From Trichoplax adhaerens (lineage: Eukaryota > Animalia > Placozoa): DNA of 64,000 bases. The translations under genes and the position numbers were made by a program. Each line of letters begins with the position of its first letter. The stretch's first letter is position 1. Under the pieces are notes generated by a model, which was not told where the DNA came from, did not search any database, and saw nothing but the letters and a program-made list of their open reading frames with translations. Of this stretch, positions 1 to 64,000 are shown piece by piece. The stretch spans positions 4,758,336-4,822,335 of the forward strand of contig NW_002060948.1 of NCBI RefSeq assembly GCF_000150275.1. The letters run 5' to 3'.

Positions 1-3000
1 TTCTGCATGTTGACTTACCTGTTGCACTTGTGCTTGTTGATGTGATAAGTTCGGCGATGATTTAGAGTTTCGACTTCTATAATATAAAAATGAAAATTCA
101 TATTGATTTTATCTTAGTCAAAATTCCACGCGATCAGAAAATCTGTTTCGAATCATATCTGATCTTCCCTAACAACATGTACAAATCCATGACAGAATTA
201 GGTCGAAAACAAGATTCTTTAGGCTGACATTATATTTTACGATAATCAAAATTTAAAAGGTATAAATAATACAAATGATTATAAGTAGCTAAGGAGTTGT
301 GGATACCAGGCGAAATTCATGAAAACTTCACGTCAGCGACGTTTCATATATCTTAGATATTTGAAGAATAGACTCTAAACTACGGTAGACTATTCTTTAG
401 TAACTGAATTTTTGGGATTATAAGCTGCTTTTAGCCAAAATAATATACATTCTAGATACTCAAAAGAACACCATTTTACTAGCAACTCTATTTTACACTC
501 TATATATTCAAACTTACTTTGGTCCCTTCGGTAACGGAGGCTTACTACCAGGAGAACTTTTGCCATGAAAATGTAAGGCTGGATGTGATAGATAGTGATC
601 ATCGTCATTACGATCTGGCGTTGAAACTTGACTATCATTACGAGACTGAAAGAATTGCGAATAAAGTCAGTTTATTTGCATTTATTTAATTTCATTATAA
701 TAGATAGATATTCTTTTACCACTTTGTAGTAGTACCTGATTCGATTGAGAACGACGAAGGATTGGTGTAGCAGTAACAGTTCGAACTTCGCTTGAACGCT
801 AGTTGTAAGATAGGTTACAGGTAAATTATATGTAAATGCTCAAGGTAACTCAATAGCAATCCAAATAGAACGTATTAACCCACCTTTGAATCATCTATGT
901 AGGTAAAACTTAATTTTCCAATACCGATGTCGGTAATCTATTGATCAGGAAAAAAATCGACCATTTAAATTTAGTGTTTACGAAATTAATTAATTACGCT
1001 ACTAAAGTTTAAAGCAAGCTCTATATTAGTACTGATATTATTCATTCTTGTTACTTGGAAATACTCGTTTCGCATTAAAAAAATTTTCGGTTGTTTTAAG
1101 TAGCTTTAACTAAAGTCTTACGATGGAGCTAACATCCTTGATACTGTTATATCGTATAATACATACACATATTCTATCCGATGTCTATGAAAGACTAACA
1201 ATTTACGGTGCTTAAGTTCGTTATTTACAATTATAAGTTAACTACAGCCGCTGATTTATTATCAATATCCTTTCTTCTATCGTAAGAACTATTCCATCCT
1301 TACATCTGCATGCTCATTTGCCACATTTGTAAAGACTAATGTATTGTTTGGATTTGGACTTTTGCCGCCGATCATTTTTATTGATATACGATCGCCATTT
1401 CTTTTACTTGGACACCAGGCACACCATCTTATCGCCACAGCATAAGGCTGCTGATATTGTGTGTTCTATAATTGTTTTATTAAGTTGGGGATGAGCCAAT
1501 TAGAATCAACACTTAATATTTCTATCCCCATCACGAATTGAAGTTTTAACTCTATGTCATCTCCGAATATTACCTCTTTTGCAGACTGAGCAGGAGCTGG
1601 CTCTACAATAGTATATTCTAACTGGAAGACGATTGCATACATTTCGCTGTCTGCCATTTCTGTTAACTTTAACCGACTGCGTGCTACTAACGAATTACTA
1701 CCTCCACCAACTGATAGTCCTGAACTTGAAAATGAATGACGGCGTCCAGCTCGACTAGCTGGTGCCTGCTGACTATTATCTGGTTGGAGGTAAACAATCT
1801 GAGGTTCAGCTACATAACTCCAGCCGTTATGAATGCCAACCTAATAATTAAGGATAATGACAATGCAATTAATTCATCTCAGTTGAATTAAAATTTTCTA
1901 TAACTCAGTGCATGGATCATAAATTCTAAAATAAAAACAGCTTACGAGTAATTTTCTATCTTGAACGGACACATTCCTTCCATCGTGTGAAATCTTCAGC
2001 TATATTGAACATTACAGATTGACATAAAAAGACAATTTTAAATTCATTCAGATTAGAAGCGCTTTTAACCTTGAATGCACTATTAAATCATCTTATTGTA
2101 AGTCTTGCTGTGTTCTTTACCTTTCTTAATCGATCTTCATTCAATTTATTACATAAAAAATTTTCAAATTTCTCGATCGATGGATGAACCAGTATAGAAA
2201 GCTGATATAATTAAATTAAGTTAGCATATATGCCAATTGCAAATCATGTCTGTCTATAATTTTAATACTATCGAACATTGATTGCGTGCTAAAATAAAAC
2301 ATCAAAATATTTGTGCATCAAAATATTTGTGAGGTACCTTGTCAACAGCACATTGAATTGTTTTACATAATTTCGGTTTCTTTAGCAAGTCTGGAACTGA
2401 ACAATGATTAAAGATCATTTAAAGATTATATTCATACGTCGGACCGAATGAATTAATATATGAATGCATAATGAACATATTCTTTCCTACTTTCATTGGA
2501 TTTACTGGGTAGCAATTGTAACCCAGGTATAAGGTCATCACCACAAAACATTACATTTTCGGGTAATAAATGTAATATTTTTCGCATTGCAGAATGTGTA
2601 CGTAATGATAATGTGATTGTGCATCCATCAATTACTTTCAGGAAATTGTTTTCTAAATTAATGAGTATTTTCATATGCATTATTAACGAGTTGACAATAT
2701 TTTTTTCTAAATTTGCTACTATTTCGATTCTAGTATTAGTTGCTAGCATTCGTAGCAAATTGATACATTTCATAATTAAATTCAACCTTCTAACGGCTCA
2801 GACATGTAACAAAGAGCTCGTGGTGTTCCATGATAGACTTTTAACCTATGTCAGCAAGGTAAATATTTTAAAGTTATATCGTCCTTGATGAAATTGTTAT
2901 ATTTTATAAATGAATAAATCTATTTGAACCTTGTATCTTGACTGAAAGAACAAATGTTAGTACATATACATACCTTCTAAATTGTTCTGCTGCATTCGAT

Positions 3001-5472
3001 TTTGTATCATCTAATTCTTGAGCTAAGTCAAATATTCGAATAATAGCCCAGCCACGATTTACTGCCTGTTGTCCTCTTTTGCCATGAAAGTCAACTATAA
3101 TACACAGTTAAATAGTATCAATGTAATATCTAATTTATTACGTATGACGCCATGGCACTTGGACTTTTTATTTACTTGAATATGACACGTTGCTATAGTA
3201 TCTTTAAAATATTGTTTAAACTGACAAATCAATAACATAAAAAGTTGTATAGTCAATTTTCTAAATTATCGTATAGTATGTACGGGAGGACGCCAGTAGA
3301 TTACTTTTATTTCAATGCTAGTCGTTATTGTCACTAAGGATATCTGCAAAATGTACATAATATATGTCTAAATGTAATTAAACCTTAGCGTTTACATGCC
3401 TTTGAGGTATACTGTAGGGAATACATTCAATCAAGTCATGATCATAAAACCAACAGAATTACTTACTTTATGATAATTTACTAAAATCTAGTATCGCAAA
3501 GATTGTTATCGCATAGTGCAAAATGAACATATTGAATCACCATTTTTAAGGCGTAGCAAAAGAAAGAATTTAAAACCGTATTTTGTATAACATCTTTTAT
3601 TTTAGCAACGAAACAACGTATAGTAATTGATTTTTCGACATTTAGCATACTAATTAATCAGATATACTCTTCGTCTAAATATTCATTTATGATTTGTAAT
3701 TAATACTAGAAATCAAACACGACTTTAATACTTCCAATACAATAGGTGAAAAGATTTACGTACGTCAAATAGTAACAAACACGATACAGTTATACTGAAT
3801 AAAACATAGGCATACCTATAGCTACGATTTCAAAAACGCCAATAAGGCTTGGATCATTAATTGATGAATGAAAATATATTAGCTGGAATAAAAAATTACA
3901 AAATTTGTATTACAACTATCTTAATCAAGCATTGACGTTAATTAGTTGCATCACAAATTGAGGAGTCATCAAATACAGGCCGCTACGTAGTTAAAATACT
4001 GTAAATAAATGTACTGTATACTGGCAAAGAGATTACGTTATTAAATCAATGATACCGTCAGCATATCTGCAGTATAATGTATGAGTATATTAATGTCTCT
4101 GATATAACAACTACAAAGCTAAAACTTCAATTTTAATTACATGAATCATGCTACATTTAATTCCATACATGGTTAATATCAATGAGTATGAATACAAATA
4201 AGGCCTATTTGGTGCCTTCATTCTGGCTCTATATCTACACTTTACTTACTTGATTATAGCTAAGTCGCGCATGAGATTCATCGAACTTAATACCGATAAC
4301 ATCAGGTCCATGCCATGTGCTACCAATGAATTGCTTGAAAGTGGAATCGTAGAAACTACCTCTTAAGTGGTATTGTATAGAATTATACTCACCCTAAACC
4401 AAGTAGAAATATTAAGAAATTTCTTAAGTAATATAATATAAACATAACTTTACAATTATTTATCAATCTATCAAAAAATAGATCTAATGTATACAAATAT
4501 AAAGTCGCAGAAATGTAGGTTACAAATTCAAATTCATTACATTTTCAAAATTATCTCATCGAAGTCAGAAATCTAGCAACATTTACGTAACAAGATAATT
4601 CATATAATGAATCTTAAGAAACACTATCCACTTATAGTTCATAACTTTTGTTTTCTGTCATATCATAATTTGACATCAACATCATTGGTCACTATTAATA
4701 CAACTAATCTAGCGAATTTTATCCAAATTTGACATCAATATCATTTGTCACTAGTAATACAACTAATCTAGCGAATTTTATCCAAATTTGATATCAATAT
4801 CATTTGTCACTAGTAATACAACTAATCTAGCAAATTTTATTTCAAGGGATCGGATTAAGCAATTCCATATGAAGATTTCTCGTAAACTGTTTTTATCACT
4901 GCAGGTCTAGATCAAGCTATTTTGCCGTTTTTAAAGACATCAAGGACAACGTATGGATTTTAATCAATTTAATGATATTATACTCGTAGTTTAATTTTTG
5001 AACTACGTATGTTGACATTAATTGATCAATTTCATTTGAAATTAATGCGTAAACACACGTCGTGATCCTAGTACAATACAGTATATTGAAGTCTATCCAT
5101 TAAGGTGATATTTCTTAGACACAATCACCAAGGCTGTACAGCATATCGAACCTCAGTAAATGCTTTAAATCTACGACAAGTAAAAATAACTTGGAGATAG
5201 AAGCACTATTTAATGAATGTCAAATTTTATTTTGTAAATACGTACTGTACATATATCAACTAATTGAAGACGCATCATCGATTGAGAAGTCGATACTGTA
5301 TTAAGTTAGACTTGTATACCTCAATCGGTGGTACCAATATATTGTCGACTAATTTAATATGAAAGCAGAAAGGAGTATTTGGATTGTGTTGATTGTTGAT
5401 ATATCGATTATCATGAGCTGGCAGTTGACGATTTTGTGCGAAAAATTCTTGCCAATTAAATTCTTCGCCCAT
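1..5472 (-). CDS. NPHP4: Nephrocystin-4 (ciliary transition-zone protein), multi-exon, 5' portion; gene continues beyond the left edge
   Basis: Exon 1 5472-5320 MGEEFNWQEFFAQNRQLPAH (human MNDWHRIFTQNVLVPPH). Exon ~4393-4250 YHLRGSFYDSTFKQFIGSTW (human [20 protein letters not shown]). Exon ~1840-1574 VGIHNGWSYVAEPQIVYL...LVARSRLKLTEMADSEMYAIVFQLEY (human VGVHNGLGFVQRPQVVVL...[26 protein letters not shown]). Next exon IRWCAWCP...GGKSPNPNNTLVF. GT-AG junctions in frame where checked. Confidence 0.93.
4667..4840. repeat. Tandem repeat, 59-bp unit x ~3, in NPHP4 intron 1
   Basis: aatttgacatcaatatcatttgtcactagtaatacaactaatctagcgaattttatcca recurs at 4667, 4726 and 4785 with few substitutions. Confidence 0.95.
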
Positions 5473-5584
5473 GTTTGCAGTTGGCGCCTTTAGCATCAAA
5501 CCAACCAGGCCGAATATATATGGACAGGAATGCGCTATCCCAGACGCTAGCGTTTTCTGGAGGAGATCGGAACTGTTTCTAAGC

Positions 5585-6130
5585 AATACAGTGAATGTTG
5601 ACACGGTACAGTCCAATTCTTACAGTCTAATATACTGTACGGTACTGTACCGTGTCGGACAGTACTGTACAGTACAGTACAGTACAGTACTGTACAGTAT
5701 ATTGTACTTTGTACACTGTGTACTGTACATTGTAGAGACATCATTGATACTTTTACAGTAGCGAGATGCTTACTCTGCTGTACTGTACTCAGTTATCATT
5801 CACCAGTGTAGGCAGGGTGATACGCCACAACTGGAAGACCAGGGTCCGGACCGGACCAGACCAGACCATGAAGACCTCTGCATTTTATAATTAATTAATC
5901 TATCTACTGTACAGACTACAGTACAGTACTGTACAGTACTAAATCATTCTTCTACCGTACCTAGTATCGTACACAGTCTGTGCTTACTGTACTGTAGTCG
6001 ACGTAACAGTACTGTACAGACTGTACAGTACAGTACAACTCTCCGGTACTACTGTGACTGTAAATCAGTCAGCTTTAGTATCAACCCGTTCAGGTATACG
6101 AAACCCTATACTGTACTATACTGTAGAGTA
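5585..6130. promoter_or_regulatory. ACAGT/ACTGT-rich island in the NPHP4-WDR70 bidirectional promoter region
   Basis: Dense imperfect (ACAGT)n/(ACTGT)n runs, e.g. agtactgtacagtacagtacagtacagtactgtacagta, between two divergent start codons ~930 bp apart. The repeat is seen directly; the promoter role is inferred from position. Confidence 0.7.
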
Positions 6131-6402
6131 GATGGCTATTACATCTCTATGGAAATGTCAAGAAAAATTGATTTCCCGACGTCCAGCACAACTAGTGCTG
6201 ATGATTGATTGATTAATCCATTGGTCATTTCAATTCCAGCTCGAGATCATTCCTTTTACATGAATGTTCCAGCCAAGTTAGACATTATAAAATAAAGCTT
6301 TGATCTTACTCTACCAAATCGTGGTGGATTGCTAATACCTGAAGCCTATTGGATTGGATCATTTCATTATCCTGTAAATACGTAAGGTAGTAAAATTATA
6401 CA

Positions 6403-9400
6403 ATGGATGAAGATTTAGAAGAAATGGCTGCTTTAAGAGGTCAGGAATATATTAAATTAGCTTTGATTTGATGCCAATTTCTTGTATTCTTACCATAGCG
6501 ATAATCTTAGCAATAGATTGTGAATGATTCGATCAGGTTGGAAAAGTGATTTCATTCGCCTTGCTACTGTCTGTAATAATAAACTTGTGGTTATCATTGA
6601 TGGACGTAGATTGCATCTTGTTATCATATCTTTCTCAATACCATTAAAATCCATTAGCTCTTAAGAAAGGTCATGGAAAAATTCCCATGCAAAATCAATT
6701 CAGGAAACCCAGTAGTAAATCTGTTGGTGAAGATAACAACGAAGACAATCAACTTATGAAAGTAATGGGAATTTCAGGATTTGGTAGGTTGTTCTGCGCC
6801 CTACAGCATGCATACATTTATTATTTCTACTACATGTATTGAGAACATAAATGGAGTTAGCTTTACTTAGCAGCTTATTTGTACAGCAATAAAGTGCTAA
6901 ATGACAACTTTGCGTATATATATTTGTATGCAATGCACTATAGAATTATGACTAGAAATGGCACTCGTATCAATGTGAGCTGTGCTAGATCTGTGCAATT
7001 ATAACTAATAATTGCATGTAATATAATTAATTAACTAATAATATTGAATTATCATGGACTGCATAAATTCCAAAACTTATATCTTAACTGATGTCTTTTT
7101 TATGCTCAGGTAAGAAAACTGCTAAAGTATTTGATATCGAAGAAATGGTCAAACAAAGTATAGGCAACACCAGTAGCTATAAAGAAGGTACACTTGATTG
7201 ATCAAACGATATTCATTAGTGGTCATTCAAATTTCTATCCATGACTTTTCCACTGCTGCCCTTTCCTCATAGCTAATTTCGAACGTAAAGAAAGCAACTA
7301 CGATGATGATAGATCCGATGCACCAGCTGTAAACTTGCTAATATTCTTATTATATCACCTCTACTTATCTACTTACTTATGAATAATTACCTCTCCAGCA
7401 TCATGACGAAATATTTGGTCATTAATACTCCTCATTTTTCATATTATTAGGAAAATAAGACGGCGGAATCAGATGATAGTGACATGGACGATGAATTCGA
7501 TAGAAATGAAGCTAATATCGAGGTAATACTTTTAAATGATGTCGCATGTTATCGTTTCAATAAAATGCGCATATTAATAGCTGTCGTAAATTATCAGTAG
7601 TATTAAGAATTAAAAGCACAGTACCTGAATAAAAATGGATTTATCAAATAATGATCGAATTTCCAAATACAAATACTATCTGCAGTGAGATTAGTCGTTT
7701 ATTTTATATACTTTCAAACAGTTTTCTCTGTTACAGGTCCATTGTAGCAGCAAGTTTATCAGTGTAGTATAATATAACTATACTACAATTAATAGCACTA
7801 CATAAAAATAGCGACGAAATTACTTGCAAAGTTTCGTTAAAAACAAGTGAATTTTTCCTCAAATTTATTCCTTCTTATTAGTCTCAAGATCTAGAATCAA
7901 AGATACCTACTACTCGTCATATAACATTAAATCATGGACGAAAAACGGTATGAAGAAACAAACTGCAATTTGCTACGTTTGAGTGGAGAATCAGATATAT
8001 TTCTTTTGCATTAATAACATACTACAAATACGTGCTAAGGCTTGAATACTTTGCCCCTGTAAAACTTCTAACCGTTGTATGAATAGGTCTCTGCTGTTGC
8101 TATTGACCGCGGTGGTGGACGAATTGCGACTGGAGGCGTTGATTATGATGTATATAGTTTATTATACAATATTGAGCTAAACTACCATTGATATATATAT
8201 GGTCATTAACGCCTATTTCTACCCTATTTGATGCTAAAAAGGTGAAACTGTGGGATTTTGGAGGTATGGCTGCGGCTCTGCAATCGTTTCGAACCGTTAC
8301 ACCGTGTGAAAGGTATTAGAATAGTAATTTGAGTAATTTCTGTGTTATTTTCTTAATGTAAACATAATCATCACTTATTTTATAATAGTCATCAAATTAA
8401 GTCACTTCAGTTCAGCTCTACTGGTGATAAGATTCTGGTTGCATCTGGCAGTGCTCAAGTACAAACCATTAATTATGTCCTCCTTATTAAATAATTGCAA
8501 ATTTCTTTTTCAAAACTAAACATTTTTGCTCTTATTTTTAATTTTATAAATTTCGTATTAAGGCAAAAGTTCTCGATCGAGATGGCATGGAAATTATGGA
8601 ATGTGTCAAAGGCGATCAGTACTTATCTGACATGGCTTCTACTAAGGTAATATACAAGCACTTTCATATACGTCTGTAATTATGATAATATCTGTATCAA
8701 ATATACACCTGACAATAGTTGCTGAAAATTTTTAATACTTTCAAGGGACATGTTGCAATGCTTCATCGTGCTTGTTGGGATCCTTTCGCTAATGAAGAAT
8801 TTATGACTTGTTCTGACGATGGGTAAGTCGTATACTTGCATCATTGGTGTACTTTCTGTAGGTACTAAATTTACCTTAATCTCTAAAACTTATCTATGAT
8901 TAATTACTATAACCAATATCATTTTTCATCGATTATCGTAGAACGTTACGATTATGGGACGTCAATAATTCTAAAAAACATAAAACAATAATAAAAACGA
9001 AGGGCTCAGACGGTAAGTTTACGTAAGCACTGTAACATCTACTACTGTCTTTAGTATTTCGTAAAAAGTAAGTTATATACAATTAATATTACAGGCAGGA
9101 GAACTATACCGACGACATGTACGTACAGCAAAGGACGTAGGCTGGTGGCAGGTGGTTGTCAGGTTAGCAGCACTTAGATTTTGAATTTTTGTGTTAATTT
9201 TAATTCACAAAGAATTTATACCATAAAACTAGGACGGTTCACTGCAGCTATGGGATCCCAAAAAACCATTGGTACATTAATACTGAATTTCATCAGGAAT
9301 TTCCATCTCTCTTGGTTTAAAATGTTAAGCTTATTAATGCTGAAAGAGTTTTAACTTCACTGTTAATTATCTAACTTAGGTCCGACCTGCCGTCTTGATT

Positions 9401-11253
9401 AAAGGAGCCCATGCCAATGGCAGCGATATTTCTAGCATATCTTTTCGCGCTAGTGGTCAAGTTTTGGCATCTCGTGCATGTAGGAACAATTACAATTTGA
9501 TTAATATGTTATTAATAATGTAGAAACAATAACTCTTCTACCACTTCAGATCATATTTATTCCTTGATTGCACAATACAAATAGGTTTCTAATCCGCGTG
9601 AAAAGTACTGAAATTAATGTAATTTTATAGGCGATGACACGTTAAAAGTGTGGGATGTTCGTTCAACCAAGAAACCTTTGTTTGTAGCGAATGACCTAGT
9701 TAATCTTTATTCTATGTAAGACCAAAATTTAATCATAGTTAACAAAATATCATCAATTTAAGAATGACTAGTTTCAATTTAAAAAAACAATTTTAATTTT
9801 GCTCTGTTAGGACTTCGTGCTTGTTTAGCCCAGATGAAACATTTCTTGCAACTGGGACATCAGTTAGGAAGGGCAAAGTATGCTGTTACTGTTGTGATTA
9901 GTCTTAAACTATGAGATGTTAACAATCGATCGATTATATACGATAACGTAGGGGAATGCTTCATTAGTATTTTATGATACTACACATTTTAACAAAATTC
10001 AAGAAATAAATATACCTGATGCAGTAAGTGAATTGGATATTTTTTACCTCCTTGGCTACTGTATGCAGTATCTATTAACTATATTTACACTTGTACAAAT
10101 AACAGAGCGTGGTTGCTTGTTTATGGCACGATAAAATTAATCAAATCATGATTGGTTGCTCCAATGGAGATATTCGATTATATTTCGATCCGTTAAGGAG
10201 CACTAAGTACGCAATAGTTGTGGCTGCATTAAATTCTATTGCATGCGTTATATTAAAGAAATCTACAGTAAACAAAACGATCTCTTTTAAATTAATGTAG
10301 GGGTGCGAAATTGTGTGCCAGCAAATCTACTCGAAAAACTGATGGTATCGTAATGAATGTCAGGCCAATAGTAATTACTCGTAAGTCATCTGATATTTTA
10401 CGACTACAACAACTTGTCTAATAAAGCTTCACTACTTGAATTAAACTAGAATGTTCTTTTGGTTACTATTGATAAAATATTTGCTGTCCTTATTTTATTT
10501 TAGCTCATGCATTACCAATGTTCCGAGAGAGTAAACCGAAAAACGCAAAAAAGGCAGAAGACAAAAATCGCCAAGATCCCATTGCGTCACATAAACCCGA
10601 GTTGCCTGTAACAGGACCTGGTAAGAATCTTTTACAATACCTACTCATGATATAATTTACCCTGGCTGCTGATAAAATTACACTCCTAGATTTCTTGTGT
10701 GTAAATCAATGTTGCGATCTACCTACTATCACTCTATATAATTATAATTATTTTCAAGTCACGTATGCATCGGCAATTTCAGTAATACTGTGTACCTGTG
10801 ATACATGTACCGTTTCCCTTAGGTAAAGGCGGCCGTGTTAGGTCTGGCGGTTCGCTATCAGCCTATATCGTAAAAAATTTAGCAACTGATCACATAAAGA
10901 ATTTTCAAGAAGAGGATGCTAGAGCAGCAATTCTTAAACATGCCGAGGTAAATAGGTTTTTAGATGGACCGTTCTGTTTTCCTCCATGTGATTTACCTAT
11001 TGATGTTACTCCTTGATATAATGTCATGTTAGACTGCCAAAGAAGATCCTTACTGGATAGCCCCTGCTTATGCTATGTATGTAAATCAACAAATTGCTTA
11101 AAATTTATTTGTGAGCAGGCAATTGTAATAACCTATTGATATTTAATCATCAAAATATCGGTACAACTTAGAACACAACCTAAAACAATTTTTGCTGAAC
11201 CCGAAGAAGATGAAAGTGAACAACCTGAAAATAAAAAATTTAAACCGTCGTAG
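6403..11253 (+). CDS. WDR70: WD repeat-containing protein 70 (gastrulation defective gad-1 homolog), ~20 short exons
   Basis: Spliced translation MDEDLEEMAALR...LMKVMGISGFGKKTAKVFDIEEM; HITLNHGRKTVSAVAIDRGGGRIATGGVDYDVKLWDFGGM; KVLDRDGMEIMECVKGDQYLSDMASTKGHVAML; VVACLWHDKINQIMIGCSNG; HALPMFRE...RQDPIASHKPELPVTGPGKGGRV; DARAAILKHAE...DPYWIAPAYAITQPKTIF, stop TAG ending 11253. These match recalled WDR70 motifs. Confidence 0.95.
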
Positions 11254-13049
11254 TTGATAAGAGTCAACGAGTCATACAATCGGTCTGTTCAGGATCGGTG
11301 AAAACATGTGATCTGGGCTGTTACAATGTTGCAAAAATTATAACTAGTTCACCCTTCAAGTCAAGTTCAACTTTCAGTTCTACGAATATTAAAAGGACGA
11401 CACTCTTTGATACAAGAAATCCTTTCCAATTTTGTTCATATTTTTTAGCCACATTTTTCTGTAACTTCTCATGCTGTCGTTAACGTCGTATGTTTCTGTC
11501 AAATAAGGAAGACAATATTTGTATCTACTACTCTTAACTTATTTTAGAAGTTAACCAGCATACGATTTTTACAAGCTGCGTTATCAAGACCCATATAATA
11601 CTTTTTATTATCTGGCCTGAGTAATATTGAATGCTAATCATAGTATTTTCATAGTCAATTTTAAGATTCGATATTAATGCGATTTATTAATATCTGAAAT
11701 GAATGCTTGAGTTTTACTTAGCTATTTCTTGTGTATTACATCAGGGCATGGACTTCTACTTCTAGAGGTCCATGATTAGGAGTGGCTCTTTTTCTACGAC
11801 GTTTTTAAAATTCTGCAACTGCAATATATTGTAAACCTTCACATATTACTGAAAACTAGTTCAACCAACAGCGACTGCAAGGTGATACTCTAAGTTAATC
11901 GTTGCGTTAAATGATTCAACAGCTGTAAAATTTTTCTTGAATAATTTCCACAATTAAACTATCGCATATCCTTTATTTATTTCGAATATCATTTGCTAGT
12001 ACGAAATTAGACCACATCGAAATGACAAGATATTAGTTCAAAAACTGCTTTCTCAATCATGAGCAGCTGTAGCTGTAGTGTACTTTCGAAGCTCATAACA
12101 AACAGACTAGAGTCGTATGTAGCACCTTTGAGGTAATACGACTACTATAGCACGCAGCTATAAAAGCAATTGCGTTGACCAACAGCAATGTTAATTAGCA
12201 AAATTGCCTATTTGCTCTGGCAATATTGAAATAGCATTATTTTCGGATAATCAATAATACATCCGTTTTGCGGCATGAAATTAAATTGTATTAAATTTAA
12301 GTGGGAGTAGTTATAGGAGAACAATTTAGGTTTCAGTATTTTTTCTTTGGTATACTAAAATCTGTGTTGTACATCAAGTAGCTACAGTACAATATTTACA
12401 TTAGTTCCGTAGTATATTAAAAAGTTGAAATAAAGAGAAGGCGATGCACATTTCTTCTTAAATTGAAATTTAATTAAAGTAATTATGTGAGTTACATATA
12501 AGGCTTATGCCATTCGCTCTATATTTAATCTAAATTATAAGCGAAAATAAACCTCTGCTTATTATATTAATTAGTTTTATGTCACACAGAATCAAAATAA
12601 ATAATACTATTTAACAAACGAGACCGAATTAATATTATTTCAATCCATCAAGGATTTTATTAACTTAATTTATCGTGGAATCGAATCTTTGTCATCCTAT
12701 ATGTACGTTTTTTCGAACGATAAACAAACCAAATAGTTAGTATTAAGGCCACTTCGATCAGTTTAATATAGAGGTAATCCATCATTTAAATGTCTACAAC
12801 CTAAGACACCACCGAATTGATCATACTCGAGCAAAATCTATTGAAATTCTTTCTTTATGCAGCCTAACAATACACCGATGTATACTGAAATTAGAGTTTC
12901 AAATAATTTTGAACAAATTAATTCCATGTCATCAATGTGTATCATCATTAGACGAAAGCTAATTCTATCGATTCCATACAGTATACAATTTAAAGTTAAA
13001 ATATCAAGCACTTTAATTAAGATTAACATCTTCTTTATAATTGGACTAT

Positions 13050-13963
13050 TTATAAAGCAATCCCTAAGATGAGAAATTACTATGATCAATTAGCTAATAA
13101 TTCTATTAATCATATTCAAAAAACGATTAAGAACGTCATTCAATGCAACTTTAGTAAGTATGGCTGCATCTTCCTTATTATTTACATTTGCAAGTTTGCT
13201 GCCATCCACGTTGGTCCGTTTATCAGTTTTCTCTTATCCGTTTTTTATTTCGGTTTCTTACCCATTGGCGATGCTATGGCCTCTATATTAAATCTCCATG
13301 TCACATTGGTTTTTATGTTACGTTATTTCTTCGTCGCGAGCCCTTTTGCATATCGACATTATGTTACCAAAAAGACAATTAGTATAGCTTTAGCAACGAT
13401 TTGGATTGTCGTATTTGCCTTCGTGTACGTCATTCAGATGAAAGCTAGTGGATACTTAACGTGTTATTATAGCGCAACCATTACTTCTCGGCAGAGTAAA
13501 ACAACTGTAAGAATAATTTATTACATTTTATACGTAGGAATAGTGGCTATATTGCCCATTTTTGTTATCATTATTGCTAGTCTTCAGCTGTATTACATTA
13601 TTTTGCGCCATATTCATCACATCAATAGTCCAAAGAAAGAGTCGAAAAAATACCATTGCCAGTGAGTCTTGCTGTCAATACAGCAAAGATAAAGCAGTAA
13701 AACAATGATTTGCTTATTAATAAATTTTTACATTTCTTCGATTCCGCATTTTACAACTGGAATATCATTAACGCTTATACAGCAGGTATAGCGTTAAGGA
13801 CGACTAATTATATATTTGGGCTACTTGTCTACATGTACATATTTTCGTCTGTCCACTACAGTACGCTTACTTGACACCTGATGTTGGGAAAAAATTTCGC
13901 CAATGGTTCCAAAATTTATCCAATAATATACCAAAAGGAATTAAAGTCATTTCCTTCTTCTAG
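13050..13963 (+). pseudogene. Frameshifted GPCR pseudogene, paralog of the 15911-16888 receptor
   Basis: Pieces in different frames align to the neighbour: LLIIFKKRLRTSFNATLVSMAAS (vs LILSKKQLRTPFNAALGSMAMA); SILNLHVTLVFMLRYFFVASPFAY (near-identical); QYSKDKAVKQ / MICLLINFYISSIPHF; TPDVGKKFRQWFQNL...KGIKVISFF* (vs TPDIRKEFQQWFKNL...KGIKKLFCF*). Several frameshifts and a premature TGA at 13663-13665. Confidence 0.88.
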
Positions 13964-14075
13964 ATTGAATTCTCTCTTCTTTATTGTTTTTAATTTAATA
14001 TCATATAATGTACTTTTAAAGCTATATTGAAATAATGAACGAGGAATATCTATCTGTAGTATGGATAAATGCTCC

Positions 14076-14491
14076 TGTCACAACGTCGTTTGCAACAATC
14101 GAATTCCCGTTCCACACTTATCCTACTCTCCTCTGTCCTATAGTAAAACTGCCACCAGGCGTCACTACTCGCTCCACTTCAGCGAAGGACCTCGGTCAAC
14201 AGTAAAGGTGGACTAGAAGCGTCTGGATAAATTTACTAAACTAACTTTATTAGGTCTCCGTATTTTCCTCCTCTCTAGCGAGGTAAATTACAACCTCTTA
14301 TATACTTGTATCAAATCTACACCTTTTCCACCTATTAATTATTCTTATACATAACTTAGTCTTTTCTATAACTTTGTAATCCTATTAATTACTATCGAAC
14401 AAATATGTGATAATTGATATTATTATGCGCTAATAATATTATAGCGCCAATTAACAATTTAAGATCTAACAGATTCCCTACAAGTGTGACA
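14076..14491 (-). mobile_element. Solo-LTR-like element (416 bp)
   Basis: Begins TGTCACA and ends TGTGACA (7-bp terminal inverted repeat). On the minus strand a TATATAAG box (~14300) precedes AATAAAG (~14250) and a GC-richer U5-like segment. No target-site duplication visible (gctcc / accgc). Confidence 0.5.
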
Positions 14492-15910
14492 ACCGCCATT
14501 TTGGTTATTACACGTCATTGGCATATTAAATACCTTACTTCTACACATTCGTTAATGGAAGTCCATTAACGATTGAACCTCACAATATTAACAGATCATA
14601 ATATTTATGATTATCTAATCGTAATCGTCTACTTCTACTTCAATAACATTATCACATAATATCTTAAACCGTAACAGCTCCTAAAATGATTATTTTGAAA
14701 TTGGAATGTATTCTTTGATCGAAAATGTCAATAAATTTGTCTTTGAGCTACTAGCCTGATCACAAATTGAGTTCCATTCAGCAGTATCCTACCACCATAG
14801 TAAAATAAATCGGTGTAAGCATTCGATTAGAGAATTTAGTTTCCGTTCTGGACGAAGCTATTTCATAATATTGACATAGCAAACATTTTCAATTTCGAAC
14901 TGTAAAGTACTATACCAAACTGTCTTAAATTATTACAAATCTATTGCAGAAATCTCTCTATAAAATAGTATTTCATATCGCTTTTGTTCCATATATCAGA
15001 TTCGTACAAATTCTTGATATTGTATCAGGTACCAAACGAGTGTATGTAGTAATAGCGCTAATGTATTAACCTTATTATTTTACTGTAGTGCTAAGAAAAA
15101 TAATCATGGATAGCTCATTTGAAAATTATTAATAAACGATCTTAGTTTCATAAAAAACACTATAATATTTCATTTTGTTGACATTACTTGATTTTCAGCT
15201 GCTATAATGTGGTAACTGAATTAAACTGATGCAATAATTCCTGCGAATGCAGTTTAGTCTTTGATATTTTAATTAAATATTTGTCGGCTAATTAATCTCG
15301 TTAATAATGTATACCCCCAAAATGAATTTGATAGTAGAAAGTAAAATATGTTTAGTAATCTGTTTCAAATCCTTAGAGATAACAAAAGTCAAACAATAAA
15401 AAAGGAACGGTGTCCATGAATAAGGAATTGTGAGTTAAGAGAAGTCTCGACTGGGTACAACACATTATATAGACAATTAATAATGTATCAAGTTATAGAG
15501 TAACAAAGCTCCATTTGATAATTTAAACTTCAACAGAGGTCATCTAGTTCCTTCCAATCCATGGATAGAGTAAATTCTTATATTTTGGCGTGATTGTTAC
15601 CATATTAATGGAATTGTATCATGTTTCTATATAATGGAACATTGCTTATTTACTGTAGGATGCTATGGCAACTATAAAGAAATTATTTGACCTTTATACT
15701 TTACAGTCGGAACTTGCAACCTAAGAGTACGCCTAACAGTAATATAGCTGTATCAACATAATTCGACATTTCATTAATTGCTTTCCATAGCTTATAGACG
15801 AAAATACACGGTATCTAGACTCTAGATAATTATTTTCATTCCAACCAGTTGTTGGTTCTTTAGTCTAAATTATTGTCAAATTATTAGCAACGATTCCATC
15901 ATCAAAAATT

Positions 15911-16888
15911 ATGAACAATTCAGCTCTAAGGAATTCTACGATTATGACCATCCATACCCTATATAAGATTGCCAAAATCACCGAACAATGCTTAGCATTT
16001 ATAACTGTAGTTGCCAACGTTCAAATCCTTACACTTATTTTATCAAAGAAACAATTAAGAACACCCTTCAATGCTGCATTAGGAAGCATGGCCATGGCTT
16101 GCTTGGTATTTACTTGCACTTATTACTTTTTGGCTACGATAATTGACTTTACGCAAGCTACATTTCCTATTTTTAGTTTAGCTCTCTATCCTATTAGTAA
16201 TTCTACTATCTCCATATTGAACCTTCATGTTACCTTAATTTGTATCTTACGTTATTTTTTCGTCGCCAGTCCTTTTGCTTATCAAAAGTTCATCACTAAA
16301 AAATCGATTAGTATTATTTTAGTATCGATTTGGATCTGCATGCTTTCATTTATTTATGGCATGAGAGCAGCTTGTGGTTACCTAATTCGCTCGTATAATA
16401 CAACTACGGATCATTACGAAAACTATACGGTAGCAAGACAAATTTATTGCTTCTTGTATATCGGAATTGTTGCTATATTACCAGTATTTGCCATTTTTAT
16501 AACTTACTTTCAACTGCATCATATTATTAAACGCCATATCAACAATATCGATGATCAACGAAAAAGTCGAAGCAAGTCCTTAACCAGTCTACCAGACAAG
16601 GAATACAGTAAAGATAAGGCACTTAAACAAATGCTCTGTTTATTAATGATGTTTCTTATTTCGTGGATTCCATTCTTTATGATAAGAATATTTATTAAGC
16701 ATAGGATTCCTAACCTTACTCTAATCTTACTGTATCACGGTTCCTCCTTACTTGTTCATGTATACATATTTTTTTGCCCTCTACATCATGCTTATTATAC
16801 ACCTGATATTCGGAAAGAATTTCAACAATGGTTTAAAAATTTACCTGGTATTGTTGCTAAAGGAATTAAAAAGCTATTCTGTTTTTAG
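15911..16888 (+). CDS. Intronless rhodopsin-family (class A) GPCR, orphan, 325 aa
   Basis: Seven hydrophobic segments; LRTPFN after TM1, LRY at the DRY position, SPFAY in ICL2, SWIP in TM6, PDI before helix 8; N-terminal N-glycosylation sequons. Confidence 0.92.
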   Translation: MNNSALRNSTIMTIHTLYKIAKITEQCLAFITVVANVQILTLILSKKQLRTPFNAALGSMAMACLVFTCTYYFLATIIDFTQATFPIFSLALYPISNSTISILNLHVTLICILRYFFVASPFAYQKFITKKSISIILVSIWICMLSFIYGMRAACGYLIRSYNTTTDHYENYTVARQIYCFLYIGIVAILPVFAIFITYFQLHHIIKRHINNIDDQRKSRSKSLTSLPDKEYSKDKALKQMLCLLMMFLISWIPFFMIRIFIKHRIPNLTLILLYHGSSLLVHVYIFFCPLHHAYYTPDIRKEFQQWFKNLPGIVAKGIKKLFCF

Positions 16889-19800
16889 AATTGATTTTAT
16901 CGTTATTGCCATTAGTAGTGTAAATTAAGATTTTAAGTTTACTGCTCAAGGGCTGTATTTGAACAGCTTGTGACTAAAGTACATCTAGCTAAGGATCATT
17001 AACATCATTTCTCTATACTGTTTAGTAAAAAACTGCGATATATTAATAAGAATTTCTAATGCTTGTTTCTGTACTAATATTATTAGTACTAGTCTACCTT
17101 TTATCCTACAAACAGCTTTTTGATCAATGTGTATAATTTTACTACTATTAAGTATTATAGTTCAATTTCATACCACTTTCATGGTCAATCACAAAAGTAC
17201 TTTTTACTTGCGAGTAAACTCTTATAACAGAAGTCGTAAATTCTGTCATTTCGTGTAGCCAATATCGAATTTGATATGATACTGATTCTTAATGTGTAAT
17301 TTATGCGATCTAATATACTACATAATGATAAGATTTTAACTGGAATCAACTACTATAGTTATTTCTTACTTCTATCGCGATTTAAATCAGGTGATAGTTA
17401 ATTCTCTTTTCTTTAAAGATTATAACATAATCTGATAAAAATTAGCAATAAGTTATTATCGATTGTCATTAAATAACTGTATGACAAGTCATAGTAACGT
17501 GAAGGTCTTCAAGTTTAATTTCTTTAATACATACTTGTAACAAATTATTTAACTTCCTCATCGCTATTTTACTACAAAAATACTACCAAGTACCATAAAA
17601 ATAACATTTTATAGAACTTGTTATTACACAAATTGCATGCATTTATATATAAATTATTTTCCCTTTAAATAACTTTAGGTTCTTCACTGTCGTTTACTGG
17701 AGAATATGTCAATAGCTTGACTACTCCTAATAGAACTGTTCCATAGGTAATCATTGGCTAATGATTCACGCAGAATCTTGATTTAAGTAAAATTCCTGTC
17801 TGATTTAAGGCTTCAAACTAACATTTAATCACCTTACTACTTCTTATATTCAATAATATTCTATATTAAATACTATACAGTTGCAACGACCTATCCTAAA
17901 TACATGTAATAGTGGTAATATGGCAGTTCTAATTATAGACTTTATAACATTAGTTACTGTTACCGTTCAGTATTTTTAACGTATTGTAGAGAAGTATTTC
18001 ATCCGCAGATACTGGAAATTCTCGAGGTACTCCGACTAATATTCTAATTGGACTACTTCTACACAAATCATCAACACCTGACCGATATCTATTAACCCTA
18101 GGTTACTCTTTATTTGAGACTAAGTAATGATCCAAAACGACATTGAATATTATTTGACCTTAAGGTCTAACTGAGACAATATAGATCACGATGGATCTCA
18201 CTACTGAACGTAACTGAATCAAACAGCGCACACGATGGTGCTTAGACTTCTCATGCAATTATGATTACTTATGATTGCCGGTAACTGGCAACTACTAACT
18301 GCAACTCTGATGAATTTACTGAGTAGAATCGAATGAGTACTATCAAGTGACTTTTAGCTGATTATTTTCTATCTTATATTGATAGATAGAATAGTTTAGT
18401 GTTTGCTAATAATATCGCACTATAAATTACCTACTTTTCTATAAAGTTTGGTACGTTGAATAGAAAAAGTACTACTTTTTCTAGGGATTCATTTATAGAC
18501 TAAGATAGACGAATAGTTTGCTTTGACCTATGGGCAATAGGAGATCGCCAGTATTTGGGTCTCACTGAATGTAAAAATTGAGGAGCACAGGCATCATGAG
18601 ACATAATAGTAATCTCATAGCCTATAATTTCCCTGTTAAAGTTGTATTATTTCGTTAGAATTATTGTCATGTATTCATATTATTACTTTATATATTAGCT
18701 TCTCCAAGAGTACCTTGCGAATTAAATCTTTTAACTACGCAACTTGCGCTTATAGACTCCCACTAATATCTCAAAACGACGTCGTTATGATACGCAAATT
18801 TTACAAGCTACATTTAGAGCTATGATCCAGGCTATGTATTTGAGATAGTAAAATCTTAAACATCCATATTAAGAGTTATAGAATGATAACATTAATATTG
18901 AATATGATGTGCTCATCTAATTTTACCTCACAATTATATTATGATTACTTATTCCACAATACTGTACATATAAATTACGATTTATAATAGCGCTGCACCC
19001 GTTATTTATTTATTTATTAAACGATATTTTTTGTAGCTACTCTCTTACATTCCTATTATTATTAAAAATAGATTATAAAGAAGTAGATTCTATTCATTTC
19101 TAGCATGGCACGTTTCTATTTATTAAATAAATATGATTCTACTCATGTATTAGTTTCATTACTTAAACAAAAAGTATAGTTTTAGAAAAAAATCTTAACC
19201 ATTACTCCGTTGCTAAATTCTTTTCATTGGGCTTGTTTACTGCTATATAAGCTCTGCATCTATTAATGGCTAATTTAATATTAAAGAATTATGGCAATAT
19301 CTCCAAAGAGGTGGCAACGTTTATTTATTCACAAAATTGATAGTGTTTAATTTCGTTGCAATTAACTTCTATTTTCACTCTTAAGTATTAACATAATCGG
19401 ACCTCCACGTCTTAAAATCCTGGTAGAATATTTATAACCGGTAATTAACTATTTAAATTATTGATGGTATCATTAGTAAAGTAAACCTATCCACAATATT
19501 CGCCTTTCTGAAATTGGTGATTGAATATTCTTCCATTTGAGGATTCTTTTTTCAATTTCTATACTTCAGAATATGATATTAGCAATTGTTTATTACAGTA
19601 GTTCGATAAATATAAAAGAATTTACAACGATTTGTTCTTTATAATAAATTGAAAGCTGACGAACTTATAGTAAATCAAGAGTAAGAAATTTCCAATTTCT
19701 ATTCCCTGATGTAATTTTAACAGCCAGTCCCGTATATAGCGATAATAGGAAGACTTAACACTTTTAGTACTTAAATGATAAATTTAAACTTTATACTAAC

Positions 19801-22800
19801 TTGTTTAATTGCAATCGCTCGAAAATTATGATTATTTACTGGTTTTAATGTTTAATAATATGTCATAGTTTAAGAATTAAAATACCGTCTAATTAGTGAA
19901 ATACTGACGTTCAATAAGCAACTGATGGCAGTTATAAATTCGAATTATGCCGGATAATTTTCATAGACCAGGGATCCGCGAGGGTGTCTGGACAAACAAT
20001 AAAACCTTGATATGGTCGGAGTAATCGGAAGATGAAATTTTGCCGCTTTTAAAGTGTAGTTAGCATAAATTATGCTGATAAAGTAGATTAAATCTATTGA
20101 CGTTGTAGCCTATATTCTAAATTAAGTTAACAAACGATTACGGTGAACTCATTAGCATGATGAAATCAAAGGAACTTAGAATGCTGTTATGATTAGGGAA
20201 TGAATTGTAGCAAGAAGTGGATTAACTGAATCGATGGTGTCTATTCTATATTAAACTAAGTCAGTAAATGAATCGAATTTTTGGTAAGATAAGATTAAGA
20301 GTTACTTGAAAATTATCTCTTTATTTGAAAAATAAATAAGACCAAATATACTATTAGAATGAATCGACTAACTTTACTTATCTAAAATTGAGATACTATT
20401 AATTATCCTTAAAAATTGCGCTTATGATGAAAATAAGAGAAAAGCTTGAAAATCTTACCATGTCTAAAGAATAGTTTCCTCCTGTTAGTAGATTAAATCC
20501 TGTTAACACTTCGTGAAGTTTTAAAGTATGCTGGCTTTACTCATATATATATATACACATAAATGTCATGATGAGGTTAGAAGAGATCAAAATTATTTAA
20601 TTTTAAGAATGAAGTACAAAATAGTTTACTTTGTCGAAAGTATAGAAATTATAAAATGTTAATAATTGGTGATAAATGTATGAATCGGTAAAGGACTATC
20701 ATAACGGTGCTATAACTTAATAAGTAAATCATCTCAACAAATTAGTAAGAGAATTTTTTCCGATTGTAATATCATTCTACATTATTAGTATGCAATCGTG
20801 TGATTATCACCAAATTTTAGAAAAGTGCAGTATCTGATAAATTTACCATATAATTTCGAGAGTTTCGTGTATGTGCTAAGGTCTAAAGCGGCAATCACCG
20901 TTTAGGACGTGATATATGCTTAAATAAATAGATTTCTTCACCTATTGCCCGCCTGCACTATTTAAGTATGCTGTGTGAAGGATGTACATTCAAATGTTAT
21001 CCCAGCAGTAAGTACTTTATTATATCTGATGGTATGGTAGCTTGAGTAAAAATAATTAATGTATAAATTTGCCAGCTTAACCGTGGTGTTTTATTATTAA
21101 ATTAGAACTAATAAATGCAAACAATTTATTATCAGCTCGAGGGTAACTATCTAATAGCTCATATCTTAAAAATTTATTGAATCACGTACTGGTAGCAAAG
21201 TTAAAACTAATGTATTGATTTTGTAACGCAAGATTGCTAAAATGGATAAACTTTAAAATTATCAATACTCGTGATCGTCTTAAATATTTTAAAAATCAAA
21301 AATAGCCTGATATTATTCGTCTATCTAAGACGTGGCCCTTATATTCCTTCCTTTTAGAATAATTATAAGATGAACATAAAAACATTCATGCTTTTATAAT
21401 AGTAATACCGCTATGATTCCTGCCAATGTGGCAGCGCAATTGTTGATATTAACAAATGCATTTCTGTGTTGCTTCTCAATATTTAAATAGCAAGAACAAA
21501 AATAATAATATTGAACGAGTGTTACAGTGTTAAATACTGTATTACAGTAGAAATAACTATGTTAGGATAATTCTGTTAGACTATCCTTATTTAGTTAACT
21601 TCTAATTTGGATATAGTGTATTTTAATATAGCACTGACTTTTTATGACAGTGACACTTATACACATACTGAAATTATAATAGTTATAATAGGGAATGCAA
21701 ATCATCTGCTTACAGTTCGAATCATTGTGATTGTAATTTACTTATGATAGACTGTAAATTATCATGGAAATGTTCCGTGATAGGACATATCGTAATCTGA
21801 CTATTCTGTATTAGTTATAACATGTCTATGTTCGTAAATACTGTTGTCTGCATTAAGAGAGCAGTAGCTAAAATTAATATCTAATTCAGTAAATGATTCT
21901 AATGTTAATTGTATTAACTATGACTCATGAACTATTGAGGAATAGTATATAAATGCAGTATATCGTGAAATAAAGAAGAATTGTCCAACTTAGTGTTTAA
22001 CGTAAAATACGAGGCGTTTAAGTCTTTGTGTAGTCTGCTAGTAGAGGAAAAGTGCTCGTGATAGTGCAGATATCGTTCCTTGATACGTAGTTCAAGGAAT
22101 TGACTTATTTGATCGTAGATTACGTTATCTTGTTGCAAAGCTGTTTTGTGACAACGAGTAATTGATTTTGTTTTAGTTACGAAAAATACGTACTCTTCAT
22201 AATATATTTAAAAGGGTAGTTTAATCATTTATCTTTTAATTTTAAATGGGACTTTTGAAGGACTATTAAAAAAAAAATAAGTCGTCGTCAAGAAGGCATT
22301 TAGTTGCACGATAATTGCCGGTAATTCTGACGAAGATAATATTCATATTAACATCCCCTTATGTTTTCTTGATATATCATCATATCAATCTTAATATGGT
22401 ACAATATTACATCTTTTGTACTGTGAAAGGAATCCCATTTCTTTAATACTTACTATCGATATACTTTGATTTATTATACAACGAGCTATAATTACTTGTT
22501 ATTGCATCGATAACAGATGATAGCTTAAAATACAGTTAAGAAAATGGTGTGGTTTGTCTTTTAATTAGCAAACATTTATTAGCAGCAATTGTCTTTAATA
22601 TTAAATGTCGATATTGGCACACTGATATAAATATGTTATTTAAAATTTTTAAAGTAAAATATTGAACTTAACTGCTGTATTTGTCGCTGTAGCCTAGTAT
22701 TTTGCTTATTATACTGTAATTTCACTGGAGATTATTCTGGGCTAAAGGATTAAAAGGAATTAAATGACTTGATTTGTTTACATACAAATATAAATAAGAT

Positions 22801-25414
22801 TAATTCATGCAGGTTATTGTTTTTTTAATTTTGACACTTACTTATATCTTGCCAAAGTAATGATTAAATCTGAAGCGTTTATAAAATAATCACTGCAGCC
22901 GGCTAATGATAAAATTAAAATCTGAGAATAAATACTATAAATAAAAAGTGTTTTAAAGTATGATATAATTCATCCAGTCCTGAATAAGTTTTTCTATCAA
23001 TAAATCTAAAATTTGCCAATAGTTTTTAACGTAACCCCGATAATCAGTCTCGATGGTAACGGTTGGATGAACATACAAAATTATTTCATATTATGTACAA
23101 AGTAAATTATTTACTATTTATAACTTGATGCGAGTTATTGAAAACTATAAACGAGGCTATCGCAGCTGTTAAGTATGAAAATTTCCTTTAACTTACCTTT
23201 AGAAATCAAAGTGTTATTACTATAGCCTTTAAAGAATCATCAATTAAATGTAAAACTTGTGATAGTAAACACAAAAGATAAAATCCGTCTATAGTCGATT
23301 ATGTAAAATCACCCAGTATAAAATTGGGCTCCTGATAGGTCGATTGCTTGATCTTACATTTAAGATAACTATAACGCTAGTTTAAAATTGTCCCTGAATT
23401 TAGACCTAGAAAATTATAGAAGACAAATAATTTAGAATTGACTATTACAGCCTGTTTATACATAATCTAAATATAGATCATCAAATAAAACCTTTTATCT
23501 ATGATCTTAATGAATTTTTATCACAAATAAAATGTCTAGAAGGGCTAATTAATCAAATTGGTGAAGCGAAATTTTATAATAATTGCTGTTAACTTATTAA
23601 TTCTTTATTTAAGGAGTATGAAATCGTTGAGAGAACTCACAAACTTAAGTACGTTTATTGAAATAAAAATTTCAAAATTTAATTCCTTATTTAACTGTTC
23701 ATAATGTACACAACGTTTCGCCATGATGTACGTATGGGCATAATAACATGTTTAATGCTTTACATAGAATCTGTTTAATTACTTTATAATAATTCATTAA
23801 TTGTAAACACATACGACCAAAATAGCTCTAGAAATTATAAAGTACGCTGATTATTGCATGCAATAGAAGATAAACTTAACGAAATTTTTCCTGAATCATC
23901 CCTAAATATAATAAGTTCAAAGTTTTAGCAATATCTTAGTACTTGTATAGCTACGTGTATTGATATAAAATAAAATGATAAGGGATATTAATTATACAAT
24001 ATCGATAGGGGTAAAAGGAAACAAACAGTTTATTCCTAGACCAATCTTGCTGGGCTAGTCTATCAATATATGAACCCAGTAAATAGATAATACTAACTTT
24101 CTGTAGCAATTAGTTTAATTGAAAAAAGTTATCGATTGCGAGTGTTACGATCGAAGTATATAATGCAGGGTATGACTTTTAAAGCTATCAATATTGAATT
24201 ACAGCCTAAATAACAATCATTGATCATAAAAGCAGACATTAGAAATATAAACCTTAACAGCATTGATTTATTAAACTAATGAACAGAATATTTTAAATTT
24301 CAATCAAGAAATTAGGTACTGTAATAATAAAAAGGGATTATGTAATCCATAACCATAACAATAAAAAAATGGAGGGAATAATATCCCGAGAGTATCTAAA
24401 TAATGGTAATATAATAGTACTTCTATTATGCGAATATTAGTGCAATCGTAATAAAGTATATTAAATGATTTGTACTCAGAACTACTCCTGAAGTTCTGGT
24501 ACTATAATAATCTACCGTCTGACATTTTTATTTTCAAGATCTAACTTACTTTAAGCTGGCTATCTGAGCTTTAATTAGGCAGACAGCAATTTTTTTAATG
24601 CAATTCAAAACATATTGATTAATTTTATTAATTAATCATCTGAGCTATATTACAAATATAAATCTGCCAATAAGTATTATTTATATCTGCATTTGATATT
24701 AAGTTACCATGGTGATCATAAAATGCCTGTAACATCGTAAACATTGAGCAACAACATTTCTTCTTAAATAAGCAAATCTGACTCTAGCAAGAGCAGATTA
24801 TTAAATATAGTAGACTTATAGAAAATTAGCATCCATGTCAATACTTGGTAAATTTTCATTCTCGTCTTAAAGATCGGCTATTATGAATTCATATACTGTC
24901 AGATGATAAAGGATATTAAATATTAGAATAAAGTAATAAAGAAATCAGATATACCGAAGGGTAAGCCGCTATCATATTCATTCATTTATTACTGAGATTG
25001 TTCTCTTTTGGTAAAGATGGAAGTATTTCCTTTGTTAGCGCTATTTATTCTTAAATCGAATAGGACTATTACACCGTTATTAAATCACATGGACTAAAAA
25101 TTCCTTGGAATTCATAAATACGAATATAATAGTGAGTTGCAAAACAAGCATTAAATAGACTGCTGAAGCTAATAGAACGAGAATTTCTATCAGAAAGGCT
25201 CATCCATATTTGGAATATCAGTTGATATTTCCGGTAGGCTTATATAACAGTAAGTACAAAAATAACGATTAAGGTAGCGTAATACAATCGCTGCGAATAA
25301 GAATAGAATAAACAACTCTAGATTTAGCCAAAGTTTATAAATAACCCGATCCAAATCCATTTGGCAAGATACTAATTTTTACGATTGCAGTTCTCTTATG
25401 TTTATCGTATTACA

Positions 25415-26380
25415 ATGGAAAATGGAAACTCCAGAAATTCAACTAATAATTCGACATTTTTCGTTCACTTGTTAATCGCTTTCCGTGTATCGACGATTAT
25501 CATTAGTATATTAATCGTTGCTATTAATCTCTTTTTCTTTCTCTTTATTATGTTTTGTAAAACGTTGAGAACACCGTCTAATGTTCTTATTCTGTCTATG
25601 AATTTATCTTGCATTATTGCTGCTTTCACATTTATTTTACCTATTGCCATCGTTAGAGGTGTCAACATACCTTTAGTATGCATCATATTTTTGCCTCTTG
25701 GTGACTCATCAGCACTCATGGTTAATATCCATGCATGCTTAATATGTCTAGAACATTATTTTTACTTGACACACCCGTTCCATTATCAACGCTATATATC
25801 GAACAAAGTAGTTATTGGTTGTTGTATCATATTATGGATTTTGGTTCTCGGATTAGTTACAGCTTTGTACGTCATGTTAGACAACTTGCAATGCCCAGAT
25901 TGGACTGCTAATTTAGCCCAGGATAGAAAAAGATTAATTATCTATACAGTTGTAGCATCGGTGATGACTGGTTTACCTTTAATAACTATGCTATATACTT
26001 ATCTGAAATTACATTATTTTATATTACAACATTTAATACGAATTGATAGTGAAATCAGCCATTTTAACCGTGAAACCATCATTACTAGGAAGCATAAGGT
26101 TTTAAGAAGAATGCTATTCTTGCTAATCAACTTTTCTGTATGCTGGCTACCCATCTTAATAACTACATTAATTATCTTTAGATTTGGCTATAAATCCCAG
26201 ATCTTAATTGCTATACGTAACATTAGTTTCGCTGTAACTTATCTATATTCATTAGCTGGCCCTTTAGGATACATTTTTTGCTGTCCAGATATCGCGAAAA
26301 AGTTGCGTCGATGGTGGGTAGCGATATGGTCTCATCGGGCTTGGCCTTCTTCAGCGAAGGTTGGTAATGTCGCTCGCTGA
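25415..26380 (+). CDS. Intronless rhodopsin-family GPCR, orphan, 321 aa (ATG at 25415)
   Basis: 7TM profile; LRTPSN, TM3 Cys (LVCIIF), EHY for DRY, HPFHY, CWLP, GPLGY for NPxxY; glycosylated N-terminus NGNSRNSTNNST. Confidence 0.92.
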   Translation: MENGNSRNSTNNSTFFVHLLIAFRVSTIIISILIVAINLFFFLFIMFCKTLRTPSNVLILSMNLSCIIAAFTFILPIAIVRGVNIPLVCIIFLPLGDSSALMVNIHACLICLEHYFYLTHPFHYQRYISNKVVIGCCIILWILVLGLVTALYVMLDNLQCPDWTANLAQDRKRLIIYTVVASVMTGLPLITMLYTYLKLHYFILQHLIRIDSEISHFNRETIITRKHKVLRRMLFLLINFSVCWLPILITTLIIFRFGYKSQILIAIRNISFAVTYLYSLAGPLGYIFCCPDIAKKLRRWWVAIWSHRAWPSSAKVGNVAR

Positions 26381-27570
26381 GTTACTGATGTAAATTCATT
26401 GTGTTAATCGACTTGTATTCTGGTAAATCTTTGCCTCGTAGTCGATAATCCATTACTATATTGTATAAGGATATCACGGACCAATTTTAACTACAGTTCT
26501 AACTTTAAGCGGCCTTTACAATTTTTTAAATAAAATGCAATCAATTTTTTTTGGAGGTTTTATCATGTTATAAAGCGTGTTTAAGGTATACATATAGCAT
26601 TTTACTAAGTAGGAAAAATGTATTCATGATCGCTCATTTACTCAAAAGTATAGTGAGCATCTTTGTAAGATTTGTCTTAAATATGCAGTAGTTATTTTTA
26701 CAACCTCAGGTCTTTTTCTTCAATCGATTATTTCTTTGTGTGATCATTTTCAATTATAGACATGAACTGTTCGTTAATTATTTATTTTGGACATTTACTA
26801 TGGTAAACTTATTACATGTGGTAACTTTACTTTACAACTCGAAAGGATTGCTAAACAGGAATTTTTAGTATATAAACCTTAAGCTATCTTTACATAGTCG
26901 GTGGGTCACTGCTACAAGTGATGCCTTTTCTGTACAAAACCTGTAACTGAACGACCAGCGGCATTTGATAGCTAGATGCTGGCGACGAGCTACTGAAAAT
27001 ATCTAATTTTATATTTTTGGCCGTTCGTAGCTTAGACAATTATGATTATAAACCGTATGTAACATCCTATACATTAAGCGACAACACTTCTCCTTGTTTA
27101 AGCTAAATTCGCATCGTAATAATTAGCAAATGCTAAAAATCAAACTTTATTTTTCGTAGTCCTTAATATCTAGAAATTATGCTATTGACAACTGGTATTA
27201 ATCGAACAGACTATTAATTGCATATGCTGAACTGAAGCACTTGTGATATTAAGAAAAGGAAATTGCTCATGGAAGTGGAAATAATTTGTTGTGGCTTTAA
27301 CTAAAAATACGAAGCTAATATGCAGCATCTATTAAATATGCTTGGTTGTTTGCCATTAGTTAATTGTCTTAGGAAATTAAAGAATATTCAGTCAACTTTG
27401 ACGAAAGTTATTCTACAGTTTACTTTTTAAATTTGACGTTTGAAACAATTATAAATTATGCAAATATTGCTATTGTCCAATATATATTATGCGGTCAGCA
27501 TTAATGATTATTGTCGAACATGACATGGTGGAAATTGATAAACATGTATGCAGCGAAAATTATACTCATT

Positions 27571-28720
27571 TGTCACACACCACTAGTGACAAAGTAGACT
27601 ACACACGCCAGTCCTTGCGGAGAACGCCACTTACTGACTTAAAGAGGCGAGATTAGCTATATCACTGTGATATATACCAATCACGAAATTCCAAATTTTA
27701 GAAAAATAAGGGCTTTATTGAATCTTATACAAAGATTAATTACACAGCTCTACTCTAGCCGAATACTACTACTAAAGACTTCTACAACGAACTAACAGAA
27801 TAATCTAAAGTTGCATGCTTTTATACCTTCCATAGCATTCGCAGCTACAATCCGCATGGCAACCTTTTACCTTATTTTACACATAGTTAAATTATTCTTA
27901 GTAAGACTATTCTACTGCGGACCATCATTAACCCAATATGGATACGACTACAGTACTTACGTAGACATTATTCACACCAGCCAAAGTACAATGAATTAAC
28001 CATATCCTAATATATGATTTACAGTTCTATTTTTACCTATAGCCATATTAGTAACTCAACAGCTTACTGTATATAGTCATCTGTACTCTAGCATAGAGTC
28101 TCTACCACTACAGTCTATAGTTGCAGCTACCAAATATCTCTTAGGATAAATATCTACCGTACATTATACTACACATGGCTAACAGTCTACAATCACAATA
28201 CTAAGTTACATTACAATCACCAAATAATTCAGTTCCGATGACCGAATGCTATAGTGTATTTATAGTGTCACTGATAGTGTAGATAAGGTAGTCAGAGATT
28301 TACTACTATTTATTACTGAAGAAATCTTGGCACCCAAGATTATAGTCTTTACAATTCAATAGCAATTGATAAACTAGTTGGCTATCTAACGGACTAACTA
28401 ACTAAAAAGGGGTCTTCAGGCACCAGCCTTTTATAGTCTCGTCAGAAACTCCTAGTGCACATAAAGTAAAACTATCCTTCTAAAGTTATATGAAACTTAT
28501 TCAAAATTTTTACGCAGCAATTGTTAGCGGTAACGATAGCGTCTGTTTTTTGTATGCTCTCAGTCAACTGAAGCGAGATCGGCAGCTAAGCTTCCACGTG
28601 AATATCTACCTTTATTCTGATTTCTCACCTCCTTATATACTGCACAATACAGTACCTATACTGATCTAGTACGGAACAGAACTAGTGCCGTTAAGCTCTG
28701 TCACGTTCTGTAATAGTTAC
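27571..28720 (-). mobile_element. Possible older LTR-like element interrupted by the 27666-28215 insertion; right boundary uncertain
   Basis: Starts TGTCACA at 27571 and resumes after the ATCAC duplication. Minus strand has TATAAAAG (~28410) and AATAAA (~28310). No flanking TSD found. Confidence 0.3.
27666..28215 (-). mobile_element. Solo-LTR-like element, copy 1 (550 bp) with 5-bp TSD ATCAC
   Basis: TGTGAT...ATTACA termini (imperfect inverted repeat, TG..CA), flanked by ATCAC at 27661-27665 and 28216-28220. AATAAAG on the minus strand near 27715. Near-identical second copy at 30843. Confidence 0.72.
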
Positions 28721-30842
28721 ATAATTAGTATGTTACCTTCTTTCTATATATGGTTAAATATCACGATGTTATTATCACGTCATGTGTATATAGATGTAGT
28801 TATGGTACTATATTAAGCTTATCTATGTATGTATTCCCATGTTGCCATACTCGGTATGATATCCTATTTGTAATGTCTAAACTAGGGAAATCTTTCTCTT
28901 AGTGATGATCTTGTGATCTACGCCAGTAGATCAAAGGTCACAATAAAGAAAGTATATAAACTCATTATTTTAACAATAAAGTTAGTTCTTCAACTTAATT
29001 ACTGGGTCTCCTCGCTGAGTGCAGATCTAGTACTTGTTACAAAATTTGGAAGTTGTAACAAGCTCTGATAAGTTTGCAACACAACCGGTATGAATACAAT
29101 ACAAGAAATCATATAATTAGATACAGAGACGCTAGTAAATCCGTAACAGCAATATTTAGGCATAATCTGATATGCGATATAATCGTGAAATGGATTACGG
29201 TTTATATAGTCAGTCTAGACGGATATAGGAAAATTAATCTTATATTCAGATAGAAACCACAAGAGTAAATAGTAGGATGGTGACACCGGTCGGGACAGGA
29301 TCAGTGATGTCCAGGATAGTATATGAAGGCGATAGGATAATGGAATGCTATTAGTGGACAAAAATAAAGTATATGAAATATACTCATATATGGAGTTGTT
29401 AGTAATAGCCTTCAGTGAGAAGATGAAATGCTCAGGTAGTGTGATACCACAAGGTCTCATTAATGAAGGATTGACTAAGAAGAGCAGTTGACAAACATAT
29501 TAATCAATATGTATAGTAAGTATATAAAAGACTTATTTATTTCTTAAGAAAACCAGTCTGAGTTCTAGCGGTGTACTCAATTACGTTGTCTAATTGCTAC
29601 TACCGTTATTTCAGCAATAAAAATTTAACTGATAAACTGTTTTTATCCACTGGGATTGGAGGGCACTTCTTATGAGATTTGTCATTAGTGTAGGAAAAGG
29701 ATAAGGTAGTTTAATAAACAAACTTTTGTGTAGAAGACCAGAAATGTCCAACATGACTAGCTTCCGATAAAATCAGAGTATATTACAGATTGTCTATTTA
29801 AGTATCGATGTAATATGATTATTATTTATTTATCTAACATTAAAAAATGACTGATTTCGCGTCCAGCCTCTTTCATATATATGTTTGCATAAATAATTAT
29901 GGCAAAAATCTAAGATATTTACTATTATGACCTTACAGTTATAAACAAATGGAATATCTAAATTAAGAAAATATTTTAGCAACGACATTGTTTAACGTTG
30001 AAGACAATATTTACAAATGTCCGTTCGTGAAATAAAATAAAAGACATCAATTAATATGCCTTCCTCATTCTCTTATTAAAATTTAAGATGCAGCTATAAC
30101 TTTAATAGCTAGAAAATGAAATGAACTTTTCGTTATTATGTAACACTAAATACGTTTTTGTTACGTTTTCGAAACTCTTCTACTTTGTAACAGCGAAGAT
30201 TTGCTAAATATCTTCAGACGAGTCTAGTAGAGCTAGAATATTGAGCTAAATTTTATTTTCCCTACTATAGCGTTATACCGTCGAACAAATCTAACGGTTT
30301 ACTAACCACATATTGCAAATACCAACGAGGGTGATAACATTCTTACAAATAAGATAACAGCCGATAATCAATTTTATAACAAATGATAACATATCAGAAA
30401 CGTATTCAGGCAACTATTTCATCTACAACCTCTTTTATGAACTTACATACCGCAAGTTTTATGCGTAAGTGATTCTGCTACTATAGTCAGACAGAGTAAG
30501 TTAAATTTGTAGAAAGCTTATACTATTGAGACAGTATCAACATAACTAATGAAAATCGCATTTCGTAACAGTTTGTTAACAATCCTTTTATCATATCTCA
30601 TTTATTGTGAATCGGTACATATAAACTGCAAACTAAATTGAAAGGTTAAACTATTGTCTAAGATACCATATTCTAATTGAAGAAACTTCATATCAAATAT
30701 TTTCTCCATAATTGTACGCCGATAATTTTAATCTGTTTACACGAGGTACTTACAATAGCTATAGCCTAAATCATTCTAGATGAAGTGATAGTATCTGACT
30801 TACGCAATCAGTAAAACGTATGAAGTACAATTTTTATATGCA

Positions 30843-31377
30843 TGTGATATATACCAATCACGAGATTCCAAATTTTAGAAAAATAAGGGCTTTTATTGAA
30901 TCTTATACAAAGATTAACTACACAGCTCTACTCTAGCCGAATACTACTACTAAAGACTTCTACAACGAACTAACAGAATAATCTAAAGTTGCATGCTTTT
31001 ATACTTTCCGTAGCATTCGCAGCTACAATCCGCATGGCAACCTTTTACCTTATTTTACACATAGTTAAATTATTCTTAGTAAGACTATTCTACTGCGGAC
31101 CATCATTAATCCAATATGGATACGACTACAGTACTTACGTAGACATTATTCACACCAGCCAAAGTACAATGAATTAACCATATCCTAATATATGATTTAC
31201 AGTTCTATTTTTACCTATAGCCATATTAGTAACTCAACAGCTTACTGTATATAGTCATCTGTACTCTAGCATAGAAGTCTCTACCACTACAGTCTATAGT
31301 TACAGCTACCAAATATCTCTTAGGATAAATATCTACCGTACATTATACTAAAGATGGCTAACAGTCTACAATCACAA
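30843..31377 (-). mobile_element. Solo-LTR-like element, copy 2, truncated at one end, flanked by a 29-bp direct repeat
   Basis: Near-identical to 27666-28198 but lacks the last ~17 bp. aaacgtatgaagtacaatttttatatgca occurs at both 30814-30842 and 31376-31404. Confidence 0.8.
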
Positions 31378-32878
31378 ACGTATGAAGTACAATTTTTATA
31401 TGCAGCTCATAGGATTAGTTAAATTCTATTTCATACAAGGCTACTAAAAGCACTAAAAGATAAAGTAATCTATTCATTCACCAAATCTTATTAAATTGAA
31501 GGGATAATTTCTGTTTGCAACATAATAAAATTGCGGTAAATATACGGAATATTCTCGCGTAATTCCATACTTTACGATTAACATATTGGCGGTAAAGATT
31601 TTCTTAATTCATTAATCTGTTATATACGAAAATAGTCATTGGGTTATGCTTCTTTTCCTTATATAACAGCGATTTTATCGATATAAATTTTAAATTTTAG
31701 CCAGTTTTTAAACGTCAAGTAATAAAATGTAGATAACAGTATTGGACTATCCCTAACAGCCAAAACGCTGGCAAACTTAAACAATTATGCACAGTATTCC
31801 TAATCAAAAATTGCTGCATAACGGATAGTTTAGATTTAAATCAGTTTCGATAGCCTTTATTTACAGATATTAGCGAATTTTCAGTGCACATAAAGAAATA
31901 GTTTAAAGATATATACTGTATTTAAGGTGCAATAATATTTATATATCAAGCAGCTTCCCTACTTGATTGTAATCTCATGTAACTGTCTAAAATTAATCAT
32001 AATTCTTTATGCAAGAAAATCAAAAACGTGGACATTGATAAAGTAATGTAGCAAAGAGTATCCGTTTTGTCTTTTATGATCTAAGCTTTCTTGTGGCACG
32101 TCTTTCAGTTATAGATTTTTCTTAATCCTCCAAATAGTCTGTATATAATAGTAATGTGTATACAATGCTAAAATATTGTACTTGCTAATGCTAAAGCATT
32201 TATTGCCCTATTTTATCAGTTATGTACACTAATTATAAAGTCTATAACTTGCTAGTATAATTAATTAAGTAAAGTAGGTTTTGCATACTTTGTTTTTATA
32301 TAAATTCTATTAGTTGAGCAATGCAGTATTGCTGCTTTCAAAACTATCCAATTTTCCGGGCAATATAGGGTTCGATGTTAAATTTTTATGTTTAGCATAA
32401 TAGATGTTTTAATGTTTAATTTCAATATTTAATACTATTATTGCATTATTTACTTCGTGCAACACATCAATTGGCAAACTAATTCCCATATTAAATTATT
32501 CTAGACTACAGAATGAGAAACGCCAATAAGGATCAAGATGGATCTTATTCATAAGAAATCAATATTGTAATTTTGTCACTTTAATATATCCAATTATCAT
32601 CAGCCCATTTAAATATGCGACAATATAGAAAGATATAGACTCTACGCTTGATATAGGATATATAAATTATGGTCTAATATATATCTTACATTCATCCGGC
32701 ATTTTCTTTGTAAATCTTTTTCAGTATCAGCTGGCATGTAAAAGAATTTTATTGTGGCGATTCCGATAAAAATCTATTATCTACAAAAGTAAAACCTTCT
32801 TGTAAAGAATTCGGTTAACCATTATATTGTCAACAAAGATATTTCTCCTTTAGATCTCGTGAACTAACTGCTACAAAA

Positions 32879-33811
32879 ATGAATAACGTAACAGTTTCAG
32901 TTGAAACTTACGATGCGCTATCGGTCGTATTTCGGATATTTACTATATCTGTAGGTTCTGCAATACTGGTGAGTGATGCATTTTTATTCGTATTTATTTT
33001 GTCGTACAAGAGTTTAAGAACTCCGTCGAATTTGGTGGTAGTCTCTATGGTTGTAGCTTCAATAATGATGGCAATCACCTTTGTTCTACCAATGGCTATA
33101 TTTATAGATACGACAGGAGAAATATCCAACGATATGATATGTGCTATATTAATGCCTCAAGGTGAATGTTCGTGCCTTATTGTCAATATTCATAACTGCT
33201 TACTATGCATCGAACGCTATCTCTATCTCATTCATCCTTTCTTCCATCAACGATTTATTAGTAGTAAATTCGTAGTAATAACTATTGCAGCCATTTGGAT
33301 CTTGAGTACTTCTTTGATCTATCTGATCCGTGGTGTTACTAAAGAATTAAATTACCCTGATTGGAGAATTGATTCCGAAAAATCTCATCAACATCTCACT
33401 ACTTTAAGTATTTTCGGGGCCCTGATGATTGGCCTTCCGCTGTTAACAATGATTACAACCTACAGCAGATTGCTTTACTTCATATCGCAACACGTTAAAC
33501 GTATAGATAGTGAAGTAAGTCAATTTAATGGAGAAGTTGTTCCTAGTAATAGACGCCGATCTATGGCAAAAATGATTTTCTTAATTGGTATATTTACGCT
33601 GTGTTGGCTACCATTCTTCATATATATTGTATTGAATTTCATTTTAGGTGTCTATTCCGAGATATTAAATGTTATACGTAGTCTCAGCATAGCTATAGTT
33701 TCTCTGTATGCATTAATAGGGCCTCTATGCTATGTTTCTTGCTGTCCTGATATCACAAGTAAGTTAAGAGCTTGGAGAAAGAAACATTACTCTACCAGCT
33801 GCAAACTTTAA
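32879..33811 (+). CDS. Intronless rhodopsin-family GPCR, orphan, 310 aa; paralog of 25415-26380
   Basis: 7TM; LRTPSN, VNIHNCLLCIERY, HPFFH, shared KRIDSEVSQFN loop, CWLP, GPLCY, CCPDI. Confidence 0.93.
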   Translation: MNNVTVSVETYDALSVVFRIFTISVGSAILVSDAFLFVFILSYKSLRTPSNLVVVSMVVASIMMAITFVLPMAIFIDTTGEISNDMICAILMPQGECSCLIVNIHNCLLCIERYLYLIHPFFHQRFISSKFVVITIAAIWILSTSLIYLIRGVTKELNYPDWRIDSEKSHQHLTTLSIFGALMIGLPLLTMITTYSRLLYFISQHVKRIDSEVSQFNGEVVPSNRRRSMAKMIFLIGIFTLCWLPFFIYIVLNFILGVYSEILNVIRSLSIAIVSLYALIGPLCYVSCCPDITSKLRAWRKKHYSTSCKL

Positions 33812-36800
33812 ATTACCTTTATTCAAATATACGCTTCCTGGTTGGTAGTGATTAACAAATAACAATATTTAGCGGATTTAGGTATTTTTAGTATTATGCT
33901 ACATTACGTAAAATGATTGTAGTAATATGGCTAAGTAATAGATTGTTTAAGCAAAAATTCTACACAATTGTAAATCTTTTTACTCTTACTTAAAGAAATA
34001 AATCGATGATCAATCTCTACAAAGCCTACATATTGTTGCATCAAATTTTCATATAATGATGAGTTTTTCACCTTACTTATAAATTACGACCTATACTACC
34101 TGAGGATGTAAACGTCTTAGCGGTATCTATAAAATAATAATTATATTCTTTACCGGAAAATAGTTTTTCAATACTAATAGAAATATTCGGCTAGATACCA
34201 TTTATAATTTAGTACATTATTAACGGCGCGGCGCTAAGCTATTTTTATATCTGAAAGTATTACTATGACAGTAGGATTCGAAGTTAGACGAAACCTATAA
34301 TCACGATTCCTGATTGCCGAAATAGGTATCGCAGTCTAATGTGTTAGGTCAAATTAAATCGTAAACAAATAATAGTACACATCTTACTAGTAATCTATAC
34401 CTAGAGCTAATTCTAATTTATTAATTAAACGACTAATTATTTGCTATAAAATGTTAACAGTATACGAAAATAGTTATATAATCTATCATCAAAGTGATGA
34501 GTTATCTAGTGTTAGGAACGAAGTCTCCAGCTGATCATGATGGATGATGCAATCTTAAAACTATTATACGCTTTAGTAAGAACACTTAAATATTATATAA
34601 TCGGAACAAAAGCGACTATTTCAACAATATTTACAGGCACTGTAGTGAAATGGCTGTAATTAAATGCCTGCATTATCATACCTGTATAATCGTACAGCTT
34701 CTATTAATTATCCTTGCCCTTGTCTTAAAACTTGCGTCCATTTCAAACAAAACAGAAACGATTACCCGTACTATCGAGAAAATTTATCTAATTTTAGGAT
34801 TGAATAAGCATATATCTCCTGATAGTTATTTACGTGGATTTATTGGCCATTTGAATAGTCACAAGCATTATATGAACTATTTTAATTGGCCCATTAAAGT
34901 ATTATTCTAGTCACCGTTGGTTCAACAACTTTCTGTAGAAAAATTTTTTATGAATCCATAATTAAAGAGGTGTAGTTTACATTGCCTCTCTATTTGAATT
35001 CTTTGCTAACAAGCAGTACTATAATTCTCATAAACATTTAAAATTTCGCAAGGCATAAATATTATCATCAAAACGCCAATAAAAGTATAGTTTATAAACT
35101 GTTCTAGATTACCTCGAATAAGTAATTCATATCTTCACTAAATAACATCCAAATGCAGAACCATACGCTGATATGATAATGTTTACTAGGTTTAAATACA
35201 GCTAATAGGTTGCTTCTAACGGAAAAAATTGATTTTAGGCTGTGCATATTATGACATAGAATTGTATATCAATTACTGGCTTTAAAGTGTATCAATCAAT
35301 GCACATGATGACATTTATGACCTTTAATTTACAGTTTACGGGAATTAAAGTCTATTTCATCCGGTCCCTAAGTCATTTGGATGTCAATTGCTGACATTAA
35401 AATGTATCGATACACATAATGACCTTGATGACCGTTAATATGCAATTTACGGGAATTAACGTCAATTTCATTTAATGTTCCTACATCATGAATAAACTTA
35501 TCTGACGTATTTAATGCATGACTTAATAATTGCACAGATAAACTTTTATATTGGTCTTATTTGATTTAATTTGTAGTATCAAAATCTAAATTAAATAATT
35601 GGTACTGCATAATAAATAGCAAATTTCTTCTTAGAAATCTATGACAATAATTATTAAAATTTTATCAACATTAGTATTTTACTTCATTTTCGAAAACTCT
35701 ATTTTCTCTGCAGTTTTCTCAGCTGCACGTGCGATATTTATGACCTATTATATGCTCAAATAAACATTGTCATTAGTAGTAGACATTATGGTACAGCATT
35801 CAACACTTTGAAGTTTTTATATTTTATAATTATAAAATCGTTTTCGGAGTTGGTATTTTTGATTAGCTTAATTCGCTAATATTATTCCTTTTCACAGTAC
35901 AGAAATAGTAATTAATAAGCAGATACTTAAAAACAAATTTCATTCATAGATAGCCTATATCGATAGCTACTTTTCATATAATGTAGGAGGATTAATCGCT
36001 TTATCACTAACCATTTATTAATATCGATCCTACCGATTTAATTTACGGAATGCAGCAGCTATTGTTTCAAATGGATAATTATTGGTATTATTGACCGCAA
36101 ACTGTCTTGGTAAAGATGCACGAGCATAACAGTTCATTGGCCTGATTTAATGAAAATCATCCATATCCGCTGCCTGGACTTACTAATCGGTACGGTAGGA
36201 TTCCCATGATTATTCATTCTTGGTAGTCTGCTTTCCTGATAAATTACACGTATTTTAATATTCTCACGGATAACTCATATTCGTCATAAGTGATCTTAAT
36301 ACGGACAGTTTAAATAATTTATAGGACTAACTAAGAACAAATCAATATTTATCCTTCCCGCTCAATGAAATAAGTTGAATGATTTTTCACCCTTATTTAC
36401 TTCACATTATTTATAGCAAAGCTGCTATTAGCTAGGACATATAAAGATAATCTTCTGGTTATTAATGACCGATTCTATAAAGCACTGCAATTAGATGGTT
36501 ATTATCGATCATAATCTGCGAATGCTAAATCTTATTAGAATATCGAAATGTAAAGACCTTCAAGCATTTTGTGGTAGATCTACGTATATACTTGTTATTC
36601 TATCGATGATGCTGCACTATCAACGAATTAAAGAGTAGAGTTTGTAGAATAAATAAATATTAATTACGGTATATCAAAGATGTCATTTATTACGAAAAAT
36701 AGAGGCTCAAATATTTAATCTTAATTGGCATCAACGATGGTATACATTATGCCACTATCAGAACCTTGAAACTGTCATCAACTAGAAGCTCCAAAGCTAC

Positions 36801-37640
36801 TTATAATATAATAGATTATATTTTACGAATGTTCGTTGTTAACTGAGAATTACTTTAATGTTTTTGTACTGCTGATCATTTGAAATCTTTATTTAAAACC
36901 TGCAGCTTATGATCATGCTTTATGCCTGACTTGTTATGCATTGCAATGACTATAAGTACATGTCATTACTACTGTCATCCTATTTATTTGGTTTGGGCAG
37001 TTAAATTTTATCATCTAGTCGATTATTTGCAGTTTCTACTACTACAGTACATGCTATAAGGTAAGTTTTACGCCAGTGTGACAAAGATGCTTCAAAATAT
37101 TAAAACAAGAACTAGTATTTCTTTTGAAACATTACTTTATTACGTAAATTTGACTCGTATATTAATACCAAAGACTATCTGCCTTCAATCATACCTTGCT
37201 AATGAAGTCGCAACATCAAGCTAAATCGACTATCACACGATCTCTAATTATTTATTTTTTATTACAATTATTAACCATCACTTCTAAGTAAAGTGTCGCA
37301 GGTAATTAATTCGTCATAGTGGAAATTTATTGGCACGAAATTTTAATATCTAAAAAACTTTAATATATTCGCCACCGAAAGAAGCTACAACAACAGTCTT
37401 CAAAATCATTTACTGTAGGAATAGCTAGTCAGAATCTTATAATCCAACGTTCGACTTGACTATTTTCGCATGGTCTTATAATTTTTGTTGTAAGCTAATT
37501 TTTGGGGTTACTCTGCAGCTGGTCTGATTGAAGATAAATAAGTATATAAATTTTACCCCATGTCGTCTCTACTATCATGACCTTTATTTTATGACAAGCA
37601 GGTTATCTTATCTTACTATTTTATTATATACGTACGCTAT

Positions 37641-38620
37641 ATAATTATTTACAGCGTCAAAGTTATAGTCTATTACCAGAGGTAAATTACTATTGCACAT
37701 GAATCCTACTCTTGTTGGTGCTGTTATCGTGACATTGATTTCATTAAAGCTTAGTTCAAAAAGTTACAAATTCCTTATAGTTTTTAAATTCTATTCCATG
37801 CTGCTGATTATTATATTAGCATATAAATTATTTACGGCGTCAAAGTTATAATCTACGATTAGCTGTAAATTTTGTGCTTGCCTCACTACGAAACTAAGGT
37901 TAATAAGTGTCGTACGTGAATTTTCTACCCTTGTTGGCTCTATGGTCGCGACATTTATATTATTATAAATACCTTAGTTTGACGTGTTACTAATTCCTCT
38001 AGTCTTTGAGTTCTATTCTACGTTGGCGATTATTATTTACTAATGAGATTATTTGCGGCGTCAAGTTATAACTGGCGATCAGCGGTAAATTTTGTGCTTG
38101 CCTCATTACAAGTGAATAAGTATCGTATATAAATTTTCTACCCTTGTTGGCACTGTCAACGTGAATTTATTTTATGATAAATAGCTTAGTTCAGCGTATC
38201 ACTGATTTCTTATGTTCTTTGATTTCTATTCTACGCTCCTGATTATTATGCACCCACATAATTATTTAAAGCATCAAAGTTATAAGGTCATCTACGACCA
38301 GAGGTATATTTGTGCTTGCCTCATTACAAGTGAATAAAAACTATAGCATATATGAATTTTCTACCCTACTTGGCACTGTTCTTTTGAGATTTATTTCATT
38401 ATAGATAGCTTAGTTCAACATATTACTGATTTCTTGTAGTTTTGAGTTCTATTCCATACTGGTGATCATTATAAATGTGTATAGTTATTTACATTGAGGA
38501 TATAGAGTATCATACATAAATTCTACTGCTGTTGGCAGCGTCACCGTGACATTTATTTCATGATGGATATCTTAGTTCAACGTGTTATTGATTCTTTGTA
38601 GTCTTTGAGTTCTATTCTAT
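37641..38620. repeat. Degenerate tandem repeat, ~180-225 bp unit, ~5 copies
   Basis: Recurring blocks ataattatttac(a/g)gcgtcaaagttata (37641, 37823, 38048, 38258, 38480), aattttctacccttgttggc, gcttagttca and ttgagttctattc in the same order. Confidence 0.85.
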
Positions 38621-40819
38621 GACGAATTAGGGCAAACTATATGCTTATCTTACAGTAAGTAAACAACTACATGAATTCTCCCCTTGTCGTCTTTACGATC
38701 GTGACGTTGTTGGTCTTAAGTGTGACCAAATCTTGACTCCTAATAAGGGCGATTGCGGTACCAGTCGCCACTGAAAAAATAGCTAGAAAAGGTAATACTC
38801 CCCCATTAATAAGTCGATTAACTTGATTAGTGATATTCATGGAAAAAATTCCTTTCTGTCGTTGAATAATCTTAACTTGAGCTCCAAACTTAGTCCATAG
38901 TAGTTCTATTAAGAAGAACAGTTTTATCAATAGAATAGAATTTTTCATTATCGTTTGAAGGCTAATTTGTTTATTATTACTTATTTGTATGCAGCATAGA
39001 TTAGAGACCTTTCCTACCTAGTGTTTACTGTTGTTTACGTAGATTATTCGAGTAAATCGTATTTAAAGCTAATAATACAGTCAAAGTGCATAGTCCTACA
39101 AGGCAATATCATCAAACTTTCATATGACTACGAGTAAATTTACTAAATCAGTCAGGCGACCTTCTTCTTACACTAGGCCAAAAACGTCAATTATGATTAA
39201 TTGCCGAAATCCACTCATTAACTCATAAAAAATTTGCTAAGGTATGCTACATGAAGCTGAAAGATTTACATTAATAATTGTAGTTTTATTGCATAAGTAT
39301 CATCTAGTAGCTTAGGAGACTCATAACTAATCGACTTACCGATCGAACTGGCATCATGCTTATATGAATTCGTGAATAAATTAAAGATATTATTAACTGA
39401 TGAATAATAATTATTATTATTAAGCTAAAAGTTTTCATTTATTATATTTTAGTATGAGTAATCAATGATTGGATATGAGTCTCCCAATACTAGTATATCC
39501 TCTGAATCTTATTAATGGTATGCATTTTATGCACCATTAGTATGAACTAGTATAGCCGCTTTCACCCTACTGAAATTTAATACTTCGATTTACTAAAGAT
39601 GACAATGAAGAAATGGTCAATGATAACACCTTTAATTTTATTAATCACATTAGGTAAGATTTCATCATTAGAAAATTATATAACCTTGCATAGTTAGCGT
39701 AGTTTTATAAAGAAGGTTCATTCAATTTAGGATCGGACTACGGTAACTTCTTTGCCGATAGAGTTAAATATTTCACATGTTTGGATCAATGCCGATATCA
39801 TTAAGACCAAAAGCAAATCTTGGCAGTTGCAAATCCAAAATTAGTATTAAAAAGCTTCATTTTTGAGTAATGTACTTGCCGGTACCCCGTTAAATCTCAT
39901 ACGATAGACATAAGGCGAAATGTAATCCGTCTTATTCGTTTACATTAGAGTTTCGTTAATGTCTCATACTTGTTACATTTCAACTATCGTCTATCAATCC
40001 ATAAAAGTATATAATTATATTTTTAAAATATTGGAAATAAGAATGCTACCCTCAATCAAATATTCCATGAGTGCATATGATTGTTTAATCCAATCTATTA
40101 CGATCAAGCTATATGTTTTACGTAAATGATCCAGAAATTATTCATCTCTTACAAAGAATGACTATTTACTTTTTTCAGTACTCGTACTAACAGTTTAATG
40201 CTTCACGAATAATTTAATTCATCTTATTCTCAGATTTTATTAAAGTGAATGATTACGACAAATCTCTATTATGTGTTTGATTGAAGCTAGCAAACCTAGT
40301 AAAATTAGACAACATATAGTATTATATGGCTATTCTTGCTAGATTTGATCCCTTTCGAAGCAACATATAGTTTGCTCGGTTAGTGCATTACACATTTACT
40401 ATCATTTCTCGTTATCATTTAAATCCGATATTTCATAAAGTTCAGAATCGTAAGAGCTTTACTACTTATGATTTGTCTCTGTTTGAAGTCTCTTATAAAA
40501 TCATCGGCTTGAAATGATTTCACGTTATTGCTATTTTTGTTCTGATGTTTAATACTCATATGTAATATGGGCACGCTAGAAAATGTTAGGGTAGAGCTAT
40601 TAGGACTTGTTTGACTTTGAAGCTATTCGTAATTATAGTTTAGGAAGCCTCTGGTATACAGTATGTTATTATTAACCTGGACAAATTAAGATTCTACTCG
40701 CAAGATTAACTTATCAAATCTATTTTCAGATTTAATTTGGAAATGCTTTTCTTAAAATTATTTTATATTAACTTAGTTATTATTCACTGCACATAGTAAA
40801 ATATCCACTGTTATCCAAC

Positions 40820-43800
40820 AGTCAATCAACTAGAGTATTCAGAGTATCCACACCAGCAAGGTAAAAGTAATGTATTTAACTACAAGATTTTATTGATATC
40901 ATAAGCTTAGTACCACTAGTCACGTAGATCCTGTGCTTTCTAGATGTTGATAGGCATAAAAAATCTGTACTTAATGAAAACTATAAAAGCGGCTACCGAG
41001 TAGTCAGTACTATATTTCGTTATAACTAATATATATCAATTATTTCCATTAACTGATTATAAATTATTATGAAAGTATTATGGTACAGAATAATCGATGC
41101 CATGCTTCGTTATAATCAGTATATCAATTATTCTCTTTAATGATTGCAAATTATTGTCAAAGTACCTCTGGATTTGGTAATCCAGCCGCTGGTTACTGCT
41201 CTCAATATAGTGGTATTGCTTGCAAAAATATCAAGGCTTTGCGAAATGAAACCACCTTGGTATGGACAGATTATAATTACTCCCATCTGGAACTGGATAA
41301 TGTTATTAACAGCATTTTCCGAGATATTGAAAACGATAAAGATGGCTTTCCTTTAAGTAAGTAGAGCATTTTATCCAGCCTATAGGATTTCATTTCATCC
41401 CTGAATGCTATAGTAAAGGATTCACTTTATGATAATGAGTCCGACGAATGAGTGTAACATACGTATATTGAGATTTTACTTTCACATCGCAAATATACAA
41501 GTGAAATGATCTCAAAATATTAATTTTGTATAGTTAACCCAGCGTTTAACAAGATAATTTTTACTATCAGCAATAAATGCTGCAGCATACAAGAAAAGAT
41601 TTAGCTGCAACTCTAGTATACTCGTTGATATATAAATTAATTAATCGAGTCTCATTAAGCCTCACTTTGTCTTTCATATCTTTTTATATAATTCGTGAAA
41701 CTGAGCATCAATAACTTCTATAAAGGTTAAGCTATATATTACTAAACGAAATCGCTTGCAATGTAGAAATAAATTCTCATTTGTGAGAAATAGCAGTATA
41801 GAAACTCTAGCTACCAGTCGATTAAATCTGATTGAAGTAATAGAATTGTTGGCCATATTGTCTGTTGCTGAATTAGATGAATGTAGTCTCAATCAACTGA
41901 AAAATTCATATTATACCATCGATGAAATGATTTAATACGATAAAAACGCAAGTAAGAATATTAGGATAACTGTATATCGAGACCACGAAATTCATTGTTG
42001 CTGCTACTTGTGCTTAATGAACTAGAAAATGGATGTCTAGAGATCTCCAAGGAAGTAATTTGCACAATCGTATTTCCACCTTGTGATAATGAACGCATTT
42101 GTCGCCAAGGCTGCAAGGTAGCTCTGGAATTATGTCCGATCGAATGGGGTCGTTTAGCTATTCATGCTTATAGTAATACCTATGGGAAAGGAATTATTCC
42201 TACCCATACATATATACCCAGGAACTGTTCTTATTTCTCTACCAAGCAGCCATGCCAACTACTGTTCAATGAAATCTCTGCGGGTAAATATAAAATGTGT
42301 TAAATAACTGGCGCTATTGCAGTTCGAAAAGAATATTGTAATAACTAATACAAAAGAGATAGAGTCAAGCATCGATGCTTGCTCACTTTATTCTAGGACA
42401 TGTATTTCATCTAATCGAAAATTATATTGTACTTTAACTTTACACATGATAAAATATTTGCCGGTTGATATTAGTAATCTACGTTACGAAGTAAGTTGTC
42501 TATAGTAACTATTATTATAATCCTTGATTGCAAGTACCTTGTAACTTTCAAATTCAATACCGGTATACATTGTGCTGCAAGACCGGCAAAATCGGTAATC
42601 GTTATTCGGAACACCTATTTTTAAAGCCGTAGTGATTTCACTTAACTGTAGCTATTTAATTTGAAAATATTATCGAAATATGAAGTACCATACTATTGTC
42701 TTGACGCATCATGGAGATTTACTCTATTTTTACAACTCAAATTTGCAGTTAGCAGATTGTCAACCCTTAGTTTAAAATTCATTCATTACAATTACGTAAG
42801 AAGACATTAAACAAACTAATTTCAATGATTTTAAAATTTTAATACGATATGGAGTGAATCGGTTTTTTAGCAAACTAAGGTTGGGTTTTCAGTTCTTTGT
42901 ATAATATTTGAATGAACGATATCTTAATTTTAAACTTTTACAGAGACCTTGCCTGTATGGACAATCGTGATTATAGTCATAGCTGTGGTTGGTAGTTTTA
43001 TAACAGCAGGCTATGCAATGCTACGCTATTATAGCAGTAACAAAATTCGATCATCTTCGCGTGATAACGAAATGACAATGGTTAGAAATTTACCTGGGGT
43101 GGCAGCCGAAAATGATTCCAAAGAAATCAGCTATAAACACAATGCTCCTTCGCGAGAACTTACAATAGATACATCAAGCCTACATGACGTTACATTCTTT
43201 CAAAATAATCAAATACAAGTGAAAGAAAAATTAGGGGAAGGCCATTTCAGTACGGTAAGGAACAATAATTTGGTTTAGGTAAATATTAAAGTAAATTATA
43301 TTCAAATATCTAAACATAGCCCAGATATGATCATTAATCAATAGTCCGTGAATTCAAATATGTATCATATATGATCAATTCATTTTATTAGGTTTATAAA
43401 GGATTTCTACTGGATAACGATAAAGAAACACCAGTAGCACTAAAGTTACTGAAAGCATCAGAGAGTGATGCTCAGAAGCAAAAGTTTATCGACGAGGTCT
43501 GTCCCAGTAAAGCTGATACGAAGCAGCTAATGTAGTAAAATTTTGATTATTTGATAACTAATATAGCACTAATAACACATTACCGAAAAGTATATGTACA
43601 GTATACCAGTATAGTGTGAGCGATTACATCTAAGCCGATATTTAAAGTAGACTTTAGATTTACAAAGCTTTCAGTTAATTAATATATGCATGATTTTACT
43701 AGTTTTACTTTTAATGATCATATGCTGAAGGTATTGCTAAAAGAATCATCTATGTAATACAGCAATCTATTGTAACTCTCAAAATAATGCTTACTTATTC

Positions 43801-45079
43801 TTAGGCTTCCGCTAATGCCATGTTTAACCATGAAAATATCGTCAAATTAATTGGTGTGTCATTCACAAGTGATCCTTACTATTTGATTTTGGAATACATG
43901 CAGAATGGAAATTTACACGATTACTTAGCTAATAATGCTGCGCCTATACAAGCAGAACATCGTGTTGCAATAGGAAAGAGTAAGGAAAATCTAGCTAAGC
44001 TATAAGAATAATTAAGTAATAATGATTTATCAATAGCTTATTGACCATCACTTAATAGTAAATAATTTCGTTGCAAATTTTCACACTACATGCGTTATTT
44101 TGTCTAATAAGACTAGTATTTGACCGCATTCTAACAATTTTGATTAATATTATTTATAGTTAGTGAAGCAATAATAATTATGATATTGATTATGGCATTG
44201 TTTAGTCTTCGTTTAATTCACAACTATAGCCGATACCGGTAACTCTCTTTATCAATAGAGTAAGGTAGACGAATAGTAATGCTCTTAAGATCTAACACTA
44301 AATTCTTTATGTCGGATTTATTATGTCAAGGGCTACAAAATAATGATTATATCAATATGGAAGGCGTTGAATATCTTGAGCACAGTGATCTCATTAGGTT
44401 CCTAGTCCAAGCAGCATCGGCTTTAAACTACTTATCCAATCTGAGAGTCATACATCGCGATATTGCAGCCAGAAATTGTTTACTGGGTGAAAATAAGCAT
44501 CTTAAAATATCCGATTTTGGATTATGTAAAGATATATATGCTGATCAACATTACAAGGTAAAAATATAAAAAATTACGTAGTATTAGAGTTGCACAGCTA
44601 CACTTACATTGCATGTTGAAACATGCGTTATTCTAGTTTGCTACTTATTTGCCTAAAATTTCATCCAACCATAGATGCAGAAAATGAAAAATGTTCCCTT
44701 ACGATGGTCACCACCCGAAGTTTTACTAAGATCACTGTATACTGAAGAAAGTGATGTCTATTCCTTTGGTGTACTAATGTGGGAAGTTTTCTCATTTGCG
44801 ATATCACCATTTTATCAGTATACCTTTGATGAAGTAACTGCCATCATTAAAAGTGGTCAGACAAAAGAAGCCCTGAGTAGACCGGCTACTTGCATTAGTA
44901 ACGAAATTTGGAAACTTATGACTGAATGTTGGGAATTTTATCCTAAGGACAGGCCATCAGCATCTGAAATATTAACTAAATTGCTTTCAGAAGAAGATCA
45001 ATCGGTGTATGATAATTTGAATCCTGCGATGGAGTATATCGAGTGTTCACCTGTAAACCAAGAGTATACCCTGCAATAA
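40820..45079 (+). CDS. Receptor tyrosine kinase with an extracellular Frizzled-type cysteine-rich domain (ROR/MuSK/Nrk-like); 5' end not resolved
   Basis: CRD exons GYCSQYSGIAC (ROR GFCQPYRGIAC, MuSK GYCAQYRGEVC) and CLEISKEVICTIVFPPC...ICRQGC...LCPIEW; TM VWTIVIIVIAVVGSFITAGYAML; kinase LGEGHFSTVYKG, VALK, HENIVKLIGV, IHRDIAARNCL, KISDFGL, PLRWSPPE, SDVYSFGVLMWEVFS. Stop ends at 45079. The signal-peptide exon could not be placed. Confidence 0.92.
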
Positions 45080-46635
45080 TATGATTGCATATACGATAGA
45101 TTGTAGTAGACAAGTGAACCTAAAAGAATGTTAAGGCAAAAATGAAGCTAAAAATTAGCACTTATGGATTATAGCGATCTATTGCAAATAGTTTAAAATT
45201 ATATTTTTTAAGGATTTAAATACTAGCAAGGACTATTACAACATAGCGACGAGCAGTAAAAGTAGGAAAGTGCAGAAACCAAATATTTCATTAATTCTGT
45301 CATTTAGATCATAATAATGATAATTAAATTAAAATTATCTAGCAATTACGTTTTTCTGCATCGAGTTATACTGTTAATGATGCTTGACTAATCACTTTGA
45401 GAAGTTAAAATTAATACTGCATGAGTAAACCAATAGAATCACTAATAAAATAATGAGTCATAACACACATAGTGTTATTAGCCACATTACCATGTAATAC
45501 AACAAAATCCTGAATGTTGCATTTGAAGTGCTAATTGATTGGATTTGATAATTGTATATAAGGGAATCTATTAAAAATATTCTAGACTCTGGATTCTCCC
45601 CTTATGAAAATGAAAGAGAAACTATAGCAGTTTTAGCTGTAACAGTTGCATGCAGAATATTTGCTCAGAAGAGAAATCTATTAAAAATTCAGAAATCATG
45701 TTCAACTAATACAGTCACTAGCTCGGCTCTGTTCTCATACACAAGAGTGTTGTAATAGATATGTAACCTTAGCGTTATTTTCTTTGTTATCTCTTTATTA
45801 GATTTAGGGTAATATCTACACCTCGTATTTAGATTAGCTATTGGTCTGAAATCATTCCTTGTATAGAATGTTTTCAATAAACTTCGACTTTATTATCAAA
45901 ATAAAATGTAGTACAGAATTTATAAAAAAATATATCATCGGTCTCTACTGGCTTGTTAAAATTTGACAAATACGCCAATACATAGCGCTCATTATATCAC
46001 TTCTTCTCTTTATATTGTAATATATCACGGACTGATACTCTCACGCAATATTTGGCTGGTTGGTTTAAAGCTTCTTACATGGCCAATAAATATATCGTTA
46101 CTGCACTTACTATACAGAATTAAAGTTGTTACCAATAGCAGTCCTGTAACAATAGATGAAATTTTTAAAGAAACTTCAATTACTATTAATAATATTAACT
46201 AACAACGTCTACTAAGAATGCAACTGTGTGAAGTACAATACAAATTTTATAAACATTGCAATGATTCAGTTGTATTTTAGAAATATTCTACTTTCGCATT
46301 TTACCAGATAACTCCTCTAAGGAATATACACATAGTAATATAAAATATAAAAATGAGATTCTGAAATGTACTGGCCGGTCAATATCCCGGATAATAAGAT
46401 GTACAAAAGATCTAATTTACGATAAATTTCTTACAGATACTTTCTATTAATATTAAGAATCATAGATTACGTGCAGAAGGCATCCGTAATAATAGCATAA
46501 ACTGAATACAAAGTTTAGAGTACGTTTTATAAATTCATAGAAAAATATCGTGATATAAGTAATGTTGATACTATTAAAGCAGGCTACATATACAGTATAA
46601 CACTGAGGTATTTCGTAATAAGAAAATTGTTTCCT

Positions 46636-49344
46636 TTATAGATGCACAGGTCCATGATTGATAGTGCTACTGCTTATTTTTCCCTTTATTTGCCTTTCTT
46701 CTTTGCTAAACCACATTCCATAGCCAAAATAGATTATAAAACCTATTTCGACATAATATGTAAAAAAAATTTATGCTATGGATTAATTCCTAGTAATGTG
46801 TCAGCACCAAGATAAATTGGTGGTCACGATATCTTGTAACTACTTTGGGTATGTTCCTTACGACATGTTAAATACTACGTAATGTATGTATGACTGTATA
46901 TCATAGATGAAAAAGTATCAGTTAACAATCGCAAATAACCCAGTCAACTAGATTATATGTACTTCCAGTCTTGTAAATTATTATCATAACGCGTTCACGA
47001 ATATATAATGAACCCTACTGTAATGACATGTCTAGTCTTATTTTGATCTATACGGTATACTAACAGGGCACACGATTTTTGTAGCATTTGAGACTATAAT
47101 ATTTATTTATAGTTTTAATTTCTTAATTACTTATCTCACGTCATAAATTGGACTTACCGATTGCCATCCATACACCAAATCTAATCCAGGTCTGATAAGG
47201 TAGTTTAAGCATTAGGAATAGGTTAATGAAAACACTGAATATAGGCAAAAATGGTAGAAATTTAACTTTAAAACTCAATTCTTTGGAATTTTGAGGCTGC
47301 TTATAAATGAGGACCGTGAGAGCAATGATACCAATACCAAAAATACAGAGCAAAAGTATTGACCACCAAGCTTTCTTGGCTAAATACTCCATTCCGAAAA
47401 CGATAATTGCGTTAAATGCCAGAATGAGAACACTGATTGCTGAAATAGACATTATAACCAATCGGCCACTGCGATTAGTAGGTTCAGGCAACTGCTTCTC
47501 AATCAGTTGGCATTCATCAGAAGGAACGTAAGTATCATCAGGATTTAAGCTATGGCTATTTTGTAGTACGGTATGAAGTTGACTTGCCCTTAATTCATTC
47601 TTGTCATTGCCTGTTTCATTTCCGCTATCAGTAAAATTAATTGGGCTAGGATCTACAAAAGAACTATCAATTGGTCGAACGCTAGGATCTTCACCACTGC
47701 GACCTTCTGTATAGCTATCAGGCTGGTATCGTAAGATAAGAACACAAACCGCCACTAGTGTGTAGGCTAATAAGGTGCCAATGGACATCATATTAACTAA
47801 TTCAGCTAAATCAAACAACATTGCCATTAGGCCAGCTAGCAGCCCAGATACGGCAGTAGCAATTAACGGAGTCTTAAAACGTGGATTAACGTTTGCAAGA
47901 AATCTGTAACATAATTCATAAATAAATCAGTGAATATACATAAATTATTAATTAATTATATTACGCGATAATTTAAAGTTACCAAGAGATCAAATCACCT
48001 TATCTAGTTGGGAAATCGTATTAATAACAATTTTCATCAACTTCTGTAATATATTGTTATCAGTAAAGAATCGAAATGTAATCTGAGGCGCTTTCGGCTG
48101 CTTTTAATAGCGAGATTCACTAGAAAATATTACTATACTATGACGACCTGGTTTTATTCACAATATTCTCGAATCGATATTGACGAAATCAGTTAGAATA
48201 CAATAAAAGATTACTTTTACTACTTTCTATAAAACTAAGCGTACCTAAATAATAGTCCATCGCTAGCCATTGCATACACAACACGTGGGAGAGGAAACAT
48301 AGCACCAAGTAGAGAAGTAGATAACCCACAAACAGCTCCAACCGATATAACATAGTGGGCGGAAGGTAAATGATTGTAAGCAAATACTTGTGGTAGTGGT
48401 ACCTTTGGGTCGATTAAGTAATATGGGCACATCAAAGTAATCACTGCAGAAACGCTACCATATGCAATAAAACAAATTATCAAGGACAGGACGATACTAC
48501 GAGGGATTACTTTTTGCGGATTTACCACTTCTTCGCCAGTCGTAGCGATAGCATCGAAGCCAACGAAGGCATAAAAACATGTCGCTGCACCACTGACTAA
48601 GCCTGCAAATCCAAAAGGGAAAAATCCTCCTTCACCGTCCTTAGCTGGGTCAGGTACCTCTGATGGTGGAATTTCCCAATTGTGAATATTGGCATAGAAG
48701 AAGCCAGCCCCTACTACAAAGGCAACTACCATCAGATTAACAGTCGTAAATATATTGTTGACTATGGAAGATTCTTTAACCCCAAATGCCAAGACTGCCG
48801 TTAATAATAAGGTGATTAAAAGAGAGAAGAAGTCAGGATACTTTGCTAGGCCGGGTATATCCATTGGCGTATGATTGAGAAAATAATGGGATATTTTATT
48901 GCCAAGTAACGAATCAAAGTTCTCACTCCATGCTCGAGCAACGGATGCCGTTCCAATCACATATTCAAGGATTAAATTCCAGCCGATAACAAAGGCTACT
49001 AATTCACCAACCGTAACGTAACTGAAGACGTATGCAGAGCCAGTTTTCGGAACCCGAGCACCAAATTCAGCGTAACATAGACCGGCTAAAATCGAAGCAA
49101 AAGCAGCAATAGCAAATGCAACAATTACGCCAGGTCCTGCCGTTTGCCTAGCGACTTGACCTGTCACTACATAGATTCCAGTACCCAAAGTGCTGCCGAC
49201 GCCTAAGGCGGTTAGATCGAATGCATTCAAGCAACGCTTAAGCTCTGTATTGGCGATCGTTTCTTTATCATATAACTTTAATCGAACAATCCGTTGAAGG
49301 AAACGTTGGCGATACTGGCTAAATCGACTAGACGATTCTTCCAT
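46636..49344 (-). CDS. Cationic amino acid transporter (SLC7A1-4/CAT family), 3 coding exons (~49344-48244, ~47904-47157, ~46743-46636)
   Basis: [122 protein letters not shown]; stop TAA ending at 46636. Confidence 0.96.
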
Positions 49345-49674
49345 TCTCCTACAAAAATGAAGTCAATTAAAATAAATAAATTATGTAGACAATTTAACTG
49401 TTGATTTAAAGCAGTACCGACGAAAGAGGCCGGTCAATCGTAGCACTAGATACTATAGGTACAGTACTTACTCTTATTATTCCGTAAACTTTCTCGATTG
49501 GAGAATTTATCAAATAATAAATTAATTTCTGGCCAGTAATTTGCTGTCTAACACTAGTTCAAAGCAATAGAAACTCAAAATTATAGCAACAAGAACAAGA
49601 GCACAGCCGCAATAAAGAAGTTTTACACGGACCCACTCAAAAAGATGTAGAGGGATGTTAGGCAACTTTCAACT

Positions 49675-49965
49675 TTAGACTGTACAGTACTGTATTCTAC
49701 CGTACTGTGCACTGTACTAACTTCCATACAGTGCACTACACTGTACTGTACTATGTACTGTACAGTGTACACTGAACAGTACTGTACTGTACAGTACAGT
49801 GCTCACATGATCGTCATGTTCTATCGATGTCCAGTATAGTACTGTACAATGTACAGTACATGCGTGTTGAGTTCTGCATCATTGCAGTCAGAACATGAAA
49901 TTTCCTCTTGAAAGTCTGCTACAGTATAGAAATTGGCCATTGACAGAGACATTACACTGTACTGA
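49675..49965. promoter_or_regulatory. ACAGT/ACTGT-rich island upstream of the SLC7A gene
   Basis: Dense tactgtac/acagtac runs just 5' of a probable untranslated first exon (splice donor near 49470). Confidence 0.7.
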
Positions 49966-50060
49966 GCGTACGGTGCAGAAATTTGTAGTTTGATCAAGAT
50001 GGTCGAACCATTTCGAAATATATCAATCAAATTTTATGTTTGCATCTCCATCAGTCGAAA

Positions 50061-50407
50061 TTTCTTATAGAAGCATGGTTGTGCTACTTTCTTTTACAAG
50101 CGGATTAAGGAGTGTATTCGCAGTGCTCAGTCTACTTCTGCAATCAGTCCAAAGAAATGAGTCGACAAATTTATAACATCATTTCACTTATATCCATGGA
50201 AGCATTTATACATGCTTCCATGGATATAAGTGAAATGGTGTTACAAATTTGTAGCACAGCAATGCTTCCTTTCTTACGGAAGCATTGCTGTGCTACTTTC
50301 TTTCACAAGCGAATTACGAAGTATGTTTGCAGTGCTCAGTCTGCTTCTACAATCAGTCCAAAGAAATGAGTCGACAGATTTGTAACACCATTTCACTTAT
50401 ATCCATG
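50061..50407. repeat. Composite repeat: two ~138-bp direct copies (period 209 bp) separated by an inverted, internally deleted copy, creating two hairpins
   Basis: Copy A 50061-50198, copy B 50270-50407. Hairpin 1 has 41-bp arms (50165-50205/50212-50252, 2 mismatches). Hairpin 2 has perfect 19-bp arms (50251-50269/50278-50296). Confidence 0.92.
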
Positions 50408-51307
50408 CATGGAATAAAGAGTTGACGCCAGAACGCCCACTTGCAATTTTTTATAGCACGTTAGCTAAATTAAATAATGTAGCTGCTATTTTTGGAGAAT
50501 TGGAAAACTTTCTTTAACCGATTGACTATTTATTTGAGGTAATTGATTATAATTACTGATAATATACATAATTGTTTGAATACGAGCTAATAAATAGGAA
50601 GCGGTAGTTTATTGAAAACAACCGCATAATTAGTTCTAATATTGCAAAGTTAAAGTTGTAATAAAGCACAAAAAGTTAACATGTCAATCGGCAAATTCGA
50701 CTCGTGCAAAAGAACAGGCTAGAAAGAGCCAACCATGTTTCGTAATCTTTAAATATCCCATGGGAGCAAGTTAGATGCGGGATATAAATCATACAATGTG
50801 AATCAATAGCTTAGATTTCATTAAAATGCATGCAAATGAATTCAATTCTGCCGTCATGGCTTTAAAAAATTAATTTTGATATACTGTAAAAGACACTTTG
50901 TAAGCGTATTATACTGTACAATACAAATTAGCTTTGAAGTGATTTGCATACTGAATGGTTAAAATTAGCAAAGACATCTACGACGAGAACTCCGATCAAA
51001 CCTGGCTATATGTCAGCAACTTTCATTAACAAAGTTTAATTTGGCATAATCATACACTCAGAAAAGAGACAACTGCGAACGATCTGAGTATACGAGGATA
51101 AAGGCGGTGTGCTTTTTAGCGAAAATTTAACAGATACGCTGAAGAAATGGCTAATCATGATTTAAATATTTTGGTATAACAGTTAACATACAGTACTGTC
51201 TGTAGTAATGTAGTACACGATTTGCAATAAATTGAAGTAGCAACTGGCGTGGCTTAGTAGCTATAGCAACAGATCATTTTCTACGAATACCATAATTTAC
51301 AAATGTT

Positions 51308-52672
51308 TTATTCTTCTTTAGTGCCTTGTTCGATCGACTTTGTTATCCGCGTTGTATTAATGTTATTGTAGCCAGCAATACCGAAGAATTGATCCATGTG
51401 TCGATTAATTTGTGCTGGTCCTAGCTTGCCTCCGTTGCTGTTCACAAAGACTAAATTTTTGGTATCTTTTTGGACTAATGGCACGACCAAGCGGATATAA
51501 TGAATATATTTTTCCAGCGCATACTTCGCATATCCAAGAACGGTAATCATCATGCCATCCATGCTTGTAATTTTGCGATCTGAAATTGTAATAATTATTT
51601 CGGCTCCATCATTATCCCACGATCCTTCACAATCTTGAACATCAGCAAATGTCATGTTGCAAAGAGCAGATAACTTAGGCCTGCAGGTAACCAGTAATTG
51701 AGCTAAAACAAAACGGAGACTATATGTATAACTCTTTCTATCAAAGGTTTGCCAAGATTTTTTCTCAATTAGTGCTTTTGCATAGGCAGTTAGCTCTTCA
51801 AATCTATCTCGATACTCGCTATGATTTACAACCTTAAACAATTCTGCTGGATCTATCAAAAACGAGCCACTATGGTAAGATGCGCGAACCTCTCTTTCGC
51901 GCGTTTTACGAAGAGCCCTAAAGCGATTAAATAATCCGCTCAGAAAGATATCTTCCTTGTAATCAATTCCGGATAAATGCCTACGATAACAGGCAAACTG
52001 TCTGGCTCGATCAACGCTCCCAATAAAATTACAAATACTCGACTCGCATAATTTAGCATCTTTGTAGAGCAAATCTGTATAAACTCTTAACTTTCGAGAA
52101 TCTACAATAGGTTGCCATGATAGTTCGTTCCCATCGCATGCCCAAAATAAGTATTTATTAATTGCGGTAGCAATATTCCTTGCAAATCCATGCGGTTTAC
52201 CGGAACTTCTTAGATAGCGATAAAAATCCTTAACTTCTTTGTGCTTATCTGGATATTTTTTTCCTAATCCAAATTCTTTCAATTTACAGTTGCTAGCATG
52301 ACGGCTAGGACGAAAAGCGCTGGCTTCAGGTCGGCCAGATTCGTCAAATCGATTCACATTTATTTCTTCCTCTATCAATTCATTGCTATCTTTTGGTTTT
52401 TTTTCACTGCGTTCCATCTCTTCCTGATTTAATTCATCTATATCCGACTCGTCAAAAACCTCAGTAATGTTTGATTCGACTTTATCGGTACAAGCTGCTT
52501 CCTCCAATGCTATAGTTGTATCTTCTTTACTAATAACCACATCTGTGACACCTGCTTCCTTCGATTGTCCAAGCTCACTGCTATTGCTTTGCTGTAATTG
52601 AATCAATGAATCACATAATGTTTCTTCCACGGTAATAGGATTTTTATCGGTAAAATTGTTTCCAACATTTTC
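51308..52672 (-). CDS. Terminal exon of a tyrosine-recombinase (phage-integrase fold)-derived protein, apparently catalytically inactive; upstream exons not resolved
   Basis: Open frame from splice acceptor ttttacag|GAA at 52672; acidic N-terminal region. Core-binding-like FYRYLRSSGKPHGFARNIATAINKYL and LRVYTDLLYKDAKLCESSICNFIGSV. Catalytic-domain-like LLVTCRPKLSALCNMT, IIITISDRKIT, LEKYIHYIR, LVFVNSNGGKL, INTTRITK. Stops before the box II H/Y motif. Confidence 0.72.
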   Translation of the reverse strand, partial: ENVGNNFTDKNPITVEETLCDSLIQLQQSNSSELGQSKEAGVTDVVISKEDTTIALEEAACTDKVESNITEVFDESDIDELNQEEMERSEKKPKDSNELIEEEINVNRFDESGRPEASAFRPSRHASNCKLKEFGLGKKYPDKHKEVKDFYRYLRSSGKPHGFARNIATAINKYLFWACDGNELSWQPIVDSRKLRVYTDLLYKDAKLCESSICNFIGSVDRARQFACYRRHLSGIDYKEDIFLSGLFNRFRALRKTREREVRASYHSGSFLIDPAELFKVVNHSEYRDRFEELTAYAKALIEKKSWQTFDRKSYTYSLRFVLAQLLVTCRPKLSALCNMTFADVQDCEGSWDNDGAEIIITISDRKITSMDGMMITVLGYAKYALEKYIHYIRLVVPLVQKDTKNLVFVNSNGGKLGPAQINRHMDQFFGIAGYNNINTTRITKSIEQGTKEE

Positions 52673-55600
52673 CTGTAAAACATTAATTTTACAGAAGAAT
52701 CACTGGAGAGGAAAAAAAAAAATTTTTTTTCTAAATATCAAAAACGCCTTGTATTTAGCTATAAATTTACATCAATTGAGCTAGAGCTATCGACTGGATT
52801 GTCCGGTATTATAATTATAGTATTAGATAAATTGGAGGTGCTTGCTTGCTGATTGGTTGCTGAAAATTAACGTACAGACAATCATGTTATAATATAAAAT
52901 AAATATGAATGAACTTAAACGTAATATCACTATGAGCTTCTATGAGCTCCTTCCATAGCAATTATAGAACAGGCATAGTACCTACATGATTTAGATTGCA
53001 GATGAGTATCAGTAAACTTTAGTTGATCTTGTAACTTTTTTTCTCTCTGAATTTCTGCAGAAAAATCGGTAAAACAGTTATATGGATTATTGCCCCTAGG
53101 CTATACAATGGATACTAAAAAATGGTGTAGAATACGTGCATCACGTATTTAATGAGCATAAAATTTTCAATTTATTCTTAAATAACTTAGAATTGATATT
53201 TTTAATTACTTGAAGTCACCCCAAAATATGTCCGGCTAGATGCCTTGCCATAATAGTAAGCCATGTCGATAAATATTTTATCAAAAAACGATGAAACCTT
53301 GCTCTTTCCGAAAAAAATTTGATTTTCAAACGACGCAATCGACGACCATTTGCTTGACCGATTCGGCGTAAAAACTGAAATTGTACTGATATTCACGAAA
53401 AGAGCTATATAAAATATGAAAATTTGAACGTATCATTCATGATAGTATAAAAACAGTATGTGGGAAAGTATTGTGGAGTTGTTTTTAACGGTAATTTCAG
53501 TGTTTGTTTTGGTTGTCGTTAGGCATAATGTTTATTTCTATCTAGTTCATAAAAACAATTTGAAAATCTCTTTTGCTCATAATTTAAATTCTATATTTAT
53601 AATATAGTGCCAAAGTTATTCTAAATGTTATGATCAAGCCGATGCATGGTGCACTATAATTTTAAGTCATTAAGTCATTGGTGCAAAGTTGTTGCATTCT
53701 ACTATAAATGATAAACAAGCAGTTCTCAAGACCTAATAAATCAACTCTATAAAAATCCACAGAGTGTTACTTTATCTTTCATGAAATAATGAGGAATATA
53801 TTATCAATTACAGATATTTCCTTGCCGATCTTCAATACTGTAATGGTACGCATATATATGTAAAGGTAGACAACAAACATATAATGTTATTTTTTTGTAT
53901 AAATAGTTCAGTTAACAGTACTTATATGTTTGATCACTCTGCACTATTATTAACTATCTTAATATCGATCACTTTTAAAGCCCTAGTAGAGTATATAACA
54001 TTACTTAATTTTGTGACCTTGATAGCATCATAACAATGACAGATACGCTCTTATGATAAATTTCTAAGGATGACGTACAGTGTCAGTTTTAACACAAAGC
54101 TGATTAGGTTTTTTGTTCGGTATCTGCTAAATAAAATGATGTGAAAATTCAGTACAAGATACAGCATTGCTATAATTTTAATATTCGGTTGGTAATTGTG
54201 TGAGGATGCTAGATTAATCATAATTCAACATTTTTATAGTTAGCCAAAACTCTTACGAGATTTTAATGGCTGAAAATCTGCCAATGATGTTCACGTATCG
54301 TACTCAAAAATGAAGGCATCTCTTTCTTGCAAGAAATAATCGTCTAACGCATAATTATTTCTTCAGGTTCCGTTGATCTTTTTATCAATTAGCTATTATG
54401 ATCTAAGAGATGTAACGTTACGTGCCAAAAGTATTTAGAGTCTTACATCGTCAAGACTTCAGATAAACACTTTTAAAAATACTAGTGTCAGCTTTTTTAA
54501 AATAAGTCTAATCAAATTTAAGATATGAGCATAGTTATCATATAAAATTATTTAAAATCAAATTAAACTTAAGAACGTTTTTGGATGTTTTACTCACAGT
54601 TATAATCTACTACATATATGAACATTGACAGACCTCATAGAACATTAAGATCATAATGATGATCATTGTTCCGCTAAAGAACCTGAACTAAAATATTATT
54701 TCAGTTACTGCTGATGTTACCAGCTTCATATTAGCGTATTAACTTAAATTGCCAATTGTGCTTTATATTTGTATTCAGTCGAGATCTTATAAACAGTAAG
54801 AAAGTAAAGTTCTCATACAAGATTGATTATACATTATTATGGTATGGCAGTAGTTAATTTCCACCTAATCAAGGCAATAAATTTATAGTTTTAAATTTAC
54901 ATGACTACTATATGATATTTATTTCTGGGTATTTCTCCTATCAATAGCCAAAGATTTAAGTTTTAAATTATCCTATTGAGCCAATACTCATACAGCACAT
55001 TTCATGTACTAAATTCATTTTTTTGATTGCCGGTATTTCTATAGCCCCAATTTTACTTCGTTTTGTATAAATTCCACACAATCATATAATATCTTAGTGG
55101 CGCAATATTGCTAATATTTGCATAAAAATTTTTCTTCGATTAGAATCCAGTTACGGAAAATTTCTCGGATATAGTTTCTTGACATCAACTTTCTCGTTTA
55201 TATTTAACATTTATATACTTGCAGGAAAGAACCCTAATTATATATGTGTTTTAATAAATAGAGCAGAATTCAAAATATGATATGATCCGACCTGGTAGGT
55301 GTTGCCCTATTGTATTAAATTTGATAACTGTGATTTTTTAGTCGTATTAGCATCTTACGCGAACAAATTATTTTACACCGACTGCTAGTGCGCGAATGAA
55401 GGCACTGTACGGTACATATCTATATCTCTCAGACGCTATTTTGCTCGCGGAAATAGATTAATCTGAATTATGAGCCTGAAATAGCTTTTTATTGGTTGTT
55501 TCCCTTAAAAGTAGCATATAAAAATATAGATATTATCTGAGGATTCCTATATTAATCTGAGAATCCCTAAATGAGCCCACAACAAACTTTGTATCTATTA

Positions 55601-58059
55601 CTTTTTAAAGTCAATTCCCTTACAATAGGGATACCAGCGAGGATTAAAAGTTGTATAATATACTGTAATTCAAGAAAATACATATCGAAAGCCTAGATTT
55701 TCAAAATGCCTAAAATAAATATCTAAAACTACGAAACAAGTCCTGTTGACTAAAATTCTCATATACAGTACAGTGATGAGCTATATCCCACAGATAAGGC
55801 AAAGTCAATAGGATGACACCTAGGTGAACGTATTTTCCAACTCTTATGGATAATTAAATCAGATCTTTATAGTATCTCAGCTTTTCTTCTAATCGATTTT
55901 CTTTTCATTTAATAGCATAAATGTTGGCTAGACGCGAGTTATAAATTATGTAGAGCACATAAATAAAGTTTTTCTGTTATATATTCTTTCCTAAATTGAA
56001 CCTTATAAGTAGCTCCTAAGCCCTATTTCCGCCTAGTGAAGAATCATAGCATACTTAAGGTTATTTACTGTAGTTAAATCAGCATGTCCTTAAAGTGATC
56101 AATATGATAGGCTTCTTGATAACGCAGAAAACATTACGCGGTTGGTAAAAAAACACGAAGCTCAGAAACTATTGGCATTTTTTTATATTATAGTTGTATT
56201 CTCACTTAGACCATCTTTACTAGGCCATTTATATTTTGAGAATGAATTCCTTTATCTATCGATAACACGAAGCTTGAAAGATTTGTCTGCATAATTTTAT
56301 AATTGCTCGTATGTAAAAGAAATTCGATGCGCTATCATACGGCAATTAAGAACGTGCACCATTAGTTATTTTGTAGTTCTGGAGTTTCAGTTTGTGTAGC
56401 TCTGCGTTATGGTTTTATTGAATTTTCCATAGCATACTGTACATCTTCATATGTGATAATCTGATAATTTAGTTTGATAGTTCTACTGGCAACTGAGAGT
56501 AGGGTTATTTAAGGGGACCGTAATAATTTACTAAATAAAATCGTGAATATGAGTCAGAGTTTAGCACGAGCTGTGGTACCTAATGCGTTAGCAAAGTTGA
56601 ATCCTTAGGAAAACGAGACCCGGCTCTAATAACAAGATGTTGGTACTGTAGAAATAGGCTGAAACATGACTAATTTCTGTAGTTTAGTATATAGATAACA
56701 TTAAAATTTTTAGCTAGAAATGTCAATATTGAAGGACAACCGCGAATTAATACTGATAAAGTTGTCTATAGGAAAAGTACGTTATATTTCTGGATGTAAT
56801 ATCAATTACTAGAAACATTATTTAACACCGAAAAATATCACCGAAAGAATCAATGAAACAATTACAAGTATTTAATATCCGTTTTTAACAATATTATACT
56901 ACAGTTAAATGAGATCTTAGAGCAAAGCCCAGTTGATGTTTAGTTGAACTGGTAGTTTCTAACCCTGTAAATGTTGTAGAAGATTGAATTCACTATTTTT
57001 TTAAATTTACCGTACGAGCTTGCAATGTATTATACGCACATATGAGTACTTTTGCAGATACGCATAGTTAGTGCAAGCAAATGCTTTATAATACCAATTG
57101 AATGTCTTATTTATAATAAACTTGCTATTGATGGTGGACTTAAATGAAATAACGAAGCGAACCTAGTAAAATGATGTGCCGTTTGTGATCAGTTCGTATT
57201 ACGCGTATGTGTTGAATCAGCCCAATGATCTCTCATTACTTGATATAACTTGCTTTATCTTGAGTGTTTACAAAATCACGGTTTGCAGTATGGTGATTTT
57301 ACTACACATCTCAATACCGTATCCTGACGTTCTAATTTCTAAATTGAGCCATTTGTGACCCATGCCTATTTGCATTTGACGATTCCATGCACGTGTAAAA
57401 AATGCGATACCCTTTATACTAATTTTGTTCGGTTATGCACGACACTGTAGTGTATCGTCCTGGCGGGTATACTGCAATTCTACACTATCGCTCTTACGAG
57501 TATGTCGTACTCATCCCATCAATACAGCAAAATACTAGTGGACTTTCTATTTCTGACCGAATTTGCAAGTATTACGGGAGGTATTGAATCTATCCCTTTT
57601 CAGTATTTAAGATTACAGTCTGAAGAGTATAAAGAATTGAAAATATCACTGATAACTATAAACAAGTACAAGTGTTGGGTTTTTCTGCGAAAGGTTAATC
57701 CCATAATAATGAGACTAAGCGGAATGCTATGAAGTGGCATATGCGCGTATACACAGACCATTTTGCTAGCATACATACATGAACGTAGTGGTGAGCAGTA
57801 AAATTAACCTTTTACTTGCTACATCAAAGTACTGAACAGTATTATTACTATCACGAGGGCTAATTCTACTAGTGGTTATCGATGTTTTAAATACACTACT
57901 GTAGATGCTGATCCAGATGAACTATCAATCTCTATTACTGAGATTGTATACCGTGACATATACTCAGTCTCAGTGTATATGACATATATATATATATAGT
58001 CCTAAACTCCTAGTAGATATATTAATTTATTTCAAAATTTGTGTCGTTCGATGACGAAC

Positions 58060-59115
58060 AGTACACTGTACAGTAACTAACATACAGTAAGAGAATATAT
58101 CTAGAATTTTAAATGTAACATTCACAGTAAATTACAGTACTATGTAACTCTACATTGGTCATTTCTAGTCATAATATAGTACAGTATAAATTAAGAGAAA
58201 ATTTGTGGCAACCTTTCTTGAAAGCCACTCGACTTTTGCGAAATTTTCGGCGAGTAACAAAGTACAGTGAATACTGATGGAGTCAGGCCCTCATACAGAC
58301 TATAAAGGTTTTGAACCGAACAGAACCTTTCTCAGGTCACCGTCAGGGGCTTGTAAGACAAACAAATACGAATATTCTACAGTAACACAGTACAGTATTT
58401 CTATTGCTATTAGTACTGTAGGCAGTACTGTAAACCAGTGTCCAAAGTACTGTACTGTATTGTACAATGTACAGTACTGTACGGTAGTGTCAAAGATGTA
58501 CAGTAGTATAAAATACAGTACAGTACAGTACTGAATGATGTGCACAGTACTACTGCATACTGTACTGTGCTACTGTATGATTGGTTTGGGCCACCGTACT
58601 GTATTTCGTCGACCATGCGCACTGCACAGTGCAAGGCTACAGTGTACAGTACTCTTGGTTGTACTGTATACTGTACTCAGTGTACTGTACACTGTACAAG
58701 ATGCGGTGCAGTCTACTGATTATTTATTTATTATATTCAGTCAGAGATTTTCCTCAAATGAATCGAAGATAGAAAGGAAAGTAGTTCTCCATTCCCATCA
58801 GATCGTTCATCGTGACGCAGAAACAAAATCATGACTATCAGAGCACGGAAAGGGAAAAAAGTAATTATGGTATGTTGATAGCACTGATTGGCGAGTACTA
58901 CGAGAAACTATTCTATACAGCCTGTGATGACTCGTAATGTGTAGTAGAATCTTGGAATGAAATTGCTCTACAGTAAAATATAAGCCAACAAACTCGACGT
59001 AATTGAGTGCAAACGTCACTGTACTGTACAGGTGTACCGTAGGGTGATACCTTCTAGTGGACTGTACGGTACTGTATACCACAGTACTGTCTAGTACTGT
59101 AGTTCAATTTTACTG
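58060..59115. promoter_or_regulatory. Large ACAGT/ACTGT-rich island surrounding the SEC62 first exon
   Basis: Dense runs at 58375-58715 and again at 59015-59102, flanking the 30-nt first coding exon at 58831. Confidence 0.72.
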
Positions 59116-62100
59116 CTACAGTAAGATATCAGCCAGATTGATCACCATGACGCCATGCCTTGCAAAAATTGCCAATAATCTTTCCTTGGTGATTGTGGAT
59201 TTTGAAGTTTAAGACTTGCTGGACACCTTTGGGTGAAGACAAACATCAGTAATAGGGACACTGGCACTAAATGATGAAATAGTCTTAATTAGTGCCCAGT
59301 AGATGCGATGCTCCATACTCCAAACTACTATATTAATGAAACTTTGATAAGGTGCTAGAGTAATCAATCGTTTTTCCGTCCGTTTCGTTCCATTGCTAAC
59401 AGCGGCATAAATGGCACAAGGGTTGGTTAGATTCGGTTGAATAATATCGGGTAATATTGGAAAACTAGAATGCTGAGTTTACAAAGTGAACCCAGCTAAT
59501 TTATTTCGCTATCGCTAAGGAGAGAAGCTTTCCATTCCATTGTAATAGGGTTAATATAGTAAAATTCATCTAGGTTATGCCGATGGTGTACGTGTTTTGA
59601 CTTGTAGCGTACGTAGAGCAAATCCACACTCTCCGGTGCAAGGTAATTTCATCGCTTGACAATCAAGTCACAAATCTTATATGTGCGTATATTATACTGG
59701 AAGTGTAATATAGGCATAGATTGAAAATAGAACACATAAAAATCACTGTAGCCTAGGTAGAATTGTCATGGATTGGAATTGTTTCGTGTGATCCTAACAT
59801 CATTTAGCCGTTATAATCAAAATAAGACCTACAAGGATAAACACTACTCCATTTCGATGACAACAATAAATTTTGTATAGCTTTACTAATCTGATTTTGG
59901 GATGCAAGATCTTCACAAAGATAAATACAGCGTCTGTAGAAAAGACGATAGTACTGGGTTGATAGTTCAGGTAGCAGGCACTAGATTCGAAGGTACTATG
60001 ATCATTTCAACAGGCTGTATCATTCCGGATACATTTCAAAGTTTGACTGCTTTAATAACTTTTGGATCAATAGTACTTTTGTATCTTATTTCATATACAA
60101 TTCCATACAATCGAGAAAGACGATTAAGTTAAAATGGTAATTGGTACGTTGAGTTATCGCCCATTGCAGTACCTTATGTCACCTCTAATAAATTTGAAAG
60201 CTTGACTATTTCAATAACTTTCAGATCAACATAGTTAGAATATATTACTTGATCAAGAATTTGCTAAAATATAGAAAACGATAGAGGTTAGTTGCAGTAT
60301 ACACACACGTACGAATATTGTATCCTGTCTGACTGAAACGTATACATTGAGTTGTTGCAATTTTCTATTCGATCATCGCCAGTACCATAAACAACCCTAC
60401 TGCAGTTCCAAAGCGAATATTAGAAGGTTGTTAAAACCAACATTTCTGCAATACTTACTACATTTGATCTAACAGTGAAATTATATCTCTTCCATGGTTT
60501 CAGTTCTGCCAACAGTTTAGTTATACGCAAATGTTGCTATAGCCTAGATTTCAATATGTAGTACAGTATACGTGTATTACTGTTGTTCACTAAAATTCTT
60601 CCATAAGTTTCTATTGTATTTTTGTTGAATAGTGTTTATAGCTGATAATTTAAATTGATGACAAAGCAAATAGTTATTAACGTAAAGTAGTAAGATAGAA
60701 ATCAATTCTTCCTTTTTCTATAAGGTAATATGGCGCACGAACAGTCTGCATGTTGTGATGGAGAAAATTATAAGTTCATAGTTAATGTTTAGCGAGATCA
60801 TTCTTCAAAGCTAAGCAGTCCAATTTCTATCCAATAAAATATCGGTATTATTAAAGTGTTATTCATAAACTATCAAGATAGGAACTGTGGATAAGCATTC
60901 ACATAGTTATTGTCACCCGAATTCGACAATTTCTTAATTACTATGAAAATTGATCATCTTCTACGCTTATATCACTACTTTATCATTCTTTCCTTGTAAA
61001 CTTTATATCTCGCTGATTAATTTACTACTCTGTCAGTAATAAGCTTGACCCTTTAACTATTATACTGTACGTGTATCTCTGTGGACAATGGTACGTTATC
61101 AAAGAAATCACTGAAAGTAACATTGTTTATTATTTGTACCAATGATTTATTCTATTTTAAAGGAGATTGAATCTGAATCCAAATATTTGAAACATAACAG
61201 TAACTAGACATCGTACGTGACGTCTATATGATATAGTTGTGCTCGATTATGCTCATTTAACTACTTTTAAGATTTTAGTAATGCATTATTAAAGGAAGAA
61301 ACTGCAGAATTTATGTTTGTATACCTTGAACTGTGTTACGATAACTGTCAACCTAACGCAGACTATTTTATCATCAATAAGGGTTATACCAAATTTCCGA
61401 AATTAAGCTGTGATAGATTGAAATATACAGAAAAATATAAGACATTTTCAAAATTATTTTCTTGAAATTAGCTATCTATAACTTCAAATGGTAAACATTA
61501 AAATACTGTGGAGGATAACATCAGCAGTGAAGCGATTTTGTCTGTCGTTACTGTTAGACTAATTATAGAATTTTTGCAAAGATGAAAGTCATGAGATTTA
61601 AATAGTTTTTATATACTGACATTAAAGCACTAAATAATTAAGATTTCTATACATAGACAGTAAGCCACTGCATGGCCATTCATTATTCGTAAGCGATATC
61701 AAGAGTACTAAGCCACAATTCAACAAAATGGCCATTATTTATTGCATACAAAATTGAATAGAAATAGGATGATAGCATTCAGACTGTGGTACAGTGCCAT
61801 CGTAAGAGATGACGAATGATGATAGAGCTTAAAATTTTGAAATAAATTCGACTATCTGCGGAATATTCGAGCTTCATCGTTCATCTTTATTCTATATCAT
61901 GTCCGATAAATACATCTTATTGTTGTTTGTTTTTATTGCCGGGAAAGAAGAAGTCAGTTAAACTTATTTCTATAACTCATGTAGGAAGTTGAAGAGCAAG
62001 ATCAACCACCTCAGCAGGAGTCTCCTTTAGACACCAAACTGGTGCAAGAAATTTTAACAGACCTCCGAAAAAATCTAAAAACTAAAGCAGCTCTATTGCA

Positions 62101-63916
62101 TAAAGAGGAAGTGGACTACTTCATTGGTAGTATTTGTATTTATGTAATATAACAACAGGCATTTTTTGATCTATTCATATTTCGTGATAAGTATTTGAAA
62201 AGTATCTACCTATAGAGTACAGGTTCTTAACCCTAGCATATAATGAAATGATAGTAACATACCTGTTTAGATTGGTTAATGACTTGAAAATAACATCCAG
62301 TACCGTTACTGTGTCAGTCATTTTCACATAATTTAAATTTTTTTATAATGATTGCATTAAGATATATCTATAAAACAATTAATAAGACATTATCGTACCG
62401 CCAATAATTGTGCCATCAAAAATTTTTACTCTTTCGGAAATATAACACTTCTCAAGTACGAATGCGTATTTAATTTAACCTTTCATACACTTTAAAATTT
62501 TCGTTCACAAGGTCAACATGCCGTTAACTATCTTATGGACAGTAAATGGGCAACTGGTGATGATGATGCTAAAGTTATATTCGTGGATAGAGCTGATGCC
62601 ATTGAATTTTGTCAACAGTATGTTATTAATATTATTTAGCTCTGATCATTGAAATGGGATAGAAGGCATTACTTATGATTGCTGCTTAAATAAACGGAAA
62701 AGATGTGAGTGTTTTGATTTTGTTACATTTTTTGCGTAGGTTACTTCTGCAACGAAACTTTGTAAGATGTGGCAAAGCTAAAAAGAAAAAGTGGACACCA
62801 TTTAAAGTAGCAAAAAGCAGTACAAGTGATCATGATAAAAATGACGGTGATAGTGAAGAAACTAAAGCGGGAAATGACAATGCCACTAAAAACATCAAAA
62901 CTTCTGATAGCAACAAAGATGAGGATTATAATGATGAAGACGCCAAAGATGATCAGGAACCGAAGGATGACAATATACCGGAAGAGGAGGTATAATATTA
63001 TCAATTCCCCAGTTTTGTTCATACATTAGTTTACATTAGTTATTGCTTGCTAAAAATTTATGATTTTGATAAAGCCGTTAATTTAAATTATGTAGCAGAA
63101 AGAGGGTGCTAAAGATGCTGGTAAGAAAAAGAAAAAAAAGGTAATTTTTATAGTAAATTTCTACATTAATTAAACTACGAAGTAGATAATATGGACTTAA
63201 TATCTGCTATCCGTACTTTACTTGTCCTTCCGCACTGATATATTATTTCTTTGTGAATAATAAAATATCAGATCAAGTTAAAGGAACATAAAGAGCAAGA
63301 GTTCTTAGACTCTGATGATTTGTACGCTTGGATTTTTCAAATCACTAGTCCCTATAATTACCTGATTGGTATAGTCATGAGTAAGCTGCAGTTCATATCA
63401 CATTAGTGTTATTACTATTTTTGTAATTTTATGAAATCTAACGATAATTAAACTTCGTTGTTCACTCACTATAGTGGCCGTATTTATGCTCTATAACCTT
63501 CTACCAATTATGCCCGCCGTGGTTGGTCACTATCTGTCACAATTGAGTACGGTACTACTTTTTATAGTGATAGGTATTATCTGTCTGGCAATAGGTAAGC
63601 ACATATATATATTATTGATCTATATTATACATTACCCCACTATTATTTAAGAAGCAATTGTCGTACTAATCATAGCCGACGTTCGGAAATAGAAGGTTTT
63701 ATATTAATATGTCATTTGAATCAGTTTCAATGTCAATCCTTTTCTTTATGTGTAGGTCGTTACTTATTATTCATATTAGTATGGATGTTTACGCTTGGCA
63801 AGTACCATTTTTGGTTGTTACCTCAGTTATTTGCAGATTGTTCGTTCCTGGAATCTTTTACTCCAGTTTTCAGTTTACAAGAGTATAAACCATCATCGAA
63901 AACGAAAGTAAATTAA
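58831..63916 (+). CDS. SEC62: Translocation protein SEC62; probably continues beyond the right edge
   Basis: Exon 1 MTIRARKGKK|GT (58831-58860), then a ~3.1 kb intron; EVDYFIGQHAVNYLMDSKW (human RVDYFIASKAVDCLLDSKW); KLKEHKEQEFLDSDDLYAWIF; two TM segments; RYLLFILVWMFTLGKYHFWLLPQLFADCSFLESFTPVF (human RCILFLIIWLITGGRHHFWFLPNLTADVGFIDSFRPLY). The last exon either stops at 63916 or splices at GT 63908. Confidence 0.94.
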
Positions 63917-64000
63917 TTCTGTAGTAATAAAATTTGTAATATTCTTTGTTTATTTCTTTGGTTTTTACTTAACCACTGGGTATTATACTAATGGGATATT

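What the first reader, a model, noticed from the sequence alone, without database searches (positions are those of the whole stretch)
51308..52672. Spliced, intact gene built from a catalytically dead tyrosine recombinase: candidate domesticated DNA-binding protein
Seen: a stop-free ~454-codon terminal exon entered via a canonical acceptor, between two housekeeping genes, with no RT, capsid or polymerase ORF nearby. Knowledge: tyrosine recombinases have a helical core-binding domain and a catalytic domain with R...K...HxxR...H/W...Y. Inference by eye: the core-binding pattern and fold motifs (NMT, beta-hairpin K in SDRKIT, Y...IR, LVFVNSNG) are kept. The box I Arg appears shifted or replaced (TCRPKLS), HxxR reads TRIT, and the protein ends before the His and Tyr nucleophile. 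Loss of catalysis with a preserved frame and an added acidic N-terminus is the pattern of a domesticated recombinase, conceptually like the Crypton-derived DUF3504 genes (ZMYM2-4, QRICH1, KIAA1958). The motifs do not obviously belong to that family, so this may be an independent event.
Basis: partly seen in the sequence, partly recalled or inferred. Interest (0 to 1): 0.88.

Follow-up and report, generated by a model that had tools for sequence, protein, structure and literature searches.

The report
Dead tyrosine-recombinase gene in Trichoplax
A Trichoplax gene encodes a protein that keeps the whole DNA-clamping fold of a tyrosine recombinase but has lost the residues needed to cut DNA, and evolution preserves it very tightly, so it is a mobile-element enzyme turned into a host protein whose job is still unknown.

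Summary
Window 51308-52672 (minus strand) is a 454-codon stop-free terminal exon, the longest ORF in the window. It belongs to Trichoplax adhaerens gene TRIADDRAFT_57648, which lies between Sec62 and an amino-acid permease.

- **Fold:** an AlphaFold model (pLDDT above 90 for residues 121-450) matches only tyrosine recombinases (Cre, XerA, XerH, Tn1549 and lambda integrases) across both domains.
- **Catalytic residues:** aligned with relatives that keep R-K-R-H-Y, the protein has Lys at the first Arg and keeps the hairpin Lys. It has Thr at the second Arg and ends 10 residues later, before the His and Tyr. No remnant lies downstream.
- **Selection:** against an ortholog from a second placozoan-like assembly, the fold region is 332/347 identical at near-saturated synonymous sites (dN/dS about 0.01). 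The acidic N-terminus drifts (dN/dS about 0.9).
- **Gene model:** exon lengths, splice sites and the stop position are conserved.
- **Family:** no member matches Pfam DUF3504. The gene sits in a small placozoan clade whose basal member, TRIADDRAFT_57598, keeps all catalytic residues.

The domestication reading is supported. DNA binding is inferred, not shown.

The parts
53210..53264 (-). Exon 1 (55 nt): start codon and MAYYYGKASSRTYFGVTS, followed by a GT donor
   Evidence: Matches the annotated model P0001. The ortholog contig L001 has a 55-nt exon with the same ATG and donor, and the differences are mostly synonymous.
52986..53054 (-). Exon 2 (69 nt), a Lys/Gln-rich segment
   Evidence: The length (69 nt) and the AG/GT boundaries are conserved in L001.
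52771..52859 (-). Exon 3 (89 nt), which encodes the hydrophobic-then-acidic/Ser motif IIIIPDNPVDSSSSID
   Evidence: The L001 exon is 98 nt, a difference of 9 nt that keeps the frame. The motif is conserved there as VITIPDDP.
51308..52672 (-). Exon 4, the terminal exon: 454 codons plus the TAA stop.
   Evidence: The stop is at the same position in the ortholog, and the DNA alignment degrades just after it.
52343..52672 (-). Acidic, predicted-disordered N-terminal part of exon 4 (residues 1-110)
   Evidence: pLDDT is below 50. For residues 1-120, pI is 4.05 with 32 D+E against 10 K+R. For the 106 alignable codons of residues 1-110, 27/106 are identical to the ortholog and dN/dS is about 0.9.
51863..52342 (-). 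Family-specific N-terminal motif (FRPSR...GLGKKYP) and the helical core-binding domain with its long linker helix (residues about 111-270)
   Evidence: Helices 124-267 have pLDDT above 90. The region aligns with the N-terminal domain of Cre, Xer and Int structures. A relative, P0007, gives a weak hit to Phage_int_SAM_4.
51311..51850 (-). Catalytic-domain fold (residues about 275-454), cut off after the helix that normally carries HxxR
   Evidence: The model has helices 275-346, a hairpin at 359-378 and helices 380-451. It matches recombinase structures in Foldseek. The intact paralog's model continues with more C-terminal helices.
51674..51676 (-). Codon K333 (K404 of the 525-aa protein), which stands at the box I catalytic Arg
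   Evidence: This column is Arg in all intact relatives.
51572..51574 (-). Codon K367, the retained beta-hairpin Lys
51341..51343 (-). Codon T444, which stands at the second catalytic Arg (the R of HxxR); the ortholog has Ala here
   Evidence: The profile alignments to XerH and XerA place this column on their LRH Arg.
51308..51310 (-). TAA stop, 10 codons after T444, so the His-III and Tyr nucleophile segment is absent
   Evidence: tblastn with the tails of intact relatives finds nothing between 49.3 and 51.3 kb.

Best explanation
TRIADDRAFT_57648 is a placozoan host gene that descends from the tyrosine recombinase of a mobile element, most likely a Crypton-like element that encodes only a recombinase.

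Shown:
- The protein keeps the complete two-domain C-shaped clamp of a tyrosine recombinase (core-binding domain plus catalytic-domain fold).
- It cannot catalyse strand cleavage. The first Arg is Lys, the second Arg is Thr, and the segment with the His and the Tyr nucleophile is missing.
- The fold region is under very strong purifying selection, and the gene is spliced, single-copy in the window and syntenic in Trichoplax sp. H2.

Inferred:
- The basic clamp (pI 9.4) still binds DNA, probably a specific site as recombinases do, without cutting it.
- The acidic, disordered, fast-evolving N-terminal tail, with its SUMO-interaction-like motif, recruits other factors.
- The protein would then act as a sequence-specific chromatin or transcription factor.

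Catalytic residues were lost stepwise in a placozoan subclade after it split from a paralog that is still intact.
For: - **Identity:**
- **Fold:** AlphaFold pLDDT is above 90 over residues 121-450. All top Foldseek hits in PDB and BFVD are tyrosine recombinases or integrases, with probability 1.00 and 300-340 aligned columns spanning both domains.
- **Homology:** HMMER against 1.84 billion representatives finds 14 relatives. In an alignment of nine of the more distant relatives plus two cluster mates (A3), R, H-K, R, H and Y are invariant. Their profile aligns TxxRK, LxH and YY onto HxLRH, LGH and the Tyr of XerH and XerA. Three relatives hit PF00589 weakly.
- **Catalytic table:** K333, K367, T441, T444, and no His or Tyr.
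- **Truncation:** no His/Tyr remnant lies downstream, and the stop position is conserved in the ortholog.
- **Selection:** in the fold region, 332/347 residues are identical with 147.5 synonymous against 16.5 nonsynonymous differences, giving dN/dS about 0.012. All three differences from the H2 ortholog lie outside the fold.
- **Gene model:** exon lengths of 55, 69 and 89 (98 in the ortholog) nt and the GT-AG sites are conserved. The independent H2 annotation gives the same 525-aa model in the same Sec62-gene-permease order.
- **Phylogeny:** the tree has a placozoan clade (92/92). Intact TRIADDRAFT_57598 is sister to a dead subclade (100/98).
- **Charge:** the fold region has 54 K+R against 38 D+E.
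- **Lys at the first Arg tolerates DNA binding:** Tn1549 integrase R225K was crystallised bound to DNA (entries 6emz and 6en2, listed).
- **Mobile relatives:** a distant intact relative sits in a repeat-bounded unit found on at least 24 metagenome contigs.
Against: - I have no expression data and no DNA-binding data.
- Only one sufficiently diverged ortholog was available, and its species is unknown to me. Synonymous sites are near saturation, so the exact dN/dS is rough.
- In the best-studied analogue, the ZMYM3 DUF3504 domain, the recombinase-derived domain mediates protein-protein contacts (RAP80-ABRA1), not chromatin binding (PMC5358723).
- Sequence-only matches to solved recombinases are marginal (E 0.03-0.17). 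The assignment rests on fold plus family alignment.
- Whole-genome copy number, including unannotated copies, could not be checked.
- A Crypton origin is an inference. The relatives come from unnamed metagenomic organisms.
Confidence: 0.55

Rival explanations
1. The protein is a non-catalytic partner or regulator of the intact paralog TRIADDRAFT_57598. Tyrosine recombinases work as tetramers, so the dead protein could join hetero-oligomers on DNA as an architectural or inhibitory subunit of a host recombination system.
For: - An intact paralog with R-K-R-H-Y lies 425 kb away on the same scaffold and has the same gene architecture.
- Its model also matches only recombinases.
- The two proteins form one placozoan clade.
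Against: - No ortholog of the intact paralog was found outside Trichoplax H1/H2, whereas three dead paralogs were found in the other assemblies.
- The dead protein lacks the C-terminal helices. From my knowledge of Cre, these make the cyclic subunit contacts.
- I have no interaction data.
Confidence: 0.15
2. The protein is a protein-protein interaction scaffold. The recombinase fold would have been re-used as a binding module with no DNA contact, as reported for the DUF3504 domain of ZMYM3.
For: - The ZMYM3 DUF3504 domain binds RAP80-ABRA1 and is dispensable for chromatin association (PMC5358723).
- Kojima and Jurka name protein-protein interaction as one of two plausible roles (PMC3212892).
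Against: - Here both DNA-clamping domains are kept and are strongly basic (pI 9.4).
- The hairpin Lys is kept, and the first Arg is conservatively replaced by Lys.
- There is no separate DNA-binding domain that would make DNA contact by the fold redundant.
Confidence: 0.2
3. The exon is a decaying transposon remnant or a mis-annotated pseudogene with no function.
For: - Catalytic residues are lost and the C-terminus is truncated.
- There is no Pfam hit.
Against: - dN/dS is about 0.012 over 347 codons at near-saturated synonymous divergence.
- Introns, splice sites and the stop position are conserved.
- The gene is syntenic in H2.
- It is the only copy in the window and has no terminal repeats.
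Confidence: 0.02
4. The protein is still an active recombinase, and the missing His/Tyr segment is supplied by an unannotated 3' exon or in trans.
For: Flp-type recombinases donate the Tyr in trans (my knowledge).
Against: - Both active-site Arg residues are also replaced, and the second position varies between orthologs (Thr against Ala).
- tblastn with six tails of intact relatives finds nothing in the 2 kb downstream.
- Conservation stops at the shared stop codon.
Confidence: 0.03

Closest known systems
DUF3504 genes (WOC/ZMYM2-4, QRICH1, KCTD1 isoform, KIAA1958): Crypton-derived domesticated tyrosine recombinases (Kojima and Jurka 2011, PMC3212892)
   Same: - A host gene derived from a mobile-element tyrosine recombinase.
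- The second Arg and the Tyr are lost.
- The domain lies within a single exon.
- The sequence is strongly conserved.
   Different: - None of the 14 family members matches Pfam PF12012.
- The N-terminal core-binding domain is kept as well as the catalytic-domain fold.
- The Tyr is lost by C-terminal truncation.
- There is no zinc-finger, BTB or other partner domain, only an acidic disordered tail.
- The family is known only from placozoans, so this is an independent event.
TRIADDRAFT_57598 (and TrispH2_007418), the paralog 425 kb away on the same scaffold
   Same: - About 30% identity over the whole fold.
- The same family-specific N-terminal motif.
- An acidic N-terminus.
- Small 5' exons followed by one large terminal exon.
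   Different: - It keeps R334, K368, R445, H470 and Y479 and has extra C-terminal helices.
- It is the basal, apparently intact member of the placozoan clade.
Crypton-like elements that encode only a recombinase (distant relatives P0006-P0015 from metagenomes)
   Same: - The same two-domain protein of about 380-440 aa.
- The same N-terminal GL..YP motif, and RPSALY.LT, HKT, F.N..G and T..RK blocks.
   Different: - They keep the full catalytic set.
- One (P0008) sits in a core of about 3.1 kb bounded by tandem arrays that carry a palindrome, and recurs on at least 24 contigs.
- The window gene is single-copy, spliced and without terminal repeats.
Prokaryotic and phage tyrosine recombinases (Cre, XerA, XerH, XerD, Tn1549 Int, lambda Int)
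   Same: The overall fold of both domains (Foldseek probability 1.00).
   Different: - 10-14% identity and no significant sequence hit.
- The helices that carry His/Trp-III and Tyr, and the C-terminal swap helix, are missing.
- The active-site Arg residues are replaced.

Membership tests
Tyrosine recombinase superfamily (DNA breaking-rejoining fold) | Two-domain fold: a helical core-binding domain plus a catalytic domain with a beta-hairpin | tested here: met
   The model has pLDDT above 90 over residues 121-450. All top PDB and BFVD matches are recombinases or integrases, over 300-340 columns.
Tyrosine recombinase superfamily (DNA breaking-rejoining fold) | Sequence homology to proteins with the complete catalytic set | tested here: met
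   phmmer E-values run from 3e-48 (P0005) down to 1e-3. R, K, R, H and Y are invariant in alignment A3.
Tyrosine recombinase superfamily (DNA breaking-rejoining fold) | Catalytic residues R-K-H-R-H/W-Y present | tested here: not met
   The positions read K333, K367, T441 and T444, and the His-III and Tyr segment is absent. The protein has the fold but is not an enzyme.
Tyrosine recombinase superfamily (DNA breaking-rejoining fold) | Pfam PF00589 match above the gathering score | tested here: not met
   The window protein has 0 Pfam hits at E up to 10. The best relative, P0006, scores 24.6 bits against a cut-off of 27.1.
DUF3504 / Crypton-derived domesticated genes | Match to Pfam PF12012 (DUF3504) | tested here: not met
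   No hit in any of the 14 family members at E up to 10. I could not run a profile-profile comparison because no non-human DUF3504 sequence was available by reference.
DUF3504 / Crypton-derived domesticated genes | Catalytic residues lost while the sequence stays under purifying selection as a host gene | tested here: met
DUF3504 / Crypton-derived domesticated genes | Expression as mRNA | not testable with these tools
   No transcript data were reachable. The only support is indirect: conserved splice sites and an identical model in the H2 annotation.
Crypton DNA transposon | Encodes a catalytically intact tyrosine recombinase | tested here: not met
Crypton DNA transposon | Multiple genomic copies or non-autonomous derivatives | tested here: inconclusive
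   There is one copy in the window, and only two T. adhaerens proteins belong to the family. The whole genome could not be searched at the DNA level.
DIRS/Ngaro recombinase-encoding retrotransposons | Adjacent reverse transcriptase / RNase H ORFs and terminal repeats | tested here: not met
   No ORF of 100 aa or more other than the gene lies between 49.3 and 58.8 kb. The ORFs tested there have no RT domain, and no terminal repeats bound the gene.

The most novel reading that the evidence does not exclude
Placozoans carry a host-encoded site-specific recombination module. The catalytically intact, spliced paralog TRIADDRAFT_57598 would perform programmed DNA rearrangement or resolution. The dead paralogs, this gene included, would act as site-selecting or regulatory subunits. 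This would be an animal system analogous to XerC/D with accessory factors, and one that arose independently of RAG.
Probability: 0.08. Interest if true: 0.88.

Novelty: new variant of a known kind. Interest (0 to 1): 0.62.

Why it matters
Domestication of tyrosine recombinases in animals is so far known from the DUF3504 genes, whose biochemical role is still unclear. This gene is an independent case, and it is cleaner in three ways:
- The whole two-domain DNA clamp is preserved without any other fused domain.
- Catalytic residues decay stepwise along a small gene tree.
- A still-intact sister gene sits in the same genome.

That makes the question "what does a dead recombinase do for its host?" directly testable in an early-branching animal with a small genome. 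It also adds a lineage-specific candidate DNA-binding protein class to placozoans, which have few such innovations described. I found no paper that mentions the gene or links placozoans to tyrosine recombinases.

Tried and rejected
- **Direct sequence searches with the window protein:** Pfam, PDB and PHROGs all returned 0 hits. The family is too diverged for single-sequence recognition.
- **Word-based homolog searches:** the search with the 14-sequence alignment returned only 3 proteins, apparently swamped by low-complexity words. The search with P0005 found no orthologs.
- **Viral contigs:** Viral contigs were therefore not scanned.
- **Lost His/Tyr exon:** I searched the 2 kb downstream, and downstream of the paralog contigs. 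Only chance-level hits appeared.
- **Terminal repeats:** I looked for terminal inverted or direct repeats around the gene and around the intact paralog and found none beyond chance. Animal Cryptons reportedly lack terminal repeats anyway (PMC3212892), so this does not discriminate.
- **Pseudogene or decaying transposon:** rejected on dN/dS.
- **DIRS/Ngaro origin:** rejected for this locus because no RT is nearby.
- **Exon joining:** Where a full-length sequence was needed I used the database entry P0001. Exons 1-3 were only translated one by one, and they are too short (18-29 aa) to search.

Full report
**What is there**

The finding lies on the minus strand. Window 52672-51311 reads as 454 sense codons followed by TAA. 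It is the longest ORF in the whole 64-kb window. It is entered through a pyrimidine tract and the acceptor ttttacag|G.

The window is Trichoplax adhaerens scaffold DS985246.1, not human. The exon is the last of four in TRIADDRAFT_57648 (525 aa, 100% identity). The exons are 53264-53210, 53054-52986, 52859-52771 and 52672-51308.

Downstream on the same strand lies an amino-acid permease gene (47141-49344; PF13520, PF00324, PF13906). Upstream, divergently oriented and 5.5 kb away, lies Sec62. No other ORF of 100 aa or more and no RT-like domain lies between them.

Full-length comparisons used the database entry P0001, and exons 1-3 were only translated separately.

**Is it a real gene?**

A genomic contig from another sequencing project (L001, Logan assembly of SRR30664516) carries the ortholog. 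I do not know its species, but it is evidently another placozoan.

- Exon 1 (55 nt) and exon 2 (69 nt) have identical lengths. Exon 3 differs by 9 nt. All GT-AG sites and the reading phase into exon 4 are kept.
- The stop codon is at the same position, and the DNA alignment degrades just after it.
- In the region from RFDESG to the end (347 codons), 332 residues are identical. There are 147.5 synonymous and 16.5 nonsynonymous differences (pS 0.67, dN/dS about 0.012).
- The preceding 106 codons are 27/106 identical, with dN/dS about 0.9.
- Trichoplax sp. H2 has a syntenic ortholog (Sec62, gene, permease, kinase). An independent annotation gives it the same 525-aa model. It has 3 substitutions, all outside the fold.

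The exon is therefore a constrained coding gene, not a relic. I could not test transcription.

**What is it built from?**

Single-sequence searches are blank: Pfam, PDB and PHROGs gave nothing. HMMER against 1.84 billion representative proteins finds 14 relatives.

- **Placozoan relatives.** Three are from the same sequencing project as the ortholog (P0002, P0003, P0004). One is a second T. adhaerens gene, TRIADDRAFT_57598 (P0005), 425 kb away on the same scaffold.
- **Distant relatives.** The rest are proteins of 378-519 aa from metagenomes and unnamed assemblies.
- **Conserved catalytic set.** In an alignment of nine of these more distant relatives plus two cluster mates (A3), R, H-K, R, H and Y are invariant. 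Three relatives hit PF00589 below threshold and one hits the N-terminal SAM-like integrase domain.
- **Match to solved recombinases.** The family profile aligns its F.N..G, T..RK, L.H and YY blocks onto LLFCNQKG, HMLRH, LGH and the Tyr of XerH and XerA. These matches are only marginal (E 0.03-0.17).
- **Structure.** An AlphaFold model of the window protein is confident (pLDDT above 90) from residue 121 to 450. Residues 1-120 are predicted disordered. Foldseek against PDB returns only tyrosine recombinases: XerA, Cre, XerH, Tn1549 Int, lambda Int and XerD. Probability is 1.00, and 300-340 columns cover both domains. The viral library likewise returns only integrases. The paralog's model behaves the same way and has additional C-terminal helices.

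**Catalytic positions**

| Position | Intact relatives | Window protein | Notes |
|---|---|---|---|
| Box I Arg | R | K333, in CRP-K-LSAL | Also K in P0002 and P0003; still R in P0004 |
| Hairpin Lys | K | K367, kept | D in P0004 |
| HxxR | T..R | T441 and T444 ('TRIT') | The second position is A in the ortholog, I in P0004 and D in P0003 |
| His-III | H | absent | The protein ends 10 residues after T444 |
| Tyr nucleophile | Y | absent | P0004 seems to have lost His-III by internal deletion but keeps a tail |

tblastn with the C-terminal tails of intact relatives finds nothing in the 2 kb downstream.

A maximum-likelihood tree puts all placozoan sequences in one clade (92/92). Intact TRIADDRAFT_57598 is sister to a dead subclade (100/98): P0004, then P0003, then the window gene with its ortholog. 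The residues therefore decayed stepwise, and partly independently, after catalysis became dispensable. The duplications predate the split of the two placozoans.

**Origin**

- The distant intact relative P0008 is encoded by an identical gene on at least 24 marine-metagenome contigs of about 4 kb. Its core of about 3.1 kb is bounded on both sides by 143/191-nt tandem arrays. Each array carries the palindrome GGTGCACATGTGCACC. This looks like a mobile element that encodes only a recombinase.
- Neither the window gene nor the intact paralog has terminal repeats. Animal Cryptons are reported to lack them as well (PMC3212892).
- No family member matches DUF3504.
- Kojima and Jurka list animal Cryptons in six phyla, and Placozoa is not among them. 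I found no paper on this gene or on placozoan tyrosine recombinases.

I conclude that this is a domestication independent of the DUF3504 genes. A Crypton-like ancestor is the likeliest source, but that is not proven.

**How it probably works**

Shown: an intact, basic recombinase clamp (pI 9.4; 54 K+R against 38 D+E) that cannot cleave DNA. It is joined to an acidic (pI 4.05), disordered, fast-evolving tail.

Inferred: the clamp still binds DNA without cutting.
- Lys at the first Arg is compatible with DNA binding. Tn1549 integrase R225K was crystallised on DNA (entries listed).
- The tail would recruit partners. From memory, and untested, exon 3 encodes IIIIPD...SSSS (VITIPDD in the ortholog), which resembles a SUMO-interaction motif.

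Rivals:
- It is a non-catalytic subunit working with the intact paralog.
- It is a pure protein-interaction module, as reported for the ZMYM3 DUF3504 domain, which binds RAP80-ABRA1 and is not needed for chromatin association (PMC5358723).
- The pseudogene reading and the hidden-exon reading are contradicted by the data.

**Verdict**

The DNA-binding role and the transcript structure remain to be shown experimentally. This is a new, independent variant of a known kind, the domesticated tyrosine recombinase. It is of solid but not extraordinary interest. The intact sister gene is the feature that could make it more interesting.

Noticed in passing
L013:10001-12448 (T. adhaerens DS985246.1 4384475-4386922), outside the window: The paralog TRIADDRAFT_57598 keeps all catalytic residues (R334, K368, R445, H470, Y479). 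It is spliced, with a 457-codon terminal exon, and has no terminal repeats. That terminal exon is identical in Trichoplax sp. H2. No ortholog was found elsewhere. It could be a live host recombinase or a young Crypton-like copy.
   Followed up: partly
L007:1-4503 and L008-L012 (marine metagenome contigs): The distant intact relative P0008 is encoded identically on at least 24 contigs. Its core of about 3.1 kb also holds a 104-aa ORF on the opposite strand. The core is flanked on both sides by 143/191-nt tandem arrays, each carrying the palindrome GGTGCACATGTGCACC. These are candidate recombination sites of an undescribed recombinase-encoding element.
   Followed up: partly
window 50061-50407: A 138-nt direct repeat (88% identity) is interleaved with 34-44-nt near-perfect inverted repeats. 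It lies in the spacer between the permease gene and the recombinase-derived gene. It looks like a MITE or hairpin element.
   Followed up: no
window 5662-6036, 49665-49870, 58439-58531: Arrays of GTACTGTAC-type palindromic penta/decamer repeats give 10 matches where 0 are expected by chance. Two of the arrays bracket the Sec62 to permease interval that holds the gene. They are probably a common intergenic satellite.
   Followed up: partly
window 52771-52859 (exon 3): The exon encodes IIIIPDNPVDSSSSID, and the ortholog has VITIPDDPACCSSRVD. A hydrophobic core followed by an acidic/Ser run resembles a SUMO-interaction motif. This is from memory and untested.
   Followed up: no
L004:400-1461, L002:505-1755 (assemblies of SRR30664515 and SRR30664517): The second placozoan-like organism has two further dead paralogs. 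The P0003 ORF extends 48 aa upstream of the called start and has a basic, NLS-like N-terminus. P0004 keeps the first Arg but has lost the hairpin Lys and seems to have deleted the His-III segment. I could not determine whether T. adhaerens has orthologs of these.
   Followed up: partly
window 44675-45079 (+): An exon encodes the C-terminal part of a tyrosine/serine-threonine kinase domain (PF07714). The H2 annotation of the syntenic gene adds a faint Frizzled-domain hit, so it may be a receptor kinase next to the permease.
   Followed up: no
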